Of a stretch of DNA of 64,000 nucleotides, positions 1 to 64,000 are shown one piece after another. The position numbers were made by a program, and so were the translations under genes. Within the stretch, counting starts at the first letter, position 1; each line of letters begins with the position of its first letter. The notes beneath the pieces were generated by a model. The model was given only the letters and a program-made list of their open reading frames with translations, did no database searches and had not been told where the DNA came from. The stretch lies in the sequence record MT133560.1, one strand, 5' to 3'.

Positions 1-998
1 GTTACTTCTTCTTCAACGTTATTAGACTCAACATCCTCAACCTCTTCTGCTTCACCTTCTTCATAACTAACCGGAGTTTCTTCATCAACAATAATATCTT
101 CATTAAAGATAGGCGTATCTTCTTTAATTAATGAAGTATTACCTTGGTTATATTCAACCATCGCTGATACTAGTGAAATAAGGCGCCTAGCTATTTGCTG
201 GGTATCATAACCTTTATCATCTTTAATTTCTGGATCACGACGCCATTGATCAAGCATCCCTAAGTTAATAACAAAGAATGAACTTTGTACACGGAATAAA
301 AGATTAATGTTACCGTAATACTTAGCATCGATGACATTCATGAAAGAACTTTCACGATCATCAGAAACCCAGCGAACTAAATCAAATATATTTAGAATAT
401 CAGGTGTATTGAATTGATTAGCTAGATCTTGAGTTAAACCCCCTCGTAGTTTATTAAAAGAAGAAGGAGGTGGAACTAACTCAGGTAAGTGTACATCAAT
501 GAACTGGTTCCAACCAGGAAAACGTTCACATGCAGCCGCTACGCCACTCCAGAATGTACGCATGTCATTTGACCAACGGAACCATGTAGCTTTATAAGAA
601 GCCATATAATTCCATTGAGGGTTAATTAAATTATAATTCATTACCAGAATGTTCTGGTTTGATAATTTAAAACCGGTATCACTGCGTAAAGGTTTAAAGA
701 AACGGTTCTGGCGGCGAAACTCTTGAATCATTGTTGCTGGGATATTTGAAGTCCTACGTGGATTACCTTCAAATGTAAGCATATCAGTAACATGCTCAAT
801 ATATACTTTACCTTGATGTTTGGAGAATAATGGGTCTGTTTGACTAGGACCCATTACTGCATTATTACCATCGAAGAACTGATAAATGGATTCGAAAGGT
901 AGATCAAGTTTATTTAGAGCATGCAACTTAGGTGACTGAAGTTTAGCATATTCGCGTACACTATAATTTTTCAGAAACTGTGTAATATTTAAGCGCAT
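1..998 (-). CDS. Virion RNA polymerase beta subunit, N-terminal part (phiKZ gp178-like), runs off window start
   Basis: ATG at 998 two nt after the beta' stop; I read MRLNITQFLKNYSVREYAKLQSPKL at the start and an acidic stretch at the window edge; synteny with beta'/gp181/gp182 as in phiKZ. Confidence 0.75.
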   Translation of the reverse strand, partial: MRLNITQFLKNYSVREYAKLQSPKLHALNKLDLPFESIYQFFDGNNAVMGPSQTDPLFSKHQGKVYIEHVTDMLTFEGNPRRTSNIPATMIQEFRRQNRFFKPLRSDTGFKLSNQNILVMNYNLINPQWNYMASYKATWFRWSNDMRTFWSGVAAACERFPGWNQFIDVHLPELVPPPSSFNKLRGGLTQDLANQFNTPDILNIFDLVRWVSDDRESSFMNVIDAKYYGNINLLFRVQSSFFVINLGMLDQWRRDPEIKDDKGYDTQQIARRLISLVSAMVEYNQGNTSLIKEDTPIFNEDIIVDEETPVSYEEGEAEEVEDVESNNVEEEV

Positions 999-1000
999 GA

Positions 1001-2653
1001 TTAATCCCTTTGTTTGGGTTCCCCAGTCATGTACCGAAGAGTTAAATTGAGTGTATGGACACCAACACTAAATGCCAGTCGACCATCGGCATGTATATAT
1101 GCAATACGTTTCTTAAAAAAAGCATCTGTTTCAGCGATAGCTTCCTCTGAATAAACTGCGTTAAATGATACAGTGTCCCCGTCGAAATCCGCCCCCAATG
1201 GCGCGAGAATAGAAGGAGAGATGGATACTGAGTCATGCCACTGGGCTGGTTTATTTAATTCAAACACAGGGAATTCTAAGGCTGGTTCCAACGTATCATC
1301 ACGTTCCCATTGATCATTTAACGGATAACGTAATTCACCCACTACGGTTGTTTTAACATACATCTTACAGGGGATAGAGCTATTGTAGTTTTCTACAGGA
1401 TATCGTGTAACAAACGCTGAGTTTGTTCGCCACATACTTAATCCACTAAGGTAAACTAATTCGGCATAAGTAATAGGTCTAACAAATTTCTTATTTAGAT
1501 TAGTAGGTAACTCATCGATGTTGCGGAATATTTTAAAATTCTGTTTATCATCAACGTAAATAAGGGCTAGATAATGATCAGCAATTTCAATTGCACGTGA
1601 ACGTTTTTCAATGACATCTAACTCATTGATGATTTGTTCTTGCCCTTCAGGAGTTCCCCATAAATCCATATCTTCGTTAGAGATATCGACCCATTCTAAA
1701 CGTAGTGTTTTCTTATTGATGAGCTGTACAGTGTTAGTAACTGTATCAAACACTTCACCAACTACACCTTGCCTTAGTGCAAAGATTGTACGCGGTGCAA
1801 CTGAACGAGCTGCTTGATGTAAGCCAACTACGGCATCTTTGAATGTTGGTCGATTAGGTGAATCAAGATCAGCAGCATTAGTATCTAGCGAACTAATGAC
1901 GTTACGTGTACCATTGGCAATACGACGGGATGCCCATTTAGATTGAATGTATCCACGTTTACCGGATAGCAGTCGTTCATAATGTTCATAAATAGCTAAT
2001 ACGGTGTTTTGCATTGCTACTCGTTTGCGATCATAGATACTCAAGTCATCATTTGGTCCAAAGCTATCAGGTACACCAAACGACTGATTTAATAGATACC
2101 TATAGTGTTCATTGATCTCATCCATCTCAACACGATTATTCTCATCAATCTCTGCATCACGATAAGCGGCTGGTGTTACAAGCATGTCTTTAAAAATACA
2201 GTTATCTTTATATTTTTCGATTAATTGTAACCTTGATAGCCGAACCCCTGACTTAGTGGACCCAAAGTCAATTCGTTTCCAGTTATCAAAAAAGAATGTA
2301 TAACCAGTTTTACCAGTTAGTTCATCGGCGCGGATAAAATCTTTAATAGATTCGTCAAATACTGCAAATGCCTTACCAAGAATAATTTCTTCATAGAAAG
2401 CTTTTAATTTAATTAAGTTTCGATATACAGCTGGATGGATAAGTTCTAAACCTAAATGGATATATCCAAATAAACTCTCACGATCAGTTGATCCAACTCT
2501 TCCAAAAATGGAAACAGAGAACAAACCATCTTCATGAAAGTTACCACCTAAACCTTCAAATATCTCATGACTCTTTACTTGACCTAAGAACTTTAATTGT
2601 TCTTTAGTGGGAATAAGTAAAGAAATATTAAAAGGAACTAATGCCTTCTTCAT
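1001..2653 (-). CDS. Virion RNA polymerase beta' subunit (catalytic; phiKZ gp180-like)
   Basis: 550 aa; catalytic LGADFDGDT motif; N-terminal DGLFSVSIFG motif of beta'. Confidence 0.95.
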   Translation of the reverse strand: MKKALVPFNISLLIPTKEQLKFLGQVKSHEIFEGLGGNFHEDGLFSVSIFGRVGSTDRESLFGYIHLGLELIHPAVYRNLIKLKAFYEEIILGKAFAVFDESIKDFIRADELTGKTGYTFFFDNWKRIDFGSTKSGVRLSRLQLIEKYKDNCIFKDMLVTPAAYRDAEIDENNRVEMDEINEHYRYLLNQSFGVPDSFGPNDDLSIYDRKRVAMQNTVLAIYEHYERLLSGKRGYIQSKWASRRIANGTRNVISSLDTNAADLDSPNRPTFKDAVVGLHQAARSVAPRTIFALRQGVVGEVFDTVTNTVQLINKKTLRLEWVDISNEDMDLWGTPEGQEQIINELDVIEKRSRAIEIADHYLALIYVDDKQNFKIFRNIDELPTNLNKKFVRPITYAELVYLSGLSMWRTNSAFVTRYPVENYNSSIPCKMYVKTTVVGELRYPLNDQWERDDTLEPALEFPVFELNKPAQWHDSVSISPSILAPLGADFDGDTVSFNAVYSEEAIAETDAFFKKRIAYIHADGRLAFSVGVHTLNLTLRYMTGEPKQRD

Positions 2654-2728
2654 TTTCTATTTTCCTATTTTGGTAATACTAAGTTAAACAACGATATGAT
2701 ACTTTACTAATCGTCAATGGAGTTTAAT

Positions 2729-11492
<8,764 letters not shown>

Positions 11493-11550
11493 ATACTTGG
11501 AATAGTTATTTATTGTAACCATTCTTAAACCAATGTAATAGGTAATTAAC

Positions 11551-11856
11551 ATGTCTCTACTTAAAAAGATCGGTCTAGCTTTAATTGGATCAGAAGGACG
11601 TAAGGAAGTTTTTGAACAAGAATTAACTAAACTATCAAATTCTAATGCAGTTATTGATCAAATGGTGATTAATTTACTGGGTAGTAAGAAGAAGTTAGAT
11701 GACTTCCTAATTAAAGCTGAAGAAATTGATAATAAGAAACTAGGCTTCATTAAAAATCGAGCCGAACTTATTAAACTAGTCAAATCTAAATATTCACAAG
11801 ACCCTCGGGTTGCCGATGTAGTAGTGTCACTTTACATTGGTGGTTTCATTTATTGA
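11551..11856 (+). CDS. Hypothetical protein
   Basis: 101 aa ORF with AGGT RBS. Confidence 0.75.
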   Translation: MSLLKKIGLALIGSEGRKEVFEQELTKLSNSNAVIDQMVINLLGSKKKLDDFLIKAEEIDNKKLGFIKNRAELIKLVKSKYSQDPRVADVVVSLYIGGFIY

Positions 11857-11863
11857 GGTAAGT

Positions 11864-12556
11864 ATGTCTAAACCTAATCTTGAGTGGTTAGCTTCCTTAG
11901 AAAGTAAAGAAGCTAAAAGTACAGTAGATTCTTCCGATATGGATAATGATCAAAAGGAAGGTAGCGATAAGTCTCAACAAGATGAAGCTACTGAACCTGA
12001 GAAGAAAATTACTGCAACTGATGTACAAATTGCAATTGAAGAATATGCGCGTATCCGTGCATTAACCACTACTAAAGATCTTCCAACTGACCCTGAACCA
12101 GGTGATACTTATCATGTAAATGGGGTAGATTGGATTTATCAAGAAGATGGTGGATGGGTAACTATGCAAGGTATTTATGGCCATGAACATTTTGATGAAA
12201 ATGGTCTAAATATTGAAGCAAGTGGTATTGATCAGAAATCAGGTGCAACTAAACGTTATGTGGTAACTGGTTATAATGCTCAGACTAACCCAGCTGCTAT
12301 GCCTGGTGATAATCTGACTGAATGTGTTATCCTAATGCAGAATGGACTTGTTCCAGAAGTTGGTGTAAATGGCCTAACTGCTGACTGTCTACTTAAAATC
12401 GTTAAAGATTTATTTGAAGGTTATCAAGCAGGCCCATTTGCATGTGAAGAGAATCAGGTAGTGATTAATTCAATGGACCGTGCTCTTAGTGCAATTCATC
12501 AACGCCTCGTAAGACGTAAAGAACAAGGTACTGAAGGTACCTATAGTGGTAATTGA
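11864..12556 (+). CDS. tad1: Tad1-family anti-defence nucleotide-signal sponge with N-terminal extension
   Basis: C-terminal MQNG..GVNG..CLLKIVKDLFEGYQAGPFACEEN..ALSAIHQRLVRRKEQGTEGT matches the Tad1 pattern FQKG..GV..LLEIVRDRL..FQAGPF.SREN..AL.W...R...R..R.V.GT; GAGGT RBS before ATG 11864. Confidence 0.8.
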   Translation: MSKPNLEWLASLESKEAKSTVDSSDMDNDQKEGSDKSQQDEATEPEKKITATDVQIAIEEYARIRALTTTKDLPTDPEPGDTYHVNGVDWIYQEDGGWVTMQGIYGHEHFDENGLNIEASGIDQKSGATKRYVVTGYNAQTNPAAMPGDNLTECVILMQNGLVPEVGVNGLTADCLLKIVKDLFEGYQAGPFACEENQVVINSMDRALSAIHQRLVRRKEQGTEGTYSGN

Positions 12557-12563
12557 CATAAAT

Positions 12564-12588
12564 GCCTCCCTTCGGGGAGGCTTTATTT
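12564..12588 (+). terminator. UUCG-loop intrinsic terminator
   Basis: gcctccc-ttcg-gggaggc-tttattt. Confidence 0.85.
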
Positions 12589-12599
12589 CGTATTAAAAA

Positions 12600-12620
12600 A
12601 AATTTGAGATTTATATTACT
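12600..12620 (+). promoter_or_regulatory. phiKZ-type early promoter (TATATTAC)
   Basis: tttgagatttatattac; TATATTAC at 12612-12619 right after a terminator. Confidence 0.7.
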
Positions 12621-12664
12621 AGTGTGTAATTAGGAAACCATCTATCTAGTAAAGAGGAATCACA

Positions 12665-13219
12665 ATGAGCGTTGTAATTTTCACTGCCAGACCTATTGGT
12701 TATAAAGTTCCTGGCGCTAATTCCACTGTAAATAAGTTTGCACTAAATACAGCTAATGCACCTAGTGTATATAGTTCTTCACCAGGATCACCAATTACTG
12801 CTCAGGAGAGTAGTTGTATCTATACACTCACTTCAAATCATGAGTTAATCGCTGGGGACACCGATAAAGATAACTCCCTAATGAGTTTCAAACTAGTGCT
12901 TGCGTATAATAACGATACAGCTAATTATCTAATTAGTACGCAGGTTATTGATAGTATCGATAAACTAAAAGGAGTGGAAATTATTAGTGAACTCAGTTTC
13001 AGTGTAATTGATACTGGTGCACATATGATCCGTAGAGTGAATTCGATCGGTGTATGTGAGGCTGTCGCCGCTCGATGGTCTCCAGTTGCAATTGAACACG
13101 TGGCTAAAGCAACCGAGCGTGAGCACCCTGGTACTCCCATCGGTGATGTTCGTGAGATGATCGACTCTGGTGAAGACCTGGGTGACGTATGTACTTCATA
13201 TATCAAATCGAGTAACTAG
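12665..13219 (+). CDS. Hypothetical protein
   Basis: 184 aa, GAGGA RBS. Confidence 0.8.
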   Translation: MSVVIFTARPIGYKVPGANSTVNKFALNTANAPSVYSSSPGSPITAQESSCIYTLTSNHELIAGDTDKDNSLMSFKLVLAYNNDTANYLISTQVIDSIDKLKGVEIISELSFSVIDTGAHMIRRVNSIGVCEAVAARWSPVAIEHVAKATEREHPGTPIGDVREMIDSGEDLGDVCTSYIKSSN

Positions 13220-13220
13220 C

Positions 13221-13463
13221 ATGGTAGACAAAGACAAAACAATGGTAGATTTGATTAAGTCAGCGCAAGAACTGACTTCACATCTTGGACCACTGAATAA
13301 AGTATTAACTACCATTAATCTAATTGGTATGCCAGATGCTTTAAAAGAAGTAGTTAAACTCCCCGATGTAAAATGTGTTGTATATAAACGACCATTAACT
13401 GATAATCTAATTAAGGTTGTCTTTAATGATGGTAGTTGCTTTGTGATAAAAGATGTAAATTAA
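13221..13463 (+). CDS. Hypothetical protein
   Basis: ATG 13221 follows upstream stop; 80 aa. Confidence 0.65.
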   Translation: MVDKDKTMVDLIKSAQELTSHLGPLNKVLTTINLIGMPDALKEVVKLPDVKCVVYKRPLTDNLIKVVFNDGSCFVIKDVN

Positions 13464-13493
13464 ACCACCACCGTAAATAGAGAGAGTACTAAA

Positions 13494-13898
13494 ATGTCCA
13501 TCGAAACCACCAAGAAGTTTATCGAAACCCACAACCTAAATGAAAAAGTAAGCATGTCTGATGCCGGGGTATTTGAGATCCCTGACGGTCTATTTGAAGA
13601 AGTTGTTCTTCAACCAGCAGGCGTTACTGCCGAGCAGTATGCGCAGGTACATGAAGGTGCAGGTCAACTAGCAGCGGCTGTAAGTTATGTATTTGCTGAA
13701 AAAGCCGCACCGTACATGAAAGAAAATGAAAGCATTGCTGAGCTTGGTTATTCTTATAATGCAGGCGGTGCAACTGTTTCTGGTATCATTGATCGCAGTG
13801 GTGCTCTTGTAACAGTTGTAGATACCAAATATAAGAGTAGCGCTATGACTGACGTTGTTGAAAGTGTAGCCAGCTTCTTTGAAGATGTCAATAGCTAA
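13494..13898 (+). CDS. Hypothetical protein
   Basis: 134 aa, GAGAG RBS. Confidence 0.8.
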   Translation: MSIETTKKFIETHNLNEKVSMSDAGVFEIPDGLFEEVVLQPAGVTAEQYAQVHEGAGQLAAAVSYVFAEKAAPYMKENESIAELGYSYNAGGATVSGIIDRSGALVTVVDTKYKSSAMTDVVESVASFFEDVNS

Positions 13899-13928
13899 TA
13901 TATACTAGCTATTTCAATATAATAAGAT

Positions 13929-13959
13929 CAGTGGGTGCATTGCCCACTGGTCATTTTTT
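13929..13959 (+). terminator. Intrinsic terminator
   Basis: cagtggg-tgcattg-cccactg then gtcatttttt. Confidence 0.7.
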
Positions 13960-14018
13960 ATATTAAAAAAGTTTAATGGCTAAATAGTACATTTTAATAA
14001 TTTAAGGAACTGAGTATT

Positions 14019-14348
14019 ATGGCGGATCAGAATTTATTTAAAGAAGTTCATGGTGATAATAAAAAATCACATTCTGACAATATCAAATATAATCTAGTTA
14101 TTGCAATTGTACAAACTGCCCGTCAAAAAGCCATTTCTCAAAAAGTATTGATTGATGATGTTTTCACTAAACTAGGCATCTCTGATGAACTTAGTGAGAA
14201 TATTAAAATGTTTAATTTACCAGCTTTAAGCATTGATGTATTAGTTGATGTTCTATATAGCTTAGGTTATAGAGCTTCATTAGAATTATCGCAACAAGAT
14301 TTAGAAGATAATGTTGAAGCAGTAATTAAACTTAAGATGAGGGATTAG
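14019..14348 (+). CDS. XRE/HigA-like helix-turn-helix protein
   Basis: KYNLVIAIVQTARQKAISQ...LSIDVLVDVLYSLGYRASLELS resembles the HTH_37/HigA pattern. Confidence 0.5.
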   Translation: MADQNLFKEVHGDNKKSHSDNIKYNLVIAIVQTARQKAISQKVLIDDVFTKLGISDELSENIKMFNLPALSIDVLVDVLYSLGYRASLELSQQDLEDNVEAVIKLKMRD

Positions 14349-14350
14349 TA

Positions 14351-15409
14351 ATGAATGGTTTATTTGTATGCATCGAAGGAACTGAAGGTGTTGGTAAAAC
14401 AACTGTTACAAAGATGGTTGTTGAGGAACTACGTAAGCGCAATTACGATGTAGTAGCAATGCGTGAACCAGGTGGTACAGCTACATCGGAAAAGATTCGA
14501 CAAATGTTAATTTGGCCAGAATTTAAAGATGAAGTTCGTCCGCCAGAATTCGATGTATTGATGCATAGTGCAGGTAGGATGCTTAATGTAGAAAACATTA
14601 TTCGACCTGCTTTAAAAGATGATAAAATCGTTATCACTGAACGTTTCATTGCATCTACTTATGCTCTTAATGTAGTACCTTTTGAAGAAACTAATCCATA
14701 CCTATCAAAACTATTTATGGATATTCTTCAAGGAACACTACATTCTATTCCAGAACCGGCTACTTTCTTTTTAACTGCTCCTGAAGAAGTTCGTAAAAAA
14801 CGAATTGAAATGCGCGACCGAGGTCTTGACTATTATGAGTCTAAGGGTTCCAGTTACTTTAATAAAGTAGATGAAGGTTATGGACGCTTAATTAATCAAC
14901 CTAGTTCAATTGTTGTAGATACCAATCGCGATCTAGACATCATTGTTAATGAGATTGTTGAATCAATTATTTTCCTGCGTGATAAACAGAAAAATAAACA
15001 ATCATCATTTGATGAACAACTAGCTAAAACTACAACTAGTGATCAGTTTGATGATAGTGTAAGTTCTGAAATACCATGGAATGATGAACAGCAAGAAGAT
15101 ACTGTCGCAACAACCGATGACACTATTAATTTTGATCTAGATGCTGAAATCAGTAAGTATCTTGATGAAAATATTATCCCTCAGTTATTCGAAGGTGATG
15201 ATCGTTTCCTTGCATCTGGTAAGGTTGTGGCACAGAAGTACTGCCAACGAGTTTACGATCAGCTACCTGATAGTGAAAAGCACAAGATGTTCTTAGGTTC
15301 AAATAAAGAACGTCTAAATCAACAAATTCATAGTTTACTTTACTATGGACATCAATTAGATGCATTCATTGCAGAAAATGATCTAATTGGTAAAACACTC
15401 TGGAAATAA
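14351..15409 (+). CDS. tmk: Thymidylate kinase with acidic C-terminal extension
   Basis: FVCIEGTEGVGKTT P-loop, REPGGT, ITERF..ST.A motifs. Confidence 0.92.
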   Translation: MNGLFVCIEGTEGVGKTTVTKMVVEELRKRNYDVVAMREPGGTATSEKIRQMLIWPEFKDEVRPPEFDVLMHSAGRMLNVENIIRPALKDDKIVITERFIASTYALNVVPFEETNPYLSKLFMDILQGTLHSIPEPATFFLTAPEEVRKKRIEMRDRGLDYYESKGSSYFNKVDEGYGRLINQPSSIVVDTNRDLDIIVNEIVESIIFLRDKQKNKQSSFDEQLAKTTTSDQFDDSVSSEIPWNDEQQEDTVATTDDTINFDLDAEISKYLDENIIPQLFEGDDRFLASGKVVAQKYCQRVYDQLPDSEKHKMFLGSNKERLNQQIHSLLYYGHQLDAFIAENDLIGKTLWK

Positions 15410-15446
15410 AATTAATTTATTATTTCGTAATTGGTGAAGAAATTAA

Positions 15447-15698
15447 ATGAGCACTACCCTGACTCTGAAAGAATCTAAATACATCCCTGCAACTAATCTA
15501 GATAACCTAGAAGATTATATTGGTCGTACTTTTCTAGTCGAACGAAATGGCGTGTCTACAGCGCATAAGCTAATTAAACTCTCTCGCCGAGATGTTTATC
15601 TTGGTTATCCGGATGGTAGGGAAGATTCATTTACATTGTCTATTAATAAATTCCGGAAGTTTTATAAACTAGCACCATCTAATCGCGATAAAAAATAA
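15447..15698 (+). CDS. Hypothetical protein
   Basis: 83 aa ORF. Confidence 0.7.
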   Translation: MSTTLTLKESKYIPATNLDNLEDYIGRTFLVERNGVSTAHKLIKLSRRDVYLGYPDGREDSFTLSINKFRKFYKLAPSNRDKK

Positions 15699-15711
15699 AA
15701 TACGATATAAT

Positions 15712-15740
15712 AGAGTCCCCATTACGGGGACTCTTCTTTA
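15712..15740 (+). terminator. Intrinsic terminator
   Basis: agagtcccc-atta-cggggactct-tcttt. Confidence 0.7.
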
Positions 15741-15766
15741 TAATTTTTTGTTAAAAGGTATATCAA

Positions 15767-16207
15767 GTGTTCAATAGAATTGTTAGAGCTTTTCACATTA
15801 TCGATAAAGACCAATCTAAACATGGTGAACTAGATCTACCACAATGGCCAGCCTATGTATCGGTTACTCCTAAAGTTATCGATATTAGGGATAAAGAATT
15901 TAATTATCATGGTTTTATTTCACATATCAATGCCCCTTTAAAAGTTATAAAACCAGATGAATATATTAAAGCCAGGTATACTTTATCTTCATACTTTATC
16001 CATCAGAATGAAGGAGATGATGATCCAGTTGATGCACCAGGTTTTAGTATTGACATTGAATACAGACTAATTACTCAAAATACTAAGACATGGCATTTAG
16101 ATATCAATATCATCACTGATGAATCGATTAGTTACAATATCGAAAGTATTCTAAATGCGGAATTCATGTGTCAATGTCCATTTAATCTTTATATAAACGG
16201 TAAATAG
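15767..16207 (+). CDS. Hypothetical protein
   Basis: 146 aa, GTG start, AAGGT RBS. Confidence 0.7.
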   Translation: MFNRIVRAFHIIDKDQSKHGELDLPQWPAYVSVTPKVIDIRDKEFNYHGFISHINAPLKVIKPDEYIKARYTLSSYFIHQNEGDDDPVDAPGFSIDIEYRLITQNTKTWHLDINIITDESISYNIESILNAEFMCQCPFNLYINGK

Positions 16208-16234
16208 CTAATCATTTATAATAGAGGAAAGAGT

Positions 16235-17026
16235 ATGTTTAAATCCTTGAACTTTAACTACACCACTCAACCTTCTACTGAAGGTATCTGTTTGTATATC
16301 GGTCATGGCGATATTGGACTACTTGAGGGTAATAAATCTTCAACTGGTATTGCTAAGAAATTAGAACAATGTCCTTATTACCTACATGTTACTGTTGGTG
16401 AATCAAATACAGCTAACCAATTGACTATTACTGGTTATACTAATAACCAACCTAACATCCGTAGTTGGCATGGTCAAGAAGCTATGGATATTCTTCTGAA
16501 TAATATCAACAGCAATGACAATGTGGTGCAACGAGAACTTAACTTTGAAGTACTCATTGAATCAGTTGAACGTAAAGACCCGCGCGTTATTATACTAATG
16601 GCGCTAGGTGCACTTCCATCTCAAGATTACCCTGGTCATTTTAATGATTTAGCATCCGATAAGCAACTATTCAAACGGGAAGGCTCTTTCATTGATTATA
16701 ATGAAAAAGAATATAGTGATACATGCAACACCATTACACGCAAATTATTTAACCTGTGTGGCTGTGGTCATCCAGAAGCGGAGTTGCGTTATATTGATGA
16801 TGTATTGGATATATATCGCCAAGGTTGGAATATTTCTAAACATGATGAATGTAATAAGAAATATGGATTTGGTCCTACTACATTCATGCTACATTATCTA
16901 GATAGTCTTGGATTTGCCGAGCATGGTACAGGCGCAGCTGGTTGGCTACTCGATGAAGGTGCATGGGTTAATGTATTAGTAAAATTAGCAATTAAGGAAA
17001 CCGAGGGTGGATGCACTGATGTTTAA
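16235..17026 (+). CDS. Hypothetical protein with C-terminal CGCGxP...HG..W domain
   Basis: 263 aa, GAGGA RBS. Confidence 0.8.
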   Translation: MFKSLNFNYTTQPSTEGICLYIGHGDIGLLEGNKSSTGIAKKLEQCPYYLHVTVGESNTANQLTITGYTNNQPNIRSWHGQEAMDILLNNINSNDNVVQRELNFEVLIESVERKDPRVIILMALGALPSQDYPGHFNDLASDKQLFKREGSFIDYNEKEYSDTCNTITRKLFNLCGCGHPEAELRYIDDVLDIYRQGWNISKHDECNKKYGFGPTTFMLHYLDSLGFAEHGTGAAGWLLDEGAWVNVLVKLAIKETEGGCTDV

Positions 17027-17744
17027 ATTATCGATGCGTGTATTTTGTGCGGTATTTCTGATTAGTATCGGCATGTGTACTAAAGCTAGTGCTAATTACG
17101 AACCACTTGCTTTTTATGGTGTACCACTATTCTACTCTAATCATACTCCGCGAATTGCTCCATGTAACTTCGACCAACAATCTGGACTTGGTAGTTGCGG
17201 ATGGACTAGTTATCCAGAATATTCAGTTATTCCATTAGTTAAACCAAGTGATCCAACTAAACAGATTCTTGTTAATTATTCGATGTATCAAGAAGTCATC
17301 TGTAATGATGAACAATGCTTTACTTCTGATTATCATGAGCCGTATGGTTTACTTTCAGGATTTAAAGGCACCACATATTGGTCTGTGCCAACTGGTTATT
17401 ATTTACTAAATGGATCCAATGGTGTACATGGTGTTAAGTTTGGTAACGGACCATTAAAAGATAATTATCCTATTCGTGATATTTACATGATAAATAATGA
17501 TAGAGATATTGATGGCGAATACCTCTCTCTAAAAAATACTAAGGGAATTTATAATGTGGTGTGTAGTCCATTGACCCAGATGTGTAAATATTTGGGTAAA
17601 GAGTACACTCTATTGGAACTAAACCAATTGATTCCTTTTGTAAAGACTACCATTTGTGATGAATACCTTTGTTACATCGATAACAGTAAAGGCAAGGTTG
17701 CAGGCATAAATCCAAAACGAAAGGATATTTACGAGGGGTTATAA
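17019..17744 (+). CDS. Exported Cys-rich protein
   Basis: Signal-peptide-like N-terminus (..CTKASA|NY), about ten Cys. Confidence 0.75.
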   Translation: MFKLSMRVFCAVFLISIGMCTKASANYEPLAFYGVPLFYSNHTPRIAPCNFDQQSGLGSCGWTSYPEYSVIPLVKPSDPTKQILVNYSMYQEVICNDEQCFTSDYHEPYGLLSGFKGTTYWSVPTGYYLLNGSNGVHGVKFGNGPLKDNYPIRDIYMINNDRDIDGEYLSLKNTKGIYNVVCSPLTQMCKYLGKEYTLLELNQLIPFVKTTICDEYLCYIDNSKGKVAGINPKRKDIYEGL

Positions 17745-18106
17745 TGAATATTACCAATATAAAGCTCATCCAAACGATGGATGATGTATTGAAGGAACTC
17801 ACGAAATATCATGATAACCTCAAGCCTCATGTAGATATTAAAATAGAGGTTTCACCGTGGGGCGCTAAGTGTACACTCTTGTCTGAGGATACGGTTCGTA
17901 AGGTAGTTGTTGAAATCAATATAGATAAACCACTAAATATGTGCGTAACCTATTTCTTTGATGAGAAAGTGGTTACTAAGATCAACAAAGATAATTCACA
18001 TCACCATACTGAATTAGCTAAACAAATAAATACGTTCTTTTCGGATACAAGTATCCCAACACGAACATTCGATTACCATGGGTTCCTAGATTATCTTGGA
18101 TTCTAA
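17744..18106 (+). CDS. Hypothetical protein
   Basis: 120 aa, TAATG coupling. Confidence 0.75.
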   Translation: MNITNIKLIQTMDDVLKELTKYHDNLKPHVDIKIEVSPWGAKCTLLSEDTVRKVVVEINIDKPLNMCVTYFFDEKVVTKINKDNSHHHTELAKQINTFFSDTSIPTRTFDYHGFLDYLGF

Positions 18107-18118
18107 AAGGAGATTACA

Positions 18119-18475
18119 ATGGGTTCTCTAACTCTTGAAACAGGGCGACAGATTGAGCATTATTTGCTGAATGCTATTAGTACCCATATTAATGCATCCC
18201 AGATTGACGCTACATTACGTGAAACAGTTAATGTCATCGATAACCCTGTAACAAAACGATCTATCGCATATGTGGTTGAAAGGGGCAAGGATATCCGCAT
18301 TGCAGTTTATGATACTAGTAATGATCATCATGCCATGATATCTTATATTGAGTCTGGTGATAGTGAATTTAAAGTTCTTAATATGGCACAGGCTGTTCGG
18401 ATAACCAAATTCTCATTGAATCAATTTGATGAAGCAGCAACATGTGCAGTAAACTGGCTTGCCGGGAATCCATAA
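18119..18475 (+). CDS. Hypothetical protein
   Basis: 118 aa, AAGGAG RBS. Confidence 0.8.
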   Translation: MGSLTLETGRQIEHYLLNAISTHINASQIDATLRETVNVIDNPVTKRSIAYVVERGKDIRIAVYDTSNDHHAMISYIESGDSEFKVLNMAQAVRITKFSLNQFDEAATCAVNWLAGNP

Positions 18476-18624
18476 TACGTCATTGATTAAAGTTTCACTA
18501 CAGCTTAATACACAATCTCAGTCTAAATACTGATCTGATTAGATTGAAGACTACTGAGTCAACCCACTATTACCTAATTCTAATTCGATATAGGTAAATT
18601 ATAAATACTAAATCAGGTAATGTC

Positions 18625-18999
18625 ATGGATTCATTAAAAATACAAAACATTCTCTTATGCAATAAAGCATTCAAGGCGATTGTCGAACATCCACTTCAGA
18701 TTAAATCTGATAGGTCTACTAGTATTCAAGTATTAAATAATGAATTGAATTATGGGTTGACTTATATCTTTCATGATGCTGATTCCACTAGAACTGTGAA
18801 ATTAACAGTACGTTACGGTAATGTAGTAATCTCATTAGTGGATAGTAATAATAGATTAGAAAAAGAATTTACCTTTGATAATGAAACTAGTTATCAATTA
18901 ATGGGTAAAATAGTTTATTGTTATTTACGTAAAAATAAAGATGATTATTATCGTGGATTAAGTGATAGTGGATATTTACAATGGCTAGGGATTACTTAA
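18625..18999 (+). CDS. Hypothetical protein
   Basis: 124 aa ORF. Confidence 0.7.
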   Translation: MDSLKIQNILLCNKAFKAIVEHPLQIKSDRSTSIQVLNNELNYGLTYIFHDADSTRTVKLTVRYGNVVISLVDSNNRLEKEFTFDNETSYQLMGKIVYCYLRKNKDDYYRGLSDSGYLQWLGIT

Positions 19000-19000
19000 T

Positions 19001-19363
19001 ATGCTATTTAATAAAGTTATCCGATATTTTAAAAGAAGGCGGTGTAATACGTCTGAATTAATTGAGATTAATGAACTTATATTAAAAGCAGCTAGGCGAC
19101 AGAATTATGATCTAGGCCATTTAATTAGTTATCTTGGTGATGGCAATGATCCAAAATTTATTGATTTTATAAAGAAAGAATATTCTGAGATACACGCTTA
19201 TTACAATTCCGTATTCAACCCAGCTGACTTCGGTAAAAACTATAAGACAAAGTTGCATTCTGATCTATTAGAAGCTGAAACTAAATTAAATAAGTTTAAA
19301 GAATTATGTAAAAAACATAATATCGACTATTCACACATTGTTGAAGATGAAATACCTTTCTAG
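19001..19363 (+). CDS. Hypothetical protein
   Basis: 120 aa, acidic DEIPF C-terminus. Confidence 0.7.
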   Translation: MLFNKVIRYFKRRRCNTSELIEINELILKAARRQNYDLGHLISYLGDGNDPKFIDFIKKEYSEIHAYYNSVFNPADFGKNYKTKLHSDLLEAETKLNKFKELCKKHNIDYSHIVEDEIPF

Positions 19364-19374
19364 GCGGAAATAAA

Positions 19375-19737
19375 ATGGAATTAATCAGTGTCAGCTCAAT
19401 GGCATTATTCTTTGGTTTAATTGTAGCACACTTCATCTTTGATTTTTCATTGCAAAATGATTTTATTGCAAAAGCTAAAAATCATACCACTGAACTAGGT
19501 TCTCTATATTGGAAATGGGTATTACCCGCGCATAGTTTTATGCATGGCGGTGCAGTTTATTTCATCACTGGTTCATTAGTTTTAGGACTTATTGAAACAA
19601 TTGCTCATTGCATTATTGATTATTTAAAATGTGATAATAAAATTACATTTAATCAAGATCAGTGGTTACACATTGGTTTTAAACTGATGTATACTTATCT
19701 AATTGTTTATGAAGTACCTTTTGTAATGTACGGCTAA
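19375..19737 (+). CDS. DUF3307-like membrane protein
   Basis: AHFIFDFSLQ..HSFMH..HCIIDYLK..DQWLH His/Asp pattern in hydrophobic helices. Confidence 0.75.
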   Translation: MELISVSSMALFFGLIVAHFIFDFSLQNDFIAKAKNHTTELGSLYWKWVLPAHSFMHGGAVYFITGSLVLGLIETIAHCIIDYLKCDNKITFNQDQWLHIGFKLMYTYLIVYEVPFVMYG

Positions 19738-19748
19738 AGTTATATATT

Positions 19749-19773
19749 ACCCTCTCCTTCGGGAGAGGGTTTT
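19749..19773 (+). terminator. UUCG-loop terminator
   Basis: accctctcc-ttcg-ggagagggt-ttt. Confidence 0.8.
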
Positions 19774-19878
19774 ATGTTTAATATTTTTTTTGTTAAGTTT
19801 TATTACCCAATCTGATAGGGCTATAATGGAGTTTAGTCTTGTGGAAGTTTATAAAACCCTATTGGGAAGAGAACTACA

Positions 19879-20367
19879 ATGGTTATTACACATCAAACGG
19901 TAGACCAGATAGATACACAAGTGAGTTTAGGTTTACCTATTGGTTACTATGGTGCTAATGATGATCTATCTACATTGATTAGGATGATTGGTGATTGGAA
20001 CATCAGACCCATTGAAGAGCGTAGGACACCAGGTACAGGTTATATTGTAGCTGTCCCATCGAATACTCGTACACGAGTGATTTACACTGCTGGTCGTAAG
20101 AAATGGCTAGAAGCATTAGATTTTAGCCCCGAATTAGCTGAGAAGTATATTCGTGCTTGTAGTGCAATAAAACGATGCTGGGACCACGATGTCGCAACCT
20201 TTGTCCTGACACATAATAAAATTAGCGACGAATTACTTAAAGAATTGATGAGTGTTGAGAATCCTAAAGCTGTACTCAATCACTATAAAATTCCTGTAAA
20301 GATTTCTAGAAATAGAATAATTGCAGCTTGTCAAATAATCTTCAATATTCGTGGACTAAAAGTCTAA
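19879..20367 (+). CDS. Hypothetical protein
   Basis: 162 aa ORF. Confidence 0.75.
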   Translation: MVITHQTVDQIDTQVSLGLPIGYYGANDDLSTLIRMIGDWNIRPIEERRTPGTGYIVAVPSNTRTRVIYTAGRKKWLEALDFSPELAEKYIRACSAIKRCWDHDVATFVLTHNKISDELLKELMSVENPKAVLNHYKIPVKISRNRIIAACQIIFNIRGLKV

Positions 20368-20457
20368 TACTTTTATAGGAGAGAACCATGATGGTTCTCT
20401 CTTTTTGACGTAAGTGCATTATTGTTATGATAAGACTTTCGTACAAGGAAAACTACT

Positions 20458-20889
20458 ATGTTACTTTTTGTTGATACAGAATTTGATACGCCTACTGGTA
20501 CTCTTATTTCACTCGGTATTGTTAGTGAAGATCGACGTTGTGAATTCTACGAAGTTCTACCATATGACAATATTGAAGATGAATGGGTTAAAGAAAACGT
20601 TATTCCTATTCTTCAAAAAGAACCAATCTCTTTAGAAGAATTCCATGATAGACTAGCCAAGTTTCTTGGTCAGTTTGCTCGATTACATTTTATAGCTAAT
20701 CATGTTAACGATATGGTTTACACTGGTAAAGCTATGGATATGGGTAAAGGTAAACAAGTTGTTGAGTTACCAACTATATTTGAATTAAATCATGAGCTAA
20801 GTGGAAAAGGTTCTAAAATGCTTCACAACGCACTATTTGATGCTCGTGCAACTCTAGATGACTGGGAGCGTTTAAATGGTGTGAACTAA
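20458..20889 (+). CDS. DEDDh 3'-5' exonuclease
   Basis: FVDTEF ExoI motif, LISLGIV, HNALFDA ExoIII motif. Confidence 0.8.
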   Translation: MLLFVDTEFDTPTGTLISLGIVSEDRRCEFYEVLPYDNIEDEWVKENVIPILQKEPISLEEFHDRLAKFLGQFARLHFIANHVNDMVYTGKAMDMGKGKQVVELPTIFELNHELSGKGSKMLHNALFDARATLDDWERLNGVN

Positions 20890-20908
20890 CCTTTTTGGGA
20901 TAGCCATC

Positions 20909-21568
20909 ATGACTAACACCTTTGAGAAGATGTCAGGCGACAAATATAGAAAAAGTCGTCCAGAAATCGTACTGCGTTTGCTGATCGCAACCAGTTTTCC
21001 TCAATCCGTTTTAGCCGATTTGACTTTTGATATTACTAAGCAAGTTGGTATTACTGATAACGATGAATTAGAGAAGATTGCTAATGACATGCGTGATGTT
21101 GAACGTAAGTTTGACATGACTGATTTCGTTAGATGTATTGATCTACGTCGTAATGGTAATGACGTAAATATAACTGTTAATTGTTGGGATTTTGATCCAC
21201 GTGCTAAAACTATCGAGGATCGTGCAGAAAATCATGAATTCCTGGCAAACAGTAATATTACCTTACATTCACCAGAAGCAGATTTTAATGATCCACGTGA
21301 ACTGGCTAGTAAATTAGTTGGACTATTTTTTCGTAGCAAGATAGGTCAAAAGCCGTCAGCTAGTAATTTTACTAAGGGATGGAAAATTCTTAGTAAACCA
21401 ATTAGTAAATCTAAAAATACAGGTGATATAGAATCAATCGATCTAGTTGATGCTATTGAACTAGTAGCTCAGAGTTTAGCTAAACGTAGGTTTAACATTA
21501 AAATTACCACAAGCGCTATTTTATTACTTGATCAGAAAAGACGGTTATTTAATATAACGCGTGGTTAA
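20909..21568 (+). CDS. Hypothetical protein
   Basis: 219 aa ORF. Confidence 0.8.
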   Translation: MTNTFEKMSGDKYRKSRPEIVLRLLIATSFPQSVLADLTFDITKQVGITDNDELEKIANDMRDVERKFDMTDFVRCIDLRRNGNDVNITVNCWDFDPRAKTIEDRAENHEFLANSNITLHSPEADFNDPRELASKLVGLFFRSKIGQKPSASNFTKGWKILSKPISKSKNTGDIESIDLVDAIELVAQSLAKRRFNIKITTSAILLLDQKRRLFNITRG

Positions 21569-21574
21569 AACAAC

Positions 21575-21606
21575 ATAATGCCCTCCCATTGCGGGAGGGC
21601 TTATGC
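21575..21606. terminator. Bidirectional terminator between convergent genes
   Basis: cataat-gccctccc-attgc-gggagggc-ttatg. Confidence 0.8.
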
Positions 21607-21608
21607 CG

Positions 21609-23558
21609 TTAAACTTTTACAAGTTTATCATTTTCTATTTTCCAATTAGCATGGAAAGAAATTGGTTGACCAGTGGTCTCATCAAGAATGTCACCAGTCT
21701 TTAACCTATTTTTAATAGCTCGGTTATTTCCAAAGAATGGAACTAGTTTAGCTACTGTTACATCAGCTAATCCTGGATCTTTCATTACATACCAGCCAGG
21801 TGTTGAAGCCAGTTCATCATACTGGACAACTTTAGAAGTATCTGCAAAGATAACAATATCACCATGTCGTCCGTTCTGGACACGTTGTGATAGTTTACCC
21901 CATGTGGAGTTATTATCATAAACATATACATTAGCTGTATTTAATGTCTCACCAAGGAATGTACGGCGTAATGCAGTCAATACTATTGGTTTTATATTAA
22001 TACCATTCTTATATGCATTCTCTACACGATACATATACTTGACCATGCTAAGATTAATATATTCATAAATTTTAGCTTTACTTATCCCTTTATAATCATC
22101 CCATGCCATTGTACCTATAAGGGATGCTTCATTATAAAGAGAAGCAGGTTTTGAACTAAGTACCACTTGATGCTGCATTGTGTAAGTATAGGGTACACGT
22201 ACGTTAATACGTATTTGATCATTATCATGGATTAAAAGAGTTGATCCATGAGTTATCAGATCCCACTGAGTAATGCCCTGACTAAATAAGAATGATCCAA
22301 CTAAATAACCATTTATTTGAATATCGCCTAGATAATCCTGATGGTCAGTGCCATTCGAGTAACCTAGATTAAGATCAAAATAACGCTTAGCTGTTAGTAT
22401 CTGAGTAGTATCAATAGCTTGGCCATTATCACGTGCAACAAAGATACCATCATCTACACCAACTTGGAATCTAAATGAAATAGCATACGGTTTATTAGGA
22501 TTTTCAGATGTCGTACAAAGAAAATTGTAAATGTACTCGCCAGTATGATCGAAGGTAAATTCAGGAATATCTTCTTTGTTATACGCTGGGAAAGTAACAA
22601 GCTTAATCTCACTTTCACTTGAATCACCTTTGATAACAAAGTCAGTTACTTGACCATTACCAATAGATTTATTCATACCTGTAAACAAACCAGATGATGC
22701 AGCTTTTGGTGACCAGCTTAGCATCTGATTTACAGTATATTGAACATCTGACCTATCAACAACACCAGAGAAATAAGAACCAAAATTAAAGGCTAGTCTA
22801 TTAGCGGTAAATGCAAAACTACCATTATTTTCTTTAGCATCTTCAATATTAGTGTAATCTCTTGAAGCAGAATCAGTTATAACAAAGATACCATTACCCG
22901 ATTTACGCCAAGTAGCTAGATTATCAATAGTCGCCTGACTCACTCTTTCAGGAGTTAATGCACCAGTATTATGATCTTTAGTAGAGAATAGAATACATGC
23001 ATAATACTTATTAAGATCTGTTAAAGTAAGGTCTACTGTGCCACCCATCATTTCTGGGTAATAAACATCATAGGTAGAATCTTGTACACGAGCAGCCGTA
23101 TCTAGTATCTTTTTAAAACCATTACCTGACGTATTGAGGACTGAATAAGGTTCACTAGGATTACTATCTGTGATTACTAAGAATTTCTTTCCAGTTGATT
23201 CGTACTTACTACCATTCCTAATAAACCCAATAGCATTATAAAAATATCTTACCCATCCCCATAGATCTTGAGGGTTTGTTGTATTAGTCGGAATTTGGTA
23301 AGTATCATAGTTTAAATTATAGAATTTTGGAAAACTACAATCATAAAGAACATTACCAGTGCCATCTTGCACAACAGCAATAAATGGACTACCACCTGTT
23401 GCAGGGTCACCATCATAAGCAATGTATTCAGAGAGCACCGGAGGTAACTCCGGGCTCACTGTATAATACACCTTCTGAATATCTGAACTAAAGTTAAATT
23501 TAACTTTAGAGTTTAGTGCCACAGGACCCGGCACTTGCGACGGGACAATAGAAGGCAT
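21609..23558 (-). CDS. Large putative virion protein
   Basis: 649 aa, last gene of a minus-strand three-gene cassette; AGGAG RBS; function inferred from phiKZ synteny only. Confidence 0.6.
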   Translation of the reverse strand: MPSIVPSQVPGPVALNSKVKFNFSSDIQKVYYTVSPELPPVLSEYIAYDGDPATGGSPFIAVVQDGTGNVLYDCSFPKFYNLNYDTYQIPTNTTNPQDLWGWVRYFYNAIGFIRNGSKYESTGKKFLVITDSNPSEPYSVLNTSGNGFKKILDTAARVQDSTYDVYYPEMMGGTVDLTLTDLNKYYACILFSTKDHNTGALTPERVSQATIDNLATWRKSGNGIFVITDSASRDYTNIEDAKENNGSFAFTANRLAFNFGSYFSGVVDRSDVQYTVNQMLSWSPKAASSGLFTGMNKSIGNGQVTDFVIKGDSSESEIKLVTFPAYNKEDIPEFTFDHTGEYIYNFLCTTSENPNKPYAISFRFQVGVDDGIFVARDNGQAIDTTQILTAKRYFDLNLGYSNGTDHQDYLGDIQINGYLVGSFLFSQGITQWDLITHGSTLLIHDNDQIRINVRVPYTYTMQHQVVLSSKPASLYNEASLIGTMAWDDYKGISKAKIYEYINLSMVKYMYRVENAYKNGINIKPIVLTALRRTFLGETLNTANVYVYDNNSTWGKLSQRVQNGRHGDIVIFADTSKVVQYDELASTPGWYVMKDPGLADVTVAKLVPFFGNNRAIKNRLKTGDILDETTGQPISFHANWKIENDKLVKV

Positions 23559-23568
23559 TTCTCACTCC

Positions 23569-24039
23569 TTACGGGGTATACACGGGAATATCAGCCGTCT
23601 TAATAGGTGAGTCAACTCGAATATAATAAGTGATTGGTACAGACAGGCTATACCCACGGATATTTAAAATCCCTGTAGATGAATCGAGATCCCAACCAAT
23701 ACTAGCAGAAGCGCTAATAAGCTTACCACTAGTAGGACTAGTAGTTTCAGGGTCGATAATCTTGAGATCAACGATGGATGTAGCCAGAGTATAATCACCC
23801 ATAGAAGTAATAACTTTGGAAAGATCATAAGTAACTACATCTCCTGGGTTTAATGTACCAGTTTGAAATAGAATTGGTTTTAAACCAGTACTAGGACCTG
23901 GACCAGGGCCACCACCAGATTCTAGGATGGTTGTTACTTTGTCAACCCACCTTAAAATCGCATTATACATTTCTTCACTGGTGGCTTCAGGCCCAAGAAT
24001 AAGATCTTCACCAGTATTAGATGAATGTGGATCAGACAT
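23569..24039 (-). CDS. Putative virion protein
   Basis: 156 aa with GGGPGPGP linker; AGGAG RBS. Confidence 0.6.
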   Translation of the reverse strand: MSDPHSSNTGEDLILGPEATSEEMYNAILRWVDKVTTILESGGGPGPGPSTGLKPILFQTGTLNPGDVVTYDLSKVITSMGDYTLATSIVDLKIIDPETTSPTSGKLISASASIGWDLDSSTGILNIRGYSLSVPITYYIRVDSPIKTADIPVYTP

Positions 24040-24050
24040 TTCTGTCTCCT

Positions 24051-26162
24051 TTAAAACCGCATATATGCGGGCTGATATGGTTTATACATACGTGTATCAA
24101 AGTCATTAAAATCAATTGCGATATCATACTTCTCAAATGATTCTTTTAGCATCTGATAAATGATTTTATTTTCATCAAAATTATTATTTTTATCAACATA
24201 ACTTTCTAATGACTCTGTGATCTCAAATGGAGATTTAATACCCATAATAGCTTCAACCATTGCCTGACTCCATTTTAGAATGTCATCTGACCTTGTTGAG
24301 ATATTCGGTTCATCTTCTGTATCGAGAGTACATTGATATACGACTGTTTGTGAATCCTGACCTTTACGGTAAATTCGAGCAATAGCTTGTTCTAGAATGT
24401 AATGCCTAAACGGTGAATTAATTGTCACCATAGTATCAGCCATCGTCATACGGACCGCTGTTGAAAGGGAAGCATATGTAGCTACCAATGGATTTAATTT
24501 AGGGTCTTTCTCAAATCTACTGATTATTTGAGGTAAATTGTCATTGGTTTTACCATACACCACCGCCGGATGCATACCTAATTTATTGGTGTACTTATCA
24601 ACAGTATCAACAACCTCAACAAACGATGTAAATGCAATCGTTTTCTTCATAGTTGATTCAGTGATACCAACCCAGTCAATATACGGTACCATGTCCACAT
24701 GGCACTGAATGCGTTTAGCACCTAAAACCCTTCCCAAACATTCACCTTGTATCTTTAGCATAACGTATTTTATAACTGATTTAATATCTCTAAAAGCAGC
24801 TATTTCATTACGAGGTAAAGTTGGCTCTATAAACATTTTTTCATATTGGTTAGATTCTTTAATTTCTTCACCAATGTATCGCGGGTCTTGATTCTTCTGA
24901 ATTATTTTAATCAAATTCTTATAGCGAGCGAAACCATCTTTCTGCGCCTGGGTCTTAAGAGAGTTCTCGTGTATCGCCATTAGTTTAGCCCAATACTTCT
25001 CATCTTCTGGTCGGCGCACAGCATAGAACTTTACACGTTCTCTAATAAAAGCTTCACAATCACGTTTAATGGCATTAAGAGTATACTGTGATCCATTTGG
25101 TATCTTGATACGATACGCTTTTATCCTCGGTGGTAAAACCTCAGTATCTTTCTTTTCAATGACGTACGCAATTAACCCAAAGCGATGTTGGACAATATCT
25201 AATCCTTTCTGTGTCTCTTTTCCAAATGCTTTCTTAAAACGTTCTTCAACCTCATTGGTGAAGAGATCGTCTAATACTCTTAATGCACTTACTAATTCAG
25301 AACCAAGTGCTTTAACAGGGGTACCTGACGCTAATAATCTGTTATTAGAGTTAGACATAAAACATATTTGCTGGAACTTAAGAGATTGTGCAGAATTAGG
25401 ATCGTTCATATTGTGTGATTCATCCAGAATCACCGTAATGTTCTTACCTTTGAATATACCGCTTCTTAATAGATCAATTATTTTATCTTGCGCCTGGTAA
25501 TGGGATATAAGTATTCTTTGACCGTTGTAGGCTTTATCATCAATGGTCGACCATACTTTTTGTCTTTCCTTATACATCTCAATAATAGATGGCTTCCATA
25601 TTAGATCAATAGACTTCTTTTCACAAACAACTATAATGATATCCGACTCAACCATTTCAGCAATAGCCATCGTCATGAATGTCTTACCAGTACCAGGTTT
25701 ACCTGCAACAATATCACCACGTAAACCATACTGGTCAATTCGATAATTATAATTTTCAAAATAAGCTTTTTGAGACTCATCTGGTGTAAATGTCAATTTG
25801 TCTAACATCTTGAAATTGAGTCTACCTGGTACAGAGTTGGTATCTACAGGACGAGTATTTTTTAACCAGGTATATTGAAGCATTGCTTCACGGATGGCAT
25901 TAACAGTTTTAATAGAGATGTATCTACTTCTATAATTCTTTACTGCTTCTAGCATGTAATATATTTCAGGAGCAAAGAATTTATAAAATGAAATACTACG
26001 ACGACTAACCGTGTTAAATAACTGCGTAGCTAATTTAGTGGTTCGCCAATACTTGTTAATATCTCTAATGAATGCAGCACCATCAAAACCACTGATGATA
26101 ATTTCTTGATCAGTTTCAGTAATTGATAGCGAGCCCATTAGCTTCCTAAATGAGTCTATCAT
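24051..26162 (-). CDS. SF2 (SNF2/DEAD-like) helicase
   Basis: GKPGTGKT Walker A, LDESH motif II, SGTP motif III, QAIARIYRKGQ motif VI. Confidence 0.9.
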   Translation of the reverse strand: MIDSFRKLMGSLSITETDQEIIISGFDGAAFIRDINKYWRTTKLATQLFNTVSRRSISFYKFFAPEIYYMLEAVKNYRSRYISIKTVNAIREAMLQYTWLKNTRPVDTNSVPGRLNFKMLDKLTFTPDESQKAYFENYNYRIDQYGLRGDIVAGKPGTGKTFMTMAIAEMVESDIIIVVCEKKSIDLIWKPSIIEMYKERQKVWSTIDDKAYNGQRILISHYQAQDKIIDLLRSGIFKGKNITVILDESHNMNDPNSAQSLKFQQICFMSNSNNRLLASGTPVKALGSELVSALRVLDDLFTNEVEERFKKAFGKETQKGLDIVQHRFGLIAYVIEKKDTEVLPPRIKAYRIKIPNGSQYTLNAIKRDCEAFIRERVKFYAVRRPEDEKYWAKLMAIHENSLKTQAQKDGFARYKNLIKIIQKNQDPRYIGEEIKESNQYEKMFIEPTLPRNEIAAFRDIKSVIKYVMLKIQGECLGRVLGAKRIQCHVDMVPYIDWVGITESTMKKTIAFTSFVEVVDTVDKYTNKLGMHPAVVYGKTNDNLPQIISRFEKDPKLNPLVATYASLSTAVRMTMADTMVTINSPFRHYILEQAIARIYRKGQDSQTVVYQCTLDTEDEPNISTRSDDILKWSQAMVEAIMGIKSPFEITESLESYVDKNNNFDENKIIYQMLKESFEKYDIAIDFNDFDTRMYKPYQPAYMRF

Positions 26163-26229
26163 TGCATTTTTCCTTAAGGGGTATGTAAATATAACTCTAA
26201 GTCATAAGATTAGCTAACGAATAAAAATA

Positions 26230-26395
26230 CGCACAGTGCAATGATATAGAGCAAGGCAGTTTGCGTAAAACGCACTGCACTTTAAGGGGGTGATCCAGTC
26301 GTAAATAAACCGGGGTACTAAAGTATCGTCAGGAACGACACGAACCCCAACTACGGTGCCTTGCTACTCACCGACCTCTAGATAGGGGTCGGACC
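26230..26395. ncRNA. Candidate structured ncRNA with complementarity (plus strand) / similarity (minus strand) to the 16S rRNA 3' end
   Basis: ORF-free, GC-rich, nested stems (agcaaggca/tgccttgct, ggggt/acccc, ccgacctct/aggggtcgg); 26283-26303 is 18/21 identical to the reverse complement of the 16S 3' end; transcription not shown. Confidence 0.6.
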
Positions 26396-26404
26396 TATTA
26401 CATT

Positions 26405-26431
26405 AAAGGAGCCCACCAGGGGCTCCTTTAT
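26405..26431. terminator. Terminator-like hairpin
   Basis: taaaggagccc-acca-ggggctccttta. Confidence 0.75.
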
Positions 26432-26447
26432 GCCATTCATTATAAAT

Positions 26448-26467
26448 TAATTTAAATCTATATTACA
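26448..26467 (+). promoter_or_regulatory. Early promoter (TATATTAC)
   Basis: tttaaatctatattac; core at 26459-26466. Confidence 0.7.
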
Positions 26468-26512
26468 GGATTACCATAAAGATATTTATCCTTTTATAAT
26501 GAGGAAAAGATT

Positions 26513-26908
26513 ATGTCCGATATTAATAGCACCAATGTAACAGATGAATTAGTACCTTATTTTCCATCGGCGGATGCCATTACTAGTTCTACTATTAGGG
26601 ATGAAGTAATTCCTAATATTTTGTTATTCTACAAGAATGCTTTTAGTGACTTCCAACACGTTAGTAATATCACAGGTACTAACCAGATTGCATCAGGTTA
26701 TTTACCAGGTGTAGGTTATTATTTCGAGTATAGTGTTACCGGTAATGCTAATCTTATTCCACCTGAAGCAATTAAAGTATTACGTAATGTAATCACTAAA
26801 AATGGATATAAAGATGACATTACCATCACACCAAAAGGTTTTGGCCTAATCAATTGGTTCATTGTAAGAGTATACGTAGATGAGCAAATTAAGAAGACTA
26901 CTCAATAA
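26513..26908 (+). CDS. Hypothetical protein
   Basis: 131 aa, GAGGA RBS. Confidence 0.8.
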   Translation: MSDINSTNVTDELVPYFPSADAITSSTIRDEVIPNILLFYKNAFSDFQHVSNITGTNQIASGYLPGVGYYFEYSVTGNANLIPPEAIKVLRNVITKNGYKDDITITPKGFGLINWFIVRVYVDEQIKKTTQ

Positions 26909-27056
26909 AGAATTAGAAAAAGAGTTAGTTAAAAAACTAGATTTTCTAGAACGTGATTTTAGAGCTATAAAAGAAGTTATCAAAACTGGAAAATATCCTG
27001 ATCCTGTTAATCCGAATCGCAGACAAAGTGATTATGATTTATCTTTTAATAATTAA
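26880..27056 (+). CDS. Small hypothetical protein (58 aa, below the track cut-off)
   Basis: MSKLRRLLNKELEKELVKKLDFLERDF...; fills the gap between neighbours. Confidence 0.55.
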   Translation: MSKLRRLLNKELEKELVKKLDFLERDFRAIKEVIKTGKYPDPVNPNRRQSDYDLSFNN

Positions 27057-27072
27057 CCTATAAGAGGATGCT

Positions 27073-27474
27073 ATGGAAATCACATTTCCATCTGTAAAAG
27101 AAGTAATGACAACTGATCCAGCATTTATTGATTTGGTTCTGAAAAGTAAATTACTTACTATCCGTAAAGCAATGATTGATGTTATTCGAAACATTGAGAA
27201 TACATCACTAGCATCTAGTAGGCTTGTTAAACAGAAAAGCTATCCATATCAAACTACTTTCGAACTTGTATTTAACCCAAAGGTTTTTAAATGGTTTGAT
27301 AAAACAGATGCTATCAATATTAAAAATATTCTTCATGCTGAAGTAGTTAACCAGGATTGGGAGAGTATTGATATTTCTTATAATGGTAGGGATATACATG
27401 GTTTTGAAAAAGTGACTATTGTATTAACTCCTATGAAAGATGAAGCTATTAAATATGATCTTTCAAAAGCATGA
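27073..27474 (+). CDS. Hypothetical protein
   Basis: 133 aa, GAGGA RBS. Confidence 0.8.
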   Translation: MEITFPSVKEVMTTDPAFIDLVLKSKLLTIRKAMIDVIRNIENTSLASSRLVKQKSYPYQTTFELVFNPKVFKWFDKTDAINIKNILHAEVVNQDWESIDISYNGRDIHGFEKVTIVLTPMKDEAIKYDLSKA

Positions 27475-27490
27475 ATTAAGATAACATATA

Positions 27491-27520
27491 CCCTCCCCTT
27501 TATTGGGGAGGGATTATTTA
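27491..27520 (+). terminator. Intrinsic terminator
   Basis: ccctcccc-tttatt-ggggaggg. Confidence 0.7.
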
Positions 27521-27716
27521 CTTATATGTTTAATAGAATAAGGACTCTACCTTGGAATAATGCTAATGCTCTTCACCAGAGAAAAGAGATATATAGATAG
27601 ACGTATTACACATTATCAGGTTGAGTAGTAAATTAAAACAACCAATAATACGTTATTCAATATTGAAATAGTTGTTATAAAACATTTATATTAATCTAAT
27701 ACAGGAAATAAAGAAA

Positions 27717-28427
27717 ATGGGTGATTATGTATATTTAGAAACTCAAGCTAAAGTAAATAATGAATGGATTGGTATCGAAGATATTGAACTAACACAGAAT
27801 TATGATCTTTATGCATATCTACTTGATATTCGCAATTATTGGGATGTAAAACCATTTGCTTACCATAATGGTGTTCCTGATGATCTGAAAAAGAAACCAG
27901 AATGGTGGAGTAGTTATGATGATGATCCACGCTGTGATGCATGGATTAGTGGTGAAGCTATTCTAAAAGGTATGAGTGAGCTTAAACCAGTTACTAAAAC
28001 AGTATATATGAGTCTATATACTTATATGTCCTGGGATCGTATGTCAGAACCAGATTGCTATTCACGGTATAGCCCACGTCTTGTAACAGATGAACCAAAA
28101 ATTAATAAAATCTCTCAAAAACAATTACAGTATTATAAGAATTTAACTGAAAGTTTTTATTCTCTAAACCTTAAAGCTAATTATGATTGGAAGGTTATCG
28201 ACGGCCGGTTACAACGAGTCGGGCCTAAATGTGGTAAGAATCACCTACGTAATCTACGTCGAGTATCGCGTTATCTATCTTTCTGCAATGTTCCTAATGA
28301 ACCTATCAAAGTAACTTATACACTCACGGCTGATCAACAGCGAAAAGAATTTAAACCTTTTATTTATCAAGTCCGAAATGCCGTTCTTAAGTACGGTGAT
28401 ATCCGTCTTCTAATGAGGGTTAGATAA
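27717..28427 (+). CDS. Hypothetical protein
   Basis: 236 aa; QNYDLYAYLLDIRN..GVPDD resembles a common phage family. Confidence 0.75.
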   Translation: MGDYVYLETQAKVNNEWIGIEDIELTQNYDLYAYLLDIRNYWDVKPFAYHNGVPDDLKKKPEWWSSYDDDPRCDAWISGEAILKGMSELKPVTKTVYMSLYTYMSWDRMSEPDCYSRYSPRLVTDEPKINKISQKQLQYYKNLTESFYSLNLKANYDWKVIDGRLQRVGPKCGKNHLRNLRRVSRYLSFCNVPNEPIKVTYTLTADQQRKEFKPFIYQVRNAVLKYGDIRLLMRVR

Positions 28428-29080
28428 TGGCAATGACAGCTATTGTCGGTAGTCGCTATGCCCCTACATGGGCCCTAGAATTGATGATACGCGCAGGAAG
28501 AACATTTGTTGATCTAGGTATAGGTATTTCATCAGGCGATGCATATGGATCAGATAGAGCTGGTTGGTATGGTGCAATTCAGTCTGATAAATGGGATACA
28601 GTAGAAAGTCGTATTTACATTATTCGAAATGGATTTCTTGGAAGACGAATTGAGAATCTAGCGTGGTTTCATGATGCCTCCGTATATACTGATACCATTC
28701 CCACAGCTATGGCAATGGCCTGTGCAGCTCGGGGAAGTTTCAATGGTTTAGGTAGAACAGGTATTGAACTACATACTCGTAATGTATTTCAAATTCATGG
28801 CCATACTTTACGTGAACCTGTTTCAACTATTATTGCATACGGTGAACAAAAGACACCAACCTCTGTAATTAGTGGTGGTACTAATACAGCGTGGCAGTTG
28901 GCATTAGATGCAAATGTGCCAACTATGTATAACCTATACTGGTCCGATGATGTAAAGAGACTAGAAGAATGGTTAAATAAAAATGAATCTGATGAGCCAT
29001 ATATGCCAATTGATTGGTCTGAAATCTTAGATCCTAGAGATAGCCGTCTACCTGAATTGATGGATGAATATAATAATTAA
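28427..29080 (+). CDS. SLOG-superfamily (DprA/Smf-like) nucleotide-binding protein
   Basis: AIVGSR, SSGDAYGSD, SGGTNTA motifs. Confidence 0.75.
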   Translation: MAMTAIVGSRYAPTWALELMIRAGRTFVDLGIGISSGDAYGSDRAGWYGAIQSDKWDTVESRIYIIRNGFLGRRIENLAWFHDASVYTDTIPTAMAMACAARGSFNGLGRTGIELHTRNVFQIHGHTLREPVSTIIAYGEQKTPTSVISGGTNTAWQLALDANVPTMYNLYWSDDVKRLEEWLNKNESDEPYMPIDWSEILDPRDSRLPELMDEYNN

Positions 29081-29114
29081 TTTTCTCAAATGAATTAGTT
29101 ATAATAGCCAAAAT

Positions 29115-29140
29115 AAACCCTCCTCTTAGTAGGAGGGTTT
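29115..29140 (+). terminator. Intrinsic terminator
   Basis: aaaccctcct-ctt-agtaggagggttt region. Confidence 0.65.
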
Positions 29141-29183
29141 ATATCGTCTCAAATTAGATTATCAATTAGAAAAGGAACATCAA

Positions 29184-30284
29184 ATGAATTATCGTAATAG
29201 CAAACTTACGTTAGTCCAGCAGAAGTGGATTGATCGTTTTATCTCCATTGCTATGGAGGTTGATAATGGCCGTGCAATTTCCAATGCATATCGCTATACT
29301 CTTAATGAACAGGGAATTAGTTCAGATAGTGAAGATCTACGTATTCACTATCCTTTTGGAGTTGATAGAAAAGAATTCATCAAAGAACAAATTTACAAAC
29401 TATGTGATGAAGTTATAAGCCCTTTAAATCTGAAAGCATTCAGAATTAGTGGTGGTTTTGCATTACTAGATGATGAAGGAATCATTGGTTTCCTAATGAA
29501 TGGAATGGAAGGTACCACTAGTCAGAACTTTAGATTATACTCCAATGAAGAACTGATCAAAGTATTTAAATTACGTTTTGAAGAAGTATTTGATCAGACT
29601 CGTCCACCTAGTATTAAAAGAATTCGGGTTAACTATCAAAATAATGAACTATATAGCTTTAGTGAAGTTATTTCTGTTCGTAACTACAATCCAAATATGA
29701 TGGAAATGTATCCATTCCTAGATCGATCTCCAGCTGAAATCTGGACTGAATTCGCTGCATCTGAATCTAATGTTCTACTATTGATTGGTCCTCCTGGTAC
29801 TGGTAAGTCTAATTATATCAATGAGATTATTCGGGCTCGTGGTTATAATGATCGTAATGTGTATCTAGCTGATCAAGATGATGTACTTGGCCACGCCGGT
29901 TTGACTAATTTTATTCGTGGTGTTGAGGATAATTCACTCATTATTACAGAAGACTCTGATAAAATGGTGGCTAAACGTGTAGATGGTAATAGTAATATGT
30001 CAGGGCTATTAAATGCTACAGCTGGTCTAGTATCTACTAAGACCAAGATTATCATTTCTACTAATCTTCCGACTCTTCGTGATGTTGATGAAGCTTTAGT
30101 TCGACCTGGCCGTGCTTTCGATATTCTTACCTTCAAAACACTTACTGCTGAACAAGCGAATGCAGCTCGTTTAGCTAATGGTCTAGATCCAGTTGAGTTT
30201 GTCGGTAATAATCTTACTTTAGCTGAAGCATTGAATACTAGTTCTTGCAGTAGCCAACGCAAAGCAAGTCGTGTAGGTTTCTAA
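29184..30284 (+). CDS. AAA+ ATPase
   Basis: GPPGTGKS Walker A, IITEDSD Walker B, STN sensor, DEALVRPGR arginine finger. Confidence 0.88.
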   Translation: MNYRNSKLTLVQQKWIDRFISIAMEVDNGRAISNAYRYTLNEQGISSDSEDLRIHYPFGVDRKEFIKEQIYKLCDEVISPLNLKAFRISGGFALLDDEGIIGFLMNGMEGTTSQNFRLYSNEELIKVFKLRFEEVFDQTRPPSIKRIRVNYQNNELYSFSEVISVRNYNPNMMEMYPFLDRSPAEIWTEFAASESNVLLLIGPPGTGKSNYINEIIRARGYNDRNVYLADQDDVLGHAGLTNFIRGVEDNSLIITEDSDKMVAKRVDGNSNMSGLLNATAGLVSTKTKIIISTNLPTLRDVDEALVRPGRAFDILTFKTLTAEQANAARLANGLDPVEFVGNNLTLAEALNTSSCSSQRKASRVGF

Positions 30285-30391
30285 GGAAAAGTAAGCTGCT
30301 TTTAAACTAGCGAAGAAACATGAATTCCAACGTGTTATTTATAATCCTGATGACCTTAAAGTAAAGCATTATTTCACATACGGAGATCAGC

Positions 30392-30994
30392 ATGCAGCGC
30401 AATAATGACCCGCAGCAAGTAATCATGTCGATTGAGATGTACAATAGCCTACTGGCTATGGCTAATGATTCACCTCATTACACGACAAAACTTATCCAAC
30501 GTCACGTGCGAAAGATGAATCCTTTTTTACAACCTGCACATCTAAAGAATGTCAGAACTAAGGAAGCTATTCGGTCCCAACGTATTCGTGAAGCTCGGGC
30601 TTTCTTCGAAGCCAATCATAGAAAAATTCTGTACGCAAAGGTTGATATGGGTAACTGTAAAAAAGGAGATGATCCGGTTTACTTCCCATGCATATCTGAA
30701 CGTATTGCCAAGAATAGACAACTAATCCAAGTTCGTCATGCCAATGAAGTTGGTTATGGACGGTGCATCCGGTTGGTAGAGGCTAAATATCTCACAACCA
30801 TTATTCCTGATGGATATATCCAAGGAACTGGGCCGTATAAAAAATATCTTGTTAAAGAGAATGGTCCTTACGATATCCGTGAACAAGAAGAAAAACGTAA
30901 ACAAGCTTTTTCGAGTGAGATAGCTAAGAAGTTTGAGTTCAAACATGATTCTTACGATATGGATAATCTCAAAAAGAATTATTATACACAATGA
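30392..30994 (+). CDS. Hypothetical protein (paralog of 55709-56092)
   Basis: 200 aa, GGAG RBS. Confidence 0.75.
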   Translation: MQRNNDPQQVIMSIEMYNSLLAMANDSPHYTTKLIQRHVRKMNPFLQPAHLKNVRTKEAIRSQRIREARAFFEANHRKILYAKVDMGNCKKGDDPVYFPCISERIAKNRQLIQVRHANEVGYGRCIRLVEAKYLTTIIPDGYIQGTGPYKKYLVKENGPYDIREQEEKRKQAFSSEIAKKFEFKHDSYDMDNLKKNYYTQ

Positions 30995-31121
30995 GATTAG
31001 TATAAATGGACATTAGTTTATCTCCAGTATGAGTATTCCAACTTCTTAAATATTACTAAAGAGCAGACTATGAATATATCAGTGTTTGCTCTTTGGAGGT
31101 AATTACTCTGGAGCATCTAAT

Positions 31122-31454
31122 ATGTGTGCAATTCCTGTAATACCTGTATCAAATGACATCACTATTATTAAGCCAGGTGATACAGTTTGGTCAACAGGTG
31201 TTCTCGGTATGAAAGCATCCTGTGAGCATCCACCAGCGCTATTCTGTATACGGGGTGATGAACTTGAAGTTCTAGAAATTAGCCCTCCCACGGAATATGA
31301 GAAAAAAGAAATGTATAAGTGCCGCTTAAAAAGAGGCACTGGTCATTTCTGGATTTATCGTAGTGGGTTTACTAAAACAAAGCCATTTAATCACAATATG
31401 ACTGGTTATGAGTTTTGGGATGGTGAGAAAATTAGAGAATATGGTGGGTATTAG
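31122..31454 (+). CDS. Hypothetical protein
   Basis: ATG 31122 after GGAG. Confidence 0.65.
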   Translation: MCAIPVIPVSNDITIIKPGDTVWSTGVLGMKASCEHPPALFCIRGDELEVLEISPPTEYEKKEMYKCRLKRGTGHFWIYRSGFTKTKPFNHNMTGYEFWDGEKIREYGGY

Positions 31455-31465
31455 AGTAAAAGAAA

Positions 31466-31591
31466 ATGACTAGCGAAAATAATAAATCAGACATACAACA
31501 TGAACAAGAAGAACCACCCATATTCAAGATGCTTTTTCTAAGTGCAGTTATAGGTGGATCATTATGGGAAATAATTAGACAGTGGTTTTAG
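31466..31591 (+). CDS. Small membrane protein (41 aa)
   Basis: MTSENN...IFKMLFLSAVIGGSLWEIIRQWF. Confidence 0.45.
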   Translation: MTSENNKSDIQHEQEEPPIFKMLFLSAVIGGSLWEIIRQWF

Positions 31592-31625
31592 CCACTGTCT
31601 TTATAATGTATTTTGAGTTATAAAA

Positions 31626-31974
31626 ATGTCCATAGAAAAAGCCTATTCCAATTTAATAGCTTCAATTAAAACAGTTAGAAAACATTTTCCTAAATTAATT
31701 CAAGAGAAGAATTTAGATGAGGAATTACGACGGGAGTTTACGACTCCTATTCAATTCGACCCGACTAAGAAATCGGGAAACTCCTTTTGATAACGAACAG
31801 TCAGAAATGGATAAGTTAAAACCAATCGATGACTTTTGGAAAACTAAAACAATTAAACCATCAGATGCTTATTTAGAAAGAAAGAATGAGCAACTAAAGA
31901 TGATTAATCCGCATAAAGTTTATAATCCATTCAATGAAAAAGATACGGTATTAAAACCTATTTCTAAATTATAA
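31626..31974 (+). pseudogene. Probable frameshifted gene (+1 near 31770)
   Basis: MSIEKAY...FDPTK stops at 31790; the +1 frame continues NRETPFDNEQSEMDK.. to 31974. Confidence 0.4.
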
Positions 31975-31986
31975 AAAGGATTTACT

Positions 31987-32406
31987 ATGAAACAAGATCA
32001 TCAATTCTGGCATGATAAACCATTTTCAGAAAATGAAGTTAGGAAGAAACTTGGCGGATCGTCATTATCCAAACTAAGTACAGAACAGATTTTAGAAGAG
32101 TGGCGAACAGAACATATTGAACGTAATACTCCTTTAAGTAAAAGGCTATATGACATTCGTAATAAAGCCATCAATGATTACTCACTTACTGATAATCAAC
32201 AAGTTAATAATTTGTTGCAATGTGCAGTGGATCAAGTCTTAGCAGATGTGATCATTATGTTAGATGGTTCAGTGCCACATAAGCAATTTCAAATTTCTGA
32301 ATATGAAATTGAAATGGACAGTAAGGAATTATCGATTAAAGAACATACTCGTCCAATAACTGAAGATCTACTAAAAAATTATTTTGAATTGGTGAATGGC
32401 AAATGA
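31987..32406 (+). CDS. Hypothetical protein
   Basis: 139 aa, AAGGA RBS. Confidence 0.8.
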   Translation: MKQDHQFWHDKPFSENEVRKKLGGSSLSKLSTEQILEEWRTEHIERNTPLSKRLYDIRNKAINDYSLTDNQQVNNLLQCAVDQVLADVIIMLDGSVPHKQFQISEYEIEMDSKELSIKEHTRPITEDLLKNYFELVNGK

Positions 32407-32747
32407 CTGAACGTATTCATTACTCAGATCGTAAGTTACCGCTGTGTTTTAAAGGTGTTTATGACATTCCAGTTGTAACCATCGAAAACTATTGTAAGTG
32501 GTATGGTCTTAATATTGTCTATCCAGATGGGCGTGTTGAATGGGTTGACACTGATTTACTTGCTGAAATAGAACGGGAAAGCAAGTTCTCAGTAATGGGT
32601 GATCACAACTATCATCCAATTCTGCTGGACAAAGTAGCTGAGAAGATTGGCGGGGTGGCATGTGAGGTTGCACGTGAGTTGATGACTGGTCGTTGGGTAC
32701 TAGAGGTTATGGACGGTAAAATCCCTGGTCAAGAAAAATTCTGTTAA
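32403..32747 (+). CDS. Hypothetical protein
   Basis: 114 aa, overlapping start/stop. Confidence 0.8.
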   Translation: MTERIHYSDRKLPLCFKGVYDIPVVTIENYCKWYGLNIVYPDGRVEWVDTDLLAEIERESKFSVMGDHNYHPILLDKVAEKIGGVACEVARELMTGRWVLEVMDGKIPGQEKFC

Positions 32748-32760
32748 ATGGATGATTAAA

Positions 32761-33300
32761 ATGGGTATTGATGTTTTCCCTGTAGTTACCAAACGTTCCA
32801 CACGTTCTTCAGATGGTGCACGTGTACTTAAATTCATTGACATGCATACATGCGAGGCTCTTAACTTTAGCCGTTGCTATTATCTTTGGGATTGGTTAAC
32901 CGATAATAATGAGTATACCAACCGATTCTGTCGACCGACTCTTAAAGGCTGTGGATTTGGTACACTCGTCAGTGATGACTCGCATCCAGTATGGAACAAC
33001 TTTGAAGGTCGCCTTTCACAAATTGTCAATTCCAAACAGGACAATCTAACACCGTACGCCTATTATAGTGAAGATGGTTGGTACCCACTTACAATGATCT
33101 TCAATATGGAAGACCTCTGGAACTTCGATTATGATCAGAAGCCAACGATGTTCGATCAAGATGTTAATGGTGAAGTCATTTCGGAAAAAACCTATCGCCA
33201 GCTATTTTTGAGCAATAGTGTGGATGATGGTTATTTCAAGTTCCTGGAAGAAACTAAAAAGATGGAGTGTGTTCACTTCATCGCCCGATTCTGGGGATGA
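32761..33300 (+). CDS. Hypothetical protein
   Basis: MGIDV.. start; NFDYDQ..TYRQL motif. Confidence 0.75.
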   Translation: MGIDVFPVVTKRSTRSSDGARVLKFIDMHTCEALNFSRCYYLWDWLTDNNEYTNRFCRPTLKGCGFGTLVSDDSHPVWNNFEGRLSQIVNSKQDNLTPYAYYSEDGWYPLTMIFNMEDLWNFDYDQKPTMFDQDVNGEVISEKTYRQLFLSNSVDDGYFKFLEETKKMECVHFIARFWG

Positions 33301-33323
33301 TTACTTAACAGGAAAAGTTAAAA

Positions 33324-33893
33324 ATGGCTATTCTATCTGATAAAACAATCACTGACTTATCTAAAGGTCGTGAACCAATGATTACGGATTTCATTGGTCA
33401 CCAGGTCCGTGAAAAAGATGGTAAAAAGATTATTAGTTATGGGCTTAGTTCATATGGGTACGATGTAAGGCTAGCCCGTAATTTTAAGATCTTTTCTAAT
33501 GTAACAAGTGCAGTTATTGACCCATTAGACCCTAGTGATGGATTCTTAGTAGATTGGACTGGTGATTATTGTATTATTCCACCTAACAGTTATATTCTTG
33601 GTCATACTGTAGAATCGTTTAATATTCCAGATGATGTCCTAGCTATTTGCACAGGTAAATCAACCTATGCACGACTAGGTGCAATTGTTAATGTCACTCC
33701 TATTGAACCAGGTTTCAAAGGACAAGTCGTTATTGAGATTGCAAACTGCACTACACTACCTCTAAAAATTTATGCTGATATGGGTATTGCTCAGTTTATG
33801 TTCTTTAGAGGTGATGCCCCATGTGAAGTTAGTTATGCAAAACGTAATGGTAAATATCAAAATCAAATTGGTATCACAACAGCGAGACTTTAA
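33324..33893 (+). CDS. dcd: dCTP deaminase
   Basis: ISYGLSSYGYDVRL, GKSTYARLG, TPIEPGFKGQ, GKYQNQ.G motifs. Confidence 0.95.
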   Translation: MAILSDKTITDLSKGREPMITDFIGHQVREKDGKKIISYGLSSYGYDVRLARNFKIFSNVTSAVIDPLDPSDGFLVDWTGDYCIIPPNSYILGHTVESFNIPDDVLAICTGKSTYARLGAIVNVTPIEPGFKGQVVIEIANCTTLPLKIYADMGIAQFMFFRGDAPCEVSYAKRNGKYQNQIGITTARL

Positions 33894-33895
33894 TA

Positions 33896-34132
33896 ATGCT
33901 TAGTCCTAACCAAGAAAAGTTTGTCAGTCGGCTAACTGAAATTACAAAGGCATCTGATTCAGAACTTTGTGCAGTTAATGATACAATCTCATTTGATATT
34001 TCAACTGATAACATGCATGCTGAATTCTTTAATTTGGTTGCTGAACTGCATTTTAAGATTGTTCATATGTTTCCAATTAACCAATATAACACTCGTTATC
34101 GGGTTGTTATTCATGAACCATTCTATCTATGA
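33896..34132 (+). CDS. Hypothetical protein
   Basis: 78 aa coupled to dcd. Confidence 0.65.
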   Translation: MLSPNQEKFVSRLTEITKASDSELCAVNDTISFDISTDNMHAEFFNLVAELHFKIVHMFPINQYNTRYRVVIHEPFYL

Positions 34133-34155
34133 TTGACCAACATAGTGGTTTATAC

Positions 34156-34194
34156 ATTTAAAGCATTTTAAACAGTATATCACAAATGTGATAT
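34156..34194 (+). promoter_or_regulatory. Early promoter variant (TATATCAC)
   Basis: 38/39 identical to 60116-60154. Confidence 0.7.
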
Positions 34195-34222
34195 AATCAA
34201 CATATATAGGAGATTCTAATAC

Positions 34223-34699
34223 ATGTCACGCAATACTATTTCTTCCTGGAGTGAACTTGGTTCAATGCTGGGTGTACAGCCGAAGCCGGTTCAGAAGAAA
34301 CAGAAAAATCGAGCTAAAAAGAATCATGAAGCTGCGGTTCGTAAAAATTCTAGGGAAACCTTTATGGACATTGCTGCAAAACAAACTAAATCAAGTCCTA
34401 ACTTCCGTAAGAACAAACAAAAAGATGTTCGTCATTGCAGTGTATGTGATAATATTAAACTAAAAGAAAATGGTATCGAAGAAGGGCGGGCCAAACCAAT
34501 TGGTATGACCGAATTAGCTAAGTTCAAAGTTGAGCTAGCAAAAAATGGTCTTGAGCTATTCGGTTGTGAAGTACGTAAGCAAGAATCTTTTGCAGATGCA
34601 TTTTATGGTAATAATACCATTTGTGAAGAAACTGCAAAGCTGATTAAAGCATACCAGGAAGAGTTTGATTCAGTCTTCCGCCGCGCTATTACTGCCTAA
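34223..34699 (+). CDS. Basic hypothetical protein with CxxC
   Basis: 158 aa, AGGAG RBS. Confidence 0.8.
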   Translation: MSRNTISSWSELGSMLGVQPKPVQKKQKNRAKKNHEAAVRKNSRETFMDIAAKQTKSSPNFRKNKQKDVRHCSVCDNIKLKENGIEEGRAKPIGMTELAKFKVELAKNGLELFGCEVRKQESFADAFYGNNTICEETAKLIKAYQEEFDSVFRRAITA

Positions 34700-34705
34700 C
34701 GATAT

Positions 34706-34725
34706 AGGGGACCTTCTGGTCCCCT
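34706..34725 (+). terminator. Hairpin/terminator
   Basis: aggggacc-ttct-ggtcccct. Confidence 0.6.
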
Positions 34726-34756
34726 TAGTCATTATTATTTTTTTTGGATTTTAGCT

Positions 34757-34948
34757 ATGGATGATATTGAAAAGAAAATAGCCAAAATGGAAGCTCTATT
34801 TAGGTACCATGGTATTACCGTTGATATTAACCATAAGTTGAAACCTAATGCTAAGACAAAATTAACTCGTGCGGAAATTAACCGATTACAAATACAATAT
34901 GATAAGCTTTTAGCTGAACGCGAAGAAGCTTTAAAAGCAATTCCTTAA
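34757..34948 (+). CDS. Hypothetical protein
   Basis: 63 aa. Confidence 0.65.
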   Translation: MDDIEKKIAKMEALFRYHGITVDINHKLKPNAKTKLTRAEINRLQIQYDKLLAEREEALKAIP

Positions 34949-34967
34949 ATTATTGAGGATTTATAAA

Positions 34968-35183
34968 ATGTTCAAGCGCGTTATGAGATATATTCGTGTT
35001 TTGAAATTAATTGTTATTTTCTATGTTAGGCGACAACTGGGTTTACACGATTATTGTACACGAAAAAATACAATTGCATTAGATCGTGAAAATAATAAAC
35101 GTGTTCAAATAAATGCTATTTCTCGTAAAGTCGAAGAAGCATTATTTAAAGTTGAACTAGCTGCGATAATGAGTAAGCGGTAA
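34968..35183 (+). CDS. Hypothetical basic protein
   Basis: GAGGA RBS before ATG 34968. Confidence 0.65.
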   Translation: MFKRVMRYIRVLKLIVIFYVRRQLGLHDYCTRKNTIALDRENNKRVQINAISRKVEEALFKVELAAIMSKR

Positions 35184-35195
35184 TGTTGTCATAAA

Positions 35196-35250
35196 GCCCT
35201 CCCTTCGGGGAGGGCTATTGCACTAAATTTTATTTGAGATCTACATTATA
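35196..35250 (+). promoter_or_regulatory. UUCG terminator plus degenerate early promoter
   Basis: gccctccc-ttcg-gggagggc then tttgagatctacattat. Confidence 0.6.
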
Positions 35251-35293
35251 GATTAGCATATACTAATGGAAACATCTACATGAGGTAATTATC

Positions 35294-35593
35294 GTGAACG
35301 AAGCTATTATTTCACTGGACCGCAGAGGAGCCCATCATTTAGGATCTCGCGGTTATCCAATTAGATCAATTGGAGATGTTACAGTATTTGATTTGAATCA
35401 TAATCAACTATATCCCAAAATCCATTCTCTTAAAGATCAAAATCATGATGGATGGCACTCCATTAGTGTTGATGATGAAAATGGAGTAACAGCATATACG
35501 TTTGTTTTGAATATGGATCTTAATCTAGGATGGCTAAGACCTAAGCAGCCTAATGTTGGTGGTGGATATATCAAAATCAAATTTGAACAATAA
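35294..35593 (+). CDS. Hypothetical protein
   Basis: 99 aa, GTG start, GAGGT RBS. Confidence 0.75.
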   Translation: MNEAIISLDRRGAHHLGSRGYPIRSIGDVTVFDLNHNQLYPKIHSLKDQNHDGWHSISVDDENGVTAYTFVLNMDLNLGWLRPKQPNVGGGYIKIKFEQ

Positions 35594-35642
35594 GCGGTGT
35601 GTACACCGCTTTTATTCCGTGTTTATACTCAAAAGGTAATTT

Positions 35643-36776
35643 ATGATTATGTTTAAGTACTTAAAAAATGTTATTGATATTTTTAACAAACCAAAAAAGG
35701 TAGATACATTAGAACAAAAGATAGCTAATCTAAATGATAAATACATCAGAGAAAATGTAGATGTTGATCAAATTGATATTCTGTCAGGTTATTTCACAGG
35801 AATGCTATCTGGGAAATTACATGATCGAAGTTTAGTATGGGGTTATTATACCAAAGAAACTAAGACATGGATGATTTATTTTGTTGAACAAAATTTTGAT
35901 TCATTCATGTATAAAGTAACTAATAATTCATTAGATATTATTAATCTAACTGATATAGAAGATCTTAAATTATTCTATTTCTCTAATGAACAATACATAC
36001 CTGTAAATACACCAATCAATAGTGATCTAAATGTGGCTGTAATTTTCACATCAAAACCACTCACTAAGGATTTCATTGATCCATCTTTAATAGATCAAGT
36101 TAAATCAGTTAATAGTAATTACAAGATTGTGATGGGTGGGTTATCTAATAATTCCAAATTTGATAGTAACCCAATAACTCTAATTGTAGAGTCTTATGAA
36201 GCAGATGGTGATATCGTCGTAGTTGAACTAACTAATGGTACAACTGTGGCCATCAATAGAAAACTACTTAATATGTTTATGTATCAGTCAAGAATAGTTG
36301 ATACATGTAATAACTCAAAAGTGCTTATAGATTTCAATGGACGGCTAAAGTTCACACCTATGGAGAATCATTTAGGTGGTATAAATAGTGCAATGCATTA
36401 TTGGTCAAGTAATGGAATTATCAAAATTAGGTGTGACTATAGTATCATATTAGATCTAGATAAGTTTCCAGAGATTGCTAATCATATTGGAAACTGGATA
36501 CATATTGAAGCTAAGACAATTGCAAAAGTAATTGACTCGGTTGTGGTACCATACTTAACAAATGGGGAGCTTAGTACGCTCATTGTTGATTTAGATAATA
36601 TCGATATTCAGTATCGTGGTTTAACATTATCTGGTAATATCAGCTTGCGTGATCGTTTAGATAAATGCAAAATCAAACTGATAAATCCATCAACTGATCC
36701 ATATGAGATACCTAGTCTAAATGGTAAACGTGATGTCCATGGTTTTTATAGAGTAGATGGAAGTTTATTAAAATGA
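35643..36776 (+). CDS. Hypothetical protein
   Basis: 377 aa. Confidence 0.8.
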   Translation: MIMFKYLKNVIDIFNKPKKVDTLEQKIANLNDKYIRENVDVDQIDILSGYFTGMLSGKLHDRSLVWGYYTKETKTWMIYFVEQNFDSFMYKVTNNSLDIINLTDIEDLKLFYFSNEQYIPVNTPINSDLNVAVIFTSKPLTKDFIDPSLIDQVKSVNSNYKIVMGGLSNNSKFDSNPITLIVESYEADGDIVVVELTNGTTVAINRKLLNMFMYQSRIVDTCNNSKVLIDFNGRLKFTPMENHLGGINSAMHYWSSNGIIKIRCDYSIILDLDKFPEIANHIGNWIHIEAKTIAKVIDSVVVPYLTNGELSTLIVDLDNIDIQYRGLTLSGNISLRDRLDKCKIKLINPSTDPYEIPSLNGKRDVHGFYRVDGSLLK

Positions 36777-37243
36777 TTAAATTAGTGATTAGTCTTTTTT
36801 ATAAAATAGTTAATGAAAAGATGTCTCCCACATATAAGAAATTAGTTACATTAGATAGAAATGGATACATTTTCAATAATAAACAAGATCTGTATTCGAT
36901 TAATCTTTCACTCTATCTTGAACTCATTCATTCAGTGACGAATGACTATATTGTTCAAGAAATTATAATGTGTCTAAGTTCTAAGCCACAAGCAGTGAAA
37001 GAACTATTCCTTGAAGACCTAAGTACTAATAATCAACTACATTATTCATTGTTAGCTTGTAAAATAATGAATGAGAGGAAAATCATTAATAAGAATATTA
37101 ATAAAGCGTGTGCTAAAAATATGGCTACTTTTTTAAAGGGTTATTTCCCAAGAGACTACTTCACTTGGTATAGTTGTCTCTATTTAGCCCTATCGGCTAA
37201 AAATAAAGCTGAGAATAACAAAGTATCTGTTATTAATGAGTAA
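36773..37243 (+). CDS. Hypothetical protein
   Basis: 156 aa, overlapping start/stop. Confidence 0.7.
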   Translation: MIKLVISLFYKIVNEKMSPTYKKLVTLDRNGYIFNNKQDLYSINLSLYLELIHSVTNDYIVQEIIMCLSSKPQAVKELFLEDLSTNNQLHYSLLACKIMNERKIINKNINKACAKNMATFLKGYFPRDYFTWYSCLYLALSAKNKAENNKVSVINE

Positions 37244-37345
37244 ATACAATACTATGTAGTAGTATTTCTATTACGTACCTTTCGAGGCATATACTCCATG
37301 ACTTATGTTGTGGGGTATATGTGTTATAATGTTTAAGAGGTTAAA

Positions 37346-37693
37346 ATGCAAAAGCAACTAAATTCTGATGATCTAGATGTTCTTGACTCCTTTAATGCAG
37401 CATGGGAAATTGTTAAGGAAGAACATACTGATCTATTCTCACGTATAGCAATGATGGCTATTAATAAGTTAACTGATGATGATATCTCAGTCAATGATAC
37501 TAAAGTAAGTATTCAGCAAGTAGTTAATTTCCATGAGAGAATTCGAGATATCATTCCTAGCTCTGAGATTGTTAATCTTACGATTGTTAAAACTATCTTA
37601 GGTGAAATGAATGGTTGGTTAGAATTTGATGAACTTAATGAAGAACTATTTACAGCATTAGGTAAAGCTTATAGCACTGTTAACTTTAATTGA
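37346..37693 (+). CDS. Hypothetical protein
   Basis: 115 aa, GAGGT RBS. Confidence 0.8.
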   Translation: MQKQLNSDDLDVLDSFNAAWEIVKEEHTDLFSRIAMMAINKLTDDDISVNDTKVSIQQVVNFHERIRDIIPSSEIVNLTIVKTILGEMNGWLEFDELNEELFTALGKAYSTVNFN

Positions 37694-37761
37694 TCATTAA
37701 TATGAAAATTAAAACAATATAAGTGAGGCATGTGCCTCACTACATAGTAGAGGACTAACAC

Positions 37762-38094
37762 ATGCAGATTCAATTAGATCCATTAATGGTTTACCATGGT
37801 AGCACTAGATCTTTATTTAATGAAGATTCTAGTTTAAATGTTGTTGATGTAAGGGGCATTCAATTAAATGCTGAAGGGATAGCTGATAACAAAAATTACT
37901 ATTTTGATTATGGACGTAAGAAAGATGATGATGGTGAAATACTCACTATTTACGTACATGATCGAAATGTAGCTAAAGATTTTATTGTACTGTACGTTGA
38001 ATTCCATTTAGGCACACATAAATTTCATACGTATGTACATCCACAATATCGGCATAAATTTCCAGTATTAGTACTGGAGTTATTATTCGTTTAA
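37762..38094 (+). CDS. Hypothetical protein
   Basis: 110 aa, GAGGA RBS. Confidence 0.8.
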   Translation: MQIQLDPLMVYHGSTRSLFNEDSSLNVVDVRGIQLNAEGIADNKNYYFDYGRKKDDDGEILTIYVHDRNVAKDFIVLYVEFHLGTHKFHTYVHPQYRHKFPVLVLELLFV

Positions 38095-38100
38095 TATTAA

Positions 38101-38130
38101 GGGACTCTTAATGAGAGTCCCTATTTATTT
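38101..38130 (+). terminator. Intrinsic terminator
   Basis: gggactct-taatg-agagtccc-tatttattt. Confidence 0.75.
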
Positions 38131-38282
38131 TGCGTAAGTGTATATATGAAAAAGAAAGCATTTATTGAAACTAGTCTAAAATATTCAAACACCAAATATA
38201 ACAAAGCGATCATCTGTAATGAAATAAAATTCAAACGGTACTAAACATACTAACCCTATGAATTAAAACGCACGGTGGTTGT

Positions 38283-38681
38283 ATGAAAATCTATGGTTCT
38301 TCTTTTCATGAGGTCACACTAGAATATGGAAAACCCTTTATACGCAATGGGGTTTTAAAACATTTACCTGATCTAGGTACACCAGACTTAGGATGGACTG
38401 ATTTTAATATCCTTGAAATTATTCCAGGACCAGGTTATATCGATAAGAATACTCTAAACTTTTATAAAGAAAGAGATTGCTTATTTCCAGCAATCGTCAG
38501 GTTTACTGTATTTGAAGAAGAGCGTAATCGTATTATATCAACAATTAATGTTGATCTGGCGAAAAAGGAATTAGAGTGGAATAAGACTGATCGTTTTTGG
38601 GAAATCGAAAACTTTGCAATTAGATTCCAATTAACTCAAAATCCTTATTCAGTTTTATGGGCATCCAATGGATCACTATAG
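38283..38681 (+). CDS. Hypothetical protein
   Basis: 132 aa. Confidence 0.7.
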   Translation: MKIYGSSFHEVTLEYGKPFIRNGVLKHLPDLGTPDLGWTDFNILEIIPGPGYIDKNTLNFYKERDCLFPAIVRFTVFEEERNRIISTINVDLAKKELEWNKTDRFWEIENFAIRFQLTQNPYSVLWASNGSL

Positions 38682-39102
38682 GTGTCATATGCTTACAATG
38701 GTTCCGTTATACCCTGGTGTGAGAGGATATCTTGAAGACTCGGTATTTTCAAAGAATGGGATTAATGATATTGGTTATCATAAATGGCTATCCCCTAAAC
38801 GAGTGGTAGGTCCAGATGGGCTAATCATTAGTGAGGTAAAGATAACTCCACGTATAGCCAGAATGGAAGGCGAAGTAATTCTTAAAGTATGGGATAAATG
38901 GCGAAGAGCCCAGCCTAAGCTAGTTGCTACTGTGTATATTGATCCTAAAGATAATTCATACAGGGTAGAAGTAGAGCCTTTTTATGCATGTCGTCGGATA
39001 TTACTTGAAGTGGATTTATGGGCTCAAGTAATACCTGGTGACCGTGCACCATTTGTAAATGACTCTGTAGATGGTACATGGGCATCAAGAGATATTATTT
39101 AA
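38668..39102 (+). CDS. Hypothetical protein
   Basis: 144 aa. Confidence 0.7.
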   Translation: MDHYRCHMLTMVPLYPGVRGYLEDSVFSKNGINDIGYHKWLSPKRVVGPDGLIISEVKITPRIARMEGEVILKVWDKWRRAQPKLVATVYIDPKDNSYRVEVEPFYACRRILLEVDLWAQVIPGDRAPFVNDSVDGTWASRDII

Positions 39103-39401
39103 TGCTTATACCAATTAAACTTCGTAAGACATTTAAAAGACTGGGCAAAAGACATTCTAAAAGAGTGTTGGCTGCCCAGTCATCTTTTCTGCCGTTTGGT
39201 GAATTAACGTTGAGGAAGCAAAGAATGCCTAAGAAAAATAAAGAATATATTCTTGATGTTATTGATACTAATACTAAAGAACTACAGGCACAGATTAATA
39301 CGTTAAGTGAACTTGTATGTGAACAACAGAAACAAATTAGTTTATTAAACAGAACACTAGTTGAGTTACAAGATAATTTGAAAAAAAAAGATAGGGATTA
39401 A
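39102..39401 (+). CDS. Basic coiled-coil hypothetical protein
   Basis: TAATG coupling at 39102. Confidence 0.65.
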   Translation: MLIPIKLRKTFKRLGKRHSKRVLAAQSSFLPFGELTLRKQRMPKKNKEYILDVIDTNTKELQAQINTLSELVCEQQKQISLLNRTLVELQDNLKKKDRD

Positions 39402-39403
39402 AA

Positions 39404-39733
39404 ATGAATGTAGTTGATGAGTACCTACTTTTGACCTTATTCTGGATAGTTGTTTTATTTTCATTTATCCATGTATCGCAACGTTATAAACGAATTAAAG
39501 AAAAACGAAGAGTTGATTTTCTAGTTAAAAGAGAATTAGTATATAATTATTTCAAAGTAACAGATCCTTCTGAATTAACTAATGATTCTATAGAAAGTAT
39601 TATACTTAAATTAATTGGTGATAATTATAGAAAATTAACAGATATGCAGAAATTAGTAATTAGGGCAGCAGCAGGTCGTGGTTATATGTATAACCCTAAC
39701 AGACCAATTGGCAAACATTTGAAATATATGTGA
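39404..39733 (+). CDS. Membrane-anchored hypothetical protein
   Basis: N-terminal hydrophobic helix LLLTLFWIVVLFSFIHV. Confidence 0.7.
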   Translation: MNVVDEYLLLTLFWIVVLFSFIHVSQRYKRIKEKRRVDFLVKRELVYNYFKVTDPSELTNDSIESIILKLIGDNYRKLTDMQKLVIRAAAGRGYMYNPNRPIGKHLKYM

Positions 39734-39742
39734 GTTATAAAA

Positions 39743-40258
39743 ATGTCAGAAAACCGCCCGTTATATATAGCTGCTATTAAAAAAGATCTTTTAAAAACAA
39801 CAGGTTTGTATAAACCTTATAATGATTCACCAATAGCTGTGGTTAGTAATGAAACCAGTAAGTGGCATGTAATGCTAAATATATTACGGCATGGTTGGGA
39901 ATGGATTGAAATACCTGAAGGTGAGATTAAACAACCGGAAAATTACCATGACTATGTTATTCTAGCATTAACCACTGTATTAACTGATACTTTAGATTAT
40001 AAAAATGATCCTAACTCTGACAAATATGTCAAGCAAATAATCTGTACTGATGTAGCACTAAAAGTTGAATATGATAAATTAATCAATGTGCTAGAGACAA
40101 GTAACGAGTTAGATTTAGCTGATGAATACACCTTTACTAAACAAGGTAATCTCAGAGGATATTTCCATTATGATGAGTATTATGGTTTAGATGTACTGGC
40201 ATGTGCATCTTATGTGATCTGTTCACATATCGAACTAACACCTAGAAATGTTAAATAA
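39743..40258 (+). CDS. Hypothetical protein
   Basis: 171 aa. Confidence 0.75.
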   Translation: MSENRPLYIAAIKKDLLKTTGLYKPYNDSPIAVVSNETSKWHVMLNILRHGWEWIEIPEGEIKQPENYHDYVILALTTVLTDTLDYKNDPNSDKYVKQIICTDVALKVEYDKLINVLETSNELDLADEYTFTKQGNLRGYFHYDEYYGLDVLACASYVICSHIELTPRNVK

Positions 40259-40270
40259 TAGGAACTACTG

Positions 40271-40870
40271 ATGAAAAAACGTACCGCTTATATCGATCGT
40301 GCTAAATTCCGAGATTTTCTAGCCGAGAAAAAAATTAGCGTAAGTAGCCGACAGTGGATTGAAAAGAGCCACCCAGATCATAAAGAATATTACAAGGCAA
40401 TCCTAGATTACGTCGTATCTAATGTAAAATTCAAAGAAGAACGTTATATTGAAAAGGCAAATGAGGTTATTATTAATGGGTGTATTCGATATCATCTACC
40501 CATTCACGCTCAACGTGCACTAACTGTAGTTGAAGAAGAATTCATTAATAATGCTAGTCTTCAATTTACTTATCTGAATGATAATGATACTAATATTGCC
40601 AATATTAACTTTGAAGAAGTTCTTGATGCACAAGTAACTGAGAATGAAACTGAACTAAGACAAAGTTGGGAATATGTCAATTGTGATATCAACCCATCAG
40701 AATACTTTATTGATGTTGTTGATGTACCAGAAGAACTAATTCTTCGTCTATCTGTATTCCGTTTTGTACACAGTATCAAGAAACTGGAAGTAAAAGATAA
40801 GTTAGATCTTGCCGATGTTGTAGGTAAAGATCTAGTTATTGAAGATGGTAACGTTAAGGTTGTAGAATGA
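40271..40870 (+). CDS. Hypothetical protein
   Basis: 199 aa, AGGA RBS. Confidence 0.8.
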   Translation: MKKRTAYIDRAKFRDFLAEKKISVSSRQWIEKSHPDHKEYYKAILDYVVSNVKFKEERYIEKANEVIINGCIRYHLPIHAQRALTVVEEEFINNASLQFTYLNDNDTNIANINFEEVLDAQVTENETELRQSWEYVNCDINPSEYFIDVVDVPEELILRLSVFRFVHSIKKLEVKDKLDLADVVGKDLVIEDGNVKVVE

Positions 40871-40923
40871 TTTAAGGCTATTTTAGTAGCTTTATATTCT
40901 GATCTTAGCAACCTAGGTACAAC

Positions 40924-41292
40924 GTGATGCAATGTTTAACACACGTAATGAAGTTAGTGGCCGTATTAAGTACGTTGTTATACGTATCAAACCCACTAGC
41001 TGCATCGTTGGTAGTTGACGAGAATTACTGTAATGGTGTTGCACTTATAGCACATGCCACAGCAGAAGCACGTCAGCGTAAAACACCCATTTTACAATGG
41101 GAAGAAAACCTACGATCCCTAAAAGGGTACGGCGTGAAGAACAAAGATAACGTTCTTTACAATGTTCTCCCAGCAGCAATTAAAGAGGTGCACGTTGTGT
41201 ATTCACGTAGACAAAGCCCACGTGATGCATACGTTACATCATTTAAAACCTGTATGGATAACAACTACGGTAAAGCTGTGGTTGTAAAATAA
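40924..41292 (+). CDS. Exported two-Cys helical protein
   Basis: Signal peptide MKLVAVLSTLLYVSNPLAA (start may be 40948); YC..C pair. Confidence 0.7.
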   Translation: MMQCLTHVMKLVAVLSTLLYVSNPLAASLVVDENYCNGVALIAHATAEARQRKTPILQWEENLRSLKGYGVKNKDNVLYNVLPAAIKEVHVVYSRRQSPRDAYVTSFKTCMDNNYGKAVVVK

Positions 41293-41295
41293 ATA

Positions 41296-41320
41296 CCAGC
41301 CCTTCGGGGCTGGTTTATTT
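41296..41320 (+). terminator. UUCG terminator
   Basis: ccagccc-ttcg-gggctgg-tttattt. Confidence 0.85.
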
Positions 41321-41327
41321 CATCTAG

Positions 41328-41645
41328 ATGAGAATCTGTGGGTTGCAAATGTATAAAGTATTTGTTATATCAATGATAACACTAACGGCTATATCAACAT
41401 GTGTAACTTTCATTATTAATATAAAAAATCATTATATTCACTGGATGGGTGTTTATAAGGTTAGATATGTATTAGATAAAATGCCCAATGGCATAAGTTA
41501 TTTTTTCTATCAAAATGCTGTCCAAGACATTATAAATAAAGAATCATCTAAAATAACAAATCAACATATTTTTACATCTTTTATTTACGATATCAACTCA
41601 TTGATTATATTAAAATGTAATAATAGGGAAACAGCAAATGAATGA
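41328..41645 (+). CDS. Membrane-anchored hypothetical protein
   Basis: N-terminal TM helix. Confidence 0.6.
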   Translation: MRICGLQMYKVFVISMITLTAISTCVTFIINIKNHYIHWMGVYKVRYVLDKMPNGISYFFYQNAVQDIINKESSKITNQHIFTSFIYDINSLIILKCNNRETANE

Positions 41646-41928
41646 TATCATGACAGTAATTATAGGTATTTTGTTTCTGATTATAATGATGGCTTTAATT
41701 AACTGGGGTTATTATGCCATCAAACACACGATAAAGTGTAACAGGCTTTATAAAGAAGCACTATCAATTATTGACAATATGAGTGATGGTTTATCTGAAT
41801 ACCAGTATACAGTAGCTATTGGACGTTTACGTAAAAAGGCATACTCTATCGACCATTTAACTGCTGTTAAAATGTTTGAAGCATTAGACTTAGTTATTAA
41901 AGATAAGTCAAGAAAGAAAAATAAATAA
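41638..41928 (+). CDS. Membrane-anchored hypothetical protein
   Basis: N-terminal TM helix VIIGILFLIIMMALINW. Confidence 0.7.
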   Translation: MNDIMTVIIGILFLIIMMALINWGYYAIKHTIKCNRLYKEALSIIDNMSDGLSEYQYTVAIGRLRKKAYSIDHLTAVKMFEALDLVIKDKSRKKNK

Positions 41929-41937
41929 GCATAAATA

Positions 41938-41994
41938 GGAGAGCTATTTAGCTCTCCTTTATTGCATTAAATTTTTTTTGAAATCTATATTACA
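41938..41994 (+). promoter_or_regulatory. Terminator plus early promoter cassette
   Basis: ggagagc-tattta-gctctcc, then cattaaattttttttgaaatctatattaca (TATATTAC 41986-41993). Confidence 0.75.
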
Positions 41995-42029
41995 TATTTG
42001 GTCAAGTCATATCAAAATAGGTAGTTATA

Positions 42030-42203
42030 ATGCTAGCATTACATTCACTACTATTATTAGTTATAGTGATTTGTTATATAATTCATAAGTGGTTGTGGTA
42101 TACTTTCAATATGTTTAAACTAAAAGACATTATTAAAAATAAAGACAATTTAACTAATGATGAACTATTAAAATTACTCATTGATAAAATAAAGGCAACC
42201 TAA
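42030..42203 (+). CDS. Small membrane protein (57 aa)
   Basis: MLALHSLLLLVIVICYIIHKWLW..; AGGT RBS; TAATG coupling to the next gene. Confidence 0.6.
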   Translation: MLALHSLLLLVIVICYIIHKWLWYTFNMFKLKDIIKNKDNLTNDELLKLLIDKIKAT

Positions 42204-42670
42204 TGTATCCATTCTTTACAGGTAATGAGAAAGTTACTGTAGATGTTCTTGATGATAAACATAATCTACATAGAAGTTGGACTGATTATAAACATCCCAT
42301 CACGACGCGTGTGGACGGTAAACTAACCAATGTGTGGTATAAAGTTGAACCACCGATGAGTGCTAAGGATATTGAAAATAACTTTACAATTGACAAAGAT
42401 AAAGTTAAATTATCTAATCGTTTGCACCAAGCTTTAGATGCAACGTTGATTAAAAATGAATTAGAAGAGTTTAACAAATTAATTGATCTATGCGTAAAAC
42501 ATGTTAATTCAGTTAGTATTCATCTAGGTCTTACTATTTGGAAATTAGCAGATACTGTAAAATATGAAAAAGCAGATTTAAAGAAACTATTTAATGCACA
42601 TTATACCAAATCTACTGAACTTGTAAAAGAAAAGAATATAGTGCCCTCAGTAGAAGATATCTTCCTATAA
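42203..42670 (+). CDS. Hypothetical protein
   Basis: 155 aa. Confidence 0.75.
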   Translation: MYPFFTGNEKVTVDVLDDKHNLHRSWTDYKHPITTRVDGKLTNVWYKVEPPMSAKDIENNFTIDKDKVKLSNRLHQALDATLIKNELEEFNKLIDLCVKHVNSVSIHLGLTIWKLADTVKYEKADLKKLFNAHYTKSTELVKEKNIVPSVEDIFL

Positions 42671-42692
42671 TTTATTTAAAGGTAATACAAAT

Positions 42693-43601
42693 ATGCTAAA
42701 GGTAAAATCATTACTCACTGGCCATATTCTTCGAGCTACCTATGATTGGTTTCTTGAGAATAACTTCAGAGATATTCTAATTGTAGCACATACTCAATTA
42801 GTACCTGATTTATCTGAGGTAGCTCTAAAGCATGCGAAAGAAGATCACACTATCACTTTCAATATCCATCCACGCTGTGCAAAGAATTTTTATATCAGTG
42901 ACGAATATATCTCTTTCAATGTAACAGTAAATGGAGTTGGGGTCAGTATTAAACTTCCTCTTTATGCAGTATTGGGTGTAGTTACACCTATTGATGATAA
43001 TTCTAACGCATTCTTTGAAATGCCACTAGTAGATAGATATCTCAATGCAGATACTATTCGTGCAACATTAGAAGGAACTGTTAATAATGTAGTTGACAAA
43101 AACCCAGTATTAACTACCGTAGGTAATGTCACTGAGGTTAATTTTAAAAATAAAGCCGATACCACTAATGGTAAGTTAGTTGTAAGGAATACATCTGAGA
43201 ATGAGCATGATCAGATGATTGAAAGCGCCATTAACAGAGTAACTGAATTTAGTAATCCAGAATTAGATGCACATATTAGAGTAGCGGTAACTGTAATTAA
43301 ACAGAATGCACCAGAATTAATTATGGATTGGTGTGAGCGGGTTATTAATTGTACACGTAATGAAAACTATCAGGATAACATCAATGTACTTATGATGGAA
43401 CTCCTCAGTTACCCTATTTCAAATGTGGTTAGTGAATCAACTGTGGACTCGGGTGATAATACATCTAATTCATTTGACAATGATGTAAATAAGATGGTTG
43501 AGGATTTCAATAATTCTTCCAATTCGCAGGTTATTATTAATAAACCTTCTCGTCCTACCGGTACACCAAAACTCACTGTTATTAAAGGTGGTAAGAAATG
43601 A
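42693..43601 (+). CDS. sspB: SspB-like ClpXP adaptor protein
   Basis: ILRATYDWFLEN, ITFNIHPRC, YISFNVTVNGV..LPLYAVLGV match the SspB core (LLRA.YEW.LDN, IVLNI.PRA, ..FNARFGG..VP.AAVLAI); C-terminal PKLTVIK tail. Confidence 0.8.
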   Translation: MLKVKSLLTGHILRATYDWFLENNFRDILIVAHTQLVPDLSEVALKHAKEDHTITFNIHPRCAKNFYISDEYISFNVTVNGVGVSIKLPLYAVLGVVTPIDDNSNAFFEMPLVDRYLNADTIRATLEGTVNNVVDKNPVLTTVGNVTEVNFKNKADTTNGKLVVRNTSENEHDQMIESAINRVTEFSNPELDAHIRVAVTVIKQNAPELIMDWCERVINCTRNENYQDNINVLMMELLSYPISNVVSESTVDSGDNTSNSFDNDVNKMVEDFNNSSNSQVIINKPSRPTGTPKLTVIKGGKK

Positions 43602-43855
43602 ATGCAACTTTAGCAATTCTTTTTAGTAGTATCAGTATCGCTGGTTATCAAGCCAATGGTGCATCGCAGTCAACCGCTGAGTTCTCTGACATGGCTACTT
43701 GTTTTAGCGCGATTGAGCGCATTCAAAAACTAGCTAAAGCAAGTGCTATTCGTAATAATGTAGAGACTGTAAAAATCAGTGATGGTGTTCTATTACGTTA
43801 TTTTTCTTCTAGTACTAGTAAAGTAGAACATACTCTAATCTGTGTAAATAAATAG
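43598..43855 (+). CDS. Small exported protein
   Basis: 85 aa, hydrophobic N-terminus, two Cys. Confidence 0.7.
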   Translation: MNATLAILFSSISIAGYQANGASQSTAEFSDMATCFSAIERIQKLAKASAIRNNVETVKISDGVLLRYFSSSTSKVEHTLICVNK

Positions 43856-43863
43856 GTACGGAT

Positions 43864-44571
43864 ATGTCTGAGAAAATGTATTTATCTTTTTCTGGAATTG
43901 GACACAATGACGTAATCAAACAAGATCTTAATGGATTCGTTCCAATGGATGTATCAACTATTGATAATGAAGTGGCTGATCGATTATTTTATACTCCATT
44001 CAATAGTTCTGAACCAGGTACCTCATTACCTAATGTTGCTAATGTGGTATTCAAGGTATTACCTATCCATATCGAGGATAACACTATCTGTGTTTTAGAT
44101 AGTTGTTCTAGTACCGAATACTCATTGAATGACTTAGTTGATACCAGTGTCTCATCATTAGAAACACATGGTCCATTAATAGATTTACGTAGTAGTGATC
44201 CAATTGAGACATATGCTAATCAGGCAGTGTATACTTGGTTAAATAAGAATATCTGTGATATCGAATTTGAAGTACATGGCGGGCTGCAAGTGCAACTAAC
44301 TGCTGACCAAGTGCGTTCCAATGTTAATGCATTTGTAGCAGGTATTGATCTTGACATCGACGATAAATTGATGGTATATGTGGTGATTAAAATCAATGAT
44401 CGTTTATACGATGCTTGGTCTAGTCAACATGTGGTGGAACCATTAACAATGTATCATGTGCAAGGTGGTCATGAGCCTATTGTCTATAGTGAGACCCATA
44501 TTGAAAATAGCCTATTGCGATATGCTAAAGAGAAAGGTTGGGCTGAAATTTTGACTCGTATTGGTCTGTAA
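43864..44571 (+). CDS. Hypothetical protein
   Basis: 235 aa. Confidence 0.8.
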   Translation: MSEKMYLSFSGIGHNDVIKQDLNGFVPMDVSTIDNEVADRLFYTPFNSSEPGTSLPNVANVVFKVLPIHIEDNTICVLDSCSSTEYSLNDLVDTSVSSLETHGPLIDLRSSDPIETYANQAVYTWLNKNICDIEFEVHGGLQVQLTADQVRSNVNAFVAGIDLDIDDKLMVYVVIKINDRLYDAWSSQHVVEPLTMYHVQGGHEPIVYSETHIENSLLRYAKEKGWAEILTRIGL

Positions 44572-44635
44572 TAAAAATACTTCTTATAGACTAATAATAT
44601 AGGTAAGATACTAGCCGATTGGTTAGTTGCGCTTA

Positions 44636-44655
44636 GGGAGTCCTTCGGGACTCCC
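44636..44655 (+). terminator. UUCG hairpin
   Basis: gggagtcc-ttcg-ggactccc. Confidence 0.65.
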
Positions 44656-44676
44656 GTATATCGTCTAGGAGGTTTT

Positions 44677-44970
44677 ATGTATACAGTTACACTTGAACAA
44701 GTAGGACACCGTATACCGTCTAGTTTAAGTGCTTTTGTAATTAGACCGTTTGAAAATACCATTACGCATAATGATACGTCTTATTACTTGATCATGGGTA
44801 AAGATGATTTCGATAACATGCACATGGAATGGCGAGATGTAGCTGTAGTTGATAGTCAAGCCGTTATAGTTGCTACATACACTCCATCGAAAAACTCATT
44901 TAATCTTGTAAAAAATGAATTAGGTATTCCAGTTAATATCAAATACAAACGGATAGAGGTTGATCTATGA
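44677..44970 (+). CDS. Hypothetical protein
   Basis: 97 aa, AGGAGG RBS. Confidence 0.8.
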   Translation: MYTVTLEQVGHRIPSSLSAFVIRPFENTITHNDTSYYLIMGKDDFDNMHMEWRDVAVVDSQAVIVATYTPSKNSFNLVKNELGIPVNIKYKRIEVDL

Positions 44971-44997
44971 TTACCAGTAAGGTTAGAGGAATGAAGT

Positions 44998-45198
44998 ATG
45001 GATCGTCTTGATGAAAGAATCGCATTCAGTGTAAAGTCGTACAAAATTTTCAATGCTCTCTCCCATGGCCGAGTTCGGGCATTGATTATTAACTTTAAAG
45101 ATGGTAAGGGTACGATCGTATCTATTAGTGATGATCGCCGCCATGATAAACATCTCTGGTTCAACTGTGGACTAGTAGACAATCCGAGGATCAAGTAA
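44998..45198 (+). CDS. Hypothetical protein
   Basis: 66 aa, GAGGA RBS, TAATG coupling to thyA. Confidence 0.7.
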   Translation: MDRLDERIAFSVKSYKIFNALSHGRVRALIINFKDGKGTIVSISDDRRHDKHLWFNCGLVDNPRIK

Positions 45199-46664
45199 TG
45201 GAACAATATCTTAATTCAATCCGTTTAGTTAAAGAACACGGTGTACATAAAGGTGACCGTACTGGTACTGGTACTCAGAGCATGTTTGGTCAACAAGAAC
45301 GTTATAGTCTGCGTAATAATCGGCTACCAGTTGTAACCACCAAGAAGATTCATCTAGCTTCTGTAATTCATGAATTGTTCTGGATGCTGTCAGGTGATAC
45401 TAAGGTGGATTACCTGATCGCTAATGGTGTACGCATCTGGAACGAGTGGGTTAAACCTGAAACCGCAGTATATGAGCCGATGACCGATGAGGCCGTTCTT
45501 AAAGCAGTAACTGCCCTCATTGGTGCCCCATTCGTAATGTACTTACATTGTATGAACGATGACTCTACTCCATTCATTGAGACTGTAGCGGAATTCGAGT
45601 CGGGTATGACTCCAGAGACTATTCAGGCCTTCTGGGATGAATATCCAGTTAACCGTGAGGAAATCCAATACATCATTGGAGTTAGCGTAACGTCGTGGAA
45701 TAGGTTCGCTACTGAAGGGTTCGATGAAGCCAAAAATCCTGAAGGTATTCGTGCTGAATATAACAAGCGACTGTATCGTGCTTTGATGCATAAAGAACCA
45801 GAGCGTCTGGTCGGCGGCGATCTAGGTGCTGTTTACGGTAAGACATGGCGTAATCTTGAAGACACTCGTGTAATCCCTAAATATGAGTGGTTTGATTATG
45901 AGAAGCGTGGTTTTGACTTCGTGGCGGATATCCCAGGTACAACCATGGAAACCGATCGATGCGTGGTTACTCGACGTATCGACCAAATCCAAGACATCAT
46001 CGATCAACTTCGCACCAACCCGGATTCTCGTCGGATCATTGTTTGTGCATGGGCGCCACATCTTATTGATGAGCAGGCACTCCCACCTTGCCACGCATTT
46101 ATTCAGTTCTGGACCCGTGAACTGACCGTAGATGAACGAGTGCAAGCTCTAGACCAAACCCAGTTCGAAGCTGATGCTTATCATGATAAGATTAGTGGTG
46201 AGATTACTCGTGGTCAACCTCCATTCGATAGTGCTGAGCAGGTTAAAGCACTTCTGCGTGTCTGTCGTGGTTATGAAAAGGCTACAGATGAAGCAGTAGT
46301 AGAATGGCTGGATCAACATGGTGTTCCTAAACGTGCATTGAGTTGCCAACTCTATCAAAGATCTTGTGATACTTTCTTAGGAAAACCCTTTAATATCACG
46401 TTCTACAGTCTGCTGACCCATATGTTAGCTAACCAAATGAATATGATTGCTGAAGAGTTTATCTGGACTGGTGGTGATGTACATATTTACTCTAACCACC
46501 AAGAACAAACTGATCTTCAATTAACTCGTGAACCGAAGGTTCTACCTACCATCCGTTTTAAAGAAGAAGCTATTGGTAAAGATATTCGGGAAATTGGTGT
46601 AGATGATTTTGTTATCGAGAACTATGAATATCATCCACACATTGCTGGTAAAGTTGCTGTTTAA
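45198..46664 (+). CDS. thyA: Thymidylate synthase with two large insertions
   Basis: KGDRTGTGT, TTKKIHL..VIHELFW, RIWNEW, LGAVYG, DSRRIIV.AW, LPPCH (catalytic Cys), QRSCD.FLG.PFN, GDVHIY.NH. Confidence 0.95.
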   Translation: MEQYLNSIRLVKEHGVHKGDRTGTGTQSMFGQQERYSLRNNRLPVVTTKKIHLASVIHELFWMLSGDTKVDYLIANGVRIWNEWVKPETAVYEPMTDEAVLKAVTALIGAPFVMYLHCMNDDSTPFIETVAEFESGMTPETIQAFWDEYPVNREEIQYIIGVSVTSWNRFATEGFDEAKNPEGIRAEYNKRLYRALMHKEPERLVGGDLGAVYGKTWRNLEDTRVIPKYEWFDYEKRGFDFVADIPGTTMETDRCVVTRRIDQIQDIIDQLRTNPDSRRIIVCAWAPHLIDEQALPPCHAFIQFWTRELTVDERVQALDQTQFEADAYHDKISGEITRGQPPFDSAEQVKALLRVCRGYEKATDEAVVEWLDQHGVPKRALSCQLYQRSCDTFLGKPFNITFYSLLTHMLANQMNMIAEEFIWTGGDVHIYSNHQEQTDLQLTREPKVLPTIRFKEEAIGKDIREIGVDDFVIENYEYHPHIAGKVAV

Positions 46665-46672
46665 CATAAAAC

Positions 46673-46698
46673 GCCTCCCTTCGGGGAGGCTTTATTTT
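46673..46698 (+). terminator. UUCG terminator
   Basis: gcctccc-ttcg-gggaggc-tttatttt. Confidence 0.85.
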
Positions 46699-46718
46699 CC
46701 TTTGGAGGTATACTTCTT

Positions 46719-47108
46719 ATGAACATTATCGAACTTAAACGTCAACTTTAACTCGCCGAGGAACTGATGGGTATAGACCCTGCTCCACTTAAAATCGGTA
46801 TCGCTGGTGATCGAGTTGATACTGCAACTCGATGCAGTATTTTCAATGGGAAAGATCCAGGTAGGGAATTCAGTATCAGTCTTGGAATTGTTAGCCGAAA
46901 GCAATTGCTTGAACACACTGACGATGCATTGATTCTCAATAAGCCCGAGAAAGAGCCTATTGTCATCCCATACAAAGCTATCTACGACATGCCTACTTCT
47001 CTTGAATTCGAGGAAGAACTGATCTCGGAAGGATGGTTGGTCTACAATATTCTCAGGACACCGATATTCATGTGGCTTGATGCTGGTAAAACAGAAAAAC
47101 TTAAATAA
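46719..47108 (+). pseudogene. Gene with in-frame TAA at codon 11
   Basis: GGAGG RBS, MNIIELKRQL*LAEELMGIDP.., TAA at 46749-46751 in frame with the 113-aa ORF. Confidence 0.65.
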
Positions 47109-47119
47109 GGAAAAATGAA

Positions 47120-47632
47120 ATGACTATGTCTACTCTTGGTTGGGATTTAAATGGCGGTGCTCTGGACACGCTATATCAACTAGTTCGTCATGGTTTCCGT
47201 GAACCAGGTGAGATCCCATCTAAAGCTGGCGCCGTCGATCTTGAACAGCTTCGACTGATTGATTACTTCCCGGATGGTTCCGGCATTGAGTTGACTCTAT
47301 TGGGTTCTGTTGTTGGTGATCACATTGTCAACCATAAAGAACTGATCGGTTTCAAGATTGACTTCGCTGAACGTTGTGGTAATGGTGAACTTGACGGTAA
47401 ACCTATTCGGGTACTGAGTGACCATGATGACAACATCGTCTTTGTTCGTGATCTGATTCAAACTGCGGGCTTCAAGATCTCTGATCTGACCAGCGAGCAC
47501 GATTATGCTGTATTCCAGATCAATGATCCAGATACTGATGGAAAGTATATTACTCTTTATCCAGGTGACATTGTTGTCAAGACGGGATCTGGTTATATTG
47601 TTCACACCACTACGGAAAACCAGAGTCGTTAA
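47120..47632 (+). CDS. Hypothetical protein
   Basis: 170 aa, AAGGA RBS. Confidence 0.8.
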   Translation: MTMSTLGWDLNGGALDTLYQLVRHGFREPGEIPSKAGAVDLEQLRLIDYFPDGSGIELTLLGSVVGDHIVNHKELIGFKIDFAERCGNGELDGKPIRVLSDHDDNIVFVRDLIQTAGFKISDLTSEHDYAVFQINDPDTDGKYITLYPGDIVVKTGSGYIVHTTTENQSR

Positions 47633-47642
47633 ACAGTATATC

Positions 47643-47666
47643 GGGAGTCCATTTGGACTCCCTTTT
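47643..47666 (+). terminator. Intrinsic terminator
   Basis: gggagtcc-attt-ggactccc-tttt. Confidence 0.75.
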
Positions 47667-47690
47667 ATATCGTAAACATGTGAGGTCCAA

Positions 47691-48069
47691 ATGTTTGTAA
47701 AAAAGTGATCTACCCAGTAATATTGAAAATATCAAAGTTGGTGAGAAAGTTATCTCCCAATGGTTCGCTTTACCCAATTATACTGAGATGAAGAAGCTCT
47801 ATTTGGATGATCTTCCAGCTCTCGGTTACCATCAATCAATGGCTGATTTTGAAGCAGCTGTCAGGAAATATACCACGGCATTCCTTATCGACAATCTACT
47901 GATGGATACTGCTGGTAAGGCTATCAACCCGATCTCACCTTACTTCCTCGATAAGGTCAACGAGCGCTTGGCAGAACTCGGTGATCCATTGTATCGAGTT
48001 ACATGCATTATATCTCGATGGCCAAACAAAACAAAATGCGTTGGTTGTCAGATGAGAAGGTTCGGATGA
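47691..48069 (+). pseudogene. Gene frameshifted in an A6 run near its start
   Basis: GAGGT RBS + ATG 47691 gives MFVKK*; deleting one A of 47699-47704 gives MFVKSDLPSNIENIKVGEK.. continuous with ORF 47788-48069. Confidence 0.55.
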
Positions 48070-48413
48070 AGAAATACTTCTATTCATTGCGTCCTCTCCT
48101 TGCAGCATTGTGGGTTGAGACTAGCCATGAACATCCGCCCATGGTTTTCCATGAACTGTTACCTATCCTGTCAGATCCTATCTTGTATAAACGTATCCAA
48201 GAATTGGTTAACGCTAAGGTTGGAGCTACTGAATAGGATCTGATTGATCGTTGCCCAGTTCTGGATCGGTTCATTGACTTCCATCTGGCTAAAGAGAAAC
48301 CCAACTTCGGTAAATATAAACGTCCGGACATCTATGCACTTACCGACCTAGCCTGGCATTTTGTTGACCAGTACAAGCTCGACACATTCGTAAAACTACC
48401 TGGTACCGAATGA
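48066..48413 (+). pseudogene. C-terminal fragment of a YcgL/COG3541-like nucleotidyltransferase with internal TAG
   Basis: MKKYFYSLRPLLAALWV..PPM.F..AKVGATE*DLIDRCPVLDRFID; TAG at 48234-48236, frame continues to TGA 48413. Confidence 0.6.
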
Positions 48414-48473
48414 AGAAAATATTAGTCAATAAAGAAAAAAGTCTAATACCATCTTATTAAAAGGAAATATACT

Positions 48474-48968
48474 ATGTTATTTAAAAAAGAAGTATGTATT
48501 GAGAATATCCTAGTACTAGAAAAACTATACATGGTTACTAATCGTAAGGATAATATCTATCCTAATCCAGAGGTAACTTATGAAGATATTAAGAAATTTA
48601 CCAAAACCTATGGTAAAATTCCAATGGACTTCTTAGGTCCATTATTACATGAGATTGTTGAACGGGAAGATTATATTCTAAAAGAAAAAGAAGCTCAAGA
48701 ATACATTGATAAAATGCCTATTATTGTAGAACACGATAATAGTCGTATTGTTAATGAATACACTATCTTGAATTATATTATTCCAGTTACTACTCATCCT
48801 AATCTTAATAATCGATCATATACCATCAATCTTTATAAGTATGTCGACTGCCTAGAAAATACTACCAAAGCATTAAAACATTTTAGATGGACAAATAATC
48901 AAGATTATAATTTCTTAAAGACGGTGCATGGCCGTTTACTAGATATTCTTGATATCATGGAAAGTTAA
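48474..48968 (+). CDS. Hypothetical protein
   Basis: 164 aa, AAGGA RBS. Confidence 0.8.
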   Translation: MLFKKEVCIENILVLEKLYMVTNRKDNIYPNPEVTYEDIKKFTKTYGKIPMDFLGPLLHEIVEREDYILKEKEAQEYIDKMPIIVEHDNSRIVNEYTILNYIIPVTTHPNLNNRSYTINLYKYVDCLENTTKALKHFRWTNNQDYNFLKTVHGRLLDILDIMES

Positions 48969-49057
48969 TATGTTAAAAACATATTCATCTAATATACTCC
49001 ATTACATACGTTACCCTACTCCATATTGGGGTAGGGGTATTAAGGTGGGGTATAAAT

Positions 49058-49351
49058 ATGTCAAGCAACAAACTATCTGCACAACTCAATCATCATCACA
49101 ATACTCGTATAGTTAATTATTATGTCTCACTAGCCGCAAGTCGTTATGGCGACACCAATCCTTCAGCAAAAGCTAAAGGTAAATGGCGTAAACATAATCC
49201 ATTTAATTGTGGTAGGTCTCGTTGTATGCTATGTGGTAATCCCCGTAAGCGTTGGAATAGACTTACTCTTAATGAGATTAAAATTAATATTTCATTAAAA
49301 GAACAATTAACTGAAATTAGTAGAGACATTGCTGAGCTAAATGAGGATTGA
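49058..49351 (+). CDS. Basic Cys-rich hypothetical protein
   Basis: HNPFNCGRSRCMLCGNPRK putative Zn site. Confidence 0.7.
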   Translation: MSSNKLSAQLNHHHNTRIVNYYVSLAASRYGDTNPSAKAKGKWRKHNPFNCGRSRCMLCGNPRKRWNRLTLNEIKINISLKEQLTEISRDIAELNED

Positions 49352-49422
49352 ACAATGTATGAAGAGTACGAAGCAATTTAATAGTTTAGATTAACCATTC
49401 GAAATAAATTTGGAATAATTAA

Positions 49423-49545
49423 ATGAAAGTTAAAAATAAGCAACAGCCTAAATTTGTCAATCTAGCTACTATGCAAGCCGCATGGCGTTTAAATAACGCA
49501 GAGCTTAAAGCTAAGCGGGAAGCTAAAGAAAAGCAAAAAGAATAA
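49423..49545 (+). CDS. Small basic peptide (40 aa)
   Basis: MKVKNKQQPKFVNLATMQAAWRLNNAELKAKREAKEKQKE, followed by a terminator. Confidence 0.45.
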   Translation: MKVKNKQQPKFVNLATMQAAWRLNNAELKAKREAKEKQKE

Positions 49546-49556
49546 AACTATTTGAT

Positions 49557-49596
49557 TGCATAAAGAGAGAGGATAAATTCCTCTCTCTTTTTATGT
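49557..49596. terminator. Bidirectional terminator
   Basis: cataaagagagagg-ataaatt-cctctctctttttatg. Confidence 0.75.
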
Positions 49597-49710
49597 TGTT
49601 TTATAACTTATATTTAGTCTAAAAGATAATTATGGAATAAACAAAAAATATCCTAACTGATATGTTTGTTCTTTATTCTTGACTTATTGAACCCAAAGAG
49701 GATTTTTAAA

Positions 49711-50196
49711 ATGACTGATATTTTAAATAAAGATAACTTCTTTTCATGGGGTGCTGTAGTAGGTGGTGCACTATTACAGTATTTTGAAAATGGTAAACTT
49801 GAAGGTGGTTATAGTATATTTAAATTCAGTGATGATGTTAATGGCCTGGTAATTACAGGTGGTATAACGCATCGAAAAAATATCGGGATCCTGTGTGGTC
49901 AAGGTGATGATGAAGATCTATTTTTAGTATTCGTCATAAGTAATACTGAAAAGCCACATGCAGTATGGTATTACGATATTTATGTAGATGATGAAAGTAG
50001 TATTTGTTTTACAAATTCTTCACCTACCAGTGGTCGTATCTTTAAATCAGATACTGATGGAAATAATGACCTGTCGATAAGTCAATTACTTAAAGTAGTT
50101 AAATACTTAGTAGATGAACGAGTTCGTTTAAATAAAAATATAGTTAATTCACCAGGTTATAAAATCATTGAAGAAGATAAAGACTTTCAACTATAA
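49711..50196 (+). CDS. Hypothetical protein
   Basis: GAGGA RBS before ATG 49711. Confidence 0.75.
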   Translation: MTDILNKDNFFSWGAVVGGALLQYFENGKLEGGYSIFKFSDDVNGLVITGGITHRKNIGILCGQGDDEDLFLVFVISNTEKPHAVWYYDIYVDDESSICFTNSSPTSGRIFKSDTDGNNDLSISQLLKVVKYLVDERVRLNKNIVNSPGYKIIEEDKDFQL

Positions 50197-50223
50197 TAAG
50201 TATTTTACAAAGTTACCATAAAT

Positions 50224-50290
50224 ACCTCCCTTCGGGGAGGTTTTATATTGTGTTTTTTTGTATTCAAACATATTTAAACAGTATATTACA
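50224..50290 (+). promoter_or_regulatory. UUCG terminator plus early promoter cassette
   Basis: acctccc-ttcg-gggaggt then tttaaacagtatattac (core 50282-50289). Confidence 0.8.
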
Positions 50291-50325
50291 ACAGTGAATT
50301 CAATCTTGAAAAAAGGAGATATACC

Positions 50326-50655
50326 ATGAATATGTCCACTATTTCTACTGGTATTCTGGTGCTGGGCGGACTGGCATTTGGTTATAGCATTTGCAATGGT
50401 GTGCATTCAGTTTATAAAGAACTGGCTATGGAAATCTATTATAAAAAGCAATTGACAAAAGTAAAAGAGAAACTCACCGAATATGAAAACAAATATGTAG
50501 AAGTACCCTCAACAGCTGAAGTAAATATTTATATCGAACCTCTACTAACTGAGGCCCTTAATAAACTAGATCGATTCACCTATGGGTGTTTCCTAGCTGA
50601 GGTTGAACAACATATCGATTTTATTATTGATAATTACCGTGTAGTTAACAGATAA
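50326..50655 (+). CDS. Membrane-anchored hypothetical protein
   Basis: 109 aa, AAGGAG RBS, N-terminal TM helix. Confidence 0.8.
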   Translation: MNMSTISTGILVLGGLAFGYSICNGVHSVYKELAMEIYYKKQLTKVKEKLTEYENKYVEVPSTAEVNIYIEPLLTEALNKLDRFTYGCFLAEVEQHIDFIIDNYRVVNR

Positions 50656-50667
50656 TAAGAGCATAAA

Positions 50668-50722
50668 GCCCTCCCTTCGGGGAGGGCTTTTACATTAAAT
50701 TTTTTTTGAAATCTATATTACA
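50668..50722 (+). promoter_or_regulatory. UUCG terminator plus early promoter cassette
   Basis: gccctccc-ttcg-gggagggc; TATATTAC 50714-50721; 50682-50722 identical to 57419-57459. Confidence 0.85.
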
Positions 50723-50766
50723 TGTGTGTATTACAAAATCAAATTAATGTGTCGAGGTTTTAATAG

Positions 50767-51204
50767 ATGGACGTAGTTACTAACATTTGGGAGGACGTTC
50801 TTACGAACGTGCACCACAAACTAAAGGTAATGGCCACTACTGCTGGCGATGTCATTCATACAGTGGAACCCAAATTAAATGAAATGATTAAATCGAATAT
50901 TAATCAACTACAGACAGAAAGGTATAGTCTTAGTTTAAACAAAACTAAAGACAATAAATACTACGCAAAATACCATGATAATCATCATGGCTGGGATGTT
51001 TATTTATTTGTTGAACAAACTAGGTATGGGGCTATTGTTGGTGGTGGGTTACGCCATCGTGCTAAAGAAGCTTGGGGGCTTAATAAATTCAGAGAATATA
51101 ATCTTATCAAAGTAAGGTGTACTCGACAAAATAGTGTTGTTGATAGTATTGTCTTCTTCGATGATCCATCTGAATATTTTCTTAGAGCTGTAAATAAATT
51201 TTAA
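50767..51204 (+). CDS. Hypothetical protein
   Basis: 145 aa, GAGGT RBS. Confidence 0.8.
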   Translation: MDVVTNIWEDVLTNVHHKLKVMATTAGDVIHTVEPKLNEMIKSNINQLQTERYSLSLNKTKDNKYYAKYHDNHHGWDVYLFVEQTRYGAIVGGGLRHRAKEAWGLNKFREYNLIKVRCTRQNSVVDSIVFFDDPSEYFLRAVNKF

Positions 51205-51224
51205 ATTAACTAAAAGGTAAAAAA

Positions 51225-52121
51225 ATGAATAATCTACAAGTTAATACCACTATTAAAGAATTACATAAACTTCTAATCTGTAATATTATTGATGGTAAAC
51301 TAATTGAATATAATGATATTGTGAAAGAACTGAAAATTACTAATGATGAATTAGATAATCTACTAATAGCTATTTCAAAGCTATCTGATACACCAATTAA
51401 TAATATCTTTAAATCACTTTCACTAGCAATTGATCTACGTACAATTACATCCGTCATTGAAAAACTTAGTAATTCTACGAAACTATCTAAAAAAGAAATC
51501 CAACTAGACCTGTTAACTAGTTTAGGAATAAAAGATAATTATTTTTCGAATAGTTGCACTAACGTGTATCATGAACTAAGTGATATTATCAAAAAGCTTG
51601 AACATAGTGATAAACTATATCAAACAGATTATCAAAACTTTATTATTGATAAAGTAACTAGTCATTTTAAAGATGTATTGTATTCGGCTGGTTATGCAAT
51701 CAGTGATATTTATAAGTACACTGATTCTAAAGTAGTTAATGTAGATAAAAATGGACTATTGATAGGTATGAGCATTACCAATTATAGCTTCCATAATAAG
51801 GATGAACCAATTAGGACTATTGGTTTTTCATTAATTGATAAAACCGAATGTTGTGTTGGAAAATCTGAAACTATTAAAAAGTTTGATGTTGAAGATTTTC
51901 TTAATGCAATGGATACTATCAATATTAACCCTACTTCTATTATTTTTTCAAACCAGTATCGAGAAAAAGACTTAGCCATTCATAATGCGATCATGAATGA
52001 ATTTAAGGTGAACAAGATTTCAAATAATACACGTGACAATATAGTATCTTATCATACTGTCATGATGGGGCATAACTGTATTATCTCATTTAATCACAAT
52101 GGGTTCCTATTGAAAATTTAA
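51225..52121 (+). CDS. Hypothetical protein
   Basis: 298 aa. Confidence 0.8.
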
Positions 52122-52178
52122 TAGAATATCAATTAAAAATTATCTTATGTAGTTTATCTAATTAAGGAAACAAAAAGA

Positions 52179-52535
52179 ATGCCAACTTATATTGAATTAA
52201 TCAATATTGTCAATGACGATACTCCTGAAGATGATGCAGTTATTAGTGATCTGATGAGTCAAATGAATGATAAACAAACTGTTCTTGACAGTTGTCGTAT
52301 CAATCATAAAGGCTATGCTTATTTTAAGTTCCATGTTAAGGGATCAATTAGTAAGGATAAACTTAAGGCTCTAAATGAAACTTTAAAAGATTCTAATCTT
52401 GTTGTGACTGATGCTAGTACACAACGTGGTTTCATGCCACCTAATAAGTTTGATGATATCACTTATACTGAAGAGAGTGTTGGTTATAGGGCAATGGTCT
52501 GGACAAGCTTCACTATTGAAAAGCTACTTGTATAA
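52179..52535 (+). CDS. Hypothetical protein
   Basis: 118 aa, AAGGA RBS. Confidence 0.8.
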   Translation: MPTYIELINIVNDDTPEDDAVISDLMSQMNDKQTVLDSCRINHKGYAYFKFHVKGSISKDKLKALNETLKDSNLVVTDASTQRGFMPPNKFDDITYTEESVGYRAMVWTSFTIEKLLV

Positions 52536-52537
52536 TA

Positions 52538-52557
52538 AGAGCCCTTCGGGGCTCTTT
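52538..52557 (+). terminator. UUCG terminator
   Basis: agagccc-ttcg-gggctct-tt. Confidence 0.8.
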
Positions 52558-52585
52558 CTATTTCGCAATTAGGTATCTGTATTAA

Positions 52586-53020
52586 ATGGATAAGTATCCT
52601 ATTCTACAAGCTATGTCTAAAGAAGAGGCATTTAGACTTTTAGACATACAAGGTGAGTTTAGAAAAACTCAAATGAAAGAAAGGTATTGGAATGAGGAAA
52701 CTGGTCTATGGTGGTGGGAACAACATCCCGATGTGAAATTAAGGATAGTTGCCGCCTGCAATAGATGGAAGGATGTTTATTTCATTGCAGCGAGGCATTC
52801 ATCAATCATAATGACTCAACAACAGCTAATGTATGGTGGTCTTAAGGTATTGCATGAATATGCAGGAGATGATCATGAACAAGGTTTTATTGATCAGTAT
52901 GAAAACTTCCACTCTAGGGAAGAAGCAGTAATTATCGCTAAGAATAATAATCAGTTATATCGAGCTGAATTAGAAAATAGATTAGTAACTAAATATTTAT
53001 TTAGTGAAGACCTATATTAG
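52586..53020 (+). CDS. Conserved phage hypothetical protein
   Basis: IVAAC..RH..EQGFIDQY..F.SREEA.IIA..N.Q..LFSEDLY pattern. Confidence 0.8.
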   Translation: MDKYPILQAMSKEEAFRLLDIQGEFRKTQMKERYWNEETGLWWWEQHPDVKLRIVAACNRWKDVYFIAARHSSIIMTQQQLMYGGLKVLHEYAGDDHEQGFIDQYENFHSREEAVIIAKNNNQLYRAELENRLVTKYLFSEDLY

Positions 53021-53050
53021 GTTTCCAATAATTTAAATAGGAATATAGCT

Positions 53051-53707
53051 ATGCTAATGAATGAAATTATCGATATTCTAGAAGGAGGGAAAGAGAATAT
53101 TCTCTTAACTAACCATCTAGGTAATGGCAAATATTCCAATGCGGGTAATGCAATGGCTGCATCATATGCCATTGCGGCACATACTGCTGTTGGTCAATTG
53201 CGAGATGGTTCAGGAAAACCTTACTGGCATCATTTATTACAAGTAGCTGAGATGGCGCAATTATTCGACCTATCTCACGCTGCTTATAAAGCAGCATGGT
53301 TACATGATGTAATTGAGGATACTGCTGTAACTGCTTCTGATCTAACTAAACTATTCTCAATCCCTGTTGTTAATTTAGTAACTGAACTAACAAATGTAAC
53401 TTACAAAGGTAATCGTAAAACTAGGATTAGTTTACAACATGAAAGACTTTCTCGCATTTCATGGAGTGGTCAATCTCTTAAGTTACTAGATTCCATTTCA
53501 AACATGTGGTCGATTGTTAATGATAAGCCTGATTTTGCTGAACTGTATCTGACTGAGAAAGCTCAACTAATCAGTAAGTTAAATAATTGTCACCCCGCTA
53601 TTAAAGATCTGGCTATATCTGTTCTCTATGGCAGGTGTACTATGGTTGGTGGGGATGCACTAAAAGAATATAATAAACTATTTTCTGATAATGAAATTGT
53701 ATGTTAA
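53051..53707 (+). CDS. HD-domain small alarmone hydrolase (SpoT/Mesh1-like)
   Basis: AH...Q.RDGSGKPYW.H..V, AAWLHDVIEDT, V.ELTN, LKLLDSISN. Confidence 0.8.
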   Translation: MLMNEIIDILEGGKENILLTNHLGNGKYSNAGNAMAASYAIAAHTAVGQLRDGSGKPYWHHLLQVAEMAQLFDLSHAAYKAAWLHDVIEDTAVTASDLTKLFSIPVVNLVTELTNVTYKGNRKTRISLQHERLSRISWSGQSLKLLDSISNMWSIVNDKPDFAELYLTEKAQLISKLNNCHPAIKDLAISVLYGRCTMVGGDALKEYNKLFSDNEIVC

Positions 53708-53725
53708 AATAATTACTTAATATAC

Positions 53726-53795
53726 ACCCTCCCTTCGGGGAGGGTTTTATTTATCTTTTTTTTTGTATTTAAACTATTTAAAAAGCTATATTACA
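53726..53795 (+). promoter_or_regulatory. UUCG terminator plus early promoter cassette
   Basis: accctccc-ttcg-gggagggt; TATATTAC 53787-53794. Confidence 0.8.
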
Positions 53796-53827
53796 AATAT
53801 GAATTTAATAACCAAGAGGGCAATACA

Positions 53828-54091
53828 ATGACTGAACGTTTGAAATCCGTATGGTGCGCTTGCAGCTTACTGCGTGAACGCTGGAGACACATCCAAGACA
53901 TTGCTGTCGGGGATGAACATCATGTCATAGTAAAAAACGATATGCTGATGGTGTTTCGTGGTCAAGTACCGGTAGGTAGCATGTACCGGGGTGACAGTGA
54001 CCCACTCATCTACGAGGGTGGTGCACTGGAAGAATTTACTAAAGTTGTATTGGATTTAGAATTCAATACTCGTGGTGAAACCAATAGTTAA
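53828..54091 (+). CDS. Hypothetical protein
   Basis: 87 aa, GAGGG RBS. Confidence 0.75.
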   Translation: MTERLKSVWCACSLLRERWRHIQDIAVGDEHHVIVKNDMLMVFRGQVPVGSMYRGDSDPLIYEGGALEEFTKVVLDLEFNTRGETNS

Positions 54092-54117
54092 TAAAATTAA
54101 TTTTGAGGTAATTCATT

Positions 54118-54525
54118 ATGAAATATGTAATTGTATTTATGTTGTCTATTGTAACTATCACTGCTAACTCGGCTGTCATGTACACTAATCGTGATTCATG
54201 CATCGAGTTTGTAAAACAGGCAGATGAATTGTTTGTAAAAGGTGCATCTGTAACTGAAGTGCAAATGAAGACTTATGAAAGGATTCATTATATCCTTAAT
54301 AACACTAAAGATCTAAAGACCAACCAGTCTAAAGTTGAAGAACTCACTGGTCTATTTTACCTATGGTCTAAGGTAGATAAAATGGCAATTGAGGCAAGTT
54401 TGCCACGTGCAACAAATGCTGCTAAAGTCTATAAGACCACTCCTGAGAAATTCATCATTGATGGTTATTTCCAGCGTTGTGTAGCGGCAGGTGCGTTTGA
54501 AGCAAAACCACTTACTCTAAAATAA
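54118..54525 (+). CDS. Exported two-Cys helical protein
   Basis: Signal peptide ..ITANSA|; SC..RC. Confidence 0.8.
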   Translation: MKYVIVFMLSIVTITANSAVMYTNRDSCIEFVKQADELFVKGASVTEVQMKTYERIHYILNNTKDLKTNQSKVEELTGLFYLWSKVDKMAIEASLPRATNAAKVYKTTPEKFIIDGYFQRCVAAGAFEAKPLTLK

Positions 54526-54537
54526 TGGAGGTACAAC

Positions 54538-54897
54538 ATGCTTAAGAATTGGCTATTATTCCTTTTCCTGCCAATCCTGTCCATTGCATGTCAGCCTGCC
54601 CACGCTGTAGAAGTGGGTATTACTAAGAAATCATGTAATGTGGCAGTAAATCTTTCACAAAAAGCAACTGAGCTTTATGATAAGAACCTATCCCAATTTG
54701 AGATAATGATGCAGTTAGATATGATCTCTCGTAAGGATATGGATGACTTAGAGTTCTATGCAGGTACCGTATATGCTAAATTAAACTTAGTTGATATTCG
54801 CGTAAATAAACGAAAAGGATTTACCAATGGAGCTATTCTAGATAGGCTAGCTGAAAACTGTGTTGAAGCAATTGGTACTAAATTTAACTTGGAGTAG
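54538..54897 (+). CDS. Exported two-Cys helical protein
   Basis: Signal peptide ..QPAHA|; SC..NC. Confidence 0.8.
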   Translation: MLKNWLLFLFLPILSIACQPAHAVEVGITKKSCNVAVNLSQKATELYDKNLSQFEIMMQLDMISRKDMDDLEFYAGTVYAKLNLVDIRVNKRKGFTNGAILDRLAENCVEAIGTKFNLE

Positions 54898-54900
54898 AAT

Positions 54901-55695
54901 ATGGTTAGTATTTATATTGTCATTATACTCATGGCTATGCTAGCTGCATTGACATGTGGTAATTTGGTAGATAGCTGGGTAAGGCCAGCTATTCTAAAGT
55001 GGTTAAATGATGATGTCGCTATTCATTTCACCAATGCTACCTGGATGGTTGGGGGGATCCCTAATAGTGTTCCAATGCAACTAGGTAAAGCTGTTTGGTT
55101 ACCCAAATACGTGGGTGACGGAATACGTCTTTATATCACGGCTGATGAAATAAAATTTGGATGGAATGGTAAAGAAAAAGATGCTTTAGCACGAGCCATT
55201 GTTGAAGTTATCTTTATTGGTAAAAATCCAAATAGTAAACTTCTTGAAGTAAGTATTAAACCTATTTGGTTATACCCTTCTATCCAAAAAGAAAGTTTCT
55301 ATTTAATGTTTGATTGGGAAAAGCTTTATACAAAAAATGAAGAGATGCGTATTTGTTGGAAGACAATACGTCACACTTTTTTCTATGGATTCCTAGGTTT
55401 GCTATTTGGCGGTAGTGCCAATGCAGATAACCTTGTATTAACTGAACGTGGATGTGACCAATATGAAGCAATGGTGAGAACTATTGCATCTAAAGCTTAT
55501 ATTGGATTAGATCCAGTTATGGGTAGGGAATTCATTATTAATGATCCTGATATGTTAAATGCCCGTGAGAAAGCACAACGTAATACCCGTATCATTATCG
55601 ATATGGTGGAAACTGGACAAGAACCCAAAGACATTGCATTATGGATGAATACTCAATGTAAACAAGAAGCAGTGTCAAATTTAATCAAACAGTAA
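54901..55695 (+). CDS. Membrane-anchored protein fused in frame to an exported two-Cys domain
   Basis: N-terminal TM; internal ATG 55345 begins a second signal peptide MRICWK..GGSANA|; GC..QC. Confidence 0.65.
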   Translation: MVSIYIVIILMAMLAALTCGNLVDSWVRPAILKWLNDDVAIHFTNATWMVGGIPNSVPMQLGKAVWLPKYVGDGIRLYITADEIKFGWNGKEKDALARAIVEVIFIGKNPNSKLLEVSIKPIWLYPSIQKESFYLMFDWEKLYTKNEEMRICWKTIRHTFFYGFLGLLFGGSANADNLVLTERGCDQYEAMVRTIASKAYIGLDPVMGREFIINDPDMLNAREKAQRNTRIIIDMVETGQEPKDIALWMNTQCKQEAVSNLIKQ

Positions 55696-55708
55696 AAAAG
55701 GCATAGAT

Positions 55709-56092
55709 ATGAAAAGAAATTTTGAAGATGATCACGTGGTAATGGCAGTGGAAGTATATGAGAAACTGAAAGAAGCTGCTGCTTATTCATTACACTCTTC
55801 TGAAATTAGTAAGATCGAACGACATATGCGTAAGTTTAATCGTGTTCAACGCGATAAACATATTGAAAATATGCATATGGAAATGCTTGAGAAACGCGAG
55901 GCTATTAGAAAAGCAAAATCTTTCTTTTCTCAAAATGCCGGTAAAATTGGTTGCGTAGTAGATAGGCTTGTCAAAGTATGTGAAGTGTATAAAATGGATA
56001 AGTCTATGGTGGTTGTTGAGTTTCTCCAACATAAATCTAAAATTAAAGTTCCAGTAAATCCTGAAAAAATTACTATTCTTACCATTAAATAA
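55709..56092 (+). CDS. Hypothetical protein (paralog of 30392-30994)
   Basis: 127 aa. Confidence 0.75.
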   Translation: MKRNFEDDHVVMAVEVYEKLKEAAAYSLHSSEISKIERHMRKFNRVQRDKHIENMHMEMLEKREAIRKAKSFFSQNAGKIGCVVDRLVKVCEVYKMDKSMVVVEFLQHKSKIKVPVNPEKITILTIK

Positions 56093-56109
56093 ATGAAGAA
56101 GGATTTAAA

Positions 56110-56565
56110 ATGAAAAATGTAATTGCAGCAGCTTTCGCTGGTCTCATTGCCATTACCGGTATCATGTTCAATACCGCAATGGCTGAAATCAAGATTGGTA
56201 AAAAAGATGCTCAACTCACTGTGCAGTCGTGTGCAATGGTTGAAACCATTACTAAACAAGCTGTATTTCGAATGAGTGAAGGTCATAGCGCAGATGAAGT
56301 TGGTGTGCTTATGCTCAACAACTCTGCTAAACTAAAAGATGAGTTGGATACCAATAATTGGATTGCGTTAACATTCGTATTCAATAGTCTTAATAAAATC
56401 AATAATGACCTTAACAGTAAAGAGATCCATGATTATATCCGTAGTCAAGGTTACAATGTGACTACTCCTAATCTGGCAGCTTTTATCAGCGGGTATTATG
56501 GCAATTACTGCATGAAGCATATTGGTGAGAAATTCACTCACATGGTAATTGTTGAACTCATTTAA
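56110..56565 (+). CDS. Exported two-Cys helical protein
   Basis: Signal peptide ..NTAMA|; SC..YC. Confidence 0.8.
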   Translation: MKNVIAAAFAGLIAITGIMFNTAMAEIKIGKKDAQLTVQSCAMVETITKQAVFRMSEGHSADEVGVLMLNNSAKLKDELDTNNWIALTFVFNSLNKINNDLNSKEIHDYIRSQGYNVTTPNLAAFISGYYGNYCMKHIGEKFTHMVIVELI

Positions 56566-56597
56566 TTCATATCGAATACTTTCAAAAGGAAAATAGG

Positions 56598-56975
56598 ATG
56601 AAATACGTCTTCTCGCTCATTATCACTATGGTAGCAATGTCGGTTAATGCACAACCCGTAACCGTGTCATCTTGCTACGTGCTGCACAGCTTGGCAAAGA
56701 ATATGGTTCAATTCTACACTAATGGCGGTGAGCCATTGGAGATGTATGCAATACTGCAAGATGAACTATCCATTGCCATAGATAAAAACCAGAGTGATAA
56801 GGCACTCGCTATTAATATCGCATTGGATAATGTCGATGTAATATACCAAAATCTCACTGATCCCGCACTTAAGCTTTTGGCAAAGAGCGAGGGAAGTGAT
56901 CTTGGTGAGATGCTGACTGAAAAACTCAGTAATGGGTGTTTCAATATAGTCGGCGAGGAGTTGTATGATAACTAG
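56598..56975 (+). CDS. Exported two-Cys helical protein
   Basis: Signal peptide ..MSVNA|; SC..GC. Confidence 0.8.
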   Translation: MKYVFSLIITMVAMSVNAQPVTVSSCYVLHSLAKNMVQFYTNGGEPLEMYAILQDELSIAIDKNQSDKALAINIALDNVDVIYQNLTDPALKLLAKSEGSDLGEMLTEKLSNGCFNIVGEELYDN

Positions 56976-57204
56976 AATCATCCTAATTGTTGCATGGGTA
57001 TGGGTAATCTCTCTTATGGGAATGATTACGTATGTTCTTTATGATACGTATCAATTTCGTAAGAAATTAGAAATGCCTGTTGTAGAATGGGAAGATAAGG
57101 CGAAGGACACTCCTGTTAAGAAGTGTCCAGATGAAGTATTATTCGCTGAAGACCCAAAGGATGGCAAACTCAAAATGGGATGCCCTGAGAGTTATAAGAA
57201 ATAA
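56965..57204 (+). CDS. Single-TM protein with a C-terminal Cys pair
   Basis: 79 aa. Confidence 0.7.
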   Translation: MITRIILIVAWVWVISLMGMITYVLYDTYQFRKKLEMPVVEWEDKAKDTPVKKCPDEVLFAEDPKDGKLKMGCPESYKK

Positions 57205-57206
57205 TT

Positions 57207-57230
57207 AGAGGACCTTCGGGTCCTCTTTTT
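57207..57230 (+). terminator. UUCG terminator
   Basis: agaggacc-ttcg-ggtcctct-tttt. Confidence 0.85.
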
Positions 57231-57286
57231 AACCGACTGGACGGTTAAAACTAGGTGGGATAAATTAAACTATTTGAGGAAATCTA

Positions 57287-57394
57287 ATGCAACTTAGTAA
57301 TGAACTTTTCTATGTGGGTATGGTAGCTGTATCAATGTCAATCGGTATGCTATTTAGCTATATTTATCACACTCATAAGAAAAAATATAAATAA
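57287..57394 (+). CDS. Small membrane peptide (35 aa)
   Basis: GAGGA RBS; [35 protein letters not shown]. Confidence 0.6.
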
Positions 57395-57403
57395 AGTCAT
57401 AAA

Positions 57404-57459
57404 CCCTCTCCCAAAGGAGAGGGCTTTTACATTAAATTTTTTTTGAAATCTATATTACA
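57404..57459 (+). promoter_or_regulatory. Terminator plus early promoter cassette
   Basis: ccctctcc-caaa-ggagaggg; TATATTAC 57451-57458. Confidence 0.85.
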
Positions 57460-57497
57460 CTAATACAACATTAAACTATTAAATAGGTAATTAAAAA

Positions 57498-57872
57498 ATG
57501 AATGAAAATATTAAACGCTCATTTATTGGTATGCCACTGTCTATCAATATTGGTAAAGATATTGATTTATCAATGTATGAACGAATTGTATTTGTATCAC
57601 AAGTAGATAAAAATGATATAAAATACTTTGTTTATAAATTAAATAAATCCAAATTTAAACATGAACCAAATGTAGTTAATTACGCCGAAACAGATAAGGA
57701 TATTATTATTTATCCCCCGCTTGATTTCATTCAGACAATTAATGAATATTATCGAGTATCATTGGAAAATGAATTTATGTGTCATCCTGTTATTCTAAAA
57801 GCAGATGATAGTAATAATCAAGAAGTATTTTTGAAAACTATTAAAATGGTACATGAGTATGTCGATGAATAA
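57498..57872 (+). CDS. Hypothetical protein
   Basis: 124 aa. Confidence 0.75.
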   Translation: MNENIKRSFIGMPLSINIGKDIDLSMYERIVFVSQVDKNDIKYFVYKLNKSKFKHEPNVVNYAETDKDIIIYPPLDFIQTINEYYRVSLENEFMCHPVILKADDSNNQEVFLKTIKMVHEYVDE

Positions 57873-58320
57873 CTGCGCATTTATTAATTTAAGGCAACGT
57901 TTAGTTAATGATAAACTAACCTATGTGATTCATCCCATAGTGAAGGTTTATGATTTCACTAGAAAGGCTATTAGACAATTAACTGATTTTGCTATTTTAG
58001 ATAGTTATAACTTCCCAGAGGAAACTTCCAATATTAGTGTTCAGCCAACTATCACAGATGATACTAATAATAGAAATTCTTTGATACATCTTGGGGTTAT
58101 AGAAGAGCCTGATTTTGGACCAACTAGATTATACGCCATCTTAGATAGAGAAATCAAAGATGATTCTAATCTAATTGAAACAACTGATGATGGCTGGTAT
58201 ACATTGGATGAGTTAATTCTAGTTGAAGACGATATGGATGAATTCGCGCGACTTATTGTTCAGTACTTGCGAACTATTCCGAGGAAGCCACAATGGTTAA
58301 CTTCGACAAAAGATGTTTAG
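57853..58320 (+). CDS. Hypothetical protein
   Basis: 155 aa (start may be slightly downstream). Confidence 0.7.
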   Translation: MSMSMNNCAFINLRQRLVNDKLTYVIHPIVKVYDFTRKAIRQLTDFAILDSYNFPEETSNISVQPTITDDTNNRNSLIHLGVIEEPDFGPTRLYAILDREIKDDSNLIETTDDGWYTLDELILVEDDMDEFARLIVQYLRTIPRKPQWLTSTKDV

Positions 58321-58523
58321 AAATAGAGCCTAATCAGTTAGGTTATGTATTTACAAAGATCGGTTGGGAAATATGTGTTACTATTGGCATACGACATATA
58401 TGTGCTAAAACCTATTATACAGTGTATTCACTTAATGATAAATGCATTTATTACATTGAGCATTCAGCGCAATTTACTAAACGCATAAAACCAAACTATA
58501 TACAAAGGTTTCATGTTCTATGA
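58293..58523 (+). CDS. Hypothetical protein
   Basis: 76 aa, GAGGA RBS upstream. Confidence 0.55.
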   Translation: MVNFDKRCLEIEPNQLGYVFTKIGWEICVTIGIRHICAKTYYTVYSLNDKCIYYIEHSAQFTKRIKPNYIQRFHVL

Positions 58524-59206
58524 TCAATACAACCGATAAAACTATAGTTGGTATAGGATTTGAAACAAAGGTTTCAGATTCACCGATTGAACAACCTGTA
58601 AAGAAAACTAAGACTCCTAAGATAAATAAACAAAAAGAATGGGAGAAAGTAGATGATCCGAGAGAATATACAAAAGAGGAACAAACTTCTCTCTTTGTAA
58701 ATTGGCTTCAAAGCACACGTAATTACTGGCATAAACAGTATACCGATACTCAAAATACAGATAAGGCACTATCTATCAGAGATATGCTTGATGGATTTAT
58801 ATATAGCATCGCAGCTGGCCTAGATGGCAATGATCCAAATATACCCGGATTCAAACTTATACCTAATGTTACTCAAGAGGATATTGACTACCTAATAAGT
58901 ATTGGTGAGAATTATTGGCCAGTAAACCCAGTTGAAAATTTAAAAGATAATATCCGTGCAAAGTGTGATGCAGTTGATATTTCTGGTAATCTACGTTATC
59001 AAGTTTCTAAGACATTTACGGAACCTTTCAAAGGACCACATGCACTATTGAACCATTTCCTTAGTTTAGCAGGTGAGAAACCTGTTAAGTATTACTCGGG
59101 TAATTTTACGCAAGAGCAACTTGCTATGTTAGTAGAAAAAGCTAAAGAAAAAGCGGAAAAGATACAATCACAAATAGCTGATGATATCAGTCGAATAATG
59201 CGTTAA
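58520..59206 (+). CDS. Hypothetical protein (paralog of the next gene)
   Basis: 228 aa. Confidence 0.8.
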   Translation: MINTTDKTIVGIGFETKVSDSPIEQPVKKTKTPKINKQKEWEKVDDPREYTKEEQTSLFVNWLQSTRNYWHKQYTDTQNTDKALSIRDMLDGFIYSIAAGLDGNDPNIPGFKLIPNVTQEDIDYLISIGENYWPVNPVENLKDNIRAKCDAVDISGNLRYQVSKTFTEPFKGPHALLNHFLSLAGEKPVKYYSGNFTQEQLAMLVEKAKEKAEKIQSQIADDISRIMR

Positions 59207-59250
59207 TGAACTAATAAATTTATAAGCTACTGATAACAAGGTATGTAATT

Positions 59251-59625
59251 ATGATCTATTTTGAAGGCGATGGTAATGTTAAACCTGTAACACAGGAACA
59301 AGTTAAAGAACTATTTATTAGTAGTGTTGTCAATATGCGTGATAATGCTATCAATAACTCTAAACTTGATCAATTTACAGAGCCAGCTGATCGGGACAGG
59401 GCTGTAGCAGATAGTGTCATTACAGGCATGCTAGATATACTAGATGGCAATAATGACGATTGCCCAGCGTTTCATTTAATTCCAGCAGTTGGTGAGGAAG
59501 AATATTTAGCGGCTGTAGAAGCAGGTGCTGATTATATCCCTTATGATGATGGTAGTGATAATTATCAACCATTAGATTTAGCTGGTGAACTACGAGATTA
59601 TTTTATCTTTGTTAATAGGGGTTAG
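59251..59625 (+). CDS. Hypothetical acidic protein (paralog of the previous gene)
   Basis: 124 aa. Confidence 0.8.
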   Translation: MIYFEGDGNVKPVTQEQVKELFISSVVNMRDNAINNSKLDQFTEPADRDRAVADSVITGMLDILDGNNDDCPAFHLIPAVGEEEYLAAVEAGADYIPYDDGSDNYQPLDLAGELRDYFIFVNRG

Positions 59626-59627
59626 TA

Positions 59628-60062
59628 ATGACTGAGGTAGTGATTGCACTTATCCTGTCAGCAATTATTGTTTACTTAATTAATATTTTTAAACAATCGA
59701 AAGTAATTTATACTAATGCCATAAATGATAATGTCTTTGTTGTTACTGGTTGTACTTACATATCAGAAAATAATGAGGACGGTACATTAACAACTTTTTC
59801 ACCTAAATTAAATAATAGGTTAATAATTGATTTAACTAAAGGTCAACCCAATAAAGACTTTTATATTTCAGTATTAGATAACACACTTAAATTCCATCAC
59901 ACTGTTGATGAAATCATCACAGCTAATAAATGGGAAGCTTTATTTAAAATTAGCATAACTAAAGAGGATGTGTGTATCTCAGGAATACCTCTTAAAAATA
60001 AAAGCATGAAATGTAATTTACACTGGGTTATAGCACCAAGTAAAATGGTGAATAAGTTGTAA
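59628..60062 (+). CDS. Membrane-anchored hypothetical protein
   Basis: N-terminal TM helix. Confidence 0.75.
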   Translation: MTEVVIALILSAIIVYLINIFKQSKVIYTNAINDNVFVVTGCTYISENNEDGTLTTFSPKLNNRLIIDLTKGQPNKDFYISVLDNTLKFHHTVDEIITANKWEALFKISITKEDVCISGIPLKNKSMKCNLHWVIAPSKMVNKL

Positions 60063-60075
60063 TAGTTATTATAAT

Positions 60076-60154
60076 GCCCTCCCATTGCGGGAGGGCTTAT
60101 ATTTTATTTTTTTGTATTTAAAGCATTTTAAACAGTATATTACAAATGTGATAT
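60076..60154 (+). promoter_or_regulatory. Terminator plus early promoter cassette
   Basis: gccctccc-attgc-gggagggc; TATATTAC 60136-60143. Confidence 0.8.
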
Positions 60155-60186
60155 TACTATCTAAATTGCAAATAGGTAAATCAATT

Positions 60187-60546
60187 ATGTTGGACTATGC
60201 TTTGGAAAAGTGTCGTGAAATCCCTTATGTAAAACATCGTCAACGTGTTTATTCAGTCATTACTGATAAACGTGGTAGGATCATTAGTGAAAGCCAAAAT
60301 ATGTATGGTAAAACACATCCTGCTCAGAAACGTTATTCTCTAAAAGCAGGATTGTCCGATCTACGTTGTGAGATGCATAGTGAGTTGCGTTCTATCATCC
60401 TCTCCAAGGGAAAAGGATATAGGATCTATGTTGCGCGAGTCGGTTCTGATGGTAGGCCATTAGATGCATATCCGTGTCCCACTTGTCAAATGGCAATTAA
60501 TGACCATGGTAAATTAAAAGAGGTAATTGTATCTATTGGTAAATAA
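60187..60546 (+). CDS. Cytidine/dCMP deaminase-fold Zn protein
   Basis: MHSEL...AYPCPTCQMAI (HxE/PCxxC); AGGT RBS before ATG 60187. Confidence 0.75.
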   Translation: MLDYALEKCREIPYVKHRQRVYSVITDKRGRIISESQNMYGKTHPAQKRYSLKAGLSDLRCEMHSELRSIILSKGKGYRIYVARVGSDGRPLDAYPCPTCQMAINDHGKLKEVIVSIGK

Positions 60547-60591
60547 TAACACTATAGTTAATTTCCTTATTTATTTAAAAAGGAAAATATA

Positions 60592-61122
60592 ATGCCTAAT
60601 GATTATTTAAATAATAAACCATCCAAATATCTTAAGAGGATTCATCTTACAGCAAATGGTACATTGGCTACAACTGTAGAAACATGTCTAGAATATCAAC
60701 CAGTTAGTGATATCCACAAGTTCTATCCTTACTTCAATTTTACACCAGCGGAACTTTGGGATAAATTTTCTGAATCTAGTTTTAATGTACTAACTATTTT
60801 TGGTAAACCAGATACCGGTGAGTCAATCTTCGCTAGAGAAATGTTGAATCATCGAGGCTGGGATGATAAAATTTATTTAGCTGATCGGTCCGATATTTTA
60901 GAACATCCTGAATTCGCTGACCTCATTAGAGGTTTTCCAAATGGATCTGTTATTATTGCCGAAGATGTTGATAAAGTAGTGCGTGCACGTACAGGTGGTA
61001 ATGGGGTTATGTCAGCTATCATTAATGCTAGTGAAGAAATTACCAAACGTAATATTAAATTAGTCATCACTACCAGCTTACCAACACTTAAGGATACTGA
61101 TGTAGGCATTTTGATGTTCTAG
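60592..61122 (+). pseudogene. Truncated, Walker-A-degenerate paralog of the AAA+ ATPase at 29184
   Basis: YP.F..TPAELW.KFSES..NVL.I.GKPDTGES..IYLAD..D.L.H; frameshifted tail RHFDVLEFN matches RAFDILTFK. Confidence 0.65.
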
Positions 61123-61142
61123 AATTTAATTAGGATCAAACT

Positions 61143-61565
61143 ATGAAAAATACACACTTAGTTGAAGTAGCAACACATGCTTATTGTCTGGTTGGTGGAC
61201 TTCCTAAACCAGAAGAAATGGATGAGGCTGAAAAAGAGTATTGGGCATCTGTACCAAGTGAGGATATTAAATTAGCTTCATATTGGAAAATGGTCCAACC
61301 ACCACTATATGACCTAGTGATGAAATATAGTGGAATTGATTACGAAAGATTTTATCCTTATCCTGGTGGTCCTTCTCTTAACACTGGCGAACTTGAAACA
61401 TTCAGGCTTCCAGGTGCAGATGAAGGGGCTCTGGTTTGGCGTGATGTCTGTATTACGTGGTATAAAAGACCAGGTCGATGTATGTGTATTTCTCGTAATC
61501 TGACTGATGATGAACTCGTACAACTTGAACAGGAACTCATCAAAGCCATCGCAAAACCGGAATAA
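61143..61565 (+). CDS. Hypothetical protein
   Basis: 140 aa. Confidence 0.8.
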   Translation: MKNTHLVEVATHAYCLVGGLPKPEEMDEAEKEYWASVPSEDIKLASYWKMVQPPLYDLVMKYSGIDYERFYPYPGGPSLNTGELETFRLPGADEGALVWRDVCITWYKRPGRCMCISRNLTDDELVQLEQELIKAIAKPE

Positions 61566-61618
61566 CTTATAAAAGAAGTTTAACAGATTTTTTTAATCCA
61601 ACTAAAAGGAAATTGTAA

Positions 61619-61852
61619 ATGCAACATGTAACTGTAAAGACTATGAACTCTGGACTGAAAGTCATTGATTTGGATGGTATCCGACTCAAAGAAAAAAATA
61701 TTATCCAGCTACGTTCTATTATGAATCACGATGCAGCAAAGCAATCATCAGCTTTTATGCATCACGATAGCCAGTTCAATAATGTACGTATTGAATTTTG
61801 GCGCGAACCATCAGCGCGAATTATCTCGCTGATTAAAGATGCGGTCGCATGA
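61619..61852 (+). CDS. Hypothetical protein
   Basis: 77 aa, AAGGA RBS. Confidence 0.75.
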   Translation: MQHVTVKTMNSGLKVIDLDGIRLKEKNIIQLRSIMNHDAAKQSSAFMHHDSQFNNVRIEFWREPSARIISLIKDAVA

Positions 61853-61879
61853 CCGCTTTCTTTTAAGAAGGTAACTAAT

Positions 61880-62158
61880 ATGTCTATCTCTGATGTAGTA
61901 TTTGAAGCCGCTGTCAAAAGTGGTGTTAGTCTTGAACACCTTGGTAAAGAAGAGCCTATTCTAAAAATTCGCTCTGTTAAAGAAAGTGATGGATGGGATA
62001 TCATCCTCTATTATCCTGGTAAGATTACCAAGACTGTGAAACTACTATCAAGCGATGTAGCTGGGTCAGATGCATCAAAGTTTATTGAACATGTATTTGG
62101 AGATGTTCAATTTGCTAAAGAAGCAGTACGCAATGCTGAAGGCATTGTAATAAAATAA
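61880..62158 (+). CDS. Hypothetical protein
   Basis: 92 aa. Confidence 0.75.
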   Translation: MSISDVVFEAAVKSGVSLEHLGKEEPILKIRSVKESDGWDIILYYPGKITKTVKLLSSDVAGSDASKFIEHVFGDVQFAKEAVRNAEGIVIK

Positions 62159-62182
62159 TCAATCTGGAAAAAGGAAATATAA

Positions 62183-62602
62183 ATGTATCTTGATGAAAAG
62201 TATTGGGCTTATTCTGTAAAAGCTATGGATAACAAACATCCAGTTTTGATGAATGTACATGGTCTTCATTGGTATTCACCGTCTTTGGTTAATTGGAGCC
62301 TAACTGCTGTCAAACGGGATGGGACACTTTCATCAAAAGAAGTGTTTGATATCACTAGCAAATATGTCAGCCATCTCATTGATAATGAAGTTAAAATCGT
62401 TAATGATCAGTTGGTCTACCTGATCAAAAATAATCTGATTAGTGGTATCACTGAGCTTGATGATGGTTTCTTTGTATTTGCAAATATTGATGGCGAGTCA
62501 TGGTCCATGCATGTTGTAATTGAATGCTTGATGGAACATGAAGAAGATTGGGAAAAACTCGCTGCCGTTAAATGCAATGAGTTGGCCATTTCTGCATTCT
62601 AA
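62183..62602 (+). CDS. Hypothetical protein
   Basis: 139 aa, AAGGA RBS. Confidence 0.8.
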   Translation: MYLDEKYWAYSVKAMDNKHPVLMNVHGLHWYSPSLVNWSLTAVKRDGTLSSKEVFDITSKYVSHLIDNEVKIVNDQLVYLIKNNLISGITELDDGFFVFANIDGESWSMHVVIECLMEHEEDWEKLAAVKCNELAISAF

Positions 62603-62680
62603 TTAATTATGAAAATGGGGGTCTAAAGACCCCCTATCTATTTAATAGAATGAAACTAATCTTAATAATGGTGAATACTA

Positions 62681-62977
62681 ATGAATAAATATTACCATTT
62701 GAAGAAACAGAAGGATGCTACATGGACAATTGAATTTCTAGGAAAGATGCGTAATTTTAAATTCAACCATGTAACTAAACAGAATAATAGCTGGGTTAGC
62801 ATGGGTATTGAAGGTTATCCAGCACTTAAATTTAACTGTGATGGATTTGGTAGATTAGAAAGTATTCAACCCATTGATGATGATTTAACCATCGATGAAA
62901 TATTTATTCCACGTAAACATTCTGTTTCACAGTGTATCGATATAACAACACTTTACATAGGTGGTCAATGTGACTGA
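62681..62977 (+). CDS. Hypothetical protein
   Basis: 98 aa. Confidence 0.7.
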   Translation: MNKYYHLKKQKDATWTIEFLGKMRNFKFNHVTKQNNSWVSMGIEGYPALKFNCDGFGRLESIQPIDDDLTIDEIFIPRKHSVSQCIDITTLYIGGQCD

Positions 62978-63407
62978 GATAATATTAGTTATTTTATCAT
63001 TGTTTGTTCTTTCAGTCATAACCGGCTATTGTATAACCCGGTTAGAGAAAACCGAAGATATAGCCTATTATGTTAAATCAATTACGTATTACTTAGGTGA
63101 ATCCGGTGATACATTTTTTAATAGTGAACCCAAAGTAATACAGCTGGATAACCCTGTAAAACTAGTTTTCACTAATGAACCAGTTCAAATAAAAACACTT
63201 TATTTAGACCTAGATAAGAAAGAATTATATCTTAATCATCCCGAACATGCTTGTATTGTAATGCGTGTTATTTTCTTTTTAAATTATCATAACCAGAAAA
63301 AACTCATCGGTTATTCAGATGAGTACTATCATGACAATGAGTATGTTGATAGTGAGTTTGATATGGTCATAAAGAAAATTAGTGTAGAATGCTATAAAGG
63401 TTTATAA
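62961..63407 (+). CDS. Membrane-anchored hypothetical protein
   Basis: N-terminal TM helix. Confidence 0.75.
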   Translation: MVNVTEIILVILSLFVLSVITGYCITRLEKTEDIAYYVKSITYYLGESGDTFFNSEPKVIQLDNPVKLVFTNEPVQIKTLYLDLDKKELYLNHPEHACIVMRVIFFLNYHNQKKLIGYSDEYYHDNEYVDSEFDMVIKKISVECYKGL

Positions 63408-63443
63408 TGGTCAATTTTATAGACCATCAATCAGGAGTTAATA

Positions 63444-63875
63444 ATGAGTGTTCTACAACAGCTAGGAAGTTTCCCAGTATATAAGAAAACTAATGGTGAA
63501 ACTCGATTTCTATTAGACCATGATGTTGCTATCAGCATGGTTACAACTGAGCAAGGTAGTTTTATGACTGCCCCACTAAAAACAGATGGGGTAGAGTTCA
63601 ATCTATCTGAAGTCTTTGGTGATTATAAAAAATTCGATAATGTGATTGTAGATAAACTCTACTATCGTGATTTATCTGGTAAAATGCAGTCTAAAAAAGT
63701 ACCAACTATCCCACAGCTTTATAAAGACATGACTGTATTTAAAAGTGGGTATACCACTAAAATAAATAACCTTCGCTGGGGTTATTGTGTAACTATTAAA
63801 AATGATGGTACAGCTAAAATTTGGACAGATTCTAATAGTCCTATTTGTGGTGTGTCAATTCGTTTCACAATGTAA
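63444..63875 (+). CDS. Hypothetical protein
   Basis: 143 aa, AGGAG RBS. Confidence 0.8.
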   Translation: MSVLQQLGSFPVYKKTNGETRFLLDHDVAISMVTTEQGSFMTAPLKTDGVEFNLSEVFGDYKKFDNVIVDKLYYRDLSGKMQSKKVPTIPQLYKDMTVFKSGYTTKINNLRWGYCVTIKNDGTAKIWTDSNSPICGVSIRFTM

Positions 63876-63885
63876 CGCCATAATG

Positions 63886-63907
63886 GCCTCCCTTCGGGGA
63901 GGCTTTT
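63886..63907 (+). terminator. UUCG terminator
   Basis: gcctccc-ttcg-gggaggc-tttt. Confidence 0.85.
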
Positions 63908-63937
63908 ATATCCCTTTATATAAACAGGTATATTCAA

Positions 63938-64000
63938 ATGAAAATGAATAATAAGGTAATTGACTCGGCGTCGTATATGTTGGCTAATACCGATAAGTTC
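63938..64000 (+). CDS. Partial CDS running off the window end
   Basis: AGGT RBS, MKMNNKVIDSASYMLANTDKF. Confidence 0.5.
   Translation, partial: MKMNNKVIDSASYMLANTDKF

What the first reader, a model, noticed from the sequence alone, without database searches (positions are those of the whole stretch)
11864..12556. Tad1-like immune-signal sponge with a ~130-aa N-terminal extension, next to late tail genes
Seen: the C-terminal ~95 aa carry the Tad1 pattern (QxG, GV/GL, LLxIVxD, QAGPFxxxEN, terminal R..R...GT). Established: Tad1 proteins sequester Thoeris gcADPR and some CBASS cyclic oligonucleotides. Unusual here: an acidic disordered N-terminus plus a small LPTDPEPGDTYHVNGVDWIYQEDGGW module of the type seen on virion proteins, and a position downstream of gp181/gp182-like genes. 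Inference: possibly a virion-packaged or localised sponge.
Basis: partly seen in the sequence, partly recalled or inferred. Interest (0 to 1): 0.7.

Follow-up and report, generated by a model that had tools for sequence, protein, structure and literature searches.

The report
phiKZ gp184: capsid-packaged Tad1 sponge

Summary
The ORF at 11864-12556 (+, 230 aa) is real. The window is a phiKZ-type genome, and the ORF has the exact coordinates of PHIKZ184. Its protein is 100% identical to PDB 8Y6V chain I, "gp184".

The C-terminal ~118 aa (113-230) form a Tad1 domain:
- sequence match to solved Tad1 chains at E 2e-6, improving to 1.5e-25 with a family profile;
- an AlphaFold model with pLDDT above 93;
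- Foldseek top 20 hits all Tad1.

The gcADPR/dinucleotide pocket residues are kept. The arginine/threonine pair that binds cyclic trinucleotides in the solved Tad1 proteins is replaced, by E195 and N202.

The N-terminal 112 aa hold three parts: a conserved short peptide ending in a head-protease motif, an acidic disordered stretch, and a ~49-aa beta module. That module matches the 34 residues resolved in the capsid. It recurs on internal-head proteins of PhiPA3-like phages, always bracketed by protease motifs.

The literature already calls gp184 the phiKZ Tad1. It is described as a non-essential minor capsid protein of the inner vertex complex, cut by protease gp175, and injected. The added details are modest.

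The parts
11855..11858 (+). Shine-Dalgarno GAGG, 5 nt before the ATG; it overlaps the stop codon of gp183
   Evidence: Read directly from the sequence.
11864..12556 (+). Gene PHIKZ184 (gp184), 230 aa plus stop
Evidence: ORF list. 100% identical to PDB 8y6v_I 'gp184'.
11864..11902 (+). aa 1-13: conserved N-terminal peptide with a predicted short helix (7-13), ending in S-L-E, a gp175-type protease motif
   Evidence: Helix in the AF2 model. A [SAG]-x-E aligned at aa 11-13 in 18 of 20 close relatives. Motif specificity S/A/G-X-E from PMC5694885. A role as a head-targeting or propeptide signal is inferred.
11903..12040 (+). aa 14-59: acidic, predicted disordered stretch with further [SAG]-x-E sites (glutamate before the cut, P1, at E16, E44, E59)
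   Evidence: pLDDT 41-55. Charge count and motif list.
12041..12187 (+). aa 60-108: small beta module, the probable capsid anchor, bracketed by A-I-E (P1 E59) and G-H-E (P1 E108)
   Evidence: Four short strands, pLDDT 83-90. The 34 residues resolved in 8y6v_I fit the model at rmsd 1.4 Å. The same module occurs in PhiPA3 gp096 and in 881/896-aa internal head proteins, with aligned flanking motifs in 9 of 10 sequences on each side. That the 34 resolved residues lie in this module is inferred.
12188..12553 (+). aa 109-230: Tad1-type sponge domain. Pocket residues are Y187, N197, R214, R218, with a C-terminal G-T-E-G-T lid. The cyclic-trinucleotide (CTN) site positions are E195 and N202.
   Evidence: phmmer and profile hits to Tad1 chains. 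pLDDT above 93. Foldseek top 20 hits all Tad1. Residue mapping from the ungapped HMMER alignment onto residues named in bioRxiv 10.1101/2023.11.15.567273. Column counts.
12564..12588 (+). Intrinsic-terminator-like hairpin (7 pairs, 6 G-C) followed by a T-run, 8 nt after the stop
   Evidence: 3 terminator-like sites in the region against 0.6 expected.

Best explanation
gp184 is the Tad1 sponge of phage phiKZ, made as a precursor that is built into the head.

Shown here or published:
- The C-terminal 118-122 aa fold as a Tad1 domain with the conserved pocket that sequesters Thoeris gcADPR and some CBASS cyclic dinucleotides.
- The protein sits on the inner face of the capsid vertices, is a substrate of the head protease gp175, is injected into the cell, and is dispensable in the laboratory.

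Inferred:
- The conserved N-terminal peptide and acidic stretch act as a propeptide.
- The ~49-aa beta module (aa 60-108) is the piece wedged between gp86 and the first hexamer.
- Cutting after E108 frees a 122-aa Tad1 domain inside the head.
- That domain enters the cell with the DNA and binds the first immune signal molecules before any phage gene is expressed.
- From its sequence, this Tad1 probably does not bind cyclic trinucleotides in the way the solved Tad1 proteins do.
For: Identity with phiKZ gp184 and PDB 8Y6V chain I.

Tad1 homology: E 2e-6 for the single sequence and 1.5e-25 for the profile, covering residues 7-124 of a 125-residue chain.

Fold: pLDDT above 93 for aa 113-230; Foldseek top 20 hits are all Tad1, probability 1.0, TMt 0.68-0.76.

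Pocket: CbTad1 F82/N92/R109/R113 correspond to Y187/N197/R214/R218. In 160 relatives N197 is kept in 160, R214 in 159, R218 in 157, and position 187 is F, Y, W or H in 157.

Capsid location, proteolysis, injection and dispensability come from PMC11297242, PMC10449902, bioRxiv 10.1101/2025.11.23.690004 and PMC13282480.

Module: it is shared with PhiPA3 gp096 (virion protein) and with 881/896-aa internal head proteins, and is bracketed by aligned [SAG]-x-E motifs. The protease specificity S/A/G-X-E is from PMC5694885.

In PhiPA3 the syntenic Tad1 homologue gp217 lacks the module and is not annotated as a virion protein, whereas the module-bearing gp096 is.

Synteny of gp181, gp182, Tad1 and thymidylate kinase is kept in relatives only 44-59% identical.
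Against: Local Pfam and NCBIfam scans give no hit for this protein. Only a precomputed 'weak' PF24729 mark exists for relatives.

The paper that reported the phiKZ Tad1 activity (Li et al., Nature 2024) is not held, so its data were seen only through citing papers.

The verified gp175 cut site(s) in gp184 could not be read. The capsid paper says the modelled part is shorter than the cleavage product, so a cut after E108 is not proven and the Tad1 domain could stay tethered.

The CTN-binding pair and the hexamer-interface residues of CbTad1/CmTad1 are not kept.

Only about 55-60 resolved copies per head are implied by five complexes per vertex. By my own arithmetic that is roughly 0.1 µM in a 1-fL cell, a small buffering dose.
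Confidence: 0.88

Rival explanations
1. Tethered sponge. gp175 cuts only in the N-terminal part (for example after E44 or E59). The mature protein keeps the module and the Tad1 domain in one chain, so the Tad1 domain hangs flexibly from the capsid wall. It is either not released or leaves only when the whole vertex complex is ejected.
For: The capsid paper states that the modelled part of gp184 is shorter than the cleavage product, 'likely due to flexibility'. The linker aa 103-111 has low pLDDT. G at P3 is the rarer option in the S/A/G-X-E specificity: eight of the known phiKZ sites are A-X-E.
Against: The G-x-E right after the module is aligned in 9 of 10 module-bearing proteins whatever the cargo. 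The Tn-seq preprint describes the C-terminus as liberated by the head protease. Injection of gp184 was shown by western blot.
Confidence: 0.2
2. Mainly a structural cement protein. The Tad1-like domain is a relic or has been re-used for head assembly, with no sponge role in infection.
For: It fills a gap between gp86 and one capsomer subunit in the vertex complex. No Pfam or NCBIfam hit.
Against: All pocket residues are kept under strong family-wide conservation. The gene is dispensable at 37 °C, which would be odd for a needed cement. Citing papers report anti-CBASS and anti-Thoeris activity. The related phage Goslar builds the vertex complex without it.
Confidence: 0.04
3. The sponge acts only as newly made protein late in infection. 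Its presence in the head is a side effect of being made together with head proteins.
For: The gene lies in a block of late structural genes and has its own terminator. The packaged dose is small, about 55-60 resolved copies.
Against: A dedicated, conserved anchor module with flanking protease motifs is shared with true internal head proteins. A conserved N-terminal protease motif is present in 18 of 20 relatives. Injection has been demonstrated.
Confidence: 0.08

Closest known systems
Tad1 (Thoeris anti-defense 1): CbTad1, CmTad1, SBSphiJ7 Tad1; PDB 7UAV/7UAW/8SMD/8KBB-8KBH
   Same: Same fold: an N-terminal antiparallel sheet followed by two C-terminal helices. The same gcADPR/dinucleotide pocket residues and the same C-terminal lid motif. 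The size of the predicted freed fragment (122 aa) equals that of stand-alone Tad1 proteins.
   Different: It is encoded with a 112-aa N-terminal extension and built into the virion. The cyclic-trinucleotide pair (CbTad1 R90/T97) is E195/N202 here. The hexamer-interface residues of CmTad1 are replaced. Identity to the solved proteins is only 20-28%.
phiKZ processed head and ejection proteins (gp93, gp162, gp86 and the inner-body family)
   Same: Head-internal, cut by gp175 at S/A/G-X-E, partly woven into the capsid wall, and injected. The anchor module of gp184 occurs on internal head proteins of PhiPA3-like phages.
   Different: The cargo here is a small sponge domain of known biochemical type, not an alpha-helical inner-body domain.
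T4 internal protein IPI* (from my own knowledge, not tested here)
   Same: An anti-defence protein made with a short N-terminal head-targeting peptide, trimmed by the prohead protease after a glutamate, and injected with the DNA to act before phage genes are expressed.
   Different: IPI* blocks a restriction enzyme by binding the protein rather than sequestering a small signal molecule. There is no sequence or fold relation.
Acb2 (anti-CBASS 2)
   Same: A phage sponge for cyclic nucleotides. It shares the short 'Acb2/Tad1 hairpin' Pfam region PF24729, marked 'weak' on relatives.
   Different: No Acb2 chain appears among the PDB sequence hits at E up to 10, nor among the 21 Foldseek matches with E up to 1e-3. 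All significant matches are Tad1.

Membership tests
Tad1 (Thoeris anti-defense 1) | Significant sequence homology to experimentally characterised Tad1 proteins over the whole domain | tested here: met
   phmmer gives E 2e-6 to 4e-6, aligning aa 117-226 to residues 17-122 of a 125-residue chain. The family profile gives E 1.5e-25, covering chain residues 7-124.
Tad1 (Thoeris anti-defense 1) | Fold: N-terminal antiparallel beta sheet followed by two long C-terminal helices | tested here: met
   The AF2 model has strands 116-122, 129-135 and 153-158 and helices 173-189 and 195-220, with pLDDT above 93. Foldseek top 20 hits are all Tad1, TMt 0.68-0.76, probability 1.0.
Tad1 (Thoeris anti-defense 1) | gcADPR/cyclic-dinucleotide pocket residues (CbTad1 F82, N92, R109, R113) | tested here: met
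   They correspond to Y187, N197, R214 and R218 through the ungapped alignment. N197 is kept in 160/160, R214 in 159/160 and R218 in 157/160 relatives.
Tad1 (Thoeris anti-defense 1) | C-terminal lid that closes over the ligand (CbTad1 residues 116-122) | tested here: met
   The aligned segment 221-227 carries G-T-E-G-T. E224 is kept in 59/69, G225 in 62/69 and T226 in 50/69 relatives.
Tad1 (Thoeris anti-defense 1) | Cyclic-trinucleotide site (CbTad1 R90/T97; CmTad1 R88/T95). This is a property of the solved members, not of the whole family. | tested here: not met
   gp184 has E195 and N202 at these positions. R with T/S and W210 co-occur in only 15 of 160 relatives, and 71 have an acidic residue at 195.
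Tad1 (Thoeris anti-defense 1) | Hexamer (trimer of dimers) through CmTad1 K96, Q98, E99, M102, W103, K106 | tested here: inconclusive
   The aligned residues are S203, D205, R206, S209, A210 and Q213, so they are not kept. The oligomeric state cannot be predicted with the single-chain tool.
Tad1 (Thoeris anti-defense 1) | Binds gcADPR and relieves Thoeris (and some CBASS) defence | not testable with these tools
   Reported for phiKZ gp184/Tad1 only through citing papers. The primary paper is not held.
phiKZ head proteins processed by gp175 and ejected | Present in the virion head | tested here: met
   Identical to chain I of the capsid structure 8Y6V. Located in the vertex-binding complex.
phiKZ head proteins processed by gp175 and ejected | S/A/G-X-E protease motifs at domain borders | tested here: met
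   Seven sites, with P1 at E13, E16, E44, E59, E108, E195 and E224. The sites at E13, E59 and E108 are aligned in relatives. Actual use of each site was not seen here.
phiKZ head proteins processed by gp175 and ejected | Delivered into the host cell | not testable with these tools
   Published western-blot evidence (PMC10449902).
Acb2 | Sequence or fold match to solved Acb2 structures | tested here: not met
   No Acb2 chain among the PDB sequence hits or the significant Foldseek hits.

The most novel reading that the evidence does not exclude
The ~49-aa beta module, bracketed by two head-protease motifs, may be a portable 'dock-and-release' cassette. phiKZ-like phages would have moved it between cargo proteins: Tad1 in the phiKZ lineage, large internal head proteins in PhiPA3-like phages. 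Elsewhere, fragments related to the major capsid protein may do the same job for Tad1 domains.

Separately, the Tad1 proteins of this phage group would form a subgroup that keeps the gcADPR/dinucleotide pocket but has lost, or never had, the cyclic-trinucleotide site and the classical hexamer. That would explain why phiKZ still triggers a cA3-dependent CBASS nuclease.
Probability: 0.4. Interest if true: 0.45.

Novelty: already known. Interest (0 to 1): 0.22.

Why it matters
A sponge that arrives pre-made with the DNA can blunt signal-based immunity (Thoeris, CBASS) before the phage expresses any gene. That makes gp184 a useful model for how large phages load anti-defence cargo into the head. 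The concept is already in the literature for this exact protein, so the finding adds no new biology.

Three sequence-level details may help people working on phiKZ:
- the missing trinucleotide site;
- the protease-bracketed anchor module shared with other cargo proteins;
- the module-less Tad1 of PhiPA3.

Tried and rejected
**Family scans.** Local Pfam and NCBIfam scans of the whole protein and of the C-terminal domain gave no family. PF24729 is in the local library, because it hit P0058, but gp184 stays below its filters.

**Papers not held.**
- Li et al., Nature 2024 (PMC12159963).
- Thomas et al. 2012 (PMC3323674).
- Thomas and Black 2013 (PMC3719823).
- The supplement of the capsid paper.

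Because of this, the verified cut sites in gp184, the residue numbers of 8Y6V chain I and the ligand spectrum measured for phiKZ Tad1 remain unread. The 2023 preprint of Li et al. does not mention phiKZ. A phrase search for 'phiKZ Tad1' found nothing.

**Protease motif across the wider family.** I tested whether a protease motif before the domain is general among N-terminally extended relatives. It occurred in 45 of 74, against 37.1 expected from shuffles, so there is no clear enrichment. The claim is therefore limited to phiKZ-like proteins.

**Neighbours.** gp182, gp183 and gp185-187 have no Pfam family and only PHROGs of unknown function.

**Acb2.** Considered and rejected, since no such hits appeared.

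**Gene call.** A chance ORF or mis-called start was rejected: there is a Shine-Dalgarno, a terminator, an identical PDB entry, and the same coordinates in the phiKZ record.

Full report
**1. What is there**

An ATG ORF runs from 11864 to 12556 on the + strand and encodes 230 aa. A GAGG sits 5 nt upstream of the ATG. A 7-pair G+C-rich hairpin with a T-run starts 8 nt after the stop.

The surrounding 1.9 kb is 100% identical to Pseudomonas phage fnug and 99.8% identical to phiKZ. The phiKZ reference record annotates PHIKZ181, 182, 183 and 184 at exactly the window offsets.

So the 'gp181/gp182-like genes' of the finding are gp181 and gp182 themselves, and the ORF is gp184.

**2. The Tad1 claim**

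- phmmer against all PDB chains returns an identical 230-aa chain (8Y6V chain I, 'gp184'). After that come only Tad1 chains (8KBB, 8KBE, 8KBG, 8KBH, 7UAV), at E 2e-6 to 4e-6 over aa 117-226.
- A profile built from 69 relatives raises this to E 1.5e-25 and covers residues 7-124 of a 125-residue Tad1 chain.
- An AlphaFold2 model built on that alignment has pLDDT above 93 for aa 113-230. It shows three strands and two long helices.
- Foldseek against the PDB gives Tad1 structures as the top 20 hits, with probability 1.0 and TMt 0.68-0.76. Against viral models it finds 'Acb2/Tad1 hairpin domain' proteins.
- An exhaustive HMMER search finds 1910 relatives at E up to 1e-3.
- tblastn finds the domain in 180 phage records, including SBSphiJ7, where it is annotated Tad1.

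The domain is about 118 aa rather than 95, and the extension about 112 aa rather than 130.

**3. Binding sites**

The helix region aligns without gaps to CbTad1 and CmTad1. I checked the numbering against the residues named in the Li et al. preprint.

- The pocket for gcADPR and cyclic dinucleotides (CbTad1 F82, N92, R109, R113) corresponds to Y187, N197, R214 and R218.
- In an alignment of 160 domains, N197 is kept in 160, R214 in 159 and R218 in 157. Position 187 is F, Y, W or H in 157.
- The C-terminal lid is kept as well.
- The pair that holds the phosphates of cyclic trinucleotides, and also helps form the hexamer (CbTad1 R90/T97, CmTad1 R88/T95), is E195/N202 in gp184.
- The other CmTad1 hexamer contacts are also replaced.
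- Across the 160 domains, R at 195, T/S at 202 and W at 210 travel together in 15 sequences. Seventy-one sequences, including all close relatives of gp184, have an acidic residue at 195.

My inference is that gp184 belongs to a subgroup that keeps the gcADPR/dinucleotide pocket but not the trinucleotide site. One published observation fits this. A cA3-dependent CBASS nuclease is still activated by phiKZ infection, and Acb2, a cA3 sponge, rescues the sensitive nlp1 mutant. I could not read the paper that measured phiKZ Tad1 directly, so this remains inference.

**4. The N-terminal extension**

The model shows four segments before the Tad1 domain:
- a short helix at aa 7-13;
- a disordered acidic stretch, with aa 1-62 at net charge -9;
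- a small four-strand module at about aa 63-102, pLDDT 83-90;
- a low-confidence linker at aa 103-111.

The Foldseek hit to 8Y6V chain I shows that only 34 residues of gp184 are resolved in the capsid, and that they fit my model at 1.4 Å. The capsid paper describes that piece as mainly beta strands, inserted between gp86 and the centre of the hexamer next to the vertex.

I infer that the 34 residues are the module, for three reasons. A compact Tad1 domain would be seen whole or not at all. The Tn-seq preprint says the N-terminus is wedged in the capsid. The module recurs on other head proteins, as follows.
- tblastn with aa 55-112 finds it in PhiPA3 gp096, a 321-aa virion structural protein.
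- It also occurs near the N-terminus of 881-896-aa 'internal head proteins' of PS119XW-like phages, encoded inside the inner-body gene block.

**5. Protease motifs**

The phiKZ head protease gp175 cuts after glutamate in S/A/G-X-E (PMC5694885). gp184 has seven such sites. Three of them are conserved in alignment:
- S-L-E at aa 11-13, present in 18 of 20 close relatives, including those without the module;
- A-I-E ending at E59;
- G-H-E ending at E108.

The last two bracket the module and are aligned in 9 of 10 module-bearing proteins, whatever follows the module. A cut after E108 would free H109-N230, which is 122 aa, the size of a stand-alone Tad1.

Which sites are actually used could not be checked. 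The capsid paper's remark that the modelled part is shorter than the cleavage product leaves room for a tethered form. I keep that as the main rival.

**6. Relatives and context**

The gene order gp181-like (about 2300 aa with a lytic transglycosylase trace), gp182-like, small ORFs, Tad1 homologue, then thymidylate kinase is kept in metagenomic relatives at 44-59% identity and in PhiPA3. The gene is therefore an old resident of this phage group, not a recent pick-up.

Only the phiKZ lineage and a few relatives (P0001-P0004, P0020, P0022) have the module on the Tad1 protein. The roughly 200-aa forms and PhiPA3 gp217 (189 aa) keep the N-terminal peptide and the acidic stretch but lack the module. 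In PhiPA3, gp217 is annotated 'hypothetical protein' while the module-bearing gp096 is annotated 'virion structural protein'. This agrees with the module being the capsid-docking part, but it rests on one comparison and on annotation only.

**7. What is already known**

- The capsid cryo-EM paper names gp184 as a minor capsid protein of the inner vertex-binding complex. It reports five complexes per vertex and notes that gp184 is cut by gp175 (PMC11297242).
- A proteomics paper found gp184 to be an inner-body interactor and validated its injection (PMC10449902).
- AntiDefenseFinder reports Tad1 as the only known anti-defence gene in phiKZ (PMC11724313).
- The phage Tn-seq preprint calls the gene orf184/tad1. 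It finds the gene non-essential and states the model outright: N-terminus wedged into the capsid, C-terminus freed by the head protease and injected in the next infection.
- A 2026 review repeats that Tad1 is injected by phiKZ and blocks CBASS and Thoeris (PMC13282480).

**8. Mechanism and its limits**

The most likely course is as follows.
1. The precursor is made late and enters the prohead.
2. gp175 trims it.
3. The module stays in the vertex complex.
4. The Tad1 domain lies free in the head, or associated with the inner body.
5. It is expelled with the DNA and binds early gcADPR or dinucleotide signals.

The first two steps and the injection are published. The assignment of the module, the cut after E108 and the ligand range are inferred.

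Five complexes at 11-12 vertices give about 55-60 resolved copies. By my arithmetic that is about 0.1 µM of binding sites in a 1-fL cell. The packaged dose can therefore buffer only the first molecules, unless further unresolved copies travel with the inner body.

**9. Verdict**

Interest is low for the finding as such. The small additions are the missing trinucleotide site, the protease-bracketed portable module, and the contrast with PhiPA3.

Noticed in passing
P0082 (L009:465-1832) and P0107 (L008:1067-2107): Two distant relatives carry an N-terminal stretch matching Pfam PF25620 PhiKZ_MCP (E 2e-9 and 2.5e-20; profile positions 135-368 and 147-229 of 635), followed by a C-terminal Tad1-like domain. 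This may be a second, independent way of tying a Tad1 sponge to a phiKZ-type capsid. The contigs are short (2.8 and 8.1 kb), so the context is unclear.
   Followed up: partly
L007:3273-3842 (PhiPA3 gp217) and L001:3461-4426 (PhiPA3 gp096): In PhiPA3 the syntenic Tad1 homologue (189 aa) lacks the beta module and is annotated 'hypothetical'. The module sits in the middle (aa 181-235) of gp096, a 321-aa virion structural protein in the inner-body gene block.
   Followed up: partly
L003:9902-11023: In a metagenomic phiKZ-like contig, a 373-aa gene with a weak PhiKZ_MCP (PF25620) mark lies 1.3 kb downstream of the Tad1 homologue. phiKZ has no Pfam-recognisable counterpart at that place: gp185-187 give no hit.
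   Followed up: no
window 2717-9442: The mechanical ORF for gp181 starts at 2717 (2241 aa), while the phiKZ record annotates the start 12 nt later, at 2729. This is a minor ambiguity in the start codon.
   Followed up: no
window 11864-12553 against the local Pfam copy: The precomputed tables mark relatives with PF24729 (Acb2_Tad1_hairpin, 'weak'). A direct hmmscan of gp184, its C-terminal domain, P0003, P0012 and P0029 returns nothing for that family even at E up to 10. The 58-position model is too short to recognise this branch reliably.
   Followed up: yes
160-sequence alignment of Tad1-like domains (script): R at position 195, T/S at 202 and W at 210 (gp184 numbering) co-occur in 15 of 160 sequences, against under 1 expected if they were independent. 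This suggests a distinct trinucleotide-binding, hexamer-type subgroup within the family. Relatedness of the sequences was not controlled for.
   Followed up: partly
66 Tad1-domain relatives P0001-P0166 with more than 20 aa before the domain and no shared anchor module (all 93 such proteins minus 7 gp184 relatives, P0001-P0004, P0020-P0022, and the module-less P0005-P0019, P0025, P0026, P0066, P0152, P0162); no window coordinates: Ninety-three of 165 fetched Tad1-domain relatives have more than 20 aa before the domain; 7 share gp184's anchor module and 20 more share only its lead-in without the module. Of the other 66 extensions, Pfam-scanned 10 of the longest: two hit PhiKZ_MCP, eight got no N-terminal hit.
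   Followed up: partly

Follow-up and report, generated by a model that had tools for sequence, protein, structure and literature searches.

A covarying RNA family of Pseudomonas jumbo phages with an invariant strand complementary to the 16S rRNA 3' end

Our analysis identifies a well-supported new family of structured RNAs in giant phages, whatever the partner of these RNAs is. The most conserved single strand of the RNA is a complement of the 16S rRNA 3' end, which suggests that the partner of the RNA is probably the small ribosomal subunit or a precursor of it. We give slightly better than even credence to the reading that it is a trans-acting structured antisense RNA directed against the 16S 3' minor domain, with the pairing and its effects as predictions from sequence. 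The original prediction, made on the phiKZ locus, had offered two alternatives, the first being a small RNA from the plus strand in which AAGGGGGUGAUCCAG is displayed to the 16S tail. The outline of this proposal is supported by plus-strand promoter and terminator signals, an excess of G-U pairs, a covarying fold, a universal motif, and substitutions that are neutral for wobble pairing; its second arm applies to only part of the family.

The stretch of DNA analyzed here, a 64-kb window, is from phiKZ, and window positions convert to genome positions by adding 186605. The element sits in a 350-nt intergenic gap between gp203 and gp204, with the following surroundings and signals:

24051-26162, minus strand: PHIKZ203, a neighbor annotated as a virion SNF2/DarB-like helicase, divergent from the noncoding RNA.
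26220-26249, plus strand: putative promoter of the noncoding RNA, TATAG at 26245-26249, preceded ~20 nt upstream by an A-rich block with TAC.
26249-26431 (phiKZ genome 212854-213036), plus strand: the whole inferred noncoding RNA, ~183 nt from promoter motif to terminator.
26405-26431, plus strand: intrinsic terminator, AAAGGAGCCC-ACCAG-GGGCUCCUUU, then AUGCC (TTAT motif).
26513-26908, plus strand: PHIKZ204, a neighbor with its own early-type promoter, TATATTAC at 26459-26466, 3' of the noncoding RNA's terminator.

Late promoters of the phiKZ nvRNAP read 5'-TATG-3' with transcription starting at the G, and middle promoters carry an A-rich/TTAC motif around -22 to -24 (PMC4666361; PMC8244752). 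The element shows the start motif of an nvRNAP-type unit (TATG-type, G = +1), from which the first base of the RNA would be G26249; TATAG is a variant of the TATG consensus, and the promoter is assigned by its sequence. TATG (clade 2 and Noxifer) or TATAG (clades 1 and 3) lies directly 5' of the first helix in the relatives, and the A-rich block with TAC upstream of the start motif is found in phiKZ, PhiPA3 and PA1C. At the other end, phiKZ terminators consist of a hairpin followed by 5'-TTAT-3' (PMC10914365), and every relative has a hairpin with a (C)TTTATGCC-like tail on the same strand as the noncoding RNA, in agreement with the nvRNAP hairpin/TTAT arrangement. PHIKZ203 has a likely late promoter of its own on the minus strand (TATG, 26206->26203). 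The divergent layout of gp203 and the noncoding RNA recurs in PA1C, L011, L027, L040, L295, Psa21, D6, RVTF4 and Noxifer, and is inverted in PhiPA3; where neighbors swap or invert, the RNA unit stays intact. Together, these signals suggest a stand-alone plus-strand unit with a putative promoter and terminator.

The same locus could instead be read as a cis-acting 5' leader, in which the element serves the downstream gene as a stand-by or loading site or as an attenuator on read-through transcripts, and the short RNA is a by-product of premature termination. Such a role would fit clades 2 and 3 and PhiPA3, where a same-strand gene begins 30-80 nt past the terminator, and premature termination in 5'UTRs is common in phiKZ, with "5'UTR-derived ncRNA candidates" reported (PMC10914365). 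We nonetheless consider this improbable. Synteny comparison shows that the gene downstream of the RNA differs between clades, the next gene is convergent in PA1C and HHBS36_1, and past the terminator phiKZ, Psa21, D6 and RVTF4 carry a separate early-type promoter for the downstream gene. The terminators share no sequence that could support a conserved alternative pairing with the aptamer-like part, and a 16S duplex of -30 kcal/mol, as calculated below, would keep a 30S subunit rather than pass it on. A riboswitch or transcription attenuator was rejected as a class on similar grounds: terminator sequences are unrelated between members, and the downstream gene is unconserved and, in PA1C, convergent.

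We identified 35 distinct relatives in Pseudomonas jumbo phages and uncultivated jumbo contigs, with phiKZ-like, PhiPA3-like, Psa21, D6, RVTF4, Noxifer and pPa_SNUABM_DT01 as the named member groups. The known hosts are all Pseudomonas, with an identical 16S tail. Many members were retrieved by patterns that include part of the 16S-complementary motif; the motif is also present in every member found without requiring it, by stem-anchored scans, by synteny (Noxifer) or by BLAST (PhiPA3-likes, Psa21, D6 and RVTF4). Of two other search patterns, GGTGATCCAG..ACGGYGCC proved too loose (>120 matches, mostly chance), and GGTGATCCAGTC..YRCCTTG gave 72 loci, among which the covariance-model positives were the known members only. 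In the phiKZ window, covariance model R2 matches 26250-26369 (68.7 bits, E 3e-12) as a single copy. One further candidate, L402, gave a weak covariance-model match (E 0.85), lacks the motif, and was discarded as noise. At the locus adjoining the gp203 homologue, we found no element in 201phi2-1, Ralstonia RP31 or Xanthomonas RTH11.

The family alignment, built from a hand-annotated seed followed by two rounds of covariance models, supports a three-way junction formed by P1, P2 and P3-P4. The parts of the phiKZ RNA are as follows:

26250-26256, plus strand: P1 5' strand, AGCAAGG, pairing with 26359-26365; 99% of cells paired and 5 of 7 pairs changed on both sides.
26257-26277, plus strand: P2 hairpin, CAG-UU-UGCGU AAA ACGCA-CUG, a covarying helix.
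26283-26303, plus strand: junction strand J2/3, arm 1, complementary to 16S; family core at 26285-26299.
26310-26316, plus strand: P3a CC, pairing with GG at 26355-26356, and P3 5' strand GGGGU; 5 of 6 P3 pairs changed on both sides.
26326-26338, plus strand: P4 hairpin, UCGU CAGGA ACGA; 5 of 5 pairs changed on both sides.
26344-26348, plus strand: P3 3' strand, ACCCC, pairing with GGGGU at 26312-26316.
26350-26365, plus strand: arm 2, made of J3-1 and the P1 3' strand, ACUACGG UG CCUUGCU; its GG closes on the CC 5' of P3, and CCUUGCU closes P1.
26371-26392, plus strand: extra hairpin, CCGACC...GGUCGG, seen in the fold within the P1-to-terminator interval.

Across the family, 93.8% of cells in the helices are paired, compared with 69.5% in shuffles and 31-37% in slid controls, and 20 of the 24 helix pairs have changed on both sides. 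P2 offers an example, with GCAGU-UUCG-ACUGC in one relative and GUACU-UUCG-AGUAC in another. The P4 loop is GNRA-type in most relatives (GGGA, GCGA, GUGA, GAGA), and clade-1 and clade-3 relatives have a hairpin at the same place as the extra hairpin of phiKZ. The inserted stem-loop noted in the original prediction is thus real: it is P3, and it covaries in relatives. MAFFT alone misaligned P1 and P2 across clades, and RNAalifold on that alignment found little. Searches of Rfam 15 with nine members (phiKZ and eight relatives), on either strand and at both gathering and permissive thresholds, returned no relevant match.

The helices also tell which strand folds, since they contain 24 G-U cells and 2 A-C cells, as expected for a plus-strand RNA. 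This bears on the second alternative of the original prediction, in which a minus-strand RNA would mimic the 16S 3' minor domain as a decoy for Era, KsgA, RbfA or ribotoxins. The minus strand does read as a 16S 3' end with an expanded h45, and on the plus strand the P1 5' strand resembles 16S ...ACAAGG..., the h44-h45 linker. The G-U excess and the plus-strand promoter and terminator signals argue against the decoy, as does the lack of any match to Rfam SSU rRNA models at E <= 10 in phiKZ and E <= 5 in eight relatives. We regard such a decoy, together with the notion that the locus is a non-functional relic or a chance match, as very improbable; chance is excluded by conservation of the motif across clades that are only 65-70% identical outside it.

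Arm 1 carries the link to the ribosome. In phiKZ, 26283-26303 (TAAGGGGGTGATCCAGTCGTA) is identical at 18 of 21 positions to the reverse complement of the Pseudomonas 16S terminus, and all three mismatches give G-U pairs, so that a contiguous 21-bp duplex is possible, anchored at the last 16S base and targeting ~ nt 1522-1542. The match and its wobble-compatible differences, first noted in the original prediction, were confirmed against fetched 16S sequences (E. coli rrsH, Pseudomonas paraeruginosa ATCC 9027 and other Pseudomonas). The primer PA-SS-F, which is not species-specific, returned P. paraeruginosa and other Pseudomonas rRNA operons. A blastn comparison of the element with E. coli genomes returned nothing, but such a search is uninformative for a 21-mer in 28 Gb. 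Within the window, arm 1 is a clear outlier: it is the longest run complementary to the 16S tail on both strands (128 kb), at 21 nt; the runners-up (14, 13 and 12 nt) are G-U rich and fall within h45, and ordinary ribosome-binding sites reach <=10 nt. We calculated ~ -30 kcal/mol for the duplex of the 17-mer with the tail, compared with -6 for the gp203 and gp204 ribosome-binding sites. Co-folding that takes the RNA's own structure into account gives a net -16 to -28 kcal/mol, a gain that motif shuffling abolishes.

This complementarity is conserved throughout the family. The original prediction had named conservation of the 16S-matching bases, covariation and wobble-preserving substitutions in related phages as tests. 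The relatives show covariation in the helices, and the family core AGG(G/A)GGUGAUCCAG(C/U) pairs with 16S in 35/35 distinct members, with a Watson-Crick and G-U run of 16-21 nt in every one. By motif position, pairing with 16S in the 35 members is 100% at 3-17, 77-94% at 1, 2 and 18, and 23% at 19, 20 and 22, falling to background three bases past the core. Variation within the run is limited to A/G opposite U at two positions and C/U opposite G at one, so that every internal substitution is neutral for pairing, and the wobble argument raised for phiKZ is stronger across the whole family. All three substitutions are transitions, the commonest type of change in any case. Where the motif is invariant, a covariation signal is absent. 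What had been described in phiKZ as a centrally mutated anti-SD complement is better seen as a G/A polymorphism, with the canonical GGAGG in Psa21, Noxifer, D6 and RVTF4, and GGGGG, which lacks GGA, as the common variant.

The motif does not behave as an ordinary translation initiation region, which would combine a Shine-Dalgarno sequence with a start codon and a conserved open reading frame. Of 35 scanned member sequences (34 distinct), 33 have no AUG, GUG or UUG 4-12 nt past the SD core, consistent with the absence of a start codon reported earlier for phiKZ. Behind the motif, open reading frames reach at most 10-34 aa, and none is conserved.

Small RNAs of bacteria and phages mostly act on mRNAs, and the motif might accordingly serve as the seed in an ordinary base-pairing small RNA that targets not the ribosome but some other RNA, of host or phage, with an anti-SD-like sequence. 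Against this, neither strand of the window has a site with <=3 mismatches to the 16-mer besides the element itself, 16S is by far the most abundant RNA with an exact complement, and the match is anchored exactly at the 16S terminus. We judge a target of this kind to be even a little less probable than a 5' leader.

A more serious alternative, still unlikely in our view, is that the RNA is real and its invariant strand is a protein-binding or tertiary element, such as a platform on which an RNA-binding protein of the phage or the host would sit, or a mini-hairpin in which G-G-R pairs with U-C-C around a GGUGA loop, the SD likeness being incidental or a bait for an SD-recognizing protein. In other RNAs, a long junction strand that does not vary is often the place where a ligand or protein binds. 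RNAalifold proposes a 3-bp mini-hairpin within the motif, and the G/A position fits such a hairpin too, with R pairing to U in a shifted register. Nor is the motif predicted to be unusually open: its unpaired probability in single-sequence folding (0.37-0.59) is about the average of the RNA, and in clade 2 its G-run can pair with a nearby ACCC. The family alignment, however, shows no conserved internal pairing partner for arm 1. A precedent is the OLE RNA, in which an SD/anti-SD-like element is a ribosomal-protein site (PMC12054373). A 3-bp hairpin, however, leaves invariance over 14-15 nt unexplained. The limits of conservation coincide with the limits of complementarity to 16S 1526-1542, changes at the flanking variable positions 2 and 17 always preserve pairing, and a second 16S site adjoining the first would be left unaccounted for.

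That second site is the predicted target of arm 2. The original prediction had 26351-26372 continue the 16S complement beyond the stem-loop, and this holds in part. Positions 26350-26365 are complementary, with one bulge, to 16S nt ~1500-1515. On the full 1536-nt 16S, the best RNAduplex site of the phiKZ arm 2 lies 27-42 nt from the 3' end (-20.2 kcal/mol), and the best arm-2 site adjoins the arm-1 site in 10 of 12 clade-1/3 members tested, phiKZ included, a count that takes in L040, a clade-2 sequence variant. Co-folding the phiKZ RNA with 16S gives 36 intermolecular pairs and a net -22.8 kcal/mol, compared with -12.3 for arm 1 alone, and native sequences beat permuted-stem controls in 15 of 21 members. 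By contrast, identity-based local alignment of 26351-26372 to the whole 16S was not significant (z = 0.8; 50 of 200 shuffles did as well), and by RNAduplex none of the remaining 10 clade-2 members places its best arm-2 site next to arm 1. The terminal "TCACC" of the earlier claim lies outside P1, varies among relatives and is unsupported. The models thus point to a second arm in clades 1 and 3, and only weakly to one in clade 2. In the mature 30S subunit, 16S nt 1500-1529 are folded and buried, so that arm 2 would require an unfolded target.

We propose the following model for the antisense RNA. The phage's own RNA polymerase would make the RNA in the middle or late phase of infection. The three-way junction would tie both RNA ends through P1, and with the ends tied in this way and two hairpins at the 3' side, the RNA should be stable. 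Its long junction strand would display a "super Shine-Dalgarno" that no start codon follows. Outside the phage nucleus, this strand would pair with the free 13-nt 3' tail of 16S, and the pairing would reach 3-8 bases further, into the h45 3' strand. RNAs of the phiKZ, PhiPA3, Psa21 and Noxifer types may then use arm 2 (J3/1 and the P1 3' strand) to pair with the h45 5' strand and the h44-h45 linker, giving up their P1 in exchange for an intermolecular helix, so that only the h45 GAACC loop stays free. The outcome would be a 30S subunit with an occupied anti-SD or, for the two-arm form, more likely an immature or unfolded 3' minor domain.

The RNA might compete with SD-led initiation, stop late 30S maturation, or cap the 16S 3' end and so protect it from 3' exonucleases and single-strand nucleases; the sponge, shut-off, shielding and h45 invasion suggested in the original prediction may likewise follow from such pairing. 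A phage that relies on SD-led translation would hinder itself too. The broader proposal, which we put forward tentatively as falling a little short of an even chance, is that the chimalliviruses of Pseudomonas have an antisense RNA of their own, dedicated to the host 16S 3' minor domain. This RNA would use the anti-SD as a toehold, unzip h45 and, in most lineages, clamp both strands around the dimethyl-adenosine loop. The phage would in this way control the 30S subunit or its last maturation step directly, whether by throttling translation, by blocking biogenesis, or by capping 16S against 3' exonucleases and toxins that cleave the anti-SD.

The transcripts of nucleus-forming jumbo phages must compete for cytoplasmic ribosomes that the phage does not make. 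To our knowledge, the phage tools for managing host ribosomes have so far been proteins. If our reading is right, an rRNA-pairing phage RNA would add a further layer to host take-over, would make rRNA the target in a new class of RNA-RNA interactions, and would be the first known natural trans-acting RNA to base-pair with rRNA in phage-host conflict. Binding of another partner would still leave a new structured RNA family of giant phages. In either case, the covariance model can annotate a gene that is now missed, or mis-annotated as small open reading frames, in dozens of deposited phage genomes.

The original prediction named no described phage RNA of this kind, in agreement with the literature searched; the transcript itself may stand in the long-read candidate-ncRNA tables for phiKZ. 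Published noncoding RNA candidates of phiKZ and 201phi2-1 lie in the 3'UTR of PHIKZ298 and the 5'UTR of p40, with a small RNA upstream of gp182/gp277. These come from the same phages, are backed by a similar kind of evidence for short terminated transcripts, and are conserved between jumbo-phage genera; they lie at other loci, none of them is described as rRNA-complementary, and 17 further phiKZ candidates may include the locus described here.

Among better-known RNAs, 6S RNA, an open-promoter decoy that sequesters RNA polymerase, is alike in concept only, as a structured RNA that occupies a core machine by mimicking its substrate. The two share no kinship in sequence or structure, and the proposed target of the phage RNA is rRNA itself, through base pairing. 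A 6S RNA would be expected to form a long irregular hairpin with a central bubble; we found a three-way junction, and the Rfam 6S model was unmatched. The sponges CsrB, RsmY and RsmZ are likewise noncoding RNAs that show SD-like motifs and titrate a factor active at ribosome-binding sites. Those sponges present many GGA motifs in hairpin loops to a protein, whereas the phage RNA has one long motif in a junction strand. A Csr/Rsm-type sponge was rejected, as the RNA has <=1 GGA-containing loop (P4), and even this loop varies across the family, with GCGA, GUGA and GAGA as other forms. OLE RNA is a large noncoding RNA with SD/anti-SD-related sequence and ties to the translation apparatus, and its P6 element mimics an SD/anti-SD duplex and is bound by ribosomal protein bS21 (PMC12054373). 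In OLE the anti-SD is paired internally to an SD-like strand, whereas the phage RNA has the SD-sense strand only, unpaired and much longer.

In clades 1 and 3, the phage RNA also resembles the bipartite guides of the H/ACA type, with two arms around an internal helix (P3-P4) that would pair on either side of the h45 GAACC loop; the 3' part of the target would go to the 5' arm, which is the arrangement of an H/ACA pocket, though this is a resemblance only. Arm 1 is universal in the family, and arm 2 is adjacent to it in 10 of 12 clade-1/3 members and not in clade 2, where it is weak. Unlike H/ACA guides, the phage RNA has no ACA or H box (in an alignment read by eye) and no known protein, and at least 5 target bases would stay unpaired, compared with 2. 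The phage RNA also resembles ribosome-binding sites, including extended SD sequences, which have the same partner in the 16S 3' tail, the same pairing polarity and the core GG(A/G)GG. Compared with an mRNA SD of 4-9 pairs, the phage RNA can form 16-21 contiguous pairs, reaching the terminal base of 16S and entering helix 45; and its motif, with neither start codon nor open reading frame, lies inside the junction of a covarying RNA that has its own putative promoter and terminator.

We took the 3' end of 16S rRNA from fetched sequences: E. coli rrsH and, reached via a published primer, Pseudomonas rRNA operons (P. paraeruginosa ATCC 9027, P. delhiensis and others); all Pseudomonas copies examined end in ...AAGGTAGCCGTAGGGGAACCTGCGGCTGGATCACCTCCTTA. 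As originally predicted, plus-strand 26283-26303 is identical to the reverse complement of this end at 18/21 positions, and the three differences (one G opposite U, two U opposite G) are wobble-compatible. Because all three are G-U pairs, 21 contiguous pairs are possible from the last 16S base. This 21-nt run ranks first in a Watson-Crick/G-U scan of both window strands against the last 30 nt of 16S; the next-best runs (14, 13 and 12 nt) are G-U rich and internal to h45, and ordinary ribosome-binding sites give runs of at most 10 nt. The predicted 17-mer duplex with 16S reaches about -30 kcal/mol, compared with -12 for an 8-nt consensus SD and -6 kcal/mol for the gp203 and gp204 ribosome-binding sites. 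No other window site on either strand lies within three mismatches of the 16-mer, so a phage target is not obvious in the window. The observation stands up, with a first half that is strongly non-random.

The window matches Pseudomonas phage phiKZ at 100% identity (genome position = window position + 186605). ARAGORN found no tRNA gene and Rfam at gathering threshold no match in the window, and a permissive Rfam search of 26000-26700 returned chance matches only, with SSU rRNA absent. The phiKZ nvRNAP late promoter is TATG, with G as +1, and middle promoters carry an A-rich/TTAC element near -22 (PMC4666361; PMC8244752); the terminator motif is a hairpin plus TTAT (PMC10914365). Since motifs of these types bound the unit, we infer an ncRNA of ~183 nt.

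Features of the gp203-gp204 interval
26163-26512: 350-nt gap between PHIKZ203 (-), encoding a virion SNF2/DarB-like helicase, and PHIKZ204 (+)
26199-26215: block AAGTCATAAGATTAGC, between gp203 and the ncRNA
26249 to about 26431 (+): inferred ncRNA
26405-26431: ncRNA terminator
26459-26466: early-promoter-like TATATTAC

The terminator is nearly symmetrical (AAAGGAGCCC...GGGCUCCUUU) with T-rich sequence following on both strands, and could also stop minus-strand transcripts from the gp204 side.

By blastn, about 44 phiKZ-like genomes carry an identical gap; it is 96% identical in SL2 and partly conserved (about 70%) in PhiPA3-like phages. Reading through PhiPA3, PA1C and HHBS36_1, we found the phiKZ architecture with compensatory changes in the outer stem P1, which is AGCAAGGCA/UGCCUUGCU in phiKZ, CCAAGGC/GCCUUGG in PhiPA3 and GUCAAGGCA/UGCCUUGAC in PA1C. 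Scanning IMG/VR and metagenomes with exact and degenerate patterns, together with BLAST and synteny, added uncultivated jumbo-phage contigs of 73-317 kb and pPa_SNUABM_DT01, Psa21, D6, RVTF4 and Noxifer. All members share one order of parts: TATG/TATAG, the P1 5' strand, the P2 hairpin, the motif, a linker of 10-14 nt, P3 with an internal loop plus P4 (usually GNRA-looped), a short GG-containing bulge, the P1 3' strand, an extra hairpin in some members, and in all a terminal hairpin followed by (C)TTTATGCC.

Conservation of the 16S-matching bases in related phages had been proposed as a check, and the motif is present in all 35 distinct members.

Motif composition in 35 distinct members, over 22 positions counted from the base opposite A1542
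Position 1: U (30), C (4), G (1); pairs with 16S in 86%
Position 2: G (19), A (14), C (1), U (1), opposite U; 94%
Positions 3-16: invariant save position 6, G (27)/A (8), opposite U; 100%
Position 17: C (25) or U (10), opposite G; 100%
Position 18: C (21), U (6), A (8); 77%
Positions 19, 20, 22: variable; 23%

The limits of conservation therefore coincide with the limits of complementarity to 16S about 1525-1542. All variation inside the complementary stretch is neutral for pairing with 16S, a contiguous run of 16-21 nt occurs in 35/35 members, and a single 16S tail is common to all hosts. The motif was also present in all members retrieved without requiring it: a stem-anchored scan for clade 2 gave 11 new motif-bearing loci, the corresponding clade-3 scan had it in 7/7 true jumbo-phage members, one of them new (L429), and synteny (Noxifer) and BLAST (D6, RVTF4, Psa21, PhiPA3-likes) led to further members carrying it. 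The GGGGG that had been read as a central mutation is present, but it is a G/A polymorphism, with GGAGG in Psa21, D6, RVTF4, Noxifer and related contigs; a 3-bp mini-hairpin within the motif fits this polymorphism. Single-sequence folds predict that the motif is not unusually open; for clade 2, a nearby ACCC is a possible pairing partner.

MAFFT by itself misaligned the clades, so we built covariance model R1 on a hand-annotated seed of six sequences; all matches were aligned to it, and the model was then rebuilt as R2 for a second alignment. Both models match jumbo-phage elements only; they gave no match on loci with the identical 16-mer as an ordinary ribosome-binding site, nor on about 170 chance loci. 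In the final alignment of 34 distinct rows, standard pairs fill 93.8% of cells versus 69.5% in column shuffles, 20/24 pairs vary on both sides, the covariation score is 0.61 versus 0.17, and sliding the partners by 1-3 columns lowers pairing to 31-37%; this alignment was fitted to the covariance model and is thus biased towards structure. Compensatory changes in P1, P2, P3 and P4 are readable in the raw sequences too. Paired positions hold 24 G-U cells versus 2 A-C cells, and therefore the plus strand is the RNA. Together with the plus-strand phiKZ-type promoter and terminator motifs, this supports the proposal of a plus-strand RNA and rejects the alternative of a minus-strand mimic of the 16S 3' domain. 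In clade 2, the 3' side of P2 offers CUGU (CCUG) as another partner for the P1 5' strand ACAG (CAGG in L294), for example at L104:4733-4845, L086:4633-4743 and L294:662-772; such a possible refolding would release the P1 3' strand.

The gp203 homologue lies directly upstream and divergent in phiKZ, PA1C, Psa21, D6, RVTF4, Noxifer and several contigs, and ~30 kb from the ncRNA in pPa_SNUABM_DT01. In PhiPA3 (214707-217762; L003) its block is inverted relative to the ncRNA, placing the gene downstream on the same strand; the breakpoint separates the ncRNA terminator from the gp203 promoter block. Clade 2 has another downstream gene set, conserved within the clade and without BLAST-level relation to gp204. 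The AAGTCATAAGATTAGC block is common to phiKZ, Psa21, D6 and RVTF4 (L322, L409, L410) and occurs inverted in PhiPA3 (L003:1700-1720); on the gp203 strand it contains TATG (minus strand, 26206->26203) ~41 nt ahead of the start codon, and probably serves the virion helicase gene as late promoter and 5'UTR. The TATATTAC motif sits between the ncRNA terminator and the next gene in phiKZ, Psa21, D6 and RVTF4 (L322:2658-2666; L409 about 499-507; L410 about 508-516), and is also found in the short gp300-gp301 gap of 201phi2-1 (L396), where the ncRNA is absent. An uncultivated 173-kb phage contig has two tRNA genes on the same strand 640-1500 nt downstream of the element (L035:63-136 and 875-948, -). 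GenBank annotates short hypothetical-protein CDSs over the ncRNA in pPa_SNUABM_DT01 (PA10_00263; L321:2531-2653, -), HHBS36_1 (CDS0179; L006:1656-1781), vB_PA32_GUMS and HPP-Temi (matches H82, H94); these are probably spurious ORF calls.

The original prediction held that the 16S complement continues in a second half (26351-26372), taken here as arm 2 (26350-26365). Within the phiKZ RNA, CUAC is a bulge whose letters are not conserved (CCAC, CAAC or ACC in other members), GG pairs with CC ahead of P3, and (U)GCCUUGCU is the P1 3' strand. When all sequence 3' of the motif was locally aligned by identity to the complete 16S complement, the match was not significant, and it lay best at the "right" 16S site in only 3/21 members, and inclusion of the terminal TCACC is unsupported. 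Co-folding with the last 45 nt of 16S gave 23-37 intermolecular pairs in two arms, at a net -16 to -28 kcal/mol, compared with -7 to -16 for arm 1 alone and about -0.1 to -4 with a shuffled motif. Controls with P1 pairs permuted or flipped and the junction strand J3/1 shuffled (60 trials per member) attained the native value in at most 3/60 trials for 15/21 members. Across the whole 1536-nt 16S, RNAduplex puts the best site for the 3' segment 27-47 nt from the 3' end, adjoining arm 1, in 10/12 members of clades 1 and 3, a count that includes L040, a clade-2 sequence variant; in the other two the adjoining site ranks second or third. The ten other clade-2 members (P1 = GUACAGG/CCUGUAC) have 4-10 better 16S sites. 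These energy predictions make arm 2 plausible in clades 1 and 3, and the case is weak in clade 2; the members are related, so the result counts as a single evolutionary event or a few of them rather than as twenty. Two-arm pairing in phiKZ would leave only GAACC unpaired, the h45 loop holding A1518/A1519 (E. coli numbering).

The comparative data suggest that the element is most likely a stand-alone, stable, structured phage RNA whose most constrained feature is a complement of the 16S tail, without a start codon, in a junction strand for which no internal partner is conserved. Pairing of the plus-strand RNA with the 16S tail, as originally put forward, is the best-supported mechanism. In its simplest form, toehold pairing with the 13-nt free 16S tail would extend into the 3' strand of h45 and, where arm 2 exists, P1 would be swapped for an intermolecular helix with the h45 5' strand and the h44-h45 linker. 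Mature subunits have nt 1500-1529 folded and buried, so the two-arm form points to 3' minor domains that are unfolded or immature as its targets; the one-arm form could target any free 30S. Such pairing might compete with SD-led initiation, disturb late 30S maturation or protect the 16S 3' end. RNase R begins 30S degradation from the 3' end (PMC10901742), and certain MazF toxins take off the anti-SD (PMC12274833).

Several known classes were considered and rejected. An ordinary ribosome-binding site does not fit, as had been argued: there is no start codon at the appropriate spacing in 33/35 member sequences scanned, and no conserved ORF after the motif in the 35. An rRNA fragment or mimic is contradicted by the lack of an Rfam SSU match and by the plus strand being the RNA. 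A riboswitch-like leader was rejected, the downstream genes being different in clade 2, and so were an Rsm sponge and 6S RNA. Rfam 15 holds no family for the element, which is, by sequence comparison, a new RNA family, supported by covariation, in chimalliviruses that infect Pseudomonas. Described phiKZ and 201phi2-1 ncRNA candidates with accessible positions are at other loci, and a 2026 review names phiKZ ncRNAs in general terms only. The transcript may be among the 17 candidate phiKZ ncRNAs derived from 5'UTRs that PMC10914365 reports. According to PMC8244752, phiKZ dRNA-seq discarded predicted small ORFs with a ribosome-binding site and no start codon, one of them intergenic, and one of these might be the element. 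In line with the original prediction, full-text literature searches found no phage or jumbo-phage RNA of a kind that pairs with the anti-SD or 16S 3' end. Related concepts are OLE RNA, whose SD/anti-SD mimic binds bS21, and the 16S 3' extension that tethers mRNA 5'UTRs.
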